64,000 nt of DNA from Octopus sinensis. Lineage: Eukaryota. The stretch spans positions 61,628,001 through 61,692,000 of the forward strand of contig NC_043003.1 of assembly GCF_006345805.1 (NCBI RefSeq), written 5' to 3'. The notes beneath the pieces were generated by a model. The model saw only the letters and a list, made by a program, of their open reading frames with translations, was not told the origin of the DNA and did no database searches. The position numbers and the translations under genes were made by a program. Positions within the stretch are counted from its first letter, which is position 1; every line of letters starts with the position of its first letter. Shown here in pieces: positions 1-64,000 of the stretch.

Positions 1-215
1 TTTCATCTAGTTTCAGCTCATGAGTGGTGGCCATGCTGGGGCACCGCCATTTATTAAAGAGTACAGCAGGGATCGCCACCACCCCCTGCTGGAGCCTCAT
101 GGAGCTTTAGATGTTTTTGCTCAATAAACACTCACAACGCCCGGTCTGGGAATCGAAACCGTGATCCTACAACTGCGAGTCTGCTATCCTAACCACTGGG
201 CCATTGCGCCTCCAC
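1..215 (-). mobile_element. tRNA-derived SINE, head fused to SINE-A 3' tail
   Basis: Minus strand reads GTGGAGGCGCAATGGCCCAGTGGTTAGG (A box) ... GGTTTCGATTCCC (B box), then ...GTACTCT joined to GGCGGTGCCCCAGCATGGCC; near-identical to 63339-63542. Confidence 0.85.
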
Positions 216-769
216 GTGTTGTGCATAAGAATATGAGTGTGAAAGGCTGCTGACAGAGAAGTGGTAGAGGAATAAGAGAAAATATAGAGAAAGAAAAATT
301 ACAATACAACAACAGTGCAAAAATTAGTGGAGCTACATGGAGGGGCAAAGAGCAGGCAATAGAGGTGTGAGCATGTGTCAGATAAGAAGGTAAGGCATAA
401 AGCATAGCAGCAAAAGGGAGAAAATAAAAATAAACAAGAGAAAAATTTTTAAAAATCAAAAGAATTATGCAAAAGAAAAACAAAGAACACGAAGAAAGGT
501 GAAAGGTATGAGTTCAAGAGCAGAGAGAGAGAGAGAGAGAAAAAGAGAGAGAGAGAGACAGGCAGACAGACAGGAAGAGTGAAAAAAGAGAAAATGGAGA
601 AAAATATTTTACAATGAAACTGATTATAATGCTGGAAGTTATATTACTGGTCCAAAGTGAGGGAAGATAGAAGCCGAAGAATGAAAAATGAGCAAAAGTG
701 GTGTATGCACATGTAGAAGGTTTATAATGCAGAGGAGTAAAAACAGAAAAGAATTTATATTCATACATA

Positions 770-891
770 AATATATTCTTTTATTTGTTTCAGTCATTTG
801 ACTGCGGCCATGCTGGAGCACCGCCTTTAGTCGAGCAAATTGACCATGTGGTTGGTAAGCAAGCTACTTACCACACAGCCACTCCTACGCC

Positions 892-892
<1 letters not shown>
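770..892 (-). mobile_element. Internally deleted copy of abundant SINE ('SINE-A')
   Basis: Head GGAGTGGCTGTGTGGTAAGTAGCTTGCTTACCAACCACATGG joined directly to tail TAAAGGCGGTGCTCCAGCATGGCCGCAGTCAAATGACTGAAACAA; compare full copy 19932-20312. Confidence 0.8.
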
Positions 893-923
<31 letters not shown>

Positions 924-1258
924 TATACAGATATATAGAAATATATACACACTATGAATTGTAGTTTCTTGAATGTGAGAAAGGCAGTTCTGTAATTTCA
1001 TGCTGAACAACCCACATAGACGATTTATTTATATTGATCAAATGTTTGCACTGTACATTAGCTCACACCCTCCATCAGATCAACATTGGTTGTACAGGTG
1101 CACAGTGTACAGTTTATCAGGTGTTGAAGTGATTGCAAATCAACATGAATAAAAATGTTTTGCACAAGAACAGGACACACTGCCTGGTCCAGGAGTTGAA
1201 CCTATGGTCTCGTGATTGTGAGTGCAAACCTTAACCACCACATCACATGACCTAATAC

Positions 1259-1710
1259 ATCTATCTATCTATCCGCTCAGTCAAAGTCGACTCACGGTCA
1301 CTTGTTGGATCAGTGTCCTCCAGTCAGTTCTATCCTGGGCCGCTTCTTTCAGATTGGCTATGTCCATTCCGGTATCCCTTATGATGGTGTCAAGCCAACG
1401 GGTTCTTGGTCGGCCTCTTCCTCTCTTGCCACTGACCATTCCGAGCATGATGTCCTTCTCCAGGGATTTTCTCCGCATAATATGACCGAAACATGCCAAT
1501 CTATGCTTGATGATCCTAGCTTCTAGCGACATTTTCTGCTTAAGAACTTCCCCATTGGTGAGCCTCGCTGTCCATGGAATCCGTAAAAGTCTTCTCCAAC
1601 ACCAAAGCTCGAATGCATTAATTCTCTTCTGGTCAGCTTTCTTTAGTGTCCAGGTCTCGCATCCATATGTTGCAATTGGGAAGACAATTGCATTCACCAA
1701 TCTGCATTTG
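1259..1710 (-). mobile_element. 5'-truncated RTE LINE (BovB-like C-terminus) with (GATA)n tail
   Basis: Open ORF VFPIATYGCETWTLKKADQKRINAFELWCWRRLLRIPWTAR...FGHIMRRKSLEKDIMLG..GKRGRGRPRTRWLD resembles the RTE-BovB C-terminal region; short 3' end GAGTCGACTTTGACTGAGCG then GATAGATAGATAG. Confidence 0.9.
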
Positions 1711-1741
1711 GGCTAGGGTTAGGGTTACATATATATATATG

Positions 1742-1972
1742 TTTCTTTATTGTCCACAAGGGGCTAAACATAGAGGGGACAAACAAGGACAAACAAACGG
1801 ATTAAGTTGATTATATCGACCCCAGTGCGTAACTGGTACTTATTTAATCGACCTCGAAAGGATAAAAGGCAAAGTCAACCTCGGTGGAATTTGAACTCAG
1901 AACGTAACGCCAGAAGAAATACCGCTAAGCATTTCGCCCGGTACGCTAACGTTTCTGCCAACTCGCCGCCTT
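1742..1972 (-). mobile_element. tRNA-derived SINE ('SINE-B'), full length
   Basis: Minus strand AAGGCGGCGAGTTGGCAGAAACGTTAGCGTACCGGGCGAAATGC...GAGTTCAAATTCC (B-box-like); homologous to 18873-19105 and 21776-21998. Confidence 0.85.
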
Positions 1973-2615
1973 TAACATATATATATATATATATATATAG
2001 ATACATACACACACACTCATACACATATATGTATGCAAAGAGAGAGAGAAAAATACATGAGGAAATAACAGAGCAAGGAAAGAAAGTGAGAAAAGGAAAA
2101 GAAGCAACTTGATATGTGGAGATAGCAAAAGAGGGTGTTGAAAGGAAAATGTAAATTTACTTTATATTGTCTAAACACTGACTGATAATGGTTTAGTTTA
2201 AATTTTCATATAAGAATTGTTGATTTCTCAAAGCAATAAATATTTCACCTTGACATTCGCTACAGACATTTGTTTTTATTTTGAATCTTGTTATAAAGGC
2301 GATGTCTAAATATAATTGAATTTAAATCTATTGCTTTTGGAAATAAAATTTTATGTAAATGCAGAAATGTATATTGTAAATATTGATATCAAAAACGATT
2401 ATAAGAAAAATAAAAGTGCTTTGCCTTTAATATAATTCAATTAAAGATAACACAAAACCTATCCCTGAGAGTTGCCCAGAAATACCTTTTTTCCTTGCCT
2501 TTATTTTGTGTGTAAAAATATAATACATATATGTGAAAATATATAATTGGAAATACAAATTATTAAAAGAGTCTTTGATGTTATAGATATATATTAAATA
2601 ATACCTAAATTAAAG

Positions 2616-2626
2616 ATGTGTGTTTG

Positions 2627-2663
<37 letters not shown>

Positions 2664-2975
2664 CTATATATATATATATACACATATACACCTATATATA
2701 TATATATATATATATCCCTATACATGTATATATATATACATATACCTATATATATATATATATATATAATATATATATATATTATATATATATATCATAT
2801 ACATATATATATAACGGGATATACCTATGTATGTATACTATGTGTACATATATATCTATGTATATATATACCTATATATGTGTATATATATATGTATGTG
2901 TATATATATATATATATATATACGTGTATATATATATATATATGTATGCATATATATATATTTATATATATATAT
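2616..2975. repeat. (TA)n-rich simple repeat
   Basis: Long interrupted TA tract; source of spurious IY/YI ORFs. Confidence 0.95.
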
Positions 2976-3464
2976 CAAAGCATATGGAATGTTAGAGAAA
3001 CTTAGGTAGCAGTGTATTTGCATGCATGAATGGCTTAAGTGAAGTTCATTTGAAATGCATGAAAAATTATTTTGTTCAAATCTTATATCTGCAGCTATAT
3101 AGATAATAAAACATTTCATTCAGCTTTGACTGAATGAATGGATAAATGTAAGTTGAGTACTAAGAGACAGTCAATCATATAGATAGCAACAAATAGCACC
3201 ATCTTTACATTGGATTGATTATTGACCTTTTAAACTTTAATCTAGCCAAGGTCAACTTCATTTCCACTATCTCCAGTAATTAATAGAAGGGTCACAGGTC
3301 AAAATAGTTATATGTAGCAAGAGAGAACTGCATAGGATGTTGCTGTTAATGATATAGCAAAGTTAAACTTTCAATGTAAATTGAAATCAGCAGAATATCA
3401 ATTTTGGACGTAGGTAGCATACATTCACACAGACACAGACACACACATATACATATACACACAT

Positions 3465-3532
<68 letters not shown>

Positions 3533-3633
3533 TATATACACAAACACATAAATATACACACACATACATACACACACATATACACAATATGCTTATTACA
3601 TAATTATATATATATATATATGTATATATATAT

Positions 3634-3997
3634 TCAATTGACTGTGGCCATGCTGGGGCACCGCCTTTAGACGAGCAAATCGACCCCAGGACTTATTCTT
3701 TGTAAGCTTAGTACTTATTCTATCAGGCTCTTTTGCTAAACTGCTACGTTATGGGGACATAAACACACCAACATCGGTTGTCAAGCGATGTTGGGGAAAC
3801 AAATACAGACACACACACACACACACACACACACATATGCACACACGTCAGGCTTCTTTCAGTTTCTGCCTACCAAATCCACTCACAAGGCTTTGGTCAG
3901 CTTCAGGCTATAGTAGAAGGCACTTGCTCAAGATGCCATGCAGTGGCTCCATGTGGTTGGTAAGCAAGCTACTTACCAAACAGCCACTTCTGCACCT
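3634..3997 (-). mobile_element. SINE-A
   Basis: Colinear with 19932-20312, including internal (CA)n tract. Confidence 0.85.
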
Positions 3998-4002
3998 ATA
4001 TG

Positions 4003-4265
4003 TATGTATTTATTCTTTTACTTGCTTCATTAATTGAACTGCAGCCATGCTGGAGCACTGCCTTATTGGTTTTTTTAGTTGAAGAAATCAACCCCAGAAT
4101 TTATTTTTGGAAGCCTAGTACTTATTCTATTGATCTCTTTTGCTGAAATGCTAAGTTACATCAACACTGTTTGTCAAACAAATGGAGGGTGACAAACACA
4201 GACACAAACACATAAATATATGCATATATATATATATAATATATATATATATATTATATATATAT

Positions 4266-4310
<45 letters not shown>

Positions 4311-4392
4311 GATGATCTTCTTTCAGTTTCTGTCCACCAAATCCACTCACAAGGCTTTGGTTGGCCTAAGGCTATAGTAGAAGACACTTGTA
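4003..4392 (-). mobile_element. SINE-A (head truncated)
   Basis: Second tandem copy; tail and body match SINE-A. Confidence 0.8.
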
Positions 4393-4743
4393 TATAATAC
4401 ACAGACACACACAAATATACATGTATATATGTCTGCATTAAGCAGACAATCAGATGCTATTATACACCACTGGTCACAATGCTCTTCTAATTACATGCAT
4501 ATATTTCTTTTATATCATCATTTTACATGTTTACTATGCTTGTACGATATAATACAATACACACACACTAACACAAACACACACATACATACATGTATAT
4601 AACTTTATCTTCTATCACTTACAGTTATTGGACTGTGAATCAAACGGATCAACCCCATTTTATTTTTTTCTCATATAAGGACAAAATTTTTCAAAATAAA
4701 TCTTATCAATGGCCAGCATATTAAAATACCTTTTAAGATGAAA

Positions 4744-5014
4744 ATTATAATCAATTATAAATAAGGGCAACAGAAAAATTTTCTATGCCAAATACACAGC
4801 ATTTTGAAACGAGGAAAATAAACTGATGAAGGAAGAATCCTTTTGGATTAATTCAGAAATTGGTCCGATTCTGTTAGCTTGCTTTCCTCATTTTAACACG
4901 CTGAGTATTTATAGTGAAAAATATTGTATGTTGTTAGATGATCTAAAGTCTATTTTTCAGCATATTGGCATAGAAAATTTTTTACTTTTGTCCTTATTTA
5001 TAATTGTTTATAAT
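4744..5014. mobile_element. MITE-like element with ~52-bp inverted repeats, inside a SINE-A remnant
   Basis: 4744-4795 ATTATAATCAATTATAAATAAGGGCAACAGAAAAATTTTCTATGCCAAATAC is an imperfect reverse complement of 4963-5014; SINE-A resumes at 5039 (TAAGCCTGGTACTTATTC). Confidence 0.65.
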
Positions 5015-5454
5015 CATTTTATTTTTTTATTTGTTATTTAAGCCTGGTACTTATTCTATCAATTACTTTTGCCAAACCACTAAGTTACAGCAACATAAAT
5101 GCACTTACCAACACCAGTTAGGAAGAGAAACACAAACGCACACCCACATATAATAATCGGTTAAAAAAACAAAAGATGGATTTGGTATTATTCTTTATTG
5201 CATACAACAATCATTTCAACCCATCCAGCAACTGTCTCTTAAAGGTGGGATGCTGTGCATCATATTGTGTTGCATCAACTTTGCAGTCTGGGTTACATCA
5301 GGTACATTCATACATAAAGTGGTGTCTCACAAAAAATCTCGAGTTCAGGCAGTCATGTTGTTATTTGCCCAAACCAAGTCAGTGCTTTACTTAACACATC
5401 AACACACTAAATGACATATACCCATTAGTCCCCAAAATTACACACACACATGTA

Positions 5455-5802
5455 TATCATCATCATCATCATCTTCGTTTAGCATCTGCTTTCCATGCTA
5501 GCATGGGTCGGACAGTTCAACTGGGGTCTGGGAAGCCAGAAGGCTGCACCAGGCCCAGTCTGATCTGGCAATGTTTCTACGGCTGGATGCCCTTCCTAAC
5601 GCCAACCACTCTGTGAGTGTAGTGGGTGCTTTTTACGTGCCAGACGAGGCTGGCAAACGGCCACGATCGGATGGTGCTTTTTACGTGCCACCGGCACGGG
5701 GGCCAGGCGAGGCTGGCAACGGCCACAATCGGATGGTGCTTTTTACGTGCCACCAGCACTGGTATCACAGCTGCAATTTTCATTGATGTTGATCGATTTC
5801 GA
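5455..5802 (-). mobile_element. 3' end of the RTE family (3'UTR plus (TGA)n tail)
   Basis: Reverse complement of the 3'UTR of the 37608-39940 LINE; three copies of GGTGCTTTTTACGTGCCA. Confidence 0.85.
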
Positions 5803-5813
5803 TGAATTTATGT

Positions 5814-5970
5814 AATCAAAATAAGCAACAAGGGTATCCAGAGGTAATGCAGTACAATTGTTTCATGCAACTCCATTTAATTGAACAATGCAGTCATTAC
5901 ATTTTAAATGGAGTTGCGTGAAACAATCGTACTGCATTACCTCTGGATATCCTTGTGACGTATTTTGATT
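5814..5970. repeat. 157-bp hairpin element (67-bp arms, 23-nt loop)
   Basis: 5814-5880 pairs with 5904-5970; a half copy (one arm plus loop) lies at 44711-44810. Confidence 0.85.
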
Positions 5971-6437
5971 TTAGTCACCTTATTTTGAAATTGTATGGAT
6001 AATACCGTACTAAATTCTGGTGCCTCAACTTAGGTACCATATTCATCTGAATCTAAATTTTTGTTGAACTCATCTACCATACCTATGTATATATGTATGT
6101 ACATAAGTATGTATGTATGTAGTATGTATGTATGTATGTATGTATGTATGTATGTATGTATATACATATATATAAGTGTATAGAGCTCTTGAATAAAGCA
6201 CTTCATTTCACATTGCTTTGCAATCATTTCGACATCTGGCATGTGCCACCTGTTGCACTTGTACAGGTAATGTCATATCGATTTGATAGAGGGAATGAGC
6301 TTATGTCTAGACAAACATTTGATCACTATAAACAAATCATCTGTGTGGTTGTTTGGTAAGAAATTGTCGAATTCTCATATGTTGTCTAACAACAGGAGAG
6401 TCCATTATGAGTGTATATATATATATATATACATATA

Positions 6438-7727
6438 TTGGGTTGGCAACTAAGTTCCCATCGTTTTTTTAAATTTTGGAATTTATTGCGTTTTTAAATT
6501 TTGGAATCTATTTTTTTCAAGAATTCTATTTTTGAATCATTTTGGAATCTATTTTGTCTTTTTTCTAGTTAATTTTAGTTAATTTTTGTTTATTTTCAGA
6601 TCATTAAAATGGAATGTCAAGTAAAGAAAAACAAGCATTTTTGACACCTCCTTCCTTTTGCTTTTAATCAAAGTTCTAAGGCTGCAAAAGCTGCTCGTGA
6701 CATTTGTGGTGTGTATAGAGAGGGTGCCATAGCTGAAAGAACCACTCGTGATTGGTATGTCAAGTTCAAAAATGGAAATTTTGACCTCAAAGACGCACCT
6801 TGTTCTGGCCGTCCAGTTGAGTTCAGTGAAGAGCGAGTAAACCAACTTTTGCCCGAAAATTCTCATCAAATGACAAGGGAACTGGCAGAGAAAATGGAAT
6901 GTTCCCACACTGCTATCGAGAAGCATCTTCACTCGATGATGGAGCATGGGTTCCACATGCTTTAAGTGACAACAACAAAAATCAACAAGCCACAATCTCC
7001 GCTGGCTTGCTTGCTTGTCACCGCTCAACTCATGGACACAAGCAATGATTTCTTTACCGAATCATTACTGGCAACGAAAAATGGTGCCTGTACATCAATA
7101 TGAAGCAGCGTATGGAATGGCTTAGCCCTGGTAAGGAATGGCTTAGCCCCGGTAAACAAGCGGGACTACGTGTGAAACAAGATCTTCATCCGCGTAAAAT
7201 GATGTTGTGTGTATGGTGGGACTGGGAAGGGATTATCCATTATGAATTGCTTGAACGGAACTATACAGTCATTGTAGAATTCTATGTTCAACAGATGGAA
7301 CAACTATTCAAGAGAAAAGACCTAATCGGCAGCATGGAGTTCTTCTGCTGCACAACAACGCCCACCCTCATATCACTAATATAACCAAGGAAGCCATTCA
7401 AACGCATGGCTGGGATGTGCTGCCACACCCGCCGTACTCTCCTGATTTGGCACCAATGGATTTCCACCTCTTTCGATCTCTTTCAAATGCTATGCGTGGA
7501 GTATCATTCATTACTGATGCAGAATTAAGAGCTTGGTTAGATCAATTTTTCAAGTCAAAATCAGGTAATTTCTACCAACAGGGTATTGTAAATCTTGTTG
7601 AATGTTGGGAGGAAGTTGTAAACAACAAAGGTGAATACATTATTGATTAATTAATTGTTATTTTTTATTAACCCTTTTAAAAAATTGAAATTTAAAAAAA
7701 ATGGCGGAAACTTAGTTGCCAACCCAA
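6438..7727 (+). mobile_element. Full-length mariner (DD34D) transposon, inactive
   Basis: TIRs TTGGGTTGGCAACTAAGTT / AACTTAGTTGCCAACCCAA flanked by TA; 1290 bp; disrupted transposase 6609-7650 with HTH, WVPHAL, ITGNEKW, LHNNA, YSPDLAPMDF (first two catalytic D appear as N), stops and frameshifts. Confidence 0.95.
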
Positions 7728-7740
7728 TATATATATATAA

Positions 7741-8350
7741 GAAAAAATTATTAAATAGTGCAATAAGGTAGTATTGCTTCCCACTAAAACAAAGCACCAT
7801 AAAGTTAAAGTATAAATAAGATAGTGGTACAACAATGCAGCACCAATATTTACTGGAAATAGCAGTCAATAATGTACGACTCTATAGTAAAGCTTCACAG
7901 TATATATACTGGCAAAAATGTTTGTGGGTGGCAAACATAAAAAATTTCATCTTACTTGTAGGAAGAACATTAAATAAATGTACAACCCAGATGTGGACAA
8001 TCTAGGACCTAGATTTCGAACTTTCCAAATTACGTTTGTTAACGTAAATTTGATTAGTTCTCATTGGCTGAATTCACCTAGACATAATCACAAATGTCGC
8101 TACATCAATGCCAGTGTTTACTCGTCTGAAACGCCTAGTCGTTAACAGACCGAGAACAGTGAAAAAGTTTCAAAAGAAAAAAAATTATTAAATAGTGAAA
8201 TACAGTAGTATTGCTTTCTAGTAAAACAAAACGCCATCAGGTTAAAGTATAAATAACATAGTGGTACAACAATGCACCAATATTTACTGGATTATTGACT
8301 GCTATTTCCAGTACATATTAGTGCATTGTTGTACCACTATCTTATTTATA
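7741..8350. mobile_element. Unclassified fold-back element (direct plus inverted repeats)
   Basis: 7741-7855 is directly repeated at 8176-8290; 7811-7873 is inverted at 8291-8350; 8248-8350 forms a self-contained hairpin. Confidence 0.7.
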
Positions 8351-8385
8351 TCTATATCTATCTATCTATCTATCTATCTATCTAG

Positions 8386-8450
<65 letters not shown>

Positions 8451-9586
8451 ACAGGCTTCTTCCAGTTTCCCTCTACCAAATCCACTTCATAAGGTTTTGG
8501 TTGGCCTGAGGCTATAGTAGAAGAAACATGCCCAAAATGCCACCCAGTAGGACTGAACCTGGAATCATGTCGTTGAAAAGCAAGCTTCTTACCACACAGT
8601 CATGCTTTCACCAATATCATCATTTTCATCACCATCATTTAATGTCTGTTGTCCATGCTGATATATATATCTTGTTATCTATGCCTATTAGTTGTTAACA
8701 TAAATCTTGAAGCGGGTAGATCTATGTAGAGTAAAACATTGAGCAATTGTAACTTACATTTTTGTATACTAGTCAAGATTTAAATAAAGACTGAATATGC
8801 ATATAGTATGTTATACGACAAGATAAAAATTGTCTATAACAGCAATTACTGATGTTTATTTTTATACATCCAAATAATGTATACATAAATACATACATAC
8901 ATATATACATGCATTCATACATAAATGCATTTAAACACATCCATATATTTTCTCCTTACAGATAAAAAAAACAAAAAAATGGACAATTTTCTCTCCTGAC
9001 AAATGCAAAATAGATTTTGTTCTCACACATCAAAGAAAATCACAGAATTTAAAACTTCATTTTCCAAAATTCTAACACTTCAATTCACAAGAATTTTTAA
9101 AGCTCAAGGAAAAGTAAGACTTATAATGATATTTTACAAGAATATATCTTAAAAGATATCACTCTCTGAAAAGAAAGGATGTTGTACATAAATGGAATAG
9201 TATTACTGCTGTTGTTAAGAAGAAAACAAGAAAATGTTATAAAGACATTTAAAGTACATAATATATATTACAAAACAAAACAAAAAATTGATATTAGATG
9301 TAAAACAAACAAAATCTGCTTCATTTGCTAAAACTTCTCTTTCACTGATATCATGTGTATTTTGCATTATTATAATAGCATTCTGCCTCACATAACATGG
9401 ATTCATTCAAATATAGAAGAATTCATGGTTGTGTAATGAAGAAACTTTGTAACAAAAATCAAATGGTCTTGGGTTCCATTCCACTATGCAGTGTCTTGAG
9501 CAAGTATCCGCTCTCAAAGCCTCAGGTTGACCAACGCATTGCCATCATTGTCATCGTCACCATCACCATGATAATAATAATAATAT

Positions 9587-10590
9587 CAAGAGCACTCAGA
9601 GAGCACAAACCTCTGCCAAGGCAACACCAATGTCCTCTCAACGATTAGCCGGAGATGATTTTTAAAATGAAAATATCTGAAATAAACCCGACTGCTCTCA
9701 CAAATGAGAATACTAAAAATAAACCTGACCACTCTCAAAAATTAAGTTAAAAAACAGGAAAAATAATCCAGAATCCTTGTTCAGTACCTGACCGATCCCA
9801 ATGGTAGTCATGGAATGTGAAGGTGGGTGTGTGGGCCGTGTTTGTAATGTTGTGTGTGTGTGTCATCTGCTGTGGGAACAGGGACAGTTTTCTCTATGAA
9901 GGCCTTTTTTAGTTTATCCACTGATATAGTGTCTTTACAACCATTGAGGTCTATAGCGAAAAATTAATCCGTGCATGAAAAAAAACAGAAAGGACCAGTA
10001 TACGGTGCAGTTAATGAAGGTTTAACAACATCGTTGCACAAAAAAACGTGAGTCCAAGAAGTAAAGCTTCCTTCAAGGCAGAGCTAGAAATGCAATTGTC
10101 AAGTAGGTAAGAGGCTTTAAACAGGAGCAATATATTCAAAATTAGTAAAGCTAAAAATTGTTAAGGATAAATTAAATGTATTATTGTTACTGAATATGGT
10201 AGTATTATTTAAATTCTGAATGGTTTTGCTGCCATTTGTGTAGTTTGAGAGCCGCGAGTAAAATTAATAATAGAGACACAAAAACAAAACTCTGGAAACA
10301 GGAATGCCACCATAGCTTACAAGGAAACCATGAGCTTGCTTTCAAGGGAGATAACCAGAGAAAGACTTGAAAGTCAACGTAAGATCGTAATACTTCATGT
10401 AAAGTAAATATAAAAAAATAATCCAGAATCCATGTCCAGTACTGGATCGATCCCAAAATCTAATCAGTTTGTGCCAGTCATGAGGCCAAACATCCCTGAA
10501 AGTTTCATCCGAATCCATTACATGGTTCTTAAATATTTTGTCCATGGACAAACAAACAGACAAACAAACATGACTGAAAAACAATAATGG
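9587..10590 (+). mobile_element. Helentron-like non-autonomous element (HINE-like) with internal cargo, 3' end lost
   Basis: Starts CAAGAGCACTCAGAGAGCACAAACCTCTGCCAAGG as at 16633; resumes at AATCCAGAATC...GATCCCAAAATCTAATCAG after ~620 bp of unrelated DNA. Confidence 0.6.
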
Positions 10591-10832
10591 TTTCTTTTCC
10601 CACTGGAAATAGGTAATAACGGTTTCGATTTTTGGCACAAGGCCAGCAATTTGGGGGGAGGAGACAAGTCAATTATACTGACTGCAGAGTCAATATAATC
10701 TATCAGCCCTAAAACGATGAAAGGCAAAGTCAACCATGGCAGAATTTGAACTCACAATGTAAAAAAAAACAAAACACCACTCTGCATTTTGCCTGACTTT
10801 GTCAGCTCACCGCCTTGATAATAATAATATCA

Positions 10833-11192
10833 TTTGACTGTGGCCATGCTGGAGCACCACCTTTAGTCGAGCAAATCGACCCCGGGACTTATTCTTTGTA
10901 AGCCTAGTACTTATTCTATCAGTTTCTTTTGCCGAAATGCTAAGTTACAGGGATGTAAACACACCCGCATCAGTTGTCAAGCAATGTTGGGGGGACAAAC
11001 ACAGACACACATAAATATATATACATATATACAATGGGCTTCTTTCAGTTTCCGTCTATCAAATCCACTCACAAGGCTTTGGTCAGCCTGAGGCTATAGT
11101 AGAAGAGACTTGCCCACGGTGCCACGCAGTGAGACTGAACCCAGAACCATGTGGTTGGTAAGCAAGCTACTTACCACACAGCCACTCCTGTG
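10833..11192 (-). mobile_element. SINE-A, full length
   Basis: Colinear with other copies. Confidence 0.85.
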
Positions 11193-12740
11193 CCTTTTTC
11201 TATATATATCACTATATAGAAAAAAGGCACAGGCACTCCTATGCCTTTTTCTATATAGTGATATATATATGTATTATATATATATCACTATTCACACATA
11301 TATATATACATATATCTGTATCTATCTTACATATACACATGCCCAAATGCACACAGAGTAAAACAACATGCCACAAAATGTATCAGCTTGCGATGTTCCC
11401 ACTCAAACCTTCTCAGCAGTTACTAACATTAAAAATTTTGCATTAGATATAATTACTCTCACCCAGAATTACTACTGTGAGAGAATTTAATTACATTGTT
11501 GATACTGGGTTTCATCTTGGGATCAATAATTGCTGATGTTCTGAAATTAAATTTACTATGCAAGCTAAATTGAGAAACAATATTTAACCCTTTTGTAATC
11601 ATATTTCTAACAAATATATACAGATGTGTATTTCAATTAATTTTCAAAATAATCAGGAATTTAAATTGAATTAAGTAAAATAACAGTAACTTTTGTTTTT
11701 CCCTCTTTTTTTATATTTATTGTTATATTCAAGCTGAGATTTAGAACGCAACTTAACAAAAGGCTTTTATATTAAATGACAGAAAGTCTATCTATGGACA
11801 TACTGTGCTATAATTAACATAAAACTGATATTGTAACCAAGGCCCGCATTTGAATATGAATGCTTTAATAGACACATGATGAAATATTGGTTTAAAATCT
11901 GGGATATGCTGCTACTAGACACAGACATACAGCATTCTCCACAGAATGTGCAGTCTGAGGATCCAGCAAGCTGCAAGATTAAGTTGAGTGCCAAAATTGA
12001 CATTGGACTTGTTGCAACCCTACAACTCACAGGATCCTGTCAAACTGTACGACCCAAGTCAGCATAAGAAACAGATGTTAAATGATGATGATGATTATGA
12101 TGATGATGACAATGGTGATGATGACGATGATGATAATGATGATGACTGATTGTCATGCTGGTGACACATAAAAAGTACCATCCGATCAGATTGGAGCCTG
12201 GCGCAGCCTAGTGGCTTGACAGTCCCCAGCGAAATTGTCCAACCCATGCCAGCATGGAAAACGGACATATCATGATAATGATGATGATGATGATGCATAA
12301 CAGCACACTCAGATCTCAGGACCTCAGGTGTGCTGTCTCCTCAACCCGTTTCTACAATGGATTCTGTTCCTTAGACTGATCACACAACACCTCTACTCAT
12401 GCCCACAAGACTCACTCATTTTGTCTCTCCTTGTAGAATTCAATTTACCTAATTTCTTCATTCTTCAGACAGACAACACCTATGGCATTCTCCCCAAAGT
12501 GCAAGCATGTGTGGGGAACTGATGCTGGTTTGTTTATGTCCCCATAACTTAGCAGTTCAACAAAAGAAACCAGTAGAATAAGCAACAGGCTATTTTTAAA
12601 AGAAAAATACTGGGGGCAATTTATTCAACTAAACCTTTCAAAGCAGTGTCTGAGCTTAACTGTAGCCCAAGGAGAGAAACAAGTAAAAGATAAGTATGAT
12701 ATATAAAAGAAAGTAAGCAACAGTTTCCTATACTTTTTAC

Positions 12741-12965
12741 TTGAGCCTTTTTGCTCCCATATTTCTTTTATAATACACTACCTTTGTTTCAATTAATTTT
12801 GAATTTAATGAAGAATTTGGTAGCATAATTTTGTCATAATTAAGCTGATAATGTAGAACATGAATTAATATCAAATTTTTATGAACGTTTTTAATTAAAA
12901 AAAAAAAAGGAAGTTTATATTAGAGAACCAGGGGCGGTCCCAAGTGGGCTGATATCAAACAGTTC
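12741..12965. mobile_element. Degenerate piggyBac-like MITE (family of 49610-49839)
   Basis: Internal CCTTTGTTTCAATTAATTTTGAA..AATGAAGAATTT colinear with the 49.6-kb copy. Confidence 0.65.
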
Positions 12966-13707
12966 CTTAAAACAGTTCCTCTTTTCCTGTTTTTCTATAC
13001 TTTCATTGAGATGTGCACCAGTGAATTTTTTATTTGATCTCCAGTCAAAAATATTGAGGACTACAGGCACTGCTGTTTTTAGCAGTATGAGCACACACAT
13101 AACGTTTCACTCACAAGTTTAAGTATTTATGAGTTACACACATGACTCATTAGTTATCCACGCTTCAACCTTATTCAATTTTTACAGCTGCTACCTACCT
13201 CCACACTTCTCCAATTCCTTCATCTCCCACACCCCATACAATCTTGTAATCATGCCCTCTCATTTCTACTCACTTTGTAACCTTAAGGAGGCTACCTAGA
13301 TACTTGCTCTACACTATTTATCTCTGCAATTCCTATTGATCATTCTCACCACCACCACCACCACCATCATTTAACTTTCCATGCTGGCATGGGTTGGACG
13401 GTTTGACTCAGGACTGGCAAGCCAGGCGGCTGCACCAGGCTCCAATCTGATCTGGCAAGGTTTCTACACCTTGATGCCCTTCCTAACACCAACCACTCTG
13501 AGAATGTAGTGGCTGCATTTTATGTGCCACAGGCATGGATGCCAATCAGGCAGCACTGGCACTGACCACGTTCAAATGGTGCTTTTTACATGCCACCAGC
13601 ATGGGAGCCAATCAGGCAGCACCTTTCATCTAAATATGAGTAGCCATGTAGTTCTACAAGAACTTGTCTGACCCTCCTTGTCATACTTTAACCCCACATT
13701 CCCTAGT

Positions 13708-13908
13708 TTAATCCATTACCATTTAAACTGGCCATATCCAGTCCAAATATTCCACCTGTTTTATGTTCAAACTGACAGATCTGGCTTCATCCATCAACCC
13801 TACAACGTCATCATCAAAATAATATGTCATTATGCATGATGAAATTCAAAACAGTGTTTATAAATATGAATTACAATTGACAGAAAAATCTGAATGCTAA
13901 GGAATTAA
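13708..13908. mobile_element. TTAA-flanked MITE, second family, degenerate
   Basis: TTAA at both ends, TTAATCCATTACCATTTAAAC ... GAATGCTAAGGAATTAA; termini eroded. Confidence 0.5.
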
Positions 13909-15670
13909 AGCTACCCTCTTCTTCATGGTTCATAGTCTTGCTAACCACATGTGGACCTCAGCAGAGCTAGTGGCATGAAGAAGGCACTCAGTAAACTTTG
14001 TAAAGTGGTGTGCAACTCGTACCAGAACAATTCCCCCTGATGACAACTACCCTCAGGACAATTTCCCCGCCTTGGTTAATTACCTCCTCTCGAATATATT
14101 AAGTTTTAAATCATCATCTGTTGTCCTTGGGGTGGGGGGTGGGGGGTTGTTGTCCTAGACTCAGGCAATTGGTTGTAGAAACCATGCCAAAGCAGATATT
14201 GGAGCATGATGCAGTCCTTGGACCCACTGGATCCTTCCAAACCATCCAACCCATGCTAGTATGAAACATAGATGTTAAATGTTGCTGCTGCTGCTGCTGA
14301 TGATGATAATGATGATTTAGTGACTTAATATTTCTGGAAATAGATAAGGATGCGCTCCAAGATTTATTCCATAAATACCTGAATAATTGCAGACTCTCTT
14401 TAGAACTCACAATGGAGTCTTGCTCCATTAACACAGTTAATAAATATTCTTGCTTCAAAATCTGAAATACTTCAACTTCATTCACCTTCAGAAAGTTCTC
14501 TCTCACTTGTAAAGAAAAATTCAGTAGAGTTCTTTGTCTGTTCTTCCCCACAATAATTTTCTCCAAGTTTTCTCACTTTTTCATTTTATGCTAATTATTC
14601 TATTATATAACTCAATAGTTATTTAGTAAGAGGTGACAGCAGGAGATCTGATCAAATATTTACAATAGGCTATCTTTTAATTCTCAATCCAGATAATATT
14701 TCTTAGTGTTTTATCTGCAGAAACTTCTACAATGGAAACGATGCTATCCATTCATTTATAGACTTCTTTTGGCATCCACAATCTCCTGCTGTTAACAACT
14801 TGCATCTTCTTCTTCTGATACATATATATCAGTCTCTAATCTTTTATATAGTGAAATATATTCTTGAACCGGAATAGATTCTGTATTCTTGGCCACCATT
14901 TTATCGTATTTCCTGACTAGTATTTAATCAATTTAGCTTTCCATTTCAACCAAAATAGTAGGTTGCTAGATCTTATTGCTCCATGAAAGGTTATGTTAAA
15001 TATGATCACTAATATTTTACTATCTCTCAGCTCTCGTAGACCTTTATCTCCTCCCAACAACTATGCTAACAACAACTGTGACACACCAATACAGTCAGGG
15101 CATTTATGAGTTGTTGTTGTTGGTGGTGGTAGTGGCCGTGGTGTTGTTAAGTCTCGTGTCAGCCTTGATTTGAGCAGTCTTGTAACCAAAGATATTCCAG
15201 CCTTTACCATACCATCATCATCACCCTTATTTAACATCTGCTTTCCATGCTGACATGGGTTGGATGGTTTGATGGGTGCTGGAAAGCAGAAGAGCTGCAC
15301 TAGGCTCCTATTGTCTGTTTTGGCAGGGTTTCTATGGCTGAATGCCCTTCCTAATGTCGATCACTTTACAGAGAGTACTGGGTGCTTTTTATATGGCACC
15401 AGCACAGGTGCTTTTTATGTGGCAGCGGCACAAGTGATTTTTACATGATACCAGAAGAGGTGTGTCTTTACTCTTTTAAAGTGACAAAGTGTGAGTTCAG
15501 AGAGATTTGACTGCTATGTCTAACAGGTCCAGCACCTTCACAAAAGCTCACTGGTTGGTATGAATATTTATGAGTTTTTCTCAGTGATGGAAATGAGTTT
15601 CTAGAAGTAGGAAATGCAAAATTTTAAAATTTATTGTTTAAATGTCTGAGACATTTAATCAAATATGCAA

Positions 15671-16040
15671 AGGTGTTATATATGGATAGTGAGACAGCAG
15701 TGAAAGTCTGTTGACAAGTAGAATCAACTAGAAAACGTATTAACAGTATAAAGAGACTACGTGTTAAATTTACTGGACTCCAGGAGAAAAAGAATCCTTG
15801 AATACTTGATGGCAACTTGGAAATTGAAAGGAAGAAGCTGGGGAAAACAAAGAGAAGAGACTCAATGGATGGCCTTAGAAGCAGGCTACAAAAAGGCAGT
15901 TAATACATGCTAAGTTATATGAGAGAAAGGAAGAGGTGGAGGGCCATGATCAATAATGCCTGTAGGAATGGCACAACGAAGAAAAGGGGAAGAAGAGAGG
16001 ATGGAGGAGAGAAGAAGAGGGGAGAAGAGAGGAGGGAGGA
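15671..16040 (+). mobile_element. RTE-type LINE 3' fragment (third family)
   Basis: Translates to LEYLMATWKLKGRSWGKQRE...RKRWRAMINNACRNGT, followed by a GAA-rich tail. Confidence 0.75.
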
Positions 16041-16632
16041 GGACACAAATCTTGCAAATTCAAGATTTGCGTTTCAAGATGGATTCTAAAACTAAAACAA
16101 AAATCCAAAAGGAAAAGTAAAATTAGCAGATGTAATTAATTAGTAGGAATTCAAGAAAGCATAACGGATATTTCTCTTATCAGAAAAATTAAATAACAAC
16201 AACAACAGCAAAATGGGAATCATATATATCTATCATTTATTCCCTATTTACACTGAAGTAACAACTTTCTAGTTTTATGAGATACAAGGCATCCCATTCA
16301 TGTTGGGACCACTATAAATCCACTTGGCTTTGAAGTGGGTAGTGAATGAGGACACTTTAGCTTATTGAGGACATGGTAAAATCTCTTGCACTAGGCCAAG
16401 GGTTGAGAGGTTGTGCAACATCTTTAGTGCTGGTATCACAAAAAAAAATGCATCTTATACATTCGATGATGTGGTTGGTGCTGGGAAGGACATTTAGTCA
16501 TGGAAAACAATCCAAAGTTAATTATACAAGTGAGATGTAGTCATCTGACCTATCTAGCAGTGCAGTAACTCGTTATAATAATTGACCAGTCCAACCCATG
16601 TCAGCATGGAAAACAAACATAAAACAATGATA

Positions 16633-17562
16633 ACAAGTGCACTCAGAGAGCACAAACCTCTGCCAACGCATTACCAACATTTCTCTTTGTTTTCCCCAGC
16701 TTCTTCCTTTCAATTTCCAAGTTACCATCAAGTATTCAAGGAATCTTTTTCTCCTGGAGTCCAGTGATCTTAACATGTAGTCTCTTTATGTTGTTAACAC
16801 GTTTTCTGGTTGATTCTGCTTGTCTGCAGACTTTCACTCCTGTCTCATTATCCATATATGACACCTCTCAACAATTAACCAGAGATGATTTTTAAAATCA
16901 TCTGAAATAAAACTGACTGCTCTTACAAACAAGAATGCTAAAAATGAACCCAGTCACTCTCAAAGGGAAAAATTATCCAAATATATATATATTGAGTGAG
17001 AGGTGAAGGGAGAGGAGATGAAATACTAATACAGTGAAGGAGAAGGAGTGAGGGTAATAGCCATGACAGAGAGGGAGTGAGAGAAAGTAATGACAATGAA
17101 AAAGACAAAATGAAGTGGCAAATAGAGCGTCGTATGAATGAGAAAGTAAGGGGTGATAGATGAATAATGAAGGAGAGAGAGAAAAAGCAGATAAACAGCG
17201 TTTGAAGTCTGAATATATGTGTGTGTAAAAGAAAGGTATGCTTGTGTGCATGTGTGTGTACAATGGAAATAGTCAACGCTGAAAATGTGTGAGTATATGT
17301 GTGCATGTACAAGAGAACTACATGAAACTTTACATATACATGTAAAGTAAAGAAAATATAAAACATAATCCAGAATTCTTGTCTGGGACCGGATCGATCC
17401 CAAAATCTAATCAGTTCATGCCAGTCATGAGGCCAAACATCTCTGAAGGTTTTATCAGAATCCATCCAGCAGTTCTTGAGAATATCTTGTCCACAAACAA
17501 ACAATTAACAAACAAATGTAACTGTAAACAATACCTCCGCCTTCGCTAAGGCAGAGGTAATA
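16633..17562 (+). mobile_element. Helentron-like (HINE) composite element with cargo
   Basis: 5' sub-terminal ACCTCTGCC; 3' hairpin TACCTCCGCCTT-CGCT-AAGGCAGAGGTA (17532-17559, 11/12 bp); contains RTE fragment 16668-16866 and a second insert ~16980-17340. Confidence 0.7.
16668..16866 (-). mobile_element. RTE fragment, inverted counterpart of 15671-15862
   Basis: ORF 16573-16776 RRKRFLEYLMVTWKLKGRSWGKQRE; reverse-complement match to the 15.7-kb copy. Confidence 0.8.
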
Positions 17563-18872
17563 ACCCTTTCTACTAAAGACACATGGCCTGAAATTCGTAG
17601 GGAAAGGACTAGGGGATTACATCGACCCCAGTGTTTCACTGGTACTTAATTCATTGACCCCAAAAGGATGAAAGACAAAGTTGACCTCAGTGGAATTTGA
17701 ACTCAGAACGTAAAGACAGACAAAATACTGCTAAGTATTTTGCCCAGCGTGCTAACAATTCTGCCAGCTCGCCACTTTAGAAAGCAATTATAATTGAAGT
17801 CTACCTCTTAAACCTTTTGCCTGTTTAAATCATTTTCTTAAATTTGTCCTAAACTTCCATGCTTGTTTTCAGACTTTTCTTTAGTTAGCCCTTGTTCCAT
17901 ATGTTCTGAGTAATATAAAGATCACCTTTCATAGATTCCAAGTAAATCTGATGGATGAAAAAAATAAGGAATGTGTATCATATATGACATATGCCTTGTG
18001 TATTCTTACATGATACATAGGACAAGCAAAGGATTAATAAATACCAATTTACATAACTGTGCCAGTTGTACATAAAATGCATCATTCGGGCATGGCTGAT
18101 GCCAGTGCTGCCTGACAGGCACCTGTGCTGGTGGCACGTAAAAAGCACCATTTGAGTGTGGCCGATGCTAGTGCCACTTGACTGGCACTCATGCCGATGG
18201 CACATAAAATGCACCCACCACACTCTCAGTGGTTGGCATTAGTAAGGGCTGCCAGCTATCGAAACGTTGCCAAATCAGATTCGAGCTTGGTGCAGCCTCC
18301 CAGCTTGCCAGTTCTCAGTCGAACTGTTCAACCCATGTCAGCATGGAAAGCGGACATTAAATGACAACAACAATGATGATGATGATGATGATGATGATGG
18401 TAAGTGGTATTTAATAATGGTTTCAAATTTTGGCACAATGCTAGCATTTGGGGGAGGGGGTTCATTGACTACATCAACCCCAGTGCTCAACTGGTACTTC
18501 TTTTGCCAACCCTGAAAGGACAAAAGGCAAAGTTTACCTCAGTGCAACTTGAACTCAGACTGTAAAGACAGATGAAATACCACTCAGCATTCTGTCCAGT
18601 ATGCTAACAGTTCAGCTTGCAGCCTTATAGCAGTATTTAACAAGCCTTTCTACTAAAGGCGCAAAGCCTGACATTTAGTAGGAGGCGACAAGACAAATAC
18701 ATTAACCCCAGTGTTTCACTGGTACTTAATTTATCGACCCCGAAAGGATGAAAACAAAGTCGACTTTGCCAGAATTTGAGCTCAGAATGTAGCAGCAGAT
18801 GAAATACTGTTAAGCATTTCGCCCAGTGTGCTAACGATTCAGCCAGCTCACCACAGTATTTAATAATCGTTT

Positions 18873-19105
18873 AAGGTGGCAAGCTGGCAGAAACGTTAGC
18901 ACGCCGGGCGAAAAGCTTACCGGTATTTCGTCTGCCGTTACATTCTGAGTTCAACTTCTGCCGAGGTCGACTTTGCCTTTCATCCTTTCGGGGTTGATAA
19001 ATCAAGTACCAGTTGCACACTGGGGTTGATGTAATCAACTTAATCCGTTTGTTTGTCCTTGCTCGTCCTCTCTGTATTTGGCCCCTTGTGGGTAGTAAAG
19101 AAATA
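18873..19105 (+). mobile_element. SINE-B with perfect 18-bp TSD
   Basis: TSD AGTATTTAATAATCGTTT at 18855-18872 and 19106-19123; flanked by older minus-strand SINE-B copies (~18405-18853, 19124-19330). Confidence 0.9.
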
Positions 19106-19931
19106 AGTATTTAATAATCGTTTCTACTATAGGCACAAGGCCTGAAATTTGGGGGAGGGAGCTAATTGATTCCATCAATCCCAGTGTGTAACTTGTACTT
19201 ATCTAATTGACACTGAAAGGATGAAAGGTAAAGTTGACCCCAGTGGAATTTGAACTCAGAATGTAGAGGCAGATGAAATACCGCTAAGCATTTCACTCGG
19301 TGTGCTAACAATTCAGCCAGTTCACTGCAATATTTAATAATAACTTACAGAACATGTTTCAACAGAGGTTTAGTTGTATATTGCCTATACAGAGATACCA
19401 GTGATATCGGCATGAGAAATGATAAAATAAACAGGAAGATTTCATCATTTTCTAAAAATACTAATTAAAGCCATATGTGTAAAAACAGCACTTGAGAAAA
19501 CTTTACCAAAAAATTTGTATATAAATGCATTAACCTAGTTTATAGACATGAGGAGGTAAATTTAGAGCCAACAGCATGTCAGAGTAGCAACCAAAATGTC
19601 AAGACATTCATGAAATTCAAGACATCATTGAAATTGTCCGTGATTCAAACATTTAACTCTAAATAGCCCAGTGGAACTGACTGCATACAAGCATGACACA
19701 AAAATCTACAGCTCACTGAGCTAACCAAGGAGAGAACCTTCTTAATAGCCATTTAAACTGCTAGATATAGCAGCTAAACACACACACACACACATAAATC
19801 ACAAATGCACATCATGTAGAATAAAATAAACCTGAAATATATTGTCCAGCATAACACAAAAACATTGATAACCAAACCCGGGCATATACATACATATTAT
19901 GTGTAAATATAAATAGAAATAGAAGAATATA

Positions 19932-20312
19932 TACTCTTTTACTTGTTTCAGTCATTTGACTGTGGCCATGCTGGAGCACCGCCTTTAGTCGAGCAAATCG
20001 ATCCCAGGACTTATTCTTTGTAAGCCTAGTACTTATTCTATTGGTCTCTTTTGCCGAACTGCCAAGCTACAGGGACGTAAACACACCAGCATTGGTTGTC
20101 AAGAGATGTTGGGGGGACAAACACAGACATACAAACACATACATATATATGAGAGGCTTCTTTCAGTTTCTGTCTACCAAATCCACTCACAAGGCTTTGG
20201 TTGGCCGGATGCTATAGTAGAAGACACTTGCCCAAGGTGCCAAGCAGTGGGACTGAACCCGGAACCATGTGGGTGGTAAGCAAGCTACTTACCACACAGC
20301 CACTCCTATGCC
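19932..20312 (-). mobile_element. SINE-A, full length reference copy
   Basis: tRNA-like head (TGGCTGTGTGG / GGTTCAGTCCC), microsatellite middle, tail ending GACTGAAACAAGTAAAAGAGTATAT. Confidence 0.9.
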
Positions 20313-21775
20313 TATATGAGAAGAATCTTACCCCAAGAACTGTGAGACAAACAGTAAACATGCAGTAAATGCTGAGGGGAAAGAAATGCTTGATGGGTAT
20401 GTAGTCACTGATTAGGTCATAGACTGTGGTGAAAGGACATTAACAGACTAACCAATTAACCAACAGATCGACTGATTAATTATCTAAATGATTAGGGACA
20501 AAACTGAAGTGAAACATAGCTAGTGCATGTTTTTATTAGCAGTAAGACCCTCCCAAAATACATCAATATTGCTTCCCAACCAAATGGGTTCATGTTCAGT
20601 CCCTGTGTGGAACCTTGGGCAAGTGTTTCTATAGCCCCTGACTAATCAAAGCCTCGTGAGTTGAATTGGTAGGTAGAAACTGAAAGAAGCCCACCATGTG
20701 TTTGTGGGGTGTGTGTGTGTGTGTTACTGTCTCCTTGCTGTAACATCATATGAGAGTTGTAAATGAGTGTCATTGTGATGCAAGAGGTGTTCTTTGTTTC
20801 CAATCTTCTGTGAAAACATGTCTGGTCAAGGGAGAAATATTAACATGCTCGGAAAGAGGTGAGGGTTGGTGACAGGAAGGGCATCCAGATGTAGAAGACC
20901 CACTTCAATAAACTCCATCCAACCCATGGAAGCAAGGAAAAGTGGATGATAAAACAATGATGAAAGCACACTACCTTATGTACTGAGTTCAATTTCTCTT
21001 ATTTATACCATAAAACTTGTGTATGTGTGTTTAAATATCACAGTATAGTTTCAATTTCTGTTTAAAGCCATTTCCCATTTCACTTATACTGCTAATGCTC
21101 TTAGGAAAAGTATGATTGACATACTTCTGATTTACCTCTACCGAAATTCAGGCACTTTTGTTCCAAGCACAAAGAAATTAGTTTTAATCTGAAGCAGATT
21201 CGAACAATTGTTTAAACAGATATCCACTTAAAGAGATGAATTTTTATGGTAAATGGATTGTTTCCTCATTAGAAGCTATTATATATATACATGACTATTT
21301 ATTACTCGAGTTTTAAATATAATTACTTTTCAAGTAGAACAAAGCAAAAATAGTGAAATTTGCTGCTTGTGTTGTCACAAGGTGTTCTAAACATTACAAA
21401 TGACATGAGAATCCTTATTGTTTAACTACAAATATTTGCAGTCATCTCACTAGCAATCAAACCAGGAATATTTTTGTCAAGAAAATCAATACTTATGTCA
21501 ACAATACAGAAACAATCATCAGAAATGTTTTTGAAATTCAATTTACCTTAATTATCCAAAGTTATCAAATATATTCTAGATGCAGACATAGCTGTGTGGT
21601 TAAGAAACTTGCTTCCTGACCATGTGGTGTTGGGTTCAGTCCCACTGTGCCTCAACTTGAGCAAATGTCTTCTATTATAGCCTACGACCAACGAAAACCT
21701 TGCAAGTGGATTTTGCAAGCAGAAACTAAAAGAAGTCAGAAACTAGAAACAGAAACTAAATTAAAAGGAAAAAAC

Positions 21776-21998
21776 AAGGTGGCAAGCTGGCAGAACCATT
21801 AGCACGCCTGGCAAAATGCTTAGTGGTATTTTGTCAGCTGTTACGTTCTGAGTTCAAATTCTGCTGAGGTCGACTTTGCCGTTCATCCTTTCAGGATCAA
21901 TAAATTAAGAACCAGTTACGCATGGCGTCGATGTAATTGACTTAATTCATTTGTCTGTCCCCTCTATGTTTAGCCCCTTGTGGGCAATAAAGAAATAA
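21776..21998 (+). mobile_element. SINE-B
   Basis: Colinear with 18873-19105. Confidence 0.85.
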
Positions 21999-24900
21999 GA
22001 AACTAAAAGAAGTCTGTCATATGTGAGTGAGCGAGCAAGCGTGCATGCATATATGTGTGTACACACATGTATATTTGCAAGCACTTTTGTCTTGGCATCG
22101 CATGTTGGCTGTAAACAAGCATCACCATCATACAAGAGGTGTTGTTTACTTTTAGTCTTTCATGAAATACATAATGTAATAATAATAACGAAACTATAGT
22201 GTACAGTACTCAGGTGCACTACAACTCATCCAAGGTGTACATAGAATTATGTACAAAAGTCAGGAAAGTGAACAGTGTATAAGTCATGATATACATGTGT
22301 GCATGCGTATTGGGATATCAGGTGTAGTGTTGGTGAATTTCAGGAAGCATGGAGGTTTGGGAAATATTAGCTTGCTTGGAAGTAGGTGAGGATTGGTGAA
22401 AGGAAAGGCATCCAGCTGTAGGAAAAAAATCTACCTTAAATTCCAATCGATTGAGGAAGTACAACTTATCAAAACCATAGAAACTGGTTATTTGGATTTT
22501 GTTGCCAGATTAATATTTATGGCGAGAGCAGAATTGATAAATGAAAGATATTTAATTGCAAAAAATTAAAAAAAGAGAAAAAACTCAAAGAATTTCACGT
22601 TTTTAATAGGATTCTTAAAACTGATTTTCTAAATGTTATTAATTACTACATCATAACTATTATTATTTTAACATCCACTTTTCCTTGCTCACATGGGTTG
22701 GAAAGAATTTGTCAAGGTGGATTTCCTAAGGCTGGAGACATTTCCTGCCACCAACTTACGCCCTTTTCTCAAGTAAGCTAATATTTTTCCATGGCCAGAC
22801 ATGTCTGCATAGAAAATTGACTTGTAGGACATCAGCTACCACATGATGTCAAGGCAAGGAAACACTAGCACACACACACACATATACATAAACGCACATA
22901 CACACACACATGCATGCATGCAGGTGCACACTCACACATACACACGAGATGCTTCTTTCCCGATACTGAAATATAGATGACCTAAGTTAATTTTTCATCT
23001 CAATCTCTAAACTTCTTAATAAAAACTATCTTGCCCTCCATCCTGGATGTCCTGCTAAACAAAAATTTCTTCTGTTTTTTAGGTAATCAATGTCTTTTCT
23101 ATGAGTTCGAAGATACTTTTAGACACATTAAATTTTATCTGATATTTATAACTGTTTTTCTATTTTCAACGAGGGTCAGCTGAGATGCTCTGTCTCCATC
23201 TATTTCAGTTAGCTTACTTCAAAATCTGTAATCATTCATCTTCTTCAAGGTGCTTTTGTTATAAGATTTTATCTGGAAAATTTTTTTGCAATATGCTATA
23301 AAAGAATTTCTGAAACGTTATTGTTTTCTAAATCAATTTTAGTCAAACAACTCCATGTTGTGTGTATTTTTGTCTTCGTTCTGTATAAAGCTATGTTATA
23401 CCCATCTCACAATGCTCTAAATGTATTCATCATTCTTCGTAACAGCACATTTTTATAATTTAAGATTTGATTTCATAGAAAATAATAAATAATTCATTTT
23501 CTGTTTAGCTTCAAGTATATTCGAAGACTATGTCCACCTAGATATCAACAACCGCCTATATGTATGTGCACACATTTATTCACATGAACATGCTGAAAAA
23601 GAGAGAGAGAGCAGCAGAAAACAAAGAGATGAACACATGCATATACATATATATTTTAGAAGTTTGCCTCCGTAATCAAATAAAAGATTAACTACATTTA
23701 GAGGAAATACTTTCAAATAATTTACATCAGACCTACAAAGACCCCCCTACTATGCAAATCAATTCAAAATAAATACCATATATTCACATACATACAAGAA
23801 TATGTCTGAGAAACATTACTAGAAATAACAAAAAAAAAAACAAAAAACAAACGACTTATTAAATATTGCTCAACTTCATAGTTGAAAAACAAAATGAAAA
23901 GCATTATTAAATTTATGACAAAATGTCGTAGGTAACAAATGAAAGTTGTAAAGTGTTAATGTAAGGCAAATACATTTTCTGTTCTTCTAATTATTAGAAA
24001 ATTAAACAATAAAATCTAAAGACATATTGATTTTAAAACTATAATTGTCAAAACAATTTAATAAACTAGTTGTATATAAAACAACACCTAAATTAATCTC
24101 CTCAAAGAAAACTTATGGTACAATGTCAATGAACTGATGTTTACAATATTTCTTTCAGGTCAAAGTATAGACTATTAATAATTTTTCTTGGCAAAAATAC
24201 ATTTTATTTTTACTAAAGACATTCAAAAAAATTCTCAAAGTTATCTATTCGTGTAAATTTTAAAAGAGGTTGCAATTCTAACGAATGGGTGTCCCAGTGG
24301 AACAGATTCTTGCAATGAGATTATAATCATCATCATCATCATCAGTAGCACCAGCACCAGCACCACCACTGTCACTACCATCATTGCTGCCACCACCACC
24401 ACCACCACCACCACCACCACCATCGTTTTAGCATCAACTTTTTCATGCTGGCATGAATCAGACAACAGTATGTTGGGAGTAGAGTTTTCTATGGCTAGAT
24501 ACCCTTCCTGATGCCAACTCTCACCTGTTTTCATTTGTGCTAATAATCTCTCTCAGTGTATCAAATAACAAACAGTCCTAACACATTTACACAGACAACT
24601 GAAAACAAACATGTGAAGACATGACAAAAAAAAAACCCAAACACTTTTATGGTGGACTGCATACATGGACTAAATGACACTGACACCAACGCCACAAGAA
24701 AACAAACTTACATGCAGCACACACACACACACACACACACACATGTATGCATGCATGCACACATACAACAGGTTTCTTTCACTGTCCATCAACTAAATCC
24801 ACCTTGCAAGCCTTTGTTGAGCTAGGGACTATAGTGGAAGACACTTGCCCAAGGTACCATGCAGTGGGACTGAACTCAGACCCATGTGGTTGAAAAGCAA

Positions 24901-25124
24901 ACATCTTAACCACATAGCCATGCTTGAAGTTGTGATAAAGAATAAAAATTTCTGATGAAAAAAAGGTGGAGTTAGTTCTTGAACACAAATGTAACAATAG
25001 GAATAATTTCTTGATATTTTTCATTCAATAGGACTGAAATGGTAAGGCGGCGAGCTGGCAGAATTGTTTAAGCTAGTAGGTTATGGCTTAAAGAAGATTT
25101 ACTTGCTATTTCTAAAGGCTGAGC

Positions 25125-25167
<43 letters not shown>

Positions 25168-25519
25168 AATTCTATTTCTTATGTTACGTTCATCCAATAA
25201 TCGAAAGACCCTTTCTGTTTGTCATTTCCTCACGTTTGTATTTGTACATTTGTTTGCCTTGCTCAAGGGCTTAATGCCTTCAGCTTAAGTCCTTGGCCCA
25301 ACTGGTTTCAAGTAGTAATGGAGAGGACTGGTCAAAACTACATAGACATTACAAACTCCGACTGAAGAAGCAATTGGCTGCAAATGATCCATGTATCTTG
25401 TTTTGTCCTGTTTGCTGTTGTTGTGCTATCGTCCTTTTCTTGCTTGTTATGTTTTGATGATTTCCGTTTGTTGTGTCTTCTTACATGACTGGCTCCTGTG
25501 CTGGTGGCATCTAAAAAGG

Positions 25520-25750
25520 ACTATCTGAAGTGATCGATGCCAGGCCCACCTGACTGGCACCTGTGCTGGTGACACTTAAAAAGCACCCACTACACTCTCA
25601 GAGTGGTTAGCATTAGGGAGGGAAAACAGCTGTAGAAACATTGCCAGATCAGATTGTAACCCGGTGCAGCCGCTGGCTCTCCAGACCTCAGTCAAATTCT
25701 CCAACCCATGGTAGTATGGAAAACTGATGTTAACGATGATGATGATTATG

Positions 25751-25802
<52 letters not shown>

Positions 25803-26666
25803 CACCATTATCATCAACATCTCACCATTTAATGTCTGCCTTCCAATCATGCATGGGTTGGACGATTTGACAGGAGCCAGCCAGGTAGAAGACTACCCCA
25901 GGCTACTGCGTCTGTTTTGGCAAGGTTTTTACAGCTGGATGCTCTTCCTAACACCAACCATTGTGCAGAGTGGACTGAGTGCTTTTTATGTGGCACCAGC
26001 ACAGGTGAAGTCAGCTTACAGCTGGATGCCCTTCCAATTGTGTGTGTATGTGTGTGTTACTGTCTCCTGCTTTGACATTGTTCGATGGCTGTGAATGAAT
26101 GTCATCATCATCGTTAACATCTGACATTCATTCTCAGCCATCGAACAATGTCAAAGCAGGAGACAGTAACACACACACACACACAATTGGAAGGGCATCC
26201 AGCTGCAAAATGACTTCACCTGTGCTGGTGCCGCGTAAAAAGCACTGTCCACTCTGCACAATGGTTGGTGTTAGGGAGAGCATCCAGCTGTAAAAACCCT
26301 GCCAAAACAGACGCAGTAGCCTGGGGTAGTCTTCTACCTGGCTGGCTCCTGTCAAATCGTCCAACCCATGAATGATTGGAAGGTAGACATTAAATGGTGA
26401 GATGTTGATGATAATGGTGATATATATATATATATATAATCATCATCATCGTTAACATCTGTTTTCCTTACTGCCATGGGTTGGAGGATTTGACTGAGGT
26501 CTGGAGAGCCAGCAGCTGCACCGGGTTACAATCTGATCTGGCAATGTTTCTACAGCTGTTTTCCCTCCCTAATGCTAACCACTCCGAGAGTGTAGTGGGT
26601 GCTTTTTAAGTTCCACCAGCACAGGTGCCAGTCAGGCGGGCCTGGCATCGATCACGTTCAGATAGT
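25520..26666. repeat. ~1.15-kb inverted duplication (palindrome) with 17-bp spacer
   Basis: 25520-26104 is the reverse complement of 26122-26666 at roughly 95% by eye, apart from (TA)n length. Confidence 0.95.
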
Positions 26667-27389
26667 AAGTGGTGTCATTCTTTTCTAATCTTCTGTGAAA
26701 ACTTGTCATATCATGGGGAAATATTATCACAGTTGGAGACAGGTGAGTGTTGGACACAGGATGGGCATCTTGCCACAGAAAATCTGCTTCAACAAAGTCT
26801 ATCTGAGCATGGAAAAGAGGACATTAAAAGGATGATGGTGATGATGATAATTTGTGTTTCAACTGAGGAACAGGTTTGATTTCTGTAACAAATACCTTTA
26901 CTATATATAAGAAAAGGTTAAAAAAAATACAGAAAAAAGAAATCCTAATTAAGAGAATCAGTTAGGGAGATTGGAAAGAATTAAGTACATATGAATTGGT
27001 GCAGACAGTTCAGAAAAATAATTAAAAAAAAGCCTCTGCAACACTAATGTCTATGATGGTGTAGTGCAAAAGCCACAAGCACAGGTATGGTATTGTGGTT
27101 AATAAGTTCATTTGAAAACCACATCAAAAGGAGAAGTAAACATAATTTGTAAACAGAGTAATTGCTTTGGAGTATCCAAAATTGTACTGAGTTTAATCTT
27201 ATCTAATCAAAGAAGTAACTTATCACTTATATCAGAGATTCTTAAATAAATTGTTTCATTAGTTCTGTACTTTCTAAACCAGGAAATGTTTTTTTATCCC
27301 GTTTGAGATGTTTTTAATATAAGCTTGTGTGCAGGTATTTGGGGAATAATAAAAAAAAAGATGATGGGGAAATTAATTTGGGTGTTATG

Positions 27390-27789
27390 AATCTCGTGGG
27401 TATGGTATATGAGAGAGAATGGGGGAGGGATAGAGAGTGAGAGAGAGAGAGAGAGTGAGTGTGTGTGTGTATGAGAGAGAGGGAGAGATAAAGAGAGAGA
27501 GAAAGGAAGTACAAGAAAGAGAAAAAGTGTGTACAAGAGAGAGAGAGAGAGAGAGAGAGAGAACAAGAGAAAGAAAAAACGTGTGTACGAGAGAGAGATG
27601 GAGATAAAGAGAGAAAGGGAGTACAAGAGAGAAAGAGAGTGCAAGAAAGAGAAAAAGTGTGTATGAGAGAGAGAGAGTGAAAGAGGGAAGGAAAGAGGGA
27701 GAGAAAGAGAGTGAGAGAAAAGGAGAGTTGGGGAGAGATAATGTACAAGAGAGAGAAAGGGAGTACACGAGAGATGGAGGGAGAGAGAG

Positions 27790-27831
<42 letters not shown>

Positions 27832-27890
27832 TGTGTGTATGAGAGAGAGAGAGAGAGAAAGAGAGAGTATAAGAGAGAGATGAAAAGAGA
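27390..27890. repeat. (GA)n-rich low-complexity tract
   Basis: Purine-rich compound microsatellite. Confidence 0.9.
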
Positions 27891-28960
27891 CAAAACAGGG
27901 AAGATATATTTTATCTATTTCACAGTTGCTATTAGTTACACAGGCAATTATCTTAACTTTTGCTGTATTTATTTACATATTTTATAAAACAATTTGCAAA
28001 CAAAAGCATCATTGGTTACAGGTTTCCACTGAAAAAAAAAAATCCCTGATTTGCTGCTTTCCAATTCCAAAGAAGTGTCTGCAATGCAAGACTTGGTTCA
28101 AAGAGCACCGGGTTTTTGTTTCTTTTTATCACCGTTCACATTCATTGACAATATACATCGATAAAAGATATACAGTAATCACTTGCCATATTGCAGCTCA
28201 CTTATTGTGTCCAGATTACATTGCGGATTTTTCTGGCTAACATATCTCTTTTACTCTTTTACTTGTTTCAGTCATTTGACCACGGCCATGCTGGAGCACT
28301 GCCTTTAGTCAAGCAAATCGACCCCAGGACTTATTGTTTGAAAGCCTAGTACTTATTCTATCGGTCTCTTTTGCCGAACCGCTAAGTTACGAGGACGTAA
28401 ACACACCAGCATCGGTTGTCAAGCGATGTTGGGGGGACAAACACAGACACGGAAACACACACACACACACACATTATTTATCATTTTACAACCACTATTC
28501 CATGCTTGCATGGTCAAACATAATTTGTTGCAGTAGCATTTTTTTCTTATTTTTTTTCTGTTCTGAACCCTGAATTATTTCCAAGTAAAGTAATGTTTCT
28601 CTGAGGCCAGATATGTTTACATCATGGAAGATTAAAAAATGATGAACACCACTTGTTGGATGGTGATGCTCATTTACAACTATCAAACAATGTCAAAACA
28701 AGGATACACACGCACACACACACACACACACACACATTTGATGGGCTAGTTTTAATTTATGTTTACCAAATCTACTCACAAGGCATTCTCAGCCTAGGGC
28801 TATAGTGAAAGACACTTGCCCAAAGTGCTATGATGTACCAAACTAAAAAAGTGAGTACTGGAATTGATTTGACTAAATCTTTCAAGGCAGTGCCCCAGCA
28901 TAGCCACTGTCTAATGACTGAAACAAGTAAAAGATAAAAAAAAACAAATGTAAAACTGAC

Positions 28961-29701
28961 TTTGTCCTTTTGACAGGGACCCACCTGAGATTGTCCCTGA
29001 TTCTGTGATACAAACTGCTTGTGATCTAAATTAAAAACTTCCATCAAAATCCCCCATTAATTTATGCTCCGAACAGTAGCTTAATAATGACAAAGTTACT
29101 TAACTATCATAAATCCTCGAGTATAATCCGCATTTTTTCCCCAAAATTTAAAGGTCAAAATCCCTAGTGCGTACTATATATGAGGTTAAAAATGAAAAAT
29201 AAATTCTAAGAAATGTCCGAGTCTCTATTTGCTGTCCAGCAATGTTTATTCAGATGCATTTTGTGATGCCGGGCACGAAAATACCTTAAGCTAAGCCTGA
29301 AAGCAATGAAGTCATAAAAAAATCATTCATTACTTGCAGTAAGCAACATTTATTAAACGTTATTTCTGTTATTACTGTTATTTCTTTATTTTCTGCAAAC
29401 AAAATGCACAAAAAAGCTACACGTTTGCATTATGTTATATATACAATAATAATAAAGGACGTTACCGTATACATTTTTACAAACCAAGGACGTTATATAG
29501 ATCTCCTTGACTCAAGTTAGAGAAGGGGTGCGTATTATACACAAGGTTTAGGTTTTTCAGAGGTACAGCCCCCTAAAAATCTCCTGCGTATTATACTCAA
29601 GGGCGGACAGTACTCGAGGATTTATGGTAAATTTTTCATTATTTTTTTAATCAATTGAAAGGCAGCATAGTTCAACACAAATATGGTAACAAAAGGGTTA
29701 A
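28961..29701. mobile_element. piggyBac-like MITE interrupted by a pogo/Tc1-like MITE
   Basis: Right end GGTAACAAAAGGG+TTAA (29698-29701); both halves match the reverse complement of 49610-49839 and rejoin at the TA site 29105/29628. Confidence 0.8.
29107..29627. mobile_element. Non-autonomous pogo/Tc1-mariner-like element (521 bp)
   Basis: TIR TCATAAATCCTCGAGTA / TACTCGAGGATTTATGG (16/17), TA duplication, no transposase ORF. Confidence 0.85.
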
Positions 29702-29713
29702 AATTCCACATAC

Positions 29714-29855
29714 CTATTTTGCTTTCTATTATAATCTTTCTTGAAGGAATCTTCTTACTCAAAATTTCCAAACACTCAAGTAGGACAGTTTCATTTTGAT
29801 CTTTCACACACAGTTTTTCCTTGATTGATGCAATCTCATCTGTAGTCACAACTCT
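29714..29855 (-). CDS. TCEANC2: Internal coding exon of a TFIIS N-terminal-domain protein, TCEANC2-like
   Basis: Acceptor TTTTTTTACTTTTCAG and donor G/GTATGT; 142 bp, phase 0 to 1; encodes RVVTTDEIASIKEKLCVKDQNETVLLECLEILSKKIPSRKIIIESKI(G), which aligns without gaps to recalled human TCEANC2 [48 protein letters not shown]. Confidence 0.8.
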
Positions 29856-30314
29856 CTGAAAAGTAAAAAAACACAAAAGTAGTGAATATTAATGTATGTG
29901 CCAATACCACCATCACGATCATAAGATCCAGTTCTTCCCATAGTGCCACAAGGTGAACAGTTTGGCAGTAATATACACAATAATAAAGAGAACCACCAAC
30001 CTTTGTAGGTGTGAATTTCAACTGTACGCTCTCTCTCAATTGCCAACTAATTATTTAACTGGTTAGACTAGGTGTATTTCATGATTCCATCAGCACAAGA
30101 AATGTTGTCTACCAAAACTAAAGAGCAGTGTGCAGGAACCATATTTTATGTAACCATGTGGCATAGTGGTTAGGGTGTTGCATTCACAATTGCCAGATCA
30201 TGGGTTTGATTTGCAGACCAGGCAGCATGTTGTGCTCTTGAGCATAAAACTTCTTTTCATGTTGCTCTAGTACTGTGTAGGGATCAGCAAAGAATAGACC
30301 CAAAATTTCCTCTC

Positions 30315-31170
30315 ATCATCATCATCGTTTAACATAAATTTTCCATGCTAGCATCAGTTCAACAGGAGCTTCGAATCTGTTTTGGCATGGTTTCTATGGC
30401 TGCATGCCCATCCTAACACCAACCACTTTACAGAGGGTACTGGGTGCTTTTACACAGCAATGGCATGGGTGCTTTTTACATGGCACCAGTACCTGTGAGC
30501 TCACAAGATTAACAACGCTCAGCTGGAGAGGGTTGCAAGGGACAAGCCTGAATGCAAGGACAACCATGCTTTTACTTAGCTTGACATGTCTTTTCAAGCA
30601 CAGCAAACCACCAACAATCTCGGTCCCTTGCTATTTCCTCTGTGAGTCCCAATGTCTGTAGATCCTTTCTCACTACTTCATCCCACATCTTCCTGGGTCT
30701 AACCCTTCCATGTGTTCCCTCTACAATTAGAGATTAGCACCTCTTGATGCAACTGTATTCATTCATATGCATTACATGGCCATACCAGCAAAGTCTTCTT
30801 TTTTACATATTACATTTGATGCTTTGTGTACCCAGTTTTTTCCTACAAATCACTTACACTCTGTCATAAATGCACACTGACATTACACATCCAGTGGAGC
30901 ATACTAGTTTCATTTCTTTCAAATCTTTTCACTTCCTCAGTAGTCACAGCTCATGTCTCTCTTCCCATGTAGCACAGCTATTCATTCACAGGCATCATAC
31001 AATCCACCTTTCACTCTTAAAGACTGGCCCTTCATTACTGACAGAGGTAGTAGCTCTCTGAACTTCGCCCAGCCTATTTTTATTCAAGCAGCTATGCTTT
31101 CAGAACAATCTCCCTCACTACTAAGTTGGTTAGCTAAGTAACAGAAACTGTCTGTTATTTCTAAGGATCT
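30315..31170 (-). mobile_element. Old degenerate copy of the 37.6-kb RTE family
   Basis: Minus translation TDSFCYL...IGWAKFRELLPL...GLYDAC...WYGHV...GRVRPRKMWDEVVRKDL with stops and frameshifts, then 3'UTR remnant and (TGA)n tail. Confidence 0.85.
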
Positions 31171-31472
31171 TTAGTAAAAGGTGACTAAAAGAGGCGCCGG
31201 TAGGATTTGCATTCCAGTCTTGTAAAACACTCACCAGCAACAACTACCCATACAGACTCATAGGTTGGAAGGTTGTCACTTGGATGATGCAAAGGTGTCA
31301 TCTATCAGGGGTAGGGAATCACCAACAAATGGTGGATGCAGTGATATACTGTTTCAGTGCATGTTCCCATACTACTACCATATTTCCTGACAAATCCAGT
31401 CTATGATCCAGGCACTTCACTTTACATCATATCGTTGATGCTAATAGTGTCAATGATATAGGAGTATGCATA

Positions 31473-31851
31473 AAGGCGGTGAGCTGGCAGAATTTCGTCT
31501 GTCTTTACATTCTGAGTTCAAATTCTGCCAAGGTCAACTTTGCCTTTCATTCTTTCGGGGTCAATAAATTAAGTACCAGTTGCATAATGGGGTTGATCTG
31601 ATTGGCTGGTCACCTCCCTAAAAATTTCAGGCCTTGTGCCTGGAGTAGAAAAGAATCATTAGCATGCTGGGTAAAATGCTTAGTGGTATTTCATCCAACT
31701 TTATGTTCTGAGTTCAAATTCCACCAAGGTTGATTTTGCCTTTCATCTTCTCAGTGTTGATAAAATAAGTACCAGTTGAACACTGGGGTCGATGTAATTG
31801 ACTTACCCACTCCACTGAAATTGCTGGCCTGGTGCCAAAATTTGAAATCAG
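31473..31851 (+). mobile_element. Dimeric SINE-B inside one 16-bp TSD
   Basis: TSD TATAGGAGTATGCATA at 31457-31472 and 31852-31867. Confidence 0.85.
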
Positions 31852-32218
31852 TATAGGAGTATGCATAGGTACTACCAGGTTTTTTCAAGTGATTTGATGA
31901 TGACGACTTCAGTTATAACACAATGATCAATAATGGGTAATAATGTTCAATAATGTTTAACTGAATTGAGTGATGAGGTAAAGGTCATTGATACTAACAA
32001 TAACACAATATTACATTATACAAGTTAGATCAAACAAAATGTATACACAATATATAAAAATATATTAATATATAAATATATATGTATAAACAAAATGTAT
32101 ACACAATATATAAAAATATATAGATGTAGCCATACACATTTTTCAAAGATAGACATTTACATACAATTTATAACTATATATATACTTATATACACACATT
32201 TAAATATACTCATATATA

Positions 32219-32820
32219 GGCGCAGGAGTGGGTGTATGCTAAGTAGCTTGCTTATCAACCACATGGTTCCAGGTTCAGTCCCACTACATGGCATCTTGGG
32301 CAAGTCTCTTCTACTGTAGCCTCAGGCTGACCAAAGCCTTGTGAATGGATTTTGTAGAATGAAAAAACTGAAAGAAGCCCATCGTATCATCATCATCATC
32401 ATCATCGTTTAACGTCCGTTTTCCATGCTAGCATGGGTTGGACGGTTCGACCGGGGTCTGGGAAGCCAGGAGTCTGCACCAGGCTCCAGTCTGATCTGGC
32501 AGTGTTTCTACAGCTGGATGCCCTTCCTAACGCCAACCACTCCGTGAGTGTAGTGGGTACTTTTTATGTGCCAGGGGATGCTGGCAACGGCCATGATCGG
32601 TTGGTGCTTTTTACGTGCCAATGTATATGTAAGTGTGTGTATATGTTTGCGTGTCTGTGTTTGCCCCCCCCCCATTGTCGCTTGAACAACCAATGTTGTG
32701 TATCTACGTCCCTGTAACTTAACAGTTCGGCAAAAGTGACTGATAGAATAAGTACTAGGTTTACAAAGAATAAGACGGTGCTCCAGCATGGCCGCAATCA
32801 AATGACTGAAACAAATAAAA
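32219..32820 (+). mobile_element. SINE-A interrupted by an antisense RTE 3' end (~32387-32620)
   Basis: SINE head to GAAAGAAGCCCATCGTA, then (CAT)n GTTTAACGTCC..., then SINE body resumes. Confidence 0.85.
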
Positions 32821-33699
32821 GAATAAAAGAGCATGCCTGAAAAATGTTTTTTCACATGTTTATGCACATAAAGGTAACTAAATAAAAAGGGGCAAAGATG
32901 GGATGAGTCAAGGTGCAAGCATGTCTGTGCAGTTAAGAAGCTTGCTTTGTGGTCCCACCATTTCAGGTTCAGTCCTACTGTGCAGAACACCTAGGGCCAG
33001 CGATTTCTACTGTAACACCAGGTTGATTGTGAGTAAGTTTGGAAAACGGAAACTATGTGGAAGCCCATTGTATATACATATGTTTATGTGTGTGTCTTTG
33101 TGTCTGCATTTGTCCCTACCACTACCATCACAACTTGATGACTGTAGTTGGTTTGTTTACATCCCCATAACTTAGTGGTTCAGTAAAAGAGACTGATAGA
33201 ATAAGTACTAAACTTTAAACTGGGGCTGATTTATTTGACTTATACCCTTCTAGGTGATGCCCCAGCATGGCCACAGTCCAGTGATTGGAACAAGTTAAAG
33301 AAAAAAATCAAATATATATGTTACAATATTATTGTGCTTAGATTGTTTATGTATGAACATGCAATTTCTTATAATTGCATTTATGTTTGTTTTAGGCTGA
33401 CATCACTTCCATATTTCTAAATATACTTCTAGATTTTCATTTCTAATTGTTATTCAACTAATTAAAAACACATTCAAAATTAATGCAATATGTAAATATT
33501 CTTTGTTTTTAATTTTTCTTGTCTATACTGCATTTTCAATGCATTGAAATTATTTTATATTCCAGCAATAATTATAACTTTATATACATATTTTTTTTTT
33601 ATAATATTCATTTTGGCCATTATATTATACATGAGTGATGTGTACATAAAGACAATATGCAAAGATGTAAATATGTCAAACATGGACTCCAGTTGAAGT

Positions 33700-33900
33700 C
33701 CTACTATATTCTCCACGTATTTTTATTCCCTTTCATATTCTCTTTATGTCTGCATCAGTAATTTGTTCAAATTTAAACAGGTTTTTCACTGTTCAATACT
33801 AGGCTTCCAATCAATGAAATCAAATTCATTGATTTATAATTTCCTGCAATATCAATTCATAATAGTTCATTGATGAGATTTACACATATGTTGAAATTCA
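33700..33900 (-). pseudogene. Possible very old LINE ORF2 linker remnant
   Basis: Minus translation TVKNLFKFEQITDADIKRI*KGIKN resembles the F.F..I...EI...I..LK pre-RT motif; many stops. Confidence 0.35.
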
Positions 33901-35930
33901 ACATTTTTCCTTACTTCACTTTCATCTTTTTTTTCATGTTTTATTGCACATTTTCCTTCAAATCAAATACTATCAGATATAGTAATACAGGTTGCTTGTT
34001 TTAGCCCTCAACCTTCACAGCGCTATGCGTATGATCTTCCACCACCTTTTATCTTTAACATAACTAATTTTGCTAAGGTTTAGCAATATATATAATGTAT
34101 GTACGTATGTATGTATGTATGTATGTATGATGTATGCATGCATGCATGCATGCATGTATGCTTACATTTTATGTTATTCATCTAATAAAAACACATTCAA
34201 AATTAATATTATATATAACTATACCTGACACTCTATGCCTTCCCCATCCACTCTGGCAAATGACCCAGCATTATGTCACTGTATTATCATTACTATTCTG
34301 CTGCTTTACACTATCTGATATCTCCAACTCACTCTTGGTCCCCTTGCTCCGCTCGCTCATTCTTTTCCACCTCATACTGTGAAAATCCACCCTTGAACCA
34401 CCTTATAACCATTTTTATCACTTTCCAGTTCCACCTTGTTCTACTCTTACCCTTTTGTTTCATATTTTACTCCTCTTCTAGCAAAAAGTTGCCCCCACAG
34501 GGTCCATAGTTTTACAAGCAGCTGGTGGCATGAAAAAAGCACTCAGTACATGCTGTAGAGTAGTTGGTATTAGGAAAGGCATCCAGCCATAGAAACATGC
34601 CAAAGCAAACACTGGAGCACAATGTAATCCTTGAATGCACCAGATCCTGTCATACAGTCCAACCCACATCAGCATTGAATATGGACATCAAATGATGATG
34701 ATGATGGTGATGATGATGATGATGATGTAAATTTTCTTTGTTATTAATTTTTCTTCTCTGTAATAAATTTTTTGATGTAGTCACGCTATCTCATATTTCA
34801 TGTGGATGTATGTGTGTTTTGAATAGTAAACTCTTTAAAACACAACACATTTTAAAATCTACAATCATTTAATTTCCTTCTAATTAATCATATGAAGTCA
34901 AGATTAAAGAAAAATTTAACTTTATAGCAGTCAAATGCTGTCAGTGGAATACAGCTATTAAATCACAATGAAATGAAGCGGAGATATTTTGACTAAAAGT
35001 GAGAAATCAAAAACCAAATGACTCTAGGGAAGGTCTCAAGAAATAAAGAGAAAAAAATGAATAAAACAGCCATTCCGCAAATAAAAAAAGTACTATAAAA
35101 AAAGAACAATAGCAACAAGGGCCAAAAAAAACCATAGGGGAAAATCCATCAACCAATATAGGAACTTTGTAAAAACAGAAGCAATGGTGATAGCCTTAGA
35201 AAGAATGTGGGGTAGGCTGCCAATCAATTTTCCCTTGTAGCAATTTGAAGTACTTTTGCTTCTGGTTTCATACCATAGCTTCTGATAAAAGAAAATTTTC
35301 TGTAAAAGCCCTGAGGGCAGAATGAGACAAATGACTGCAGCTGTTTCAATGTTGATGATCTGGTATGGCTGACTGGACGTTCAGCTCTTTGGTGCTAGAA
35401 GCAAAATCCCATCTGCATATACAGATAGGGTGAGAGAGACAGAGAGAAAGAGAGAAAGGGAGGAAGAGAGAGAGAAGGTGGGGGAGAAAGACAGAAATTA
35501 CAATTCATTAATTGAACACAATAAACATAAACACTTTCCCTTCTGTTTCCATGATGGCATATAAACACAGGGAGAGAAAGAGAAGGACAGAGAGAACAGG
35601 AAGAACATTAAAACAAGAAAAATAGGAAAATGTCAGATGCCAAATAAGTCAGCACCAAAATAAGCGGTGCCAAAATGTCTCATACACTACTGTGGGTGCC
35701 TCTTGTAGAAGATCACTCTGTTTTTAGATCCCCTGACTGAGGGTAACTTCTTCCTAGCAGCCATGCAAGCCTTGGCTTTCTTCTCTGAATAAGCTTTTAA
35801 TTAATTCACACTTTATCATTAATAATCTAATAATTATTAAAATGTGCAACCTTCTTTTATCATGTCTAAATTCTTAGAGTAGAACTAGGAGAGTATTGAA
35901 GTTCGCTTGAAGCATTGTGTATTGTTTGTA

Positions 35931-36392
35931 AAGAATAAAAAGTTTTGAATGGTACAACAATGCACTATAATATAGACAACGGGCTATTTACCTGTTGTAA
36001 TTTAGTCATCCAATATCTGATATGATATTTCGGAATAATATTCCTTCTTCAGATATTCTTAGATGGAGTCACTACTATTATTGGTTTTCTAACGACTTTT
36101 TATTTTATTTTTTGGAAGCGTCTCGGCAGTGGACTCATGATGCTCCTTCCGGAATTCCTCATGAGAAGTATGTAAGGTTGGCCATGTCTCAATCTCATGT
36201 GTGCTGGTACATCCATAGCGCTGCCTCTAAGTTACATATTATACGTGCCAGCGACTCCATCTAAGAATATCTGAAGAAGGAATATTATTCTGAAATATCA
36301 TATCAGACTATGGATTACTAAATTACAACAGGTAAATAGTCCATTGTCTATATTATAGTGCATTGCTGTACCATTCACAACTTTTTATTCTT
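35931..36392. mobile_element. Fold-back element with ~142-bp TIRs, TA-flanked
   Basis: 35931-36072 is the reverse complement of 36251-36392 with few mismatches; TA at 35929-35930 and 36393-36394. Confidence 0.85.
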
Positions 36393-37609
36393 TAGAGTAG
36401 AACATTTGAAGTTCAAGTTATGCCATTTCTCTCATGGTCAACTTTATGTGGATTACTCACATTAACCTCTTATGTAAGATTAACTGGAAATACTGTTTTA
36501 TAGAGAAACTTGATTAGTTTGTTTTGTTCAAATTATACCTTAACATTATATTAAAGTTTCCAGTAATCCTAAAGAAACTTAATATTCATGGAGAGACATA
36601 CTTTTTAAGTGAGGGTAAGACTAAAATATACAATACCTGGGCTTATTTGCTTCTGCTACTTCAGAATGCAGGAAAAAAATCGATTTTAATTTCAAAATAA
36701 GATCCCTGAGAAAGTAGTGAGAAGGAAGAAAGGAAAGCTGAGGATAATTTGACAAACCTCTACTTTCAAAGGAAACTTCTAATTCTTGTTAAGGGCCATC
36801 TCCGGTATCTAGATGTAGGGAAGCATATTAGCTAATGAATGAATACTGTGAGCAGTCATTCGCGTAGTGATGAGCAACAGAAATTATACATACAACACAC
36901 CTGTCTCTTTCATTTTGTCATATTTTTTTGCTTATTGCCCAATGTAACATGAGAGTGAGAAACTTTCATATCAACATGAAATTACAAACCCATAAGCTAT
37001 AATACATATTTCAGACACTCAATATTATATACAAACTTCCATGTAAACACATAAGCTGTAAATGTCATGATTCAAACTGTCACATCTGACATAAAGCTAC
37101 AACACTTTCTTGTCAGTTGACTTTGCATTGACAACATTACCTTCCTATAGAAAATTCCACATAAAAATATGATTACCAATGGATGCTTTATAAGTAGCAA
37201 AATAGAAACTCAAGAATGACCACAGAAATTCAGCAGATATGAAGTTAACCATGAAATCTACCAGGAATTATCATTGAAAAATGTTATAATTTTATCAGTT
37301 ATAATAGCATTCCTAGTTTACAGTAGAAAGTACAAACAACTCTCTAATACTATGATCATTTCATTCAGATGATAGACTAACAAGATCTTGAAATACTAAT
37401 GGAAATATAAAGAAGCTTAAAAAAGAAAAAGATTGAACTCAAACAGTCATGTCTATAATACATATTTGAAGGGAAAGCAGCTCCTTGGTTACAGAAATGT
37501 GTGTGTTTTTTATTCATTATTTCAGCCCGACTGTGTGGTCGAACAAGTGTCTTCTACAATAGAATCAGGACAACCAAAGCTTTGCGAGTAGATTTGGTAG
37601 AAGGAAAGG

Positions 37610-39340
37610 TTGCTGAATGAAGAAAATGAATGGGATAAAGAGAGTCTGCCGAATGTTGACCCAACAGAGGGACCAGCTATCCGAGTTGATAGTTCTGTGG
37701 TAGCTAAGGCAATTAGAAGCATGAAGACAGGGAAAGCCCCAGGCCCATCAGGAATCACTGCAGAGATGCTCAAAATGTCTGGTAGTGTCGGCTATAGCCT
37801 AGTCACCCATATAGTTAATCAGGTGATACACAAAGGGGTCATACCCAATGACTGGTGTAGCAGTATAATAGTCAACTGCTACAAAGGTAAAGGTGATGCC
37901 CTAGATACAAATAACTACAGAGGTATCAAGCTGTTGGACCAGGTGATGAAGGTTACGGAGAGGGTCATAGCCCAACTAATTAGAGAGAGAGTTAGTTTAG
38001 ATGAGATGCAGTTTGGGTTTGTGCCAGGGAAAAGTACTACTGATGCTATATTCCTGGTAAGGCAGCTGCAGGAGAAATACCTAGCCAAAGATAAGCCCCT
38101 GTACCTGGCTTTTGTTGACATGGAGAAAGCCTTCGACAGGGTCCCCCGATCCCTTATCTGGTGGGCAATGAGAAAACTAGGGATAGATGAATGGTTAGTG
38201 AGAGCTGTGCGGGCCATGTATAGGGACGCCGCTAGTAGGGTGAGGGTTCGAAATGAGTACAGTGAAGAATTCCGAGTAGAGGTAGGGGTCCACCAAGGCT
38301 CAGTACTCAGCCCCCTCCTATTTATCATAGTCCTCCAGGCAATAACGGAGGAATTCAAGACAGGATGCCCTTGGGAGCTCCTCTATGCTGATGACCTTGC
38401 TCTAATTGCTGAGTCGCTATCAGAACTGGAGGAGAAGTTTCAGGTGTGGAAACAAGGATTAGAATCGAAGGGCCTCAGAGTCAATCTAGCTAAAACCAAA
38501 GTCGTAATCAGTAGGAAGGTAGACAAATCACAAACACCTTCAGGTAGATGGCCCTGCTCGATCTGTAGAAAAGGTGTAGGTAGAAACTCTATAAGATGCA
38601 CCAAGTGTAAGCTATGGACACATAAGAGATGCAGCAATGTCAAAGGAAGGCTAACTAGGAAGATGGTTTTTGTATGTGGCAGATGCTCAGGAACAATAAA
38701 CACTGAAAATGCTCTGAGACCAACTTCCGTCACTTTCCAGGGAGAAAAACTAGAAATAGTTGATAGTTTCCGTTACCTAGGTGACCAAGTCAGCAGCGGG
38801 GGTGGGTGTGCTGAAAGTGTAACTGCTAGAGTAAGAATAGCTTGGGCAAAGTTCAGAGAGCTCTTACCTCTGCTGGTGACAAAAGGCCTCTCGCACAGAG
38901 TGAAAGGCAGACTGTATGATGCGTGTGTACGAACAGCCATGCTACATGGCAGTGAAACATGGGCCGTGACTGCTGAGGATATGCGTAAGCTCGCTAGAAA
39001 TGAAGCCAGTATGCTCCGATGGATGTGTAATGCCGGTACTCACACTCGGCAGAGTGTAAGTACCTTGAGAGAAAAGCTGGACCTAAGAAGCATCAGTTGT
39101 GGTGTGCAAGAGAGACGTTTGCACTGGTATGGTCATGTGGCGAGAATGGATGAAAATAGTTGTGTGAAAAAGTGCCACACCCTAGCGGTTGAGGGAACCT
39201 GTGGAAGAGGCAGACCCAGGAAAACCTGGGACGAGGTGGTGAAGCACGACCTTCGAACTTTAGGTCTCACTGAGGAAATGACTAGAGACCGAGACCTCTG
39301 GAAGTGTGTTGTGCGCGAGAAGACCCGGCAGGACAAGTGA
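37610..39340 (+). CDS. LINE ORF2 fragment: reverse transcriptase with PHD-like finger, no endonuclease
   Basis: KAPGPSG, YRGIKLL, QFGF, AFVDMEKAFDRVP, GVHQGSVLSPLLF, YADD (38384-38395), FRYLG; C4HC3 pattern 38555-38686; no stops in 576 codons; the start at 37610 is a truncation point, not a true start. Confidence 0.9.
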   Translation: MLNEENEWDKESLPNVDPTEGPAIRVDSSVVAKAIRSMKTGKAPGPSGITAEMLKMSGSVGYSLVTHIVNQVIHKGVIPNDWCSSIIVNCYKGKGDALDTNNYRGIKLLDQVMKVTERVIAQLIRERVSLDEMQFGFVPGKSTTDAIFLVRQLQEKYLAKDKPLYLAFVDMEKAFDRVPRSLIWWAMRKLGIDEWLVRAVRAMYRDAASRVRVRNEYSEEFRVEVGVHQGSVLSPLLFIIVLQAITEEFKTGCPWELLYADDLALIAESLSELEEKFQVWKQGLESKGLRVNLAKTKVVISRKVDKSQTPSGRWPCSICRKGVGRNSIRCTKCKLWTHKRCSNVKGRLTRKMVFVCGRCSGTINTENALRPTSVTFQGEKLEIVDSFRYLGDQVSSGGGCAESVTARVRIAWAKFRELLPLLVTKGLSHRVKGRLYDACVRTAMLHGSETWAVTAEDMRKLARNEASMLRWMCNAGTHTRQSVSTLREKLDLRSISCGVQERRLHWYGHVARMDENSCVKKCHTLAVEGTCGRGRPRKTWDEVVKHDLRTLGLTEEMTRDRDLWKCVVREKTRQDK

Positions 39341-39412
39341 GTCCACAACCCGTGGCCTTCTACATGGGATGGAGCCAGCCTACGTATGCATACCTTCCCT
39401 TCTTGGGACACA

Positions 39413-39605
39413 AAACTCTACTTGTGAAGACGTGTTGAGGCAAGTGAGGATCAGAATCGAAATCGATCAATGGAAATTGCGGATGTGCTACCAGTGCCGG
39501 TGGCATGTCGAAACTCTGCTTGTGAAGACCCATTGAGGCAAGTGAGGATCAGAATCGAAATCGATCAATGGAAATTGCAGATGTGTTACCAGTGCCGGTG
39601 GCATG
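39413..39605 (+). repeat. 98-bp tandem duplication in the RTE 3'UTR
   Basis: AACTCT.CTTGTGAAGAC...CCAGTGCCGGTGGCATG occurs twice. Confidence 0.9.
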
Positions 39606-40339
39606 TAAGAGAACTTTCCGTTTCGCGACCGTTGCCAGCACTGCCCCGTTTCGTGTCCGTTGCCAGCCTCGCCTGGCCCTCGTGCCGGTGGCACATAAAA
39701 AGCACCGTCCGTTCGTGGCCGTTTGCCAGCTCTGTCTGGCACCAGTGCGGGTGGCACGTAAAAAGCACCCACTACACTCACGGAGTGGTTGGCGTTAGGA
39801 AGGGCATCCAGCCGTAGAAACACTGCCAGATTTGACTGGGCCTGATGAAGCCTTCTGGCTTCACAGACCCCAGTAGAACCGTCCAACCCATGCTAGCATG
39901 GAAAACGGACGCTAAATGATGATGATGATGATGATGATGAAACTGGAAGAAGCTTGCCCTATGTTTGTGTGTGTGCATTTGTGCCCTTGTCTAGTCATCG
40001 TGTGATAGTTGTAAATGAACATCACCATCATACAAGCGATGTCATTTGTTTCCAGCTTGCCATAAAAAAAATGTCTGACCATGGGGAAATTTACCTATCC
40101 AAGAAACAGGTGAGGGTTGGCAAGAGGAAGGGCACCAGGAAAAAACTCTCAAAAAACTCTACTGACCTGTGTAAGCCTGGAAAAATGTACATTAAATGAT
40201 TATGATGATGATGATGATGACAGTCACATCAGATTACTGCTAGTTAGAGACTGAATTTTCGTTTTTTTTTTTTACATTGTCCATGTGAAAACATGTCGCA
40301 AGAATTGAGATGGACTTTTAAAACACATTTATACCATTA

Positions 40340-42040
40340 CCAGGTCAAGTCAAAAGTTTTTTCCTGTTTCAAACCTTAATCAAAAGTGCAAACAAATTAC
40401 ATATGAAAAGCATTTATTCACCAAAATATATCCCATCATATTCTATTCTCTGTTGCCATCTTTGTGCCATAAATTCAATTCCATGCTTATACCATTTGGC
40501 TGGCTTAAAGGCTAAAAAACTCCATGCACCCATTTCCAACTATTGGAAATGAGCCATGGTTCAGAAATGGTGGTAATCTAATCATGCAAGATCTGGACTG
40601 TAAGTAATATGAGGCAACACTTGCAGCCCCTCAAGTTCCATAAACTTGTTCTTGGTCATATTGGCAGTGTGTGCTAGGGAATTGTTATGCAGTAATAGCG
40701 CATGTCTTCAACTGACCAATGAGGGGTAATGGGCTTTCAAAGGATCATATACTCACTGCAGTTGCAGAGCATAAGGATCAGCATCCATAGCATGATCATT
40801 TGAGACAAGATCAAAGGGCAACCACACCCTTGAAATTTCACCAAGCATGCAACAAGACCTTCTGTTCAAGCCATCCTTCTTTGACAACAGGTTCTGAAGC
40901 CTAGCCAGAATGAAGACACTGATTTCTCTTATTAGGATTATGAAAATAGATTTATTTTTCATCCCTCGTCACAATTTGATTCCAAAAATGGGAATCTCAA
41001 GGATTTGCCTGCAGTTGCTTGAAAATGTTCGCAAATTATAGAGCCAGGTCATTGGTCAGTTCATGAGGAGCTTCTCAACAGTGTCTGTTCAAAAGGCCAA
41101 GCTTATGGAGATGTCAGTTGATGGCACTTTGTGAAGGACTAAATTCTGCAGAAAATGTAGGAGTGCTTTTACTTGGCTGGTGTTCATCCATTTCAAGCAA
41201 GGCCACATCTGCCCCAACAGAAGGTCTCACTGACCTTGATTTGTCATTGAGTTTGGTGTCACCTTCCTTGAAATGTCTGAACCGGTTTTGTGCCACATAT
41301 TTATTGACAGTTCCTGGGCCATCCACATCATTAATTTCTCTTTCTGCAACCATTTCACTCAGTCTCTTTCTTGACAGGTAGCAAAACCTGGCTGTAATTG
41401 TAATTTTTTCCAATACTCATTATCAAAGTGGTAAAATGAAGAATTCACAATTAAGGTTTATACGTTTTATACTCTTTACTTGTTTCAGTTATTTGACTGT
41501 GGCCATGCTGGAGCACCAACTTTAGTTGACTTATTCTTTGTAAAACTAGTACTTATTCTATCAGTCTCTTTTGCCGAACTGCTAAGTAACAGGGATGTAA
41601 ACACACCAGCATCGGTTGTCAAGTGATGTTGGGGGGACAAATTACAGACACACAAACATATACACACACACGTACACATATATACGACGGGCTTCTTTCA
41701 GTTTCCGTCGACCTTATCCACTCACAAGGCTTTGGTTGGCCCGAGGCTATAGTAGAAGACACTTGCCCAAGGTGCTACGCCGTAGGATTGAACCCGGAAC
41801 CATGTGGTTTGTAAGCAAGCTACTTACCACACAGCTGCTGCTATGCCTATATGTCTGTCCTTGTTTGTCCCCTCTGTATTTAGCCCCTTGTAGGTAGTAA
41901 AGAAATATATGAAAATAAAGAATAAACAATTTAGCAATGATTGGACAACAAGTCATATCAAATTAAAGACATAACAAAGCGATAGAAGTTGCCAAAAGTC
42001 ATCAGGGAAAATCTGAAAAAAAACTTATAACTGAACTTGG
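40340..42040 (-). mobile_element. Decayed full-length mariner with SINE insertion in its 5' leader
   Basis: Imperfect TIRs CCAGGTCAAGTCAAAAGTTTT / AAAACTTATAACTGAACTTGG with TA flanks; transposase remnant 40414-41413 (HTH, PHELT, IVTRDEK, LHNN, YSPDLA); SINE material ~41470-41905; ~1.27 kb net. Confidence 0.85.
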
Positions 42041-42799
42041 TAGACTCTGTTAATTTCTTGATAGTACTGTATACTACATGGATGTATATAAACACGCACA
42101 CATTCACACAATTGTCTTTTACACAAGTGCAATATCGACAGTCAATCAATTGTTTAACGTTGCCGCATCAAAGACATTCAGCACTGGGTCATATCTATTG
42201 ACTATTGGGGACAAAGAATGAGATTCCTAGAATTAGCTTTTTCATGGACTTACTTATTATTAACAAAGTAAAAAGCAGCTACAATAAGAAATTAAACAAG
42301 AGTTAAGGAAAAACCATGCACAGTAAGATACTTGCTATTTTGATGTATATAAAATAAACAGAAAACAGAATCAAAAGAAAGAAATAAAAAAGACAGACAG
42401 CCATCGAGAATCAACTCCATTTAGCTTGATTTACACTCAAATATATTATTTGTATTCTCAGGCAGAGTTCGATTTTCTTTTTTTTTTTTCTCTTTTTTAT
42501 TTTGCAATCACAATTATAAGTTTATTGTAACTTATTCTTAGTCCAACAGAGTATTGCACTAAGTTAAATACAGCCAGTTGATGTCATCTGCTACTGTAGA
42601 AGCTATAAAGTCAGGTTAGACAAATATAAAGCACTTGATCGATTGTCAGCTGGCATGTAATGAAAAACCTTCAGCCAATTAAATAAAATCATGGTTGGTT
42701 CAGGTGTTTCCTATTTTATTTGTAGTGCTTCATTTTGCTCAGAATATGCAGTAATTATGCAACATGTGTTTTTCTTATATTTTAATTTAAGGTAAATTA

Positions 42800-42914
42800 T
42801 ATATGTGTGTATGTGTTTGTGTGTATTATATATATATATATACATCATGGTGTGTGTATATATACATGTGTGCGTATATATATATGTATGAATGTAGGTA
42901 GGTATATACATACG

Positions 42915-42958
<44 letters not shown>

Positions 42959-43024
42959 GGTGTGTGTATATATACATGTGTGCGTATATATATATGTATG
43001 AATGTAGGTAGGTATATACATACG

Positions 43025-43068
<44 letters not shown>

Positions 43069-43350
43069 TATATACATATATATATACATACATATATATG
43101 TATGTATACATACATGTAAATATATATGTATGTGTGTATATGCATGTTTGTGTGTATGTATGTATATATATATGTATGTGTGCATGTGTGTATATATATT
43201 ATACGTAATATATGTATGTATATATATGTATGTGTGTATGTATGTATATATGTATGTGTGTGTATATATTATATTATATATATATGTAATATAAGTATAT
43301 GTGTGTGTGTATATGAGCATATATATATGTGTGTGCGCATATATACACAC
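42800..43350. repeat. TA/TG compound microsatellite with ~110-bp tandem unit
   Basis: TACATCATGGTGTGTG...GTAGGTAGGTATATACATACG repeated at ~42841 and ~42951. Confidence 0.9.
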
Positions 43351-43352
43351 AT

Positions 43353-44385
43353 ACCATTGGTCAAACAAGACACCACTTGGCTGACTGGGTTGCAGAGCAC
43401 CTCCAATAGATCAGACTCAGCAATGACACTCCAGATTCGCACCACTTCCGTTCTACCAGTCCTTCATGACAACATCTGCCTGTGTTTGCACTGTCTCAGC
43501 ACAGGGGCCACCTGGACTCCTGCCTTCGCTGTGAACAGGAATTAATCACCTCTCTTCATTCCTTTCCACCATATGCGCTCAACTCACAACTGATCTTCAT
43601 CTGACACCAAACCCACACTGATTCCCACACATCTCCCACATTCAACTGCCCCCCCGTCTACCAACACACCTGCATACCACCTACCTTCATAGCCTCACCA
43701 CACACACTAGCACCAGCCACTTTTCAGCACCCATACCACACATCATTATCCACACAATCTTCAATAGCATCACAAAAACATATCACCATACGAGCTGCCA
43801 CATACACACTGTTTAACTCAGTATACATACCACTTACCATCATGCACATAGTCACAGCCACACAAGCACATAATACCTGAACACAGACAATATATACACA
43901 TACATGCAACACGCATAGACAAAGACAACTTTTGACCACAAACATACACTATACACATGCACACTATTTGGTCAGACACACACCACCTGAACAAGCATAC
44001 ATCAACTGCTACAGACAACACAAGTTAACCTTGCTCACCTCCACTCACACATACATACATACATATGCTTGCACACCTTAGTTTGTTGGGGGTCACCATT
44101 ACCGCTATTATTATCATTATCTCCCTTTCATTCAGCCTCTCTTTTCCAGTCATCTCGCCATGTTGGACCACTGAACTCAGCACGTTTCTTTCTCTCTCCG
44201 TTTTCTTCATTCTCTCTTCATTTTTTTTTTACTCTTAATCCTTTCTGTCGAAGAGCATAGGCTCAAAATGTAAAAGAGTTCCCATTTTTCCCGAGTGTTA
44301 AATTAATGTACCTGCTTGTTGTTCCAACACCTGTCTTCGTCTTTTGTTTTCAATAAATTTGAACTATATATATAGTGAAAGTGCA
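43353..44385 (+). mobile_element. Penelope-like retroelement 3' fragment (GIY-YIG endonuclease end, UTR, pseudo-LTR)
   Basis: 43356-43604 translates to IGQTRHHLADWVAEHLQ*IRLSNDTPDSHHF...EQELITSLHSFPPYALN, the GIY-YIG C-terminal pattern; preceded by TAC(C), i.e. Y-I-G with a 1-nt insertion. Confidence 0.85.
44241..44276 (+). ncRNA. Degenerate minimal type-I hammerhead ribozyme-like motif
   Basis: CUUU-CUGUCGA-A-GAGC(AUAG)GCUC-AAA-AUGU-A-AAAG: stems I and II pair; core deviates at A6, G12 and C15.2. Confidence 0.5.
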
Positions 44386-44395
44386 TGGCTCAGTG

Positions 44396-44670
44396 GTTAC
44401 AGCATCGAGCTTATGATTGTGAGGTTGCGAGTTTGATTCCCGGACTGGGCTGTGTATTGTGTTCTTGAGCAAGACAATGTATTTCACGTTGCTCCAGTTA
44501 ACTCAGCTGTAGAAATGAGTTGCAACATCACTAGTGCCAAGCTGTATCAGCCTTTGCCTTTCCCTTGGATAACATCAGTGATGTGGAGAGGGGAGTCTGG
44601 TATGCATGGGCAACTGCTGGCCTTCAACAAACAACCTTGCCCAGACTTGTATCTCGTAGGGTAACTGATT
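44396..44670 (+). mobile_element. tRNA-derived SINE, further family
   Basis: A box TGGCTCAGTGG, B box AGTTTGATTCCC, then GTTGCTCCAGTTAACTCAGCTGTAGAAATG. Confidence 0.7.
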
Positions 44671-44808
44671 AAATAAATTCTATTTATTTATTTATGAGGA
44701 TAGCTCTGCATTTAAATTGATGTAATGATTGCATTGTTCAATTAAATGGAGTTGCTTGAAACGATCGTACTGCATTACCTCTGGATATTTTGTTGCTTAT
44801 TTTGATTT

Positions 44809-44846
<38 letters not shown>

Positions 44847-45065
44847 CACACACATTAAAGTAACAAGCTAAGGACAGGAATTCCTTCAAAGCATCTAATT
44901 CATTAATATGCTGTTTTCTTTTTAAATAATTATTTGTTATCTTATATTCATAGTATATTATGTTACATTATAATATAAATAAATTATTGGATTGTCAATT
45001 GAATCTCTCTATTTAATATATATACAGACACACACAAACACACACATATATATGCACTTATATAT

Positions 45066-45746
45066 CATAGGTGTGCAGTGCATGGAAGCAAGGTAAACAA
45101 TGCTTCCCTTAAAGATTACAGAAACAAAATTGAAACTATATTACTTATTTTTCATAAGATCATTCTTCCAGTGTTCTGTAAAATTGATATAAACTACATG
45201 ACACCATAGGCTTCAGACTTCTATTGTTGGAATTAGCATGAGAAAAAAAGCAGTGGCAGTCAACACAAAAATCTGTGCAAGGGAAGTAACATGAACTGTT
45301 GCATCCTTTTTGGTGTAATATTTTAACATTTTTTACAATAAAAATGCCACAAGGATAATATTTTTAACTAGTAAGAGCTGATAACAAATAGTTTTAGATG
45401 CTAATAAATACATATACGCTCAGATTAAGTATCTGTCATTTTGCAATACCTGGTATATATAATCTTACATTGTTATGTAACATTTACATAGGAAAAGGGA
45501 AGCAAGTTGACATTCTGCTTCCATCAGAAAAATGGTGAAAAGATAACACCCACGTAGTTTTCTGCATTTATTCAATTAATATTTTATACTTTTTCAAATT
45601 ACAGAACACCCTTAATATAAAATGTGATTTTAAAAAAAATTTTTTAAATAGCTGTATAATATGAACATGCCAATTTGATTCAAATATCTGTGACAGAAAA
45701 TTTTGGTCATTGCTTCCCCAGCCAGAGAGATCACCGCACGCCACTG
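45066..45746. mobile_element. Non-autonomous hAT-like element
   Basis: Termini CATAGGTGTGCAGTG / CACCGCACGCCACTG; possible degenerate 8-bp TSD TTATATAT / ATACATAT; subterminal GGAAGCA and TGCTTCCC motifs. Confidence 0.6.
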
Positions 45747-45832
45747 ATACATATATGCATATATATATATCATCACCTATATATCATCATTTAACATCCA
45801 TTTTCCATGTGTATATATATATAAAAAAAAAA

Positions 45833-46030
45833 ATGTGACCGCGTGTGTACCATTCGCGATTTTTTTTCCTCTGTCTTCCCTTCTCTGGATCTTTCCTTCT
45901 CTTATGTTTCCGATGAAGAGCTCCGCTCGAAACGTTAAGCCCTCCTTCTTTCCTGAGCGTCCAATAATACTATATTTGAATCACGTCCTCGTGTTGTGTT
46001 TTTTTTGTGCTTTCATGTTTGGATTAACTT
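45833..46030 (+). mobile_element. Probable Penelope-like solo terminal repeat
   Basis: CpG-rich ~200-bp island between TA tracts carrying a hammerhead-like motif; no ORF. Confidence 0.55.
45906..45940 (+). ncRNA. Minimal type-I hammerhead ribozyme-like motif
   Basis: GUUU-CCGAUGA-A-GAGC(UCC)GCUC-GAA-ACGU-U-AAGC: stem I GUUU/AAGC, stem II 4 bp, palindromic ACGU stem III, GUU cleavage triplet; U4 is C. Confidence 0.7.
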
Positions 46031-46057
46031 TATATATATATATATATACATACATAC

Positions 46058-46448
46058 AGGTGCAGACATAGCTGAGTGGTAAGAAGTTTGCTTCCCAGCT
46101 ACATATTGTTCTGGGTTCAGTCCAAAGGCATGGCACCTTGGGCAAGTGTCTTCTGCTATAGCCTCTGGGTGACCAAAGCCTTGTGGCTGGATTTGGTAGA
46201 TGGAAATTGAAAGACATTTGTACATATGTGTATATATTTGTGTGTGTGTGTGTTTCTGTATTTGTCCCCACTGCCATCGCTTGACAACTGCTGTTGGTGT
46301 GTTTACGCACTCATAACTTAGTAGTTCAGCAAAAGACACTGATAGAATAAGTACTAAGCTTACAAAGTCCTGGGTTCAATTTCTTTAACTAAAACCCTTT
46401 AATATGGTGCTCCAGCATGGCCACAGTCAAATGACTGAAACAAGTAAA
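46058..46448 (+). mobile_element. SINE-A, full length
   Basis: Colinear with other copies. Confidence 0.85.
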
Positions 46449-46737
46449 ATATATATATATGTGCAGAGTTTAGGTATGGTTATGTGGATAAGAAATTCAC
46501 TTTTCAAACTTATGCCTTTGGATCCAATCTGACTACATCATACTTCAAACAAGTGTCTTCTACTTTGCATTGGGCTGACCAATGCCTCGTGAGGAAATTT
46601 GGTAGACATAAATTGAAAGAAGCCTGTAATATCATCGTCTTAGAGTTTTAATGTCCACTTTTCCATGCATACATGCATTGGGTGGAACTTCTTGAGGCAG
46701 AATTTCTTTAGCCAAATGCCCTTCCTAATGCCAAATA

Positions 46738-46772
<35 letters not shown>

Positions 46773-47655
46773 CTAAGGTGGTAGCTCTGTACTTTCAAAT
46801 CTCACTGGACTAAAAAAAAGTCCTTGCTTGGAAAGCAGTTAAATGTTAGTGACAGGAAAAGCAACTAGTTGTAAAAGTCCTGCCTCAATTATTTTCCAGT
46901 GTACATTCATGCCAGAATACAAAACAAATGTGAATTTATTGTGAAACATTCTTTTCAATTGTTTAATTTTTGCTCTGACTGCCAAATGAACTAATGAGAC
47001 ACAAACTATTTATAGGTTTTGAGATGTATGAACAGTTTTTTTAAACTTACTTACTGTGTTTCTATTTTCTACAAAACATCTAAATCAGTTCATTATCTCA
47101 TTAGAGAGATGCATGAATTGGTTCAGTAACCTCAATTTCAATGTTAAAATTGACATACTCTAGATTTATACATAGTTGGGCATTCTGCAATGATTAAGGT
47201 GGCATAAGATAATGGAAAAATTCAAAGAAACTGGTGATGGATTGTGTTGGAAACAATTAGTCCATAGAAGAGTTTAGTGAAAAGTTTCATAATCCACAGT
47301 TACAGAGAGGAGTGAAGAATCTAATATTTTGTGTCTTTGGGCCATGCTGGGGCATTGCCTTGAAGAATTCTTTTTAGTTGAATAAATCAAACCAAATAGT
47401 TAATTTTTTAAGCCAGGTGCTTATTCTCGTTTTTTCTCTTTCTCTTTTACTTGTTTCAGTCATTTGACTGCGGCCATGCTGGAGCACCGCCTTTAGTCGA
47501 GCAAATCGACCCCAGGACTTATTCTTTGGAAGCCTAGTACTTATTCTATCAGTCTCTTTTGCTGAACCGCTAAGTTACGGGAATGTAAACACACCAGCAT
47601 CGGTTGTCATGCGATGTTGGTGGGGGGGGGGACAAACACAGACACACAAACATAT

Positions 47656-47701
<46 letters not shown>

Positions 47702-48302
47702 ATTTATAGAAATAACAAAGACAATATTATCCAATGTTTTTCTTTCTTTTCACAGAAACTGGAAACAAAGGATACAACTTGCATGACATCTAAAACAATC
47801 ATGCATTATCAAGACAAGGCAACACAAACACACACAAACATTCATATATACAGATATATGACGGGTTTCTTACAGTTTCCATTTGCCAAATTTAATTGCA
47901 AGGTTTTGGTTTGCCAGAGGACATAGTAGAAGACACTTGCCTAAGGTGCCATGCAGTGGGACTGAACCCAGAACAAAATAGTAGGGAAGCAAGATTCTTA
48001 ACGCCACAACCTGCCAAATTCTATTCACAAGGTTTTGGTAAACCTGAGCCTACAATAGAAAACACTGCATTGTGTAATCGAACTGGAAACCACTGGCTAC
48101 AAAGCCAATGCCTTAACCACACATCCATGCTTGTGCCTCTGTATCCATAATATAATTGCTAATAGTGAGGTTTGAACTCATGATAATGTGGTGGTCAATA
48201 GCTATAAGTTTACGATGCCAGACTAACTGAAGAAAACGGTTTTAATTAGAACTGACAATAATCCTTAGTAATTATATTGTTCAATATTTCAAGTATTCAT
48301 AC

Positions 48303-48614
48303 TTAAGAAACATTATTAGCGTGCTTCATTATTGCCGCTCCTTCAGCCGGTTTATAATATCTATTAAGGGCTGCACTCTCCCGCGGTAAAGTTAGTTTTC
48401 TTATTAACACGGTCAAACTACTCCAAGCATCCACCCTGAAAATAATCTCTTAAACCTTCACTTTAAATCACTGATAGTACAATTGAATTGTCAGCTAATG
48501 GAATGAGTCAATATAATGAGATAAAACCTTACCCATAAGTGAGTAGGTCTTTTAGAGTAGCCAACAGAAAGGCCAGGAGACTATTGATTACAGAGAAAAG
48601 CACTCAAATTCAAC
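48303..48614 (-). other. Two exon-like segments (48533-48614, 48303-48435) separated by a 97-bp GT-AG intron-like gap
   Basis: Splice-like signals GACAG/, /GTAAGG, TTTTCAG/, /GTATGA; non-repetitive and CpG-retaining; function unknown. Confidence 0.45.
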
Positions 48615-49021
48615 CTGTCAGCAATCATTAAAAAGAAAATTCCTTTTCCTTTCTCATACAGTTTGATACGTTAATAGTTTTAGGTATACATACATATACA
48701 TCTGAATGTGTGTATGTGTGTGTGTGTGTGTGTGTGTATCAACTCTGCATCAGTAAATGACATGGAATCCATCTATTTATAGTTTGCTTCTTAAGCACTT
48801 GAATTAAACATGTCTAGAAAATTGGAGCCTAGAGAAATATCAATAGCAAATTCACTTTGATATTGGCATTTTCAAATAACTTATTAGTGCATCTCGAAAA
48901 GGCACACATGTCAGCAGAGAAACCAACATAAATCCAAGCTTTTGTCACAAATAACTCAAGTTGAAAGAATAGAAATGAATAATAATGCATTTAACTGAAG
49001 AAAATAAGAATATTATATATA

Positions 49022-49053
<32 letters not shown>

Positions 49054-49103
49054 CACACATACATACATACACACATATATCTATGAATCTCTGTGTGTGC
49101 GTG

Positions 49104-49140
<37 letters not shown>

Positions 49141-49609
49141 ATATAACTAGCAAGAATCACAAGAGACATTGTCAGCAATTTTCTTTTCTTTTTGTACAAA
49201 TGTTTTTGTCACAATCTATGTTAATTCGTTGTAAGTTTTACAACAAAAGGTAAGATTTTGAGTCAGAATCACAAATAAAAAATTTATTTTGTTAATAATT
49301 AATCCATCAATTAGGAGAGAACATGGTTTTTATTTATTCATTTCCTTGCATTTATTTACATCTAGTTTACATTACATTAAAAATGTATGAATAATTCTAG
49401 AGCTTCTAAAATGATTAAAAAAAAAAATTTGTTTTAAAGTGATTAAAAAAGCGAAATAGAAAAAGAAGAAATCTTTAAAAAAATATATTTTAACATTATT
49501 TTATTATGTTATTTCAATTGTTAGGATATTATAGAGGAAGAATGAAATAAATGCAACAATATGTGTATTCTGATCAGCGGAATAGAACTAAGGTACAGGT
49601 AATGAGATA

Positions 49610-49839
49610 TTAACCCTTTTGTTACCGTATTTCTGATGAAAAATGTTGCTTTTGTTTCAATTAATTTTGAAAATAATGAAAAATTTGATAAAATAACATA
49701 TTTGTTGTCAAGCAAGCGTTTGGAACATAAATTAACTTGGAATTTTGATGAAAGGTTTTAATTCAGATCACTATAAATTAGGATGTTTGTATCATGGAAT
49801 GAGAGGCAGTTTCATATAGGTTGGTATCAAAAGGGTTAA
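49610..49839. mobile_element. piggyBac-like MITE
   Basis: TTAA-CCCTTTTGTTACC ... GGTATCAAAAGGG-TTAA (12/13 TIR match, TTAA duplication). Confidence 0.9.
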
Positions 49840-50057
49840 GAAACCCACATTGCTGAAAACCTCAGTTCAAATCAAAAAGTGTTAGCATTCTGGAAACTAC
49901 ACCTTAAGTTCAATAATATGAATATGTTATGATAAGATTTAGTCAATAGAAACAAAGTGATAGTTCAACTGTCAAGAAATACCCCTCAAATCTCAAGATC
50001 ATCTTTCATCTCAAATTTCTGCTGAAACTCACCTGAAATCTTAAATCAGGATTTGAG

Positions 50058-50375
50058 GGAAAAGAAGTGACATGTGGGATACTCCTAAAAAGAAAGCACG
50101 TTCACAGCTGGAATGTCTTTGATCCTAAGGTTGGCTTAATTAGGGTTAAACTGGAGAGTTAAACAACACTGACATCTGTCATGTAATGTTCAAATGTATA
50201 GGATTCATATATAGCTTAGGAAAAGAAGTGGCATATGGGATACTCCTAAAAGGAAAGGATGTTCACAGCTGGAATATCATTGATCCTAGGTTGACTCAAT
50301 TAGGGCTAAACTGGAGAGTTAAACAATACTGACATCTGTCATGTAATGTTCAAATGTGTAGAATTCAATGTAGCT
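50058..50375. repeat. ~161-bp tandem duplication
   Basis: GGAAAAGAAGTG.CAT.TGGGATACTCCTAAAA... repeated. Confidence 0.9.
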
Positions 50376-51572
50376 TTCACTTCCTATTAAATCCAATTTG
50401 TTATCTTGTCTGTTTTTGTGGTAACTACAGCAAAGTCAGACAAAGTGAACTCGATCACTACAATTACTTGGAATTGGAATTCATGAAAAATAGTTGGCAA
50501 TCGGACACAAAGTTTAGACCTAGAAGTATCAGATGTTGCAATTACTTTGGTTATGTAGGCGTGTTTCACAACTGTCTAGATCAGATAAATGTTGTCCGAG
50601 ATGATGTTGTGATAGTGCTTAGGTGCATCAATAATGTATCTTCATATGTGTGAGTTGTCGGACAATTAGTTTACAATGGTTGCACTGGTTGAAACAGACT
50701 AAAGCAATAAATTTAATCCTTCACACTGCTTGATAATCTGAATATTTTTAGCATCGCTGTGTAAATGATAAATAGAGGTGGTGTGTGTCAGTGTGTGTGA
50801 GTGTGTGTGTGTATGTGTGTGAGTGCATGTGTTGGGAGTGCAGTCAATAATAATGCAGAGACGTTTTGCCTTTGGTGTTTGTGGAGTTTTTTTTTTATTA
50901 TTTTGGATTGTTTGTAGTTGGGGACCAAGCATGAAGTGGTATATTACAGGAAAGATTTGATATATTGCTTGTAGATCAATATTTTCTTTTAAAATTTTAT
51001 ATCAGAATTGCTGAACAATATCATCATTGGTTGCAAATTTCCAATGGGCCAATTATTGCTTCATTGTAGTTCTCTGGTGTCAAAAGAGATAAAAGAACGT
51101 CTGTAATCTGATGTGGAACAAATATTTCAAGGAACTTCATTTACGCATATACATACAAGTACTCATATATGTATATACATATAAAATAGCTTTCTGCATA
51201 GTTTCCATCAACCAAATTTCCCTCAGGGAATTGGTCAACAAAAGGCTATAGAAGAAGACACTTATTCAAAGTAGTGGGCCGTGGTTGCAAGATGCACTGC
51301 ATGATCAAACAGCAATAACTATCATATTTGATTGTACAAAAGATGTAGGGACATATTAGAGGTGCCCTAATTTCAGCAGTGCACATTCAGGAACAAAAGT
51401 TTAGAGTGCATTAAATCATGTAATATTACCTTATGGGAGGCCCATCTATACACATAAATTTGACATGGGCGATTCTTTCGTGTCTTGGGATTCACGGTCA
51501 AATGGCTGGGTGGAATTGCACAAAAAATTACACAGATGTGTAGAATGATCCAGTCGTGTTGCTGCGCTTTGT

Positions 51573-51803
51573 ATATTTTTTCATAGCTCCCATGGTTACC
51601 GAGATAATCTACTATAATAATACTCTTGTGTTTATGAACGAGAAAGGAAGGGGTGATAGATGAATAAAGAAGGAAGGGGTGATGTCATATTTTTTCATAG
51701 CTCCCATGGTTACTGAGATAATCCACTATAATAATACTCTTGTGTTTATGAATGAGAAAGGAAGGGGTGATAGATGAATAAGGAAAGAAGGGGTGATGTC
51801 ATA
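51573..51803. repeat. ~114-bp tandem duplication
   Basis: ATATTTTTTCATAGCTCCCATGGTTAC...GGGGTGATGTCAT repeated. Confidence 0.9.
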
Positions 51804-52136
51804 CTTGGTAGTGTGATGATGAAAATTGTACGCTGAAAAAATAAATCAAACAGCATTTCAACTCTGTGTGAATATGTGTGTATATAAAAAGGGGAGGTAT
51901 GTGAATGTGTGTGTTTGTGTGTGTGTGTGTGTGTGCACACGTGTGCAATGGAAGTGGGATGGTTCATCTTTGTTTGTTTAGTATTTGGGTTTACTTTTTG
52001 ATTTGGTTGAATCTTAGTTGTTTTTTCTTATTGGCCAGTTATTTTTTAGCGTTTTGATAGAAAAAAGTTATTCTAAAATTGTTTTTTAATGTAAGCATGC
52101 CCAAACAAGTTTAATGCTTACACAGAGCAGGTTTTA

Positions 52137-52258
52137 CAGCCACATCATCCAGACAGAAGGAGATTTTTTAGAGACATTATTTTGGAAAAAAAACTGCAGC
52201 CACATCATCCAGACAGAAGGAGATTTTTTAGAGACATTATTTTGGAAAAAAAACTGCA
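52137..52258. repeat. Perfect 60-bp tandem duplication
   Basis: CAGCCACATCATCCAGACAGAAGG...AAAACTG occurs twice without mismatch. Confidence 0.95.
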
Positions 52259-54492
52259 TCTTATATGCTATTGAATGACAAAACTATGTTTTGAAGATAT
52301 GTTGGAATGTGATACATGTAAAAGTGTAAAGAAGGGAAAAAATGACATGACAGGTCTCTGCAGGAAATCATTTGAGGCAGTTCCCTGCAAGGGTTTTATT
52401 AAAGACTAGCTTAGATTTTTGTTGTGGACTGGAAACAAATTAACTATATTTTTCTAACAGTAGATAACAGAGATTATCGTTAAATCAATATTCTGTGTTA
52501 TCATATGATAAGAAACAGTGGTTCCCAGCATGAAGAGATCATCAAACTACTTATCACTTCCCTGTTCAGCATGCCACCATTCCCTTCTCTCTTTCTCTGA
52601 TCTGACTTGTTCATTTGCCAAGAGTAGGATGGGAGACTCAATTATGTCTAGGTCATAAGGTTACTGTCTTTAGCAGAATATAATGGTAATCATTTTTAGA
52701 GCTAATGCTTGATAAGTAACACTTGCACAGACTTGTACTTTGTACAGCTTAAATGAAATATTTTGTTCTGGATAGGAAACCTAAAATTCTAAATATATTC
52801 ACAAGGCGTATGAAATGATATCCTCAAAATAGGACAACTATTTTAATAGCATATAAATTTAACTTGCAATAAATCTCTACTATTTACACACAATATTTTT
52901 TTCCTAGCCACCATAAATAACTATGATCTACACAGCGAGTTAGCTGCATCTCGTTCATAGTTTTTTTTCAGTGTTAGCCAGAGGTTTTAGGTCATTCCTA
53001 ACTTTTCTATTCTAAGGTATCTTTATCCTACAACATTACAACAATGAATCAAATCATGAAACAATATGTAAACTACACACACACACACACATTTTTTATT
53101 TGCTATATAGTTTCCATTTAGGTAAAAAAAAAAAAATCTACCAGGAAAAAAACATTACCTTGAAACATCACATACTTTTACAAGTGTGCTGGCAACAAAA
53201 CATCAGAAAAATAATGTCAAGTTAGTTGTCATAGCAATAACTTGAAATGCAGAATAAGTGCTTCATGAAAAGATAAATTTCTTTTTGTCTACACATATTT
53301 TTGCAAAGAAATTTATGTTTTCTAATAATTGCTTTATGTTGCCACTCACAACCTATTAATGGTAAATCTACAAGATGTCCATAGCATATCGTTATAAAGA
53401 ACTTCTTGTAACGACTAATGAGATGCATTAATCTAGTTAAATTTCTAATCTTGATATCTTCTGATCAACATTCTACGTTACATCAAAGTGCTTCAACATT
53501 TTGATGGTCATGTTAATGCCAGCTACTCTGCTGTATAAAATAAGGTAGTTCTTATATTTCTTATCAGGTAAACCATTCTGAAAATATGAATATTTCTGTT
53601 CTGAGTGTATGTTTTCCTGGTTTTATTTTTCAAATTTCTCTCTTCTATAAAAGAAGAGCTCCAAACCAGAAACAAGATTCTTCATTGGAATATACACTTC
53701 AACTAAGGAAGGAGGAATGAAAGAAAAAAAAAGGACGAATGGATGCACACATGCATGCATGCACACCTGTAGATATTTAATTGCACATGCATGTACATGT
53801 GTCATATTTTTTACATGAATGCATGTCGTTACATGTGCTAATCTGCTTCTTTTCACGCATACATGAGTACACATGTTTGTCTACATATGTGTACATACTA
53901 CAGGCTAAACTGGAATGTTTCGCAAATTTTTTATACTTCTATTAATGGCTTGAAGTTGCAATTTTTTAGTTAGTTGTGTCTTTTCTAATTAAGTAAAAGC
54001 CCAGCATCTGAAGATTGATGACTGAAGCAGGCAGTTATATAACCAAGTTCCCCAACATCCACAGTTAAGTTGTGGTCCACATATAGTATCTGCACATTTA
54101 TCATTAGTTCGCCGTGGATATTTTCTTTTTGATTTTATGTTTAACATTATGTTAACATCTGGTGGACAGCTGATTTCTCAGTTTCTATTACTGTGCACAG
54201 CTTTTTTTTTTTTTGCTGTCTCAGAGCATTATGTCTGATCTATTGTATATACATTTTACAGACATTTTGACAGGGAATTGTTCAACTAGTATTCTTTCAT
54301 ATTAAGAATTACTACAACCTCCACATCACTGTAACTTGTATTTTGATCTTCAGGACTATCTTTCACAATGTAAAGTACGGTAGGGACCATAGTAATTTAC
54401 AGGATAAAGTACCTAGGACCCTACTGTATGCCACAGAGGACGTTAGTACAGCAATTACAGTTTTGAACAACTACAATGTATGTATGTATGTA

Positions 54493-54529
<37 letters not shown>

Positions 54530-57500
54530 ATGTATGCCATTATTCAGTTTATTTCAAGATTTCTTGCTAATAGAGAAAGAACCAGTTTCTAACCTAGATC
54601 CAATGCTCTTTTATTGGAATTTCAACATCAACAACGGTATTTTTGTTTGTTTGTTTGTTTGTTTGTTTGTATGTATGTATGTATGTATGTATGTATGTAT
54701 GTATGTATGTATGTATGTATGTATGTATGTATGGATGGATGGATGGATGGATGAATGGATGGATGTATATATGTATATGTGTATGTATTCTCATGCATAT
54801 AGTTGCATATATAGACATGGTCATATATATTTAAATGATAATAGTCTTCGAATTAGCTTTCTCCTTACTGGTTTTGAGTAGCCTAATTTCTCAAGATTGG
54901 TATTTAGGCAGTGTGTTACATATCCCAGGGCATGTATGCATGTGTGTGTGTGTGCATGCATGCATGAGTTTATATACATGCAAGCATTTAAAAATGTAAG
55001 CATATGTACACATGCGTGCATATATACATGTATGCATGATATCTTCTTTCAGATTTATGTAAGTTTTTCCTTTGCAGAATTAAAGTCAATCACTAATAAA
55101 GTGACAAGACTCTTTAGTCTCAGTCAAGACAGTGTCTGGGACTTGTGAATGAATTTATGTATGCATACATGGGTGAGGGAATGGCTGTATGGCTAAAAAG
55201 CTTGCTTCCCAACCATGTAGTCTCTTGTCCAGTCATACTGTGTGGCATCTTGAGCAAGTTCTTCTACTAAAGTTCCAAGACAACTCGAGTGGATTTGGCT
55301 GACAGAAACTAAAAGAAACTCGTTACTATCATCATCATCATCATCATTTAGCATCTGTTTTCCATGCTGGCATGGGTTAGACAGTTTGACTGAAAATGGT
55401 AAACCAGAGAGCTGTACCAGGTTCTAGTCTGATTTGGCTTGGTTTCTATGGCTGGATGCCCTCCCTAATGCCAATCACTCCAAGAGTGTAATGGGTGCCT
55501 TTTATGTGTCACTGGCACCAGCAACAACTATGATTTCACTTGGCTTGATGTGTCTTCTCAAGCACAGCCAATCACCAAAGATCTCAATCACTTGTCATCA
55601 CCTCTGTGAGACTCAGCAGCTGAAGACCATTCTTCATCAACATGTCCTATGTCTCCCTGAGTCTACCTCGTTTCAATGGTCCCCTTCACAGCTATTTATG
55701 TATATGTTCTCTGTAGCCTGTCTCAACATCATGAAATGGTTGCAAATAAGCATCACTCTTATAGAAGCAGTGTTGATCATTTCCAAGCTTCCATGAAAAT
55801 ATGTCCAGCCATAGGAAAATATTACCATACTTGGAAACAGGTATTGGTTGGTGACACTAAATGCAAGTGGACATTGAAAATTTGCTTCAACAAATTCTAT
55901 CTGATCCATGCAAGCATGGAAAAGTGGACATTGTGGTTAGTAGCTTGCTTACCAACCACATGGTTCTGGGTACATTCCCACTGCATGGCACTTTGGGCAA
56001 GTGTCTTCTACTATAGCCTTAGGCTGACCAAAGCCTTGTGAGTAGATTTGGTAGATGGAAACTGAAAGAAGCCTGTCGTATATATGTATGTGTGTGTGTA
56101 TATGTTTGTGTGTCTGTGTTTGTCCCCCCAACATCGCTTGACAACCAGGGACAGTCGCCCAGGGTGCTATGCAGTAGAGCTGAACTCAGAACCATGTATA
56201 AGAGAAGCAAACTACTGGTGGTACAGCCACACCTGCACCTACACCAATTCATGCATAACTTCAGCAGATATTTGATGTGCATTGTAGATTGCTAACTGAT
56301 TCCACGTTAATGGCAGTTAGAACAGTTAATAACTTTTCAAAGTAAAAGTAAACCTTTGTTATGTAATCATCAATTAAAGAAAGTGACAAATGCAACAGTT
56401 TGTGGAAAAGTTGTTGAACCAAACGGAATTCTGTCAGATCTGCTACGGATTTTTCCTTGTGCCAAACTTCTTTAACTAATTACAAATTCAATAATCACTG
56501 GAAATGACCTCCCAGAAGAATAGAGTAAGTTTATGGTCGTAGTAATCCCGGAGGAAGGAAGCAGCTGTCTTTCAGAAAATCAAAAGGGATTACTGTTCAT
56601 ATTCACCGATGCAAAACTCTTTAATTGAGTGCTACTTACAAAACGAAGAACAAGACTAGAAGGATTAATTCTATGTTTCTAGTCTGACTCCAGGCCAAAC
56701 AGAAATACTACTGAACAAATAATACCATTATTAAGAATATGTATTTGATGTATTTGATTTTGTTAATGGGGCAGCAATTGAAGATATCCTAAAGTTCTAT
56801 GAAGTGTGAAACTTATTCATTAACACTATTCTCATTCTCAGCAATGGTAATGGCTTTGTGACATCTTCAGGTGTACATCAGGAACTAACAAACTTGCACC
56901 TTGACTTTTCATAGCTGTTATGGATTATGTAATTTGTATAGGCACAGGCATGGCTGTGTGGTAAAAAGCTTGACTCCCAACCACATGGTTCTGGGTTCAA
57001 TCACACTGCATGACATCTTGAACAAGTGTCTTCTACTATAGCCTCGGGTTGACCAAAGCCTTGTGAGTGGATTTGTAAGATGGAAACTAAAAGAAGCCTC
57101 TCATATATATATGTATGTGTGAGTGTGTGTGTGTATGTGTGTGTGTGTGTTTGACCCCCACCAACACTTGACATATACATGCATGCCTATATGTAGACAT
57201 ATACATGCATGCATCATACATACATACAAACATACATACATGCATACATACATACATACATGTAATCCTTTTTATAACAACCCATCTGGAACAAAATCAT
57301 CATCGACACCATTTAATGCCCCTTTTCAACGTTGGCATGGGCTGGATAGTGTAACAGGAGTGCACCAGGCTCTTTTGTTTGCTTTGAATGCCAACCAGTT
57401 CACAGTGTGCACAGGGTGCTTTCTACATGGCAGTGACACCATTGAGGTCACCAAGTAACTTGCAAGACAAAAGACCCTTCAACTGAGAGAAGGAGTAGAA

Positions 57501-57559
57501 GTGAGGGAAATGGTGACAGGAGATGTGATAGAGGGAAAGAAACAGATATGTTGCTGTTG

Positions 57560-57803
57560 AAGGGAGAGAGAAGAGGGGACAGAGAGAGAGAAGAGGGGAC
57601 AGAGAGAGAGAAGAGGAGACAGAGAGAGAGAAGAGGAAACAGAGAGAGAGAAGAAGGGACAGACAGAAGAGGGGACTGAGAGAGAGAAGAGGAGACAGAG
57701 AGAGAAGAGGGGACAGAGAGAGAGAGAAGAGGGGATAGAGAGAGAGAAGAGAAGACAGAGAGAGAAGAGGGGACGGAGAGAAGGGGGGACTGAGAGAAGA
57801 GGG
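57560..57803. repeat. ~20-bp minisatellite (AGAGAGAGAGAAGAGGGGAC)n
   Basis: About 12 imperfect units. Confidence 0.9.
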
Positions 57804-58194
57804 GAAAAATTTTATCCTACATTAGTTATAAATTTAATAGTGTTCACTTCCAGATTCTCTCACTCAGTGAAAGTTTCTAGTTCGAATCACACGTGTCTCG
57901 AGATGTGCCGAAGATTTTCTATTTTGGATATATTTGGAGTACTTAGGTCTGCCCAGGACTTAGTGCTTGCTTTTTCCATGGGTATGAGAAAGTATTTCAC
58001 TTATATCTCATGCTGAAGAGGGGAAAATTCTTATGAATTAACCCCGAAATTGGGACCAATACGGTAATAACGGATTATTTGGAAATTTCTATCGGTTTGT
58101 TTCGAGACGCATAAATTATAATGGTTATTGACAATTTTGTCTTTTTTTTGGCATATTTGGCATTAGAATTTTTCTTTTGCCCTTATTTTGTAAA

Positions 58195-58244
<50 letters not shown>

Positions 58245-58767
58245 GACAGGCTTCTTTTAGTTTCCATCTACCAAATCCTCTCACAAGGCTTTGGTTGGTC
58301 CAAGGTTACAGAAGAAGACACTTACCCAAAGTGCCACGTTATGGGACTGAACCCGGAACCATGTGGTTGGTAAGCAAGCTACTTACCATGCAGCCACTCC
58401 TATATATCCATATACATTCATATGTATATATCTATATGTATGTATGTGTGTATTTTTGTGTCTGTGTTTGTGTTGGTGTGTTTGCATAAACAATAACTTA
58501 GCAGTTCAACCAAAGAGATCAATAGAATAAGTACCAAGCTTAAAAATATATGTATTGGGGCCGATTCACGCGACTAAAAATTCAAGGCAGTGCTCCAGCA
58601 TGGCAGCAGTCTAATGACTGAAACAAGTAAAAGATAAAAAATAAAAGTTATTTGGCATCGATACACAACCAGCTGTTTTAAAATGTTTATATTTTACCAA
58701 TAATTTTTCTCATTTTATATTTTCAGGTTCGGTTCCACTGCTTGATACCTTAAGCAAGTGTCTTCTA

Positions 58768-60024
58768 TTAGGTAGTCCAGAAAGTTCTGAGTGTTTTTTA
58801 ATATGCAAAACAGGATATAAATAATTGACCTTTCAATAAATTTTATTCAATAAAATAATTTCCATTATTATTAATGACCTTTGACCATCTATCAAGCAAT
58901 TTAAATTTTCCATCAGCATAAAATTTGACTGGTTTTGAAGAAATAAAGTTATCTTGATGCATTTTGACTCCATCTAAATCATTAAATATTTTTCTTTAGA
59001 ATGAGTTCTGTGGAGACAGAAACAAGAGGTAGTCAGATAGCACACCATCAGGAGAATATAGTGGATGGGGTAAGAGATTCCAGCCAAGTTCATGTAACTT
59101 TGTTCAGGTAGCCAAAGACACATGCGGTCAGGCATTGTCTTGTTGGAACACTACCCCTATCCTGTTGGCAATCTCCAGCCTCGATTCTTTAATTTTTTGT
59201 TTCAAATCAACCAGCTGATGACAGTACACATCGGAATAAATGGTCTGGTTCTGTAAGAGAAGCTCATAATAAATAATGCCGTTATAACCCCATCAAACAC
59301 AAATTATAGCTTTTTTGGCATGGATATTTATCTTTGGTTGCTGTTTCGGGGGATCCTTACACAAACTCCAGGATCTTTTCACACTATCTTTTCATATACA
59401 ATCCATTTTTCATCTCCAATCACAAGTTGTTTCAAAAAATGCATGCTTTCATTCCATTTCAAAAGCATATCACAAATGGAATACTTATTCAAAAAATTTT
59501 TTTCTGAGAGTTTGTGAGTGACCCATACATTTTGAAAAAATGTATCCTAGCTTCAATAGGTGTTCATGAGTCATACTTTTAGAAACTTCAAACTCCACTG
59601 CAAACTCTCTAGTTGTGATATTAGAGTTTTCTTTGATTTTTGCCTTAAAAACATCTTCATTGAATTTTGAAGGTTTTCCACTGCAACTGTCATTTTCCAA
59701 GCTAAACTCTCCAGCTTTAAATTTTGCAAACCACCTTTGAACAGTTGATTCACCTACTCCATCATCACTCTAAACTTCACAAATGATTTTGCAAGTCTTT
59801 GTGAAACATTACAACGTGAATATGAAATTTTTGGTTATTCATTTCAAATGTCAATAAAGGGTAACTGGAATGAACGATAAGTCTATTTTTAGTCAGGAGC
59901 AAAGAAGAAATGCACTACCACTTCAAGCAATGCCAAAGCCTTAACTGTGATATGTTTCAGGTGTGTTCAATGAAGTGTTAAAAGATTTAGCTTAAAAACA
60001 CTCAGAACTTTCCAGATAACCTAA
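58768..60024 (-). mobile_element. Decayed full-length mariner inserted at a TA inside SINE-A
   Basis: TIRs TTAGGTAGTCCAGAAAGTTCTGAGTGTTTTT / AAAAACACTCAGAACTTTCCAGATAACCTAA; SINE TCTTCTA|CTATAGCC split with TA duplicated; transposase remnant 58843-59842 with GDEKW, QDNA, YSPD..SDY. Confidence 0.95.
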
Positions 60025-60065
60025 TACTATAGCCCCAGACCAACCAAAGTTTTATGAATGGATGT

Positions 60066-60410
60066 CATTATCATCATCGTTTAACGTCTGCTTTCCATGT
60101 TAGCATGGGTTGGACGATTTTGACTGAGGGCTGGTGAACCAGATGGCTGCACCAGGCTCCAATCTTGATCTGGCAGAGTTTCTACAGCTGGATACCCTTT
60201 CTAATGCCAACCACTCCAAGAGAGTAGTGGGTGCTTTTTACATGCCACCGGCATGGGGGCCAGTCAGGCGATACTGACAATGACCTTGTTTGAATCTTTT
60301 TATACATTCCACTGACACAGGTGCCAGTAAGGCGACGTTGGTAACGATCACGCTCAAATGGTGCCCTTTTACGTGCCAGGCAGTACTGGCAATGACCTCG
60401 CTCGAGTAGT
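60066..60410 (-). mobile_element. RTE 3' end nested in the same SINE-A
   Basis: (CAT)n GTTTAACGTCTGCTTTCCATG...; SINE resumes at GTAGATGAAAATTGAAAGAAGCCCATCG. Confidence 0.8.
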
Positions 60411-61637
60411 AGATGAAAATTGAAAGAAGCCCATCGTATATATGTGTGTGTGTGCTTGTCCCCCACCACTGCTTGACAACTGGGATTGGTTTGTTTACAT
60501 CTCCATAACTCAGCCATTCAGCAAAACCCTGGAGTGTGTCTTACACCCAAGGCAAAGTTAAACACTATGAAGGAAAAAGAATTTTAGTATCAAGACTTAA
60601 CAGTATATTAAATACACTTATCCACTAGTAAATGCAGTAACTTCATGTAAAATTTTCTGCTGTTTTTTATCTTTTTTTATTTATCTTTCTTATCACCATC
60701 ATTATTATTATTATTATTACCATCATCATCATTAGAAGCAGTAATAGTAAGGCGGCAAGCTAGTATAATCATTAGCATGCCAGCTAAAATGCTTAGCAGT
60801 ATTTTGCCCATCACTACATTCTGAGTTCAAATTCCACCAAGGTTAATTTTGCCTTTCATCCTTTTGAGGGTCGATAAAGTAAGTCCAAGTGAAACCCCGG
60901 GGTCGATGTAATCAACTAGTCCCCTCCCCTAAAATTTCAGGCCTCGTGTCTTTAGTAGAATGGATTATTATTAGTAGTAGTGGTGGTGGTTGTGGTGGTG
61001 GTGGTGGTAGTAGTAGTAGTAGTAGTTTTGATAAATTATGTTCCAAACATCAGTTTAATATTGAATACACTTCTCATACATGGAGGACTACACCTTAAGG
61101 AATATCAATATTTAAACTGACTGCCAATTAACGAAAAACGATTAGGTATATTACTAAATCACTCCAAATTCTTGATTATTTGCGAAATTAATTGAAACTT
61201 AGGCTGTGCGTTTCATCAGAAATGCTGTCATGAAAAGATTAAAGGATATAATTCTGACATAAAAGTTAAACACAGCCATTATTTAGAGCTTTTACTAGGA
61301 ACTAGTAAGCTAAGCTTTGTGATCACAAGAATAATAATCTCCTTAAGCTCACAAAGATTTCAGAACAAATCAACAAATAAAAAAATCTATGTGGTCATTC
61401 TATCTGCTGGAAATAGCAGCCAAATCTTTCTCATGGAAAAGCATATCTATTATCTTTTAATTGTTTCAGTCAATGGACTGTGGTCATGCTGGGGCACTGC
61501 TTTGAAGGGTTTAGTCAAAATAGAGCCCAGTATATATTTTTTAAGTCTGATACTTATTCTACCAGTCTCTTGCTGAACTGCTAAGTTACAGGGATGTAAG
61601 CAAACCAACCTAGTTGACAAGGGGTAGAACAAGCTTA

Positions 61638-61682
<45 letters not shown>

Positions 61683-62081
61683 GACAGGCTTTCGTACATT
61701 TTCCATCTACCAAATTCATTCACGAGGCATTGGGACTGTGGTAGAAGAAACTTGCTCAAAGTGCCACACAGTAGGACTGAAGCTGAAACTATATGGTTGC
61801 AAAGCAATCTTTGTGACCACCTAACCCTAGCCCATGCCTAACCTCCTATTGTTCCTGAAACAGGAAGGACATATGAAATAATGCAGTCCAATATTTTAAA
61901 TGTCTTTTATTTTTTTAAATTGATTTTTATCTGTATGTGAAAATATATCCTTTGTTCTGCAATGCTTGTTGTTACTATTGTTGTATTCCTGGTCAGCCTT
62001 AAATGTGCAACAAAAGGCATTCCTGCCATGACTATCTCTTCTTTTATTCAGTGTATATTTAGGACTTAGCAATGCAGTAAG

Positions 62082-62372
62082 GTAGAGGCACATGGCCTAG
62101 TGGTTAGAGTAGCGGACTCGCAGTCGAGGGATCGTGGGTTCGAATCTCAGACTGGGCGATGTGTGTGTTTATGAGTGAAACACCTAAGTTCCACGCAGCT
62201 CTGGCTTCTGCTGACTCTTTCGCCACAACTTTCTCTCGCTCTTTCCTCCTGCATCTTGCATCTCACCTGCGATGGACTGGCGTCCCGTCCAGGTGGGGAG
62301 TCTATACGCCAAGGAAACCGGAACCTGGCCCTTATGAGCCAGATGTGGCTCGAGAGGTAACGAACAACAACA
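62082..62372 (+). mobile_element. tRNA-derived SINE with V/Meta-like central domain
   Basis: A box TGGCCTAGTGG, B box GGTTCGAATC, internal CCTGCGATGGACTGGCGTCCCGTCCAGG, (AAC)n tail. Confidence 0.75.
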
Positions 62373-63228
62373 TAGTAAAGATCCTCAACCCAGGGATGAG
62401 AGCAGAGATATTTTTGGTGCCCCACTTTAATTAACAAGTACGATAAGCTATAGAAAAATGTGCACCCTATGCACCTACACTTAGAGGTACCCTGCTTTCC
62501 ACTGACAACTCTTTTGTTACAACTCAATGGACTGCATTATCCAGTGGAAATTTAAATGAAAATGAGATTTCAAAATGAGTTGAAAATATTTATATCTGAA
62601 TAAAATACAGTCAATTGCTAGTGGTAAGAAGTTTGCTTCTCAACATATAGTCTCAGGTTCAGTCCTACTCTGTGGAACCTAGGCAAGACTATAGCCCCAG
62701 GCCAATAAAAAAATGTGAGGATTTGGTAGAAGGAAACTAGAAGAAACCCAGTGTGTGTGTGCATGTGTGTGTGTTTTATATATTTGTTACTGTCTCCTTG
62801 CCTTGACATTATGTGATAGTTGTAAATGAGAGTCACTGTCATGCAAACAGTATCCTTTGTTTCCAATCTTCCATAAAAACATGTCTGGCCATGGGGTAAT
62901 ATTACCTTACTGGAAATAGGTGAGAGCTGGCAACAGAGAGAAAATGTAGAAAATGCACCTCAACTAATTATGTCCAGCCCATGCAAGCACATTAAAATGA
63001 TAAGAAGGAATGATAACATTAAAATGATAAGAAGGAAACTTCCATCACTCAAAGTTGACCATGTCCCAGCACATATACACAGAAGCTTAGGCAAGATTTT
63101 TATGAAGACAATGAGCAGTTACTCAGGCATGCAATCTCCCTTTTCCACACCATCCATATTTCTCCAATGGAAAAATTACTTGCATTATTTACATCAGATG
63201 GATATATGTCCTCATCTTATTTGTTGTT

Positions 63229-63274
63229 ATCACAACATTTCAGCTGATTTACTCTCCAGCCTTCATCAGGCGTC
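63229..63274 (-). ncRNA. Minimal type-I hammerhead ribozyme-like motif
   Basis: Minus strand GACGC-CUGAUGA-A-GGCUG(GAGAGUAAAU)CAGCU-GAA-AUGU-U-GUGAU; intact CUGAUGA/GAAA core, 5-bp stem II, 4/5-bp stem I. Confidence 0.65.
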
Positions 63275-63338
63275 CTGGTAGAATTTTGAACCCAACCTGA
63301 CTTCATCTTTCATTTTTCTATAAATTTCAACTATATAT

Positions 63339-63542
63339 GTGGAGGCGCAATGGCCTAGTGGTTAGGGCAGCGGACTTGCGGTCGGAGGATCGCGGTTTCG
63401 ATTCCCAGACCGGGCGTTGTGTGTGTTTATTGAGCGAAAACACCTAAAAGCTCCATGAGGCTCCGGCAGGAGGTGGTGATCCCTGCTGTACTCTAAAAGG
63501 CGGTGCTCCAGCATGGCCGCGGTCAAATGACTGAAACAAGTA
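63339..63542 (+). mobile_element. tRNA-derived SINE, head fused to SINE-A tail
   Basis: Same structure and junction as 1-215. Confidence 0.85.
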
Positions 63543-63545
63543 CAA

Positions 63546-63587
<42 letters not shown>

Positions 63588-63681
63588 ATGACAATATAAG
63601 TAAAATAAGAGATGGAATGTGTTAGAATTTTATTAAGTACTTTACTCATCATCTATTTATACATTTTGTATCATTTTCCCA

Positions 63682-63720
<39 letters not shown>

Positions 63721-64000
63721 TACACACACATATATATATATACATACACACACACATGACAGGCTTCCACATAGTTTCTGTTGACCAAATTCACTCAAAA
63801 GCCATTGGTTAGCTGTGAGCTATAGTAGAAGACACCTGCCCAATGTGCCATACAGTGGAAATGAACCCAAATCCACATGGTGGAAAGCAAGGTTTTTATT
63901 CAATGTTCATGAACTTTTATCCTATATTCATGAAAAGAGCATTACAGCTTTCTATAACATAAGAATGGAAACACACCACCAGCACCACCCAATCTTCATC

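Follow-up and report, generated by a model that had tools for sequence, protein, structure and literature searches.

A palindrome of 1.15 kb in an intron of the TCEANC2 gene of Octopus sinensis is very likely a genuine, single and old mutational event, namely a fold-back inverted duplication, as had been proposed in a first-pass annotation of the same DNA. The structure is hairpin-forming and duplicates a segment of about 0.55 kb. Its anatomy, the direction of copying, the local template of its spacer, the independent divergence of its two arms and its intronic position can all be observed directly in the 64-kb stretch of DNA analysed here (the window). The palindrome exemplifies a known class of mutation, at a size that is under-documented, and there is no evidence that it has a function. 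It provides a clean natural example of a 0.55-kb fold-back inverted duplication in which all three junctions are readable.

Palindrome anatomy and arm divergence

The boundaries of the palindrome were established by direct reading of positions 25200–27100 together with a repeat finder. The bases directly outside the arms, 25519 and 26667, form a mismatch, and the outer boundary is therefore exact. The features of the palindrome and of the repeats that make it up are as follows.

25520–26104, plus strand: left arm, 585 nt; the original source segment to judge from its flanks, with native sequence contiguous on both sides
26105–26121, plus strand: spacer between the arms, 17 nt, TCATCATCGTTAACATC
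26122–26666, minus strand: right arm, 545 nt; inserted inverted copy of the left arm
25486–25750, plus strand: SINE-A, a full-length member of a family with a duplicated 5′ head; collinear across 25520 in MAFFT alignment
25724–25745, minus strand: 3′ tail of SINE-A, GATGTTAACGATGATGATGA on the plus strand; its reverse complement is the spacer template
25746–25802, no strand: (TA)n tract; the right arm has 37 nt less of it
25800–26014, minus strand: SINE-B, of the same family as SINE-A in opposite orientation; 69–76% identical to other copies
26028–26104, plus strand: 5′ part of SINE-C, including the leading (GT)n of its family and ending in ...GAATGAATGTCA
26667–26852, plus strand: 3′ remainder of SINE-C, which picks up again at AAGTGGTGTC and has a GATGAT tail at its end

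When the left arm is globally aligned to the reverse-complemented right arm, 525 positions match, 19 carry substitutions and there are 4 indels; identity is 96.5% over aligned bases, or 89.6% when gap columns are counted. The four indels comprise 37 nt in the (TA)n tract, 2 nt in the (GT)n tract, and two others of 1 nt and 2 nt. The first-pass annotation had placed the two arms and the 17-nt spacer at these same coordinates, which the repeat finder and the global alignment both recover, and its figure of ~95% arm identity holds as a description. In a comparison across the whole window, the palindrome far exceeds all other inverted repeats within 5 kb in length and in similarity, the runners-up being 186 nt at 91% and 145 nt at 93% identity. 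The window itself is rich in repeats, with 41% of it recurring within the window, and inverted repeats with unique arms are also present elsewhere in it.

The pieces of the arms were resolved by BLAST of the left arm against the window and by MAFFT alignments. Each arm is a composite of SINE-A minus its first ~34 nt, the (TA)n tract, SINE-B, a short piece of SINE core followed by (GT)n, and the 5′ portion of SINE-C. This agrees with the earlier description of the arms as mosaics, in that three SINE-derived pieces are accompanied by the SINE-core fragment and the microsatellites. Other copies of the arm SINEs in the window are 69–82% identical to the arm by BLAST, compared with 96.5% between the arms themselves.

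The flanks of the palindrome reveal the direction of copying. The left boundary at 25520 lies ~34 nt inside SINE-A, and SINE-A continues leftward from it, collinear in the MAFFT alignment with three full-length relatives that share the duplicated 5′ head (13614–13376, 18113–18360 and 39673–39933). SINE-C, which represents a second SINE type, is divided between the inner end of the left arm and the sequence beyond the right arm. Joining 26104 to 26667 restores its family sequence except for a 9-nt gap, defined against six family copies (at 20752, 22104, 28663 on the minus strand, 40004, 55735 and 62815), and the split SINE lacking ~9 nt that had been noted before is thus recovered. Because SINE-A is unbroken over 25520 and SINE-C resumes at 26667, the left arm is native, and the spacer and right arm constitute an insertion. 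The left arm is, on the reading of these repeats, the source of the inverted copy. The inverted copy directly adjoins this source, which is itself contiguous with native sequence on both sides, and the ancestral order of the locus is SINE-A, (TA)n, SINE-B (inverted), (GT)n and SINE-C. With respect to repeat boundaries the breakpoints of the palindrome are arbitrary, falling ~34 nt into SINE-A and midway through SINE-C.

These breakpoints bear on whether the palindrome could instead be mobile in origin, either as a Foldback-like or MITE-like transposon with TIRs of ~550 bp or as two independent SINE clusters lying head to head. The arms do consist of SINE sequence in a genome rich in such repeats, and the share of the window that recurs within it, together with its other unique-armed inverted repeats, would be in keeping with such an origin. 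However, the composite arm has no second copy in the 64 kb, its best non-self matches being single SINEs at 69–82% identity, and no further copy of the two-arm unit was found by BLAST within the window. At the left boundary SINE-A is cut ~34 nt into the element and continues outside the palindrome, SINE-C supplies the inner ends with its 5′ part and has its 3′ part beyond the palindrome, and the flanks (AAAAAGG and AAGTGG) show no target-site duplication. A TIR transposon was rejected because both ends of the palindrome fall in the interior of host SINE copies and show no target-site duplication. Head-to-head independent SINE insertions were likewise rejected, as they cannot yield a mirrored order of four fragments and two microsatellites at 96.5% identity. 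A mobile origin of either kind is exceedingly unlikely, and the earlier statement that the palindrome is not one TE with TIRs stands, with SINE-A unbroken at the left boundary and SINE-C split by the insert.

The two arms have diverged independently. Their 19 substitutions comprise 13 transitions and 6 transversions (2.2:1), five of them at CpG, while three of the four indels are in microsatellites or affect a single base. Polarisation against 11 family copies assigns four derived changes to the left arm and eight to the right, and leaves the rest ambiguous. The changes derived in the left arm include a 1-nt deletion at 25529/30, and the right arm keeps the SINE-family state at the four sites where the left arm is derived. 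The Jukes–Cantor distance between the arms is 0.036.

This pattern was weighed against an assembly artefact, in which the right arm would be absent in the animal and would derive from a fold-back chimeric long read (a missed adapter or an amplification chimera) or from a misplaced inverted haplotig. A palindrome with a short spacer is a known artefact shape, and look-ups of the junction-spanning ORFs in public assemblies yielded no independent confirmation. Exact-protein look-ups there with the right-junction ORF (84 aa), the centre ORF (64 aa) and the exon ORF (84 aa) returned no match, and a homology search with the right-junction ORF, able to catch an empty-site ORF (MS???KWCHSF...), returned no candidate. 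An exact scan with the 41-nt palindrome centre gave 0 matches in a metagenome collection that is without cephalopod genomes. The divergence of the arms nevertheless speaks against an artefact, as the first-pass annotation had held: derived changes are found in both arms, and substitutions with a 2.2:1 transition bias, five of them at CpG, are unlike the random indels of long-read error. The right arm is not a chimeric read of a single molecule, because it keeps ancestral states that the present left arm has lost; with the family state at four sites, including a 1-nt indel, it is not a noisy copy of that arm. A misplaced haplotig is unlikely because the distance of 0.036 exceeds the reported heterozygosity of the O. 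sinensis genome, 1.10%, roughly threefold (PMC9795677). The structure is also internal, returning to unique flank within 9 nt, and contains a templated 17-nt spacer, which would not be expected from a read chimera. We therefore consider an artefact very unlikely.

The spacer, its template and the three junctions

The spacer and its immediate flanks (26102–26123; TCATCATCATCGTTAACATCTG, 22 nt) are identical to 26440–26461 in the right arm; against the left arm, where the counterpart is the reverse complement of 25724–25745, there is a single mismatch. With at most three mismatches allowed, this 22-mer has three matches only in the 64 kb, against 0.00 expected in shuffles. The tail of SINE-A has a private 1-nt deletion (GTT-AACGATGA, with TAA compared with TAAA in nine other family copies), and the spacer carries the same private GTT-AAC deletion as SINE-A at 25724–25745. 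As this deletion is common to both, the template of the spacer is precisely the SINE-A copy at 25486–25750. The T at 25725 is derived in the left arm, the family having A or G at this site and the right arm keeping A, and the spacer agrees with the ancestral form of the arm, CATCTG, still present in the right arm. Since this lone difference is a derived left-arm change, the spacer matches the arm as it was at the time of the event. The earlier proposal that the spacer was templated from inside the arm is upheld by both the uniqueness of the 22-nt match in the window and the shared private deletion. The spacer could alternatively be a later “centre-break” repair scar of a once-perfect palindrome; a hop during the original event is the simpler account because the spacer exactly matches the tail of the arm's own SINE-A.

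The extent of foreign sequence in the spacer depends on what the split SINE-C originally contained at this point. For the nine “missing” bases, the six SINE-C relatives, which are only six in number and 70–80% alike, give the consensus CCATCATAC (...ATCA/CCATCATAC/AAG...). The start of the spacer, TCATCATCG, matches this consensus at six of nine positions (chance P ~0.01 at p = 0.25 per site). To judge from these relatives, the sequence GTCA(Y)CATCAT(AC)AAGTGG very probably stood at the native locus, which would imply a shared stretch of 7–10 nt, ~10 nt of foreign sequence and a loss of no more than 2–3 bases. The first ~7–9 nt of the spacer may accordingly be native SINE-C sequence or microhomology, and probably only ~10 nt (CGTTAACATC) are truly foreign to SINE-C and copied from the tail of SINE-A. 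In the first-pass annotation, the loss had been put at 9 nt and the whole 17-nt spacer had been taken as templated; both figures were probably over-counted, given the agreement between TCATCATCG and CCATCATAC at six of nine positions.

Three junctions can be read in the product. At the first, the switch out of SINE-C probably used a microhomology of ~7–10 nt, represented by the TCATCATCAT overlap of SINE-C with the reverse-complemented SINE-A tail. At the second, between the SINE-A-tail copy and the inverted arm, there is a 2-nt TG overlap at 26122–26123. The third, the closing junction at 26666/26667, has 0 nt shared on either side. The event had previously been described as a double template switch, of which the one-off templated inverted copy is retained here, with three junctions in place of two.

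Proposed course of the event and comparable systems

The proposed event would have started from a break or a stalled 3′ end inside SINE-C, just past ...GTCA(Y)CATCAT. This 3′ end would have paired with the complementary GATGATGATGA tail of SINE-A, located 370 nt upstream, through ~7–10 nt of microhomology, either on the same strand or on a sister or lagging template. Some 10 nt would then have been copied, comprising CGTTAACATC followed by TG, before the end released and snapped back on its own terminus via a 2-nt TG/CA match. From there, extension by ~585 nt would have copied the arm back to 25520 within SINE-A, and the displaced new strand would have been joined to the other side of the break at AAGTGG, without microhomology. 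The net product would be an inserted inverted copy of 25520–26104, with at most 2–9 nt lost. The order of the hops, initiation at a break or at a fork, and the polymerases involved are what we infer from this product. Synthesis could also have run in the reverse hop order, from the right and with the 0-nt junction first, and gene conversion between the arms could make the event older than a divergence of 3.6% suggests.

The first-pass annotation had attributed the palindrome to FoSTeS/MMBIR, which in its purely replicative form involves neither a double-strand break nor end joining. The nascent strand of a stalled or collapsed fork would switch twice onto a template of opposite sense, initially at the tail of SINE-A and next at its own position, copy ~585 nt backwards and return 0–9 nt downstream. 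Such a course is possible, if on balance doubtful. Junctions 1 and 2 have microhomology (3–10 nt and 2 nt, respectively), iterative switching characteristically leaves a short insert templated from nearby sequence (PMC8421209; PMC10710096), and the near-exact return to the departure point matches the geometry of template-switch mutations. Strict MMBIR/FoSTeS, however, has microhomology at every switch, and priming on a new template needs some pairing, yet 0 nt are shared at 26666/26667. The attribution thus holds for two of the junctions, the closing junction being at odds with what the strict scheme predicts. A break followed by fold-back synthesis and end joining fits at least as well as MMBIR, and we rate it somewhat above pure fork switching because a blunt closing junction is unexpected in strict MMBIR. 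The fork and break models give an identical sequence product, and sequence alone can neither separate them nor fix the order of the hops.

Two other routes were considered and rejected. Hairpin-opening P-nucleotide footprints are far too short to account for 585 nt, and NAHR between the inverted SINE-A and SINE-B would invert a segment, not duplicate it.

The closest counterparts of a fold-back event with end joining are the local fold-back inversions of 5 to ~150 bp obtained in a yeast HO-break assay (Yu et al., 2024, PMC11724301). The yeast pathway needs Pol delta synthesis at one end and NHEJ/alt-EJ capture of the other, with microhomology of 0–5 bp (PMC11724301). As in the octopus palindrome, the inverted copy lies beside the break, a short microhomology near the 3′ end primes synthesis, and almost nothing is lost; capture of the far end at 0–5 bp of microhomology is likewise comparable to the octopus closing junction, with 0. 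The octopus copy differs in its length of 545–585 bp, compared with 5–150 bp, and in an extra abortive hop 370 nt away, which leaves ~10–17 templated central bases. Furthermore, the octopus event is germline-fixed in an animal intron, whereas the yeast break is induced.

Template-switch mutations, under the Löytynoja and Goldman model, create hairpins in a single step and are often intronic (Walker et al., 2021, PMC7954356; Monttinen et al., 2023, PMC10710096). They share with the octopus locus a brief switch in the opposite sense, a return near the point of departure, and a perfect reverse-complement repeat that then decays by point mutation; a switch of this type at a fork, within or between strands, could yield the octopus product too. 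Their stems measure tens of bases (30–55 nt in the miRNA study), whereas the octopus stem is about ten times longer and includes a nested second switch. The size of the octopus copy speaks against the proposed course, as 545–585 nt is several times beyond the documented sizes and needs a processive polymerase and long strand displacement.

At the other end of the size range, large fold-back inverted duplications and MMBIR/FoSTeS events are known from human disease and cancer (Hermetz et al., 2014, PMC3907307; Al-Zain et al., 2023, PMC10622511). In these, too, a duplicated segment is inverted about a short spacer where the strand folds back, and junctions carry templated insertions. They span kb to Mb and usually involve a dicentric or terminal deletion or a triplication (DUP-TRP/INV-DUP), in contrast to the simple two-copy structure of the octopus event, in which the original sequence is rejoined within 9 nt. 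Such events are well documented at 5–150 bp and at kb–Mb, and less so in between. The octopus locus also preserves a nested abortive hop, the template of which is pinned to one SINE copy by a private deletion.

Intronic position and the predicted hairpin

The gene context was identified from a stop-free peptide of 49 residues encoded on the minus strand of the window, which matched a 213-aa protein in a representative library. A homology search with this 213-aa protein led to XP_029639141.1, transcription elongation factor A N-terminal and central domain-containing protein 2 [Octopus sinensis]. Residues 32–79 of XP_029639141.1 are 100% identical to the peptide from the window, which is flanked by canonical splice sites. 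The orthologues of O. vulgaris and O. bimaculoides each depart from this peptide at a single residue, so that the window represents O. sinensis or a source indistinguishable from it.

29712–29861, minus strand: TCEANC2 exon encoding aa 32–79, with acceptor ttttcag/AGAGTT and donor AAAATAG/gtatgt

The TCEANC2 protein has Med26/TFIIS-N and TFIIS-M domains. Pfam searches with the partial exon ORF and with a 128-aa ORF inside the arm returned no match, and no other TCEANC2 exons are detectable in the 64-kb window. The annotated span of the gene is 186.6 kb in O. sinensis (GCA_006345805.1), 154 kb in O. bimaculoides and 183 kb in O. vulgaris. The palindrome lies ~3 kb downstream of the donor of this exon, in the following intron, and is transcribed as the minus strand. 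Its location in a TCEANC2-like intron, which had been raised as a condition in the first-pass annotation, is confirmed by the position of the exon ~3 kb upstream in the transcript sense.

The minus-strand RNA of 25520–26666 is predicted to fold into a single hairpin of ~550 bp at −1046 kcal/mol. The pre-mRNA duplex of ~550 bp that had been anticipated is thereby reproduced as a prediction, and every minus-strand pre-mRNA would, according to this fold, carry a near-perfect hairpin of that length. In structural terms, the prediction is of a long, near-perfect intramolecular duplex in a transcribed region, as looked for in ADAR substrates and hpRNAs. Across metazoans, an octopus among them, A-to-I editing acts mainly on young inverted repeats that lie close together in transcribed sequence (PMC9989829). 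By analogy with these, hyper-editing by ADAR or dicing of the hairpin in the TCEANC2 intron is plausible.

The palindrome is most likely a neutral relic, because the pattern of substitutions is one without selection for pairing. On the transcribed strand, seven of the 13 transitions lead to G.U pairs and six to A.C, and so there is no bias toward preserved pairing; no compensatory pairs are seen among the arm differences. A selected RNA element, whether a source of hpRNA/endo-siRNA or miRNA, a structure that recruits or titrates ADAR, or an element that regulates the splicing of TCEANC2, is very improbable. The palindrome is indeed transcribed within a long intron, its predicted duplex is very stable, and it has persisted long enough to accumulate 3.6% divergence, while introns are known birthplaces of template-switch hairpin genes (PMC10710096). 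In addition to the lack of a pairing-preserving bias and of compensatory pairs, however, the 37-nt length difference and the other indels have been tolerated, and the content of the arms is decayed SINEs and microsatellites. A search of 25000–27500 against Rfam returned only sub-threshold matches to miRNA-precursor shapes at the central hairpin, on both strands (for example, 51.8 bits compared with a gathering score of 98); these matches are to shape only.

The stronger proposition, that a half-kilobase template switch made a functional long-hairpin RNA locus in one step, acting as an endo-siRNA or miRNA-like source or as a local ADAR recruiter, we regard as very improbable. If true, it would extend the birth of hairpin genes by template switching from stems of ~50 nt to those of hpRNA size, in a lineage famed for RNA editing.

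The palindrome resembles inverted Alu/SINE pairs and hpRNA loci in presenting a long intramolecular duplex within an intron, formed from close and little-diverged inverted repeats. Inverted Alu/SINE pairs are usually two independent insertions of the same family, 10–30% diverged and hundreds of bases apart, whereas the octopus arms are a duplicated composite, 3.5% diverged and separated by 17 nt. If fold-back events of this size are common in the SINE-dense, long-intron octopus genome, they would constitute a steady source of very long and very young intronic dsRNA, and such a supply would be relevant to the origin of ADAR substrates and of hairpin RNA genes. The locus is a useful test case for RNA-seq and small-RNA mapping. 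A strong structure is also predicted for DNA at the centre of the palindrome, where the central 147 nt fold as single-stranded DNA at −74 kcal/mol (z = −17.6).

TCEANC2 exon and its intronic setting

The sole coding exon found within the 64-kb window belongs to the TCEANC2 orthologue, the host gene of the fold-back palindrome, with an annotated gene length of 187 kb.

29712-29861, minus strand: TCEANC2 exon, residues 32-79, assigned by protein identity to XP_029639141.1

The exon peptide shares 100% identity with O. sinensis XP_029639141.1; against the orthologous proteins of O. vulgaris and O. bimaculoides there is a single residue difference in each case. Outside this exon, the window consists of intron and repeats.

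Additional inverted repeats

Two inverted repeats are present in addition to the palindrome.

35929-36394: compact inverted repeat, 145-nt arms, 176-nt spacer
15671-15856 and 16681-16866: inverted repeat, 186-nt arms, 824 nt between them

The arms of the compact repeat are 93% complementary, and its outer ends read TA|AAGAATAAAAAG...CTTTTTATTCTT|TA. Such ends would be compatible with either a MITE-like element flanked by a TA target duplication or a further local fold-back. No further copies of its arms were found in the 64-kb window. Arm complementarity in the longer repeat is 91%, and the region between its arms contains the tail of a SINE as well as low-complexity, purine-rich sequence. The arms of this repeat likewise have no additional copy within the 64-kb window; transposon ends and a local inverted duplication are candidate origins.

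Dispersed repeats and low-complexity tracts

13376-13614, 18098-18360, 39673-39933 and 25486-25750: main SINE family, full-length copies
37610-39340, plus strand: uninterrupted 576-aa ORF
1284-1712, minus strand: additional reverse-transcriptase C-terminal fragment
6645-7647 (plus), 59131-59769 (minus) and 41117-41416 (minus): frame-shifted mariner/Mos1-type transposase remnants
27400-27700, 2600-3000 and 42700-43300: extended, imperfect tracts of (GA)n, (TA)n and (TATG)n

In the full-length SINEs, a head of ~60 nt is tandemly duplicated (CTGACTGGCACCTGTGCTGGTGGCAC.TAAAAAGCAC x2), while many other copies of the family carry a single head. Elements of the SINE-C type (the SINE split by the palindrome's inserted arm) have the same 3′ core and GATGAT tail as this family but differ in their 5′ part, which begins with (GT)n. 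An Rfam search returned no tRNA-like match in the SINE copies at 25-27 kb.

The ORF encodes a reverse-transcriptase domain (RVT_1, E = 1.4e-32), with a weak PHD-finger match, and coincides with the GC peak of the window (0.50). It seems to represent a young copy of a LINE-type retrotransposon within the intron. In the mariner/Mos1-type remnant on the plus strand, HTH_48 is matched at 6645-6962 (E = 1.6e-14) and DDE_3 weakly at 7255-7647. The (GA)n block lies shortly to the right of the palindrome and accounts for the strong local GC skew (+0.33, 26-28 kb).
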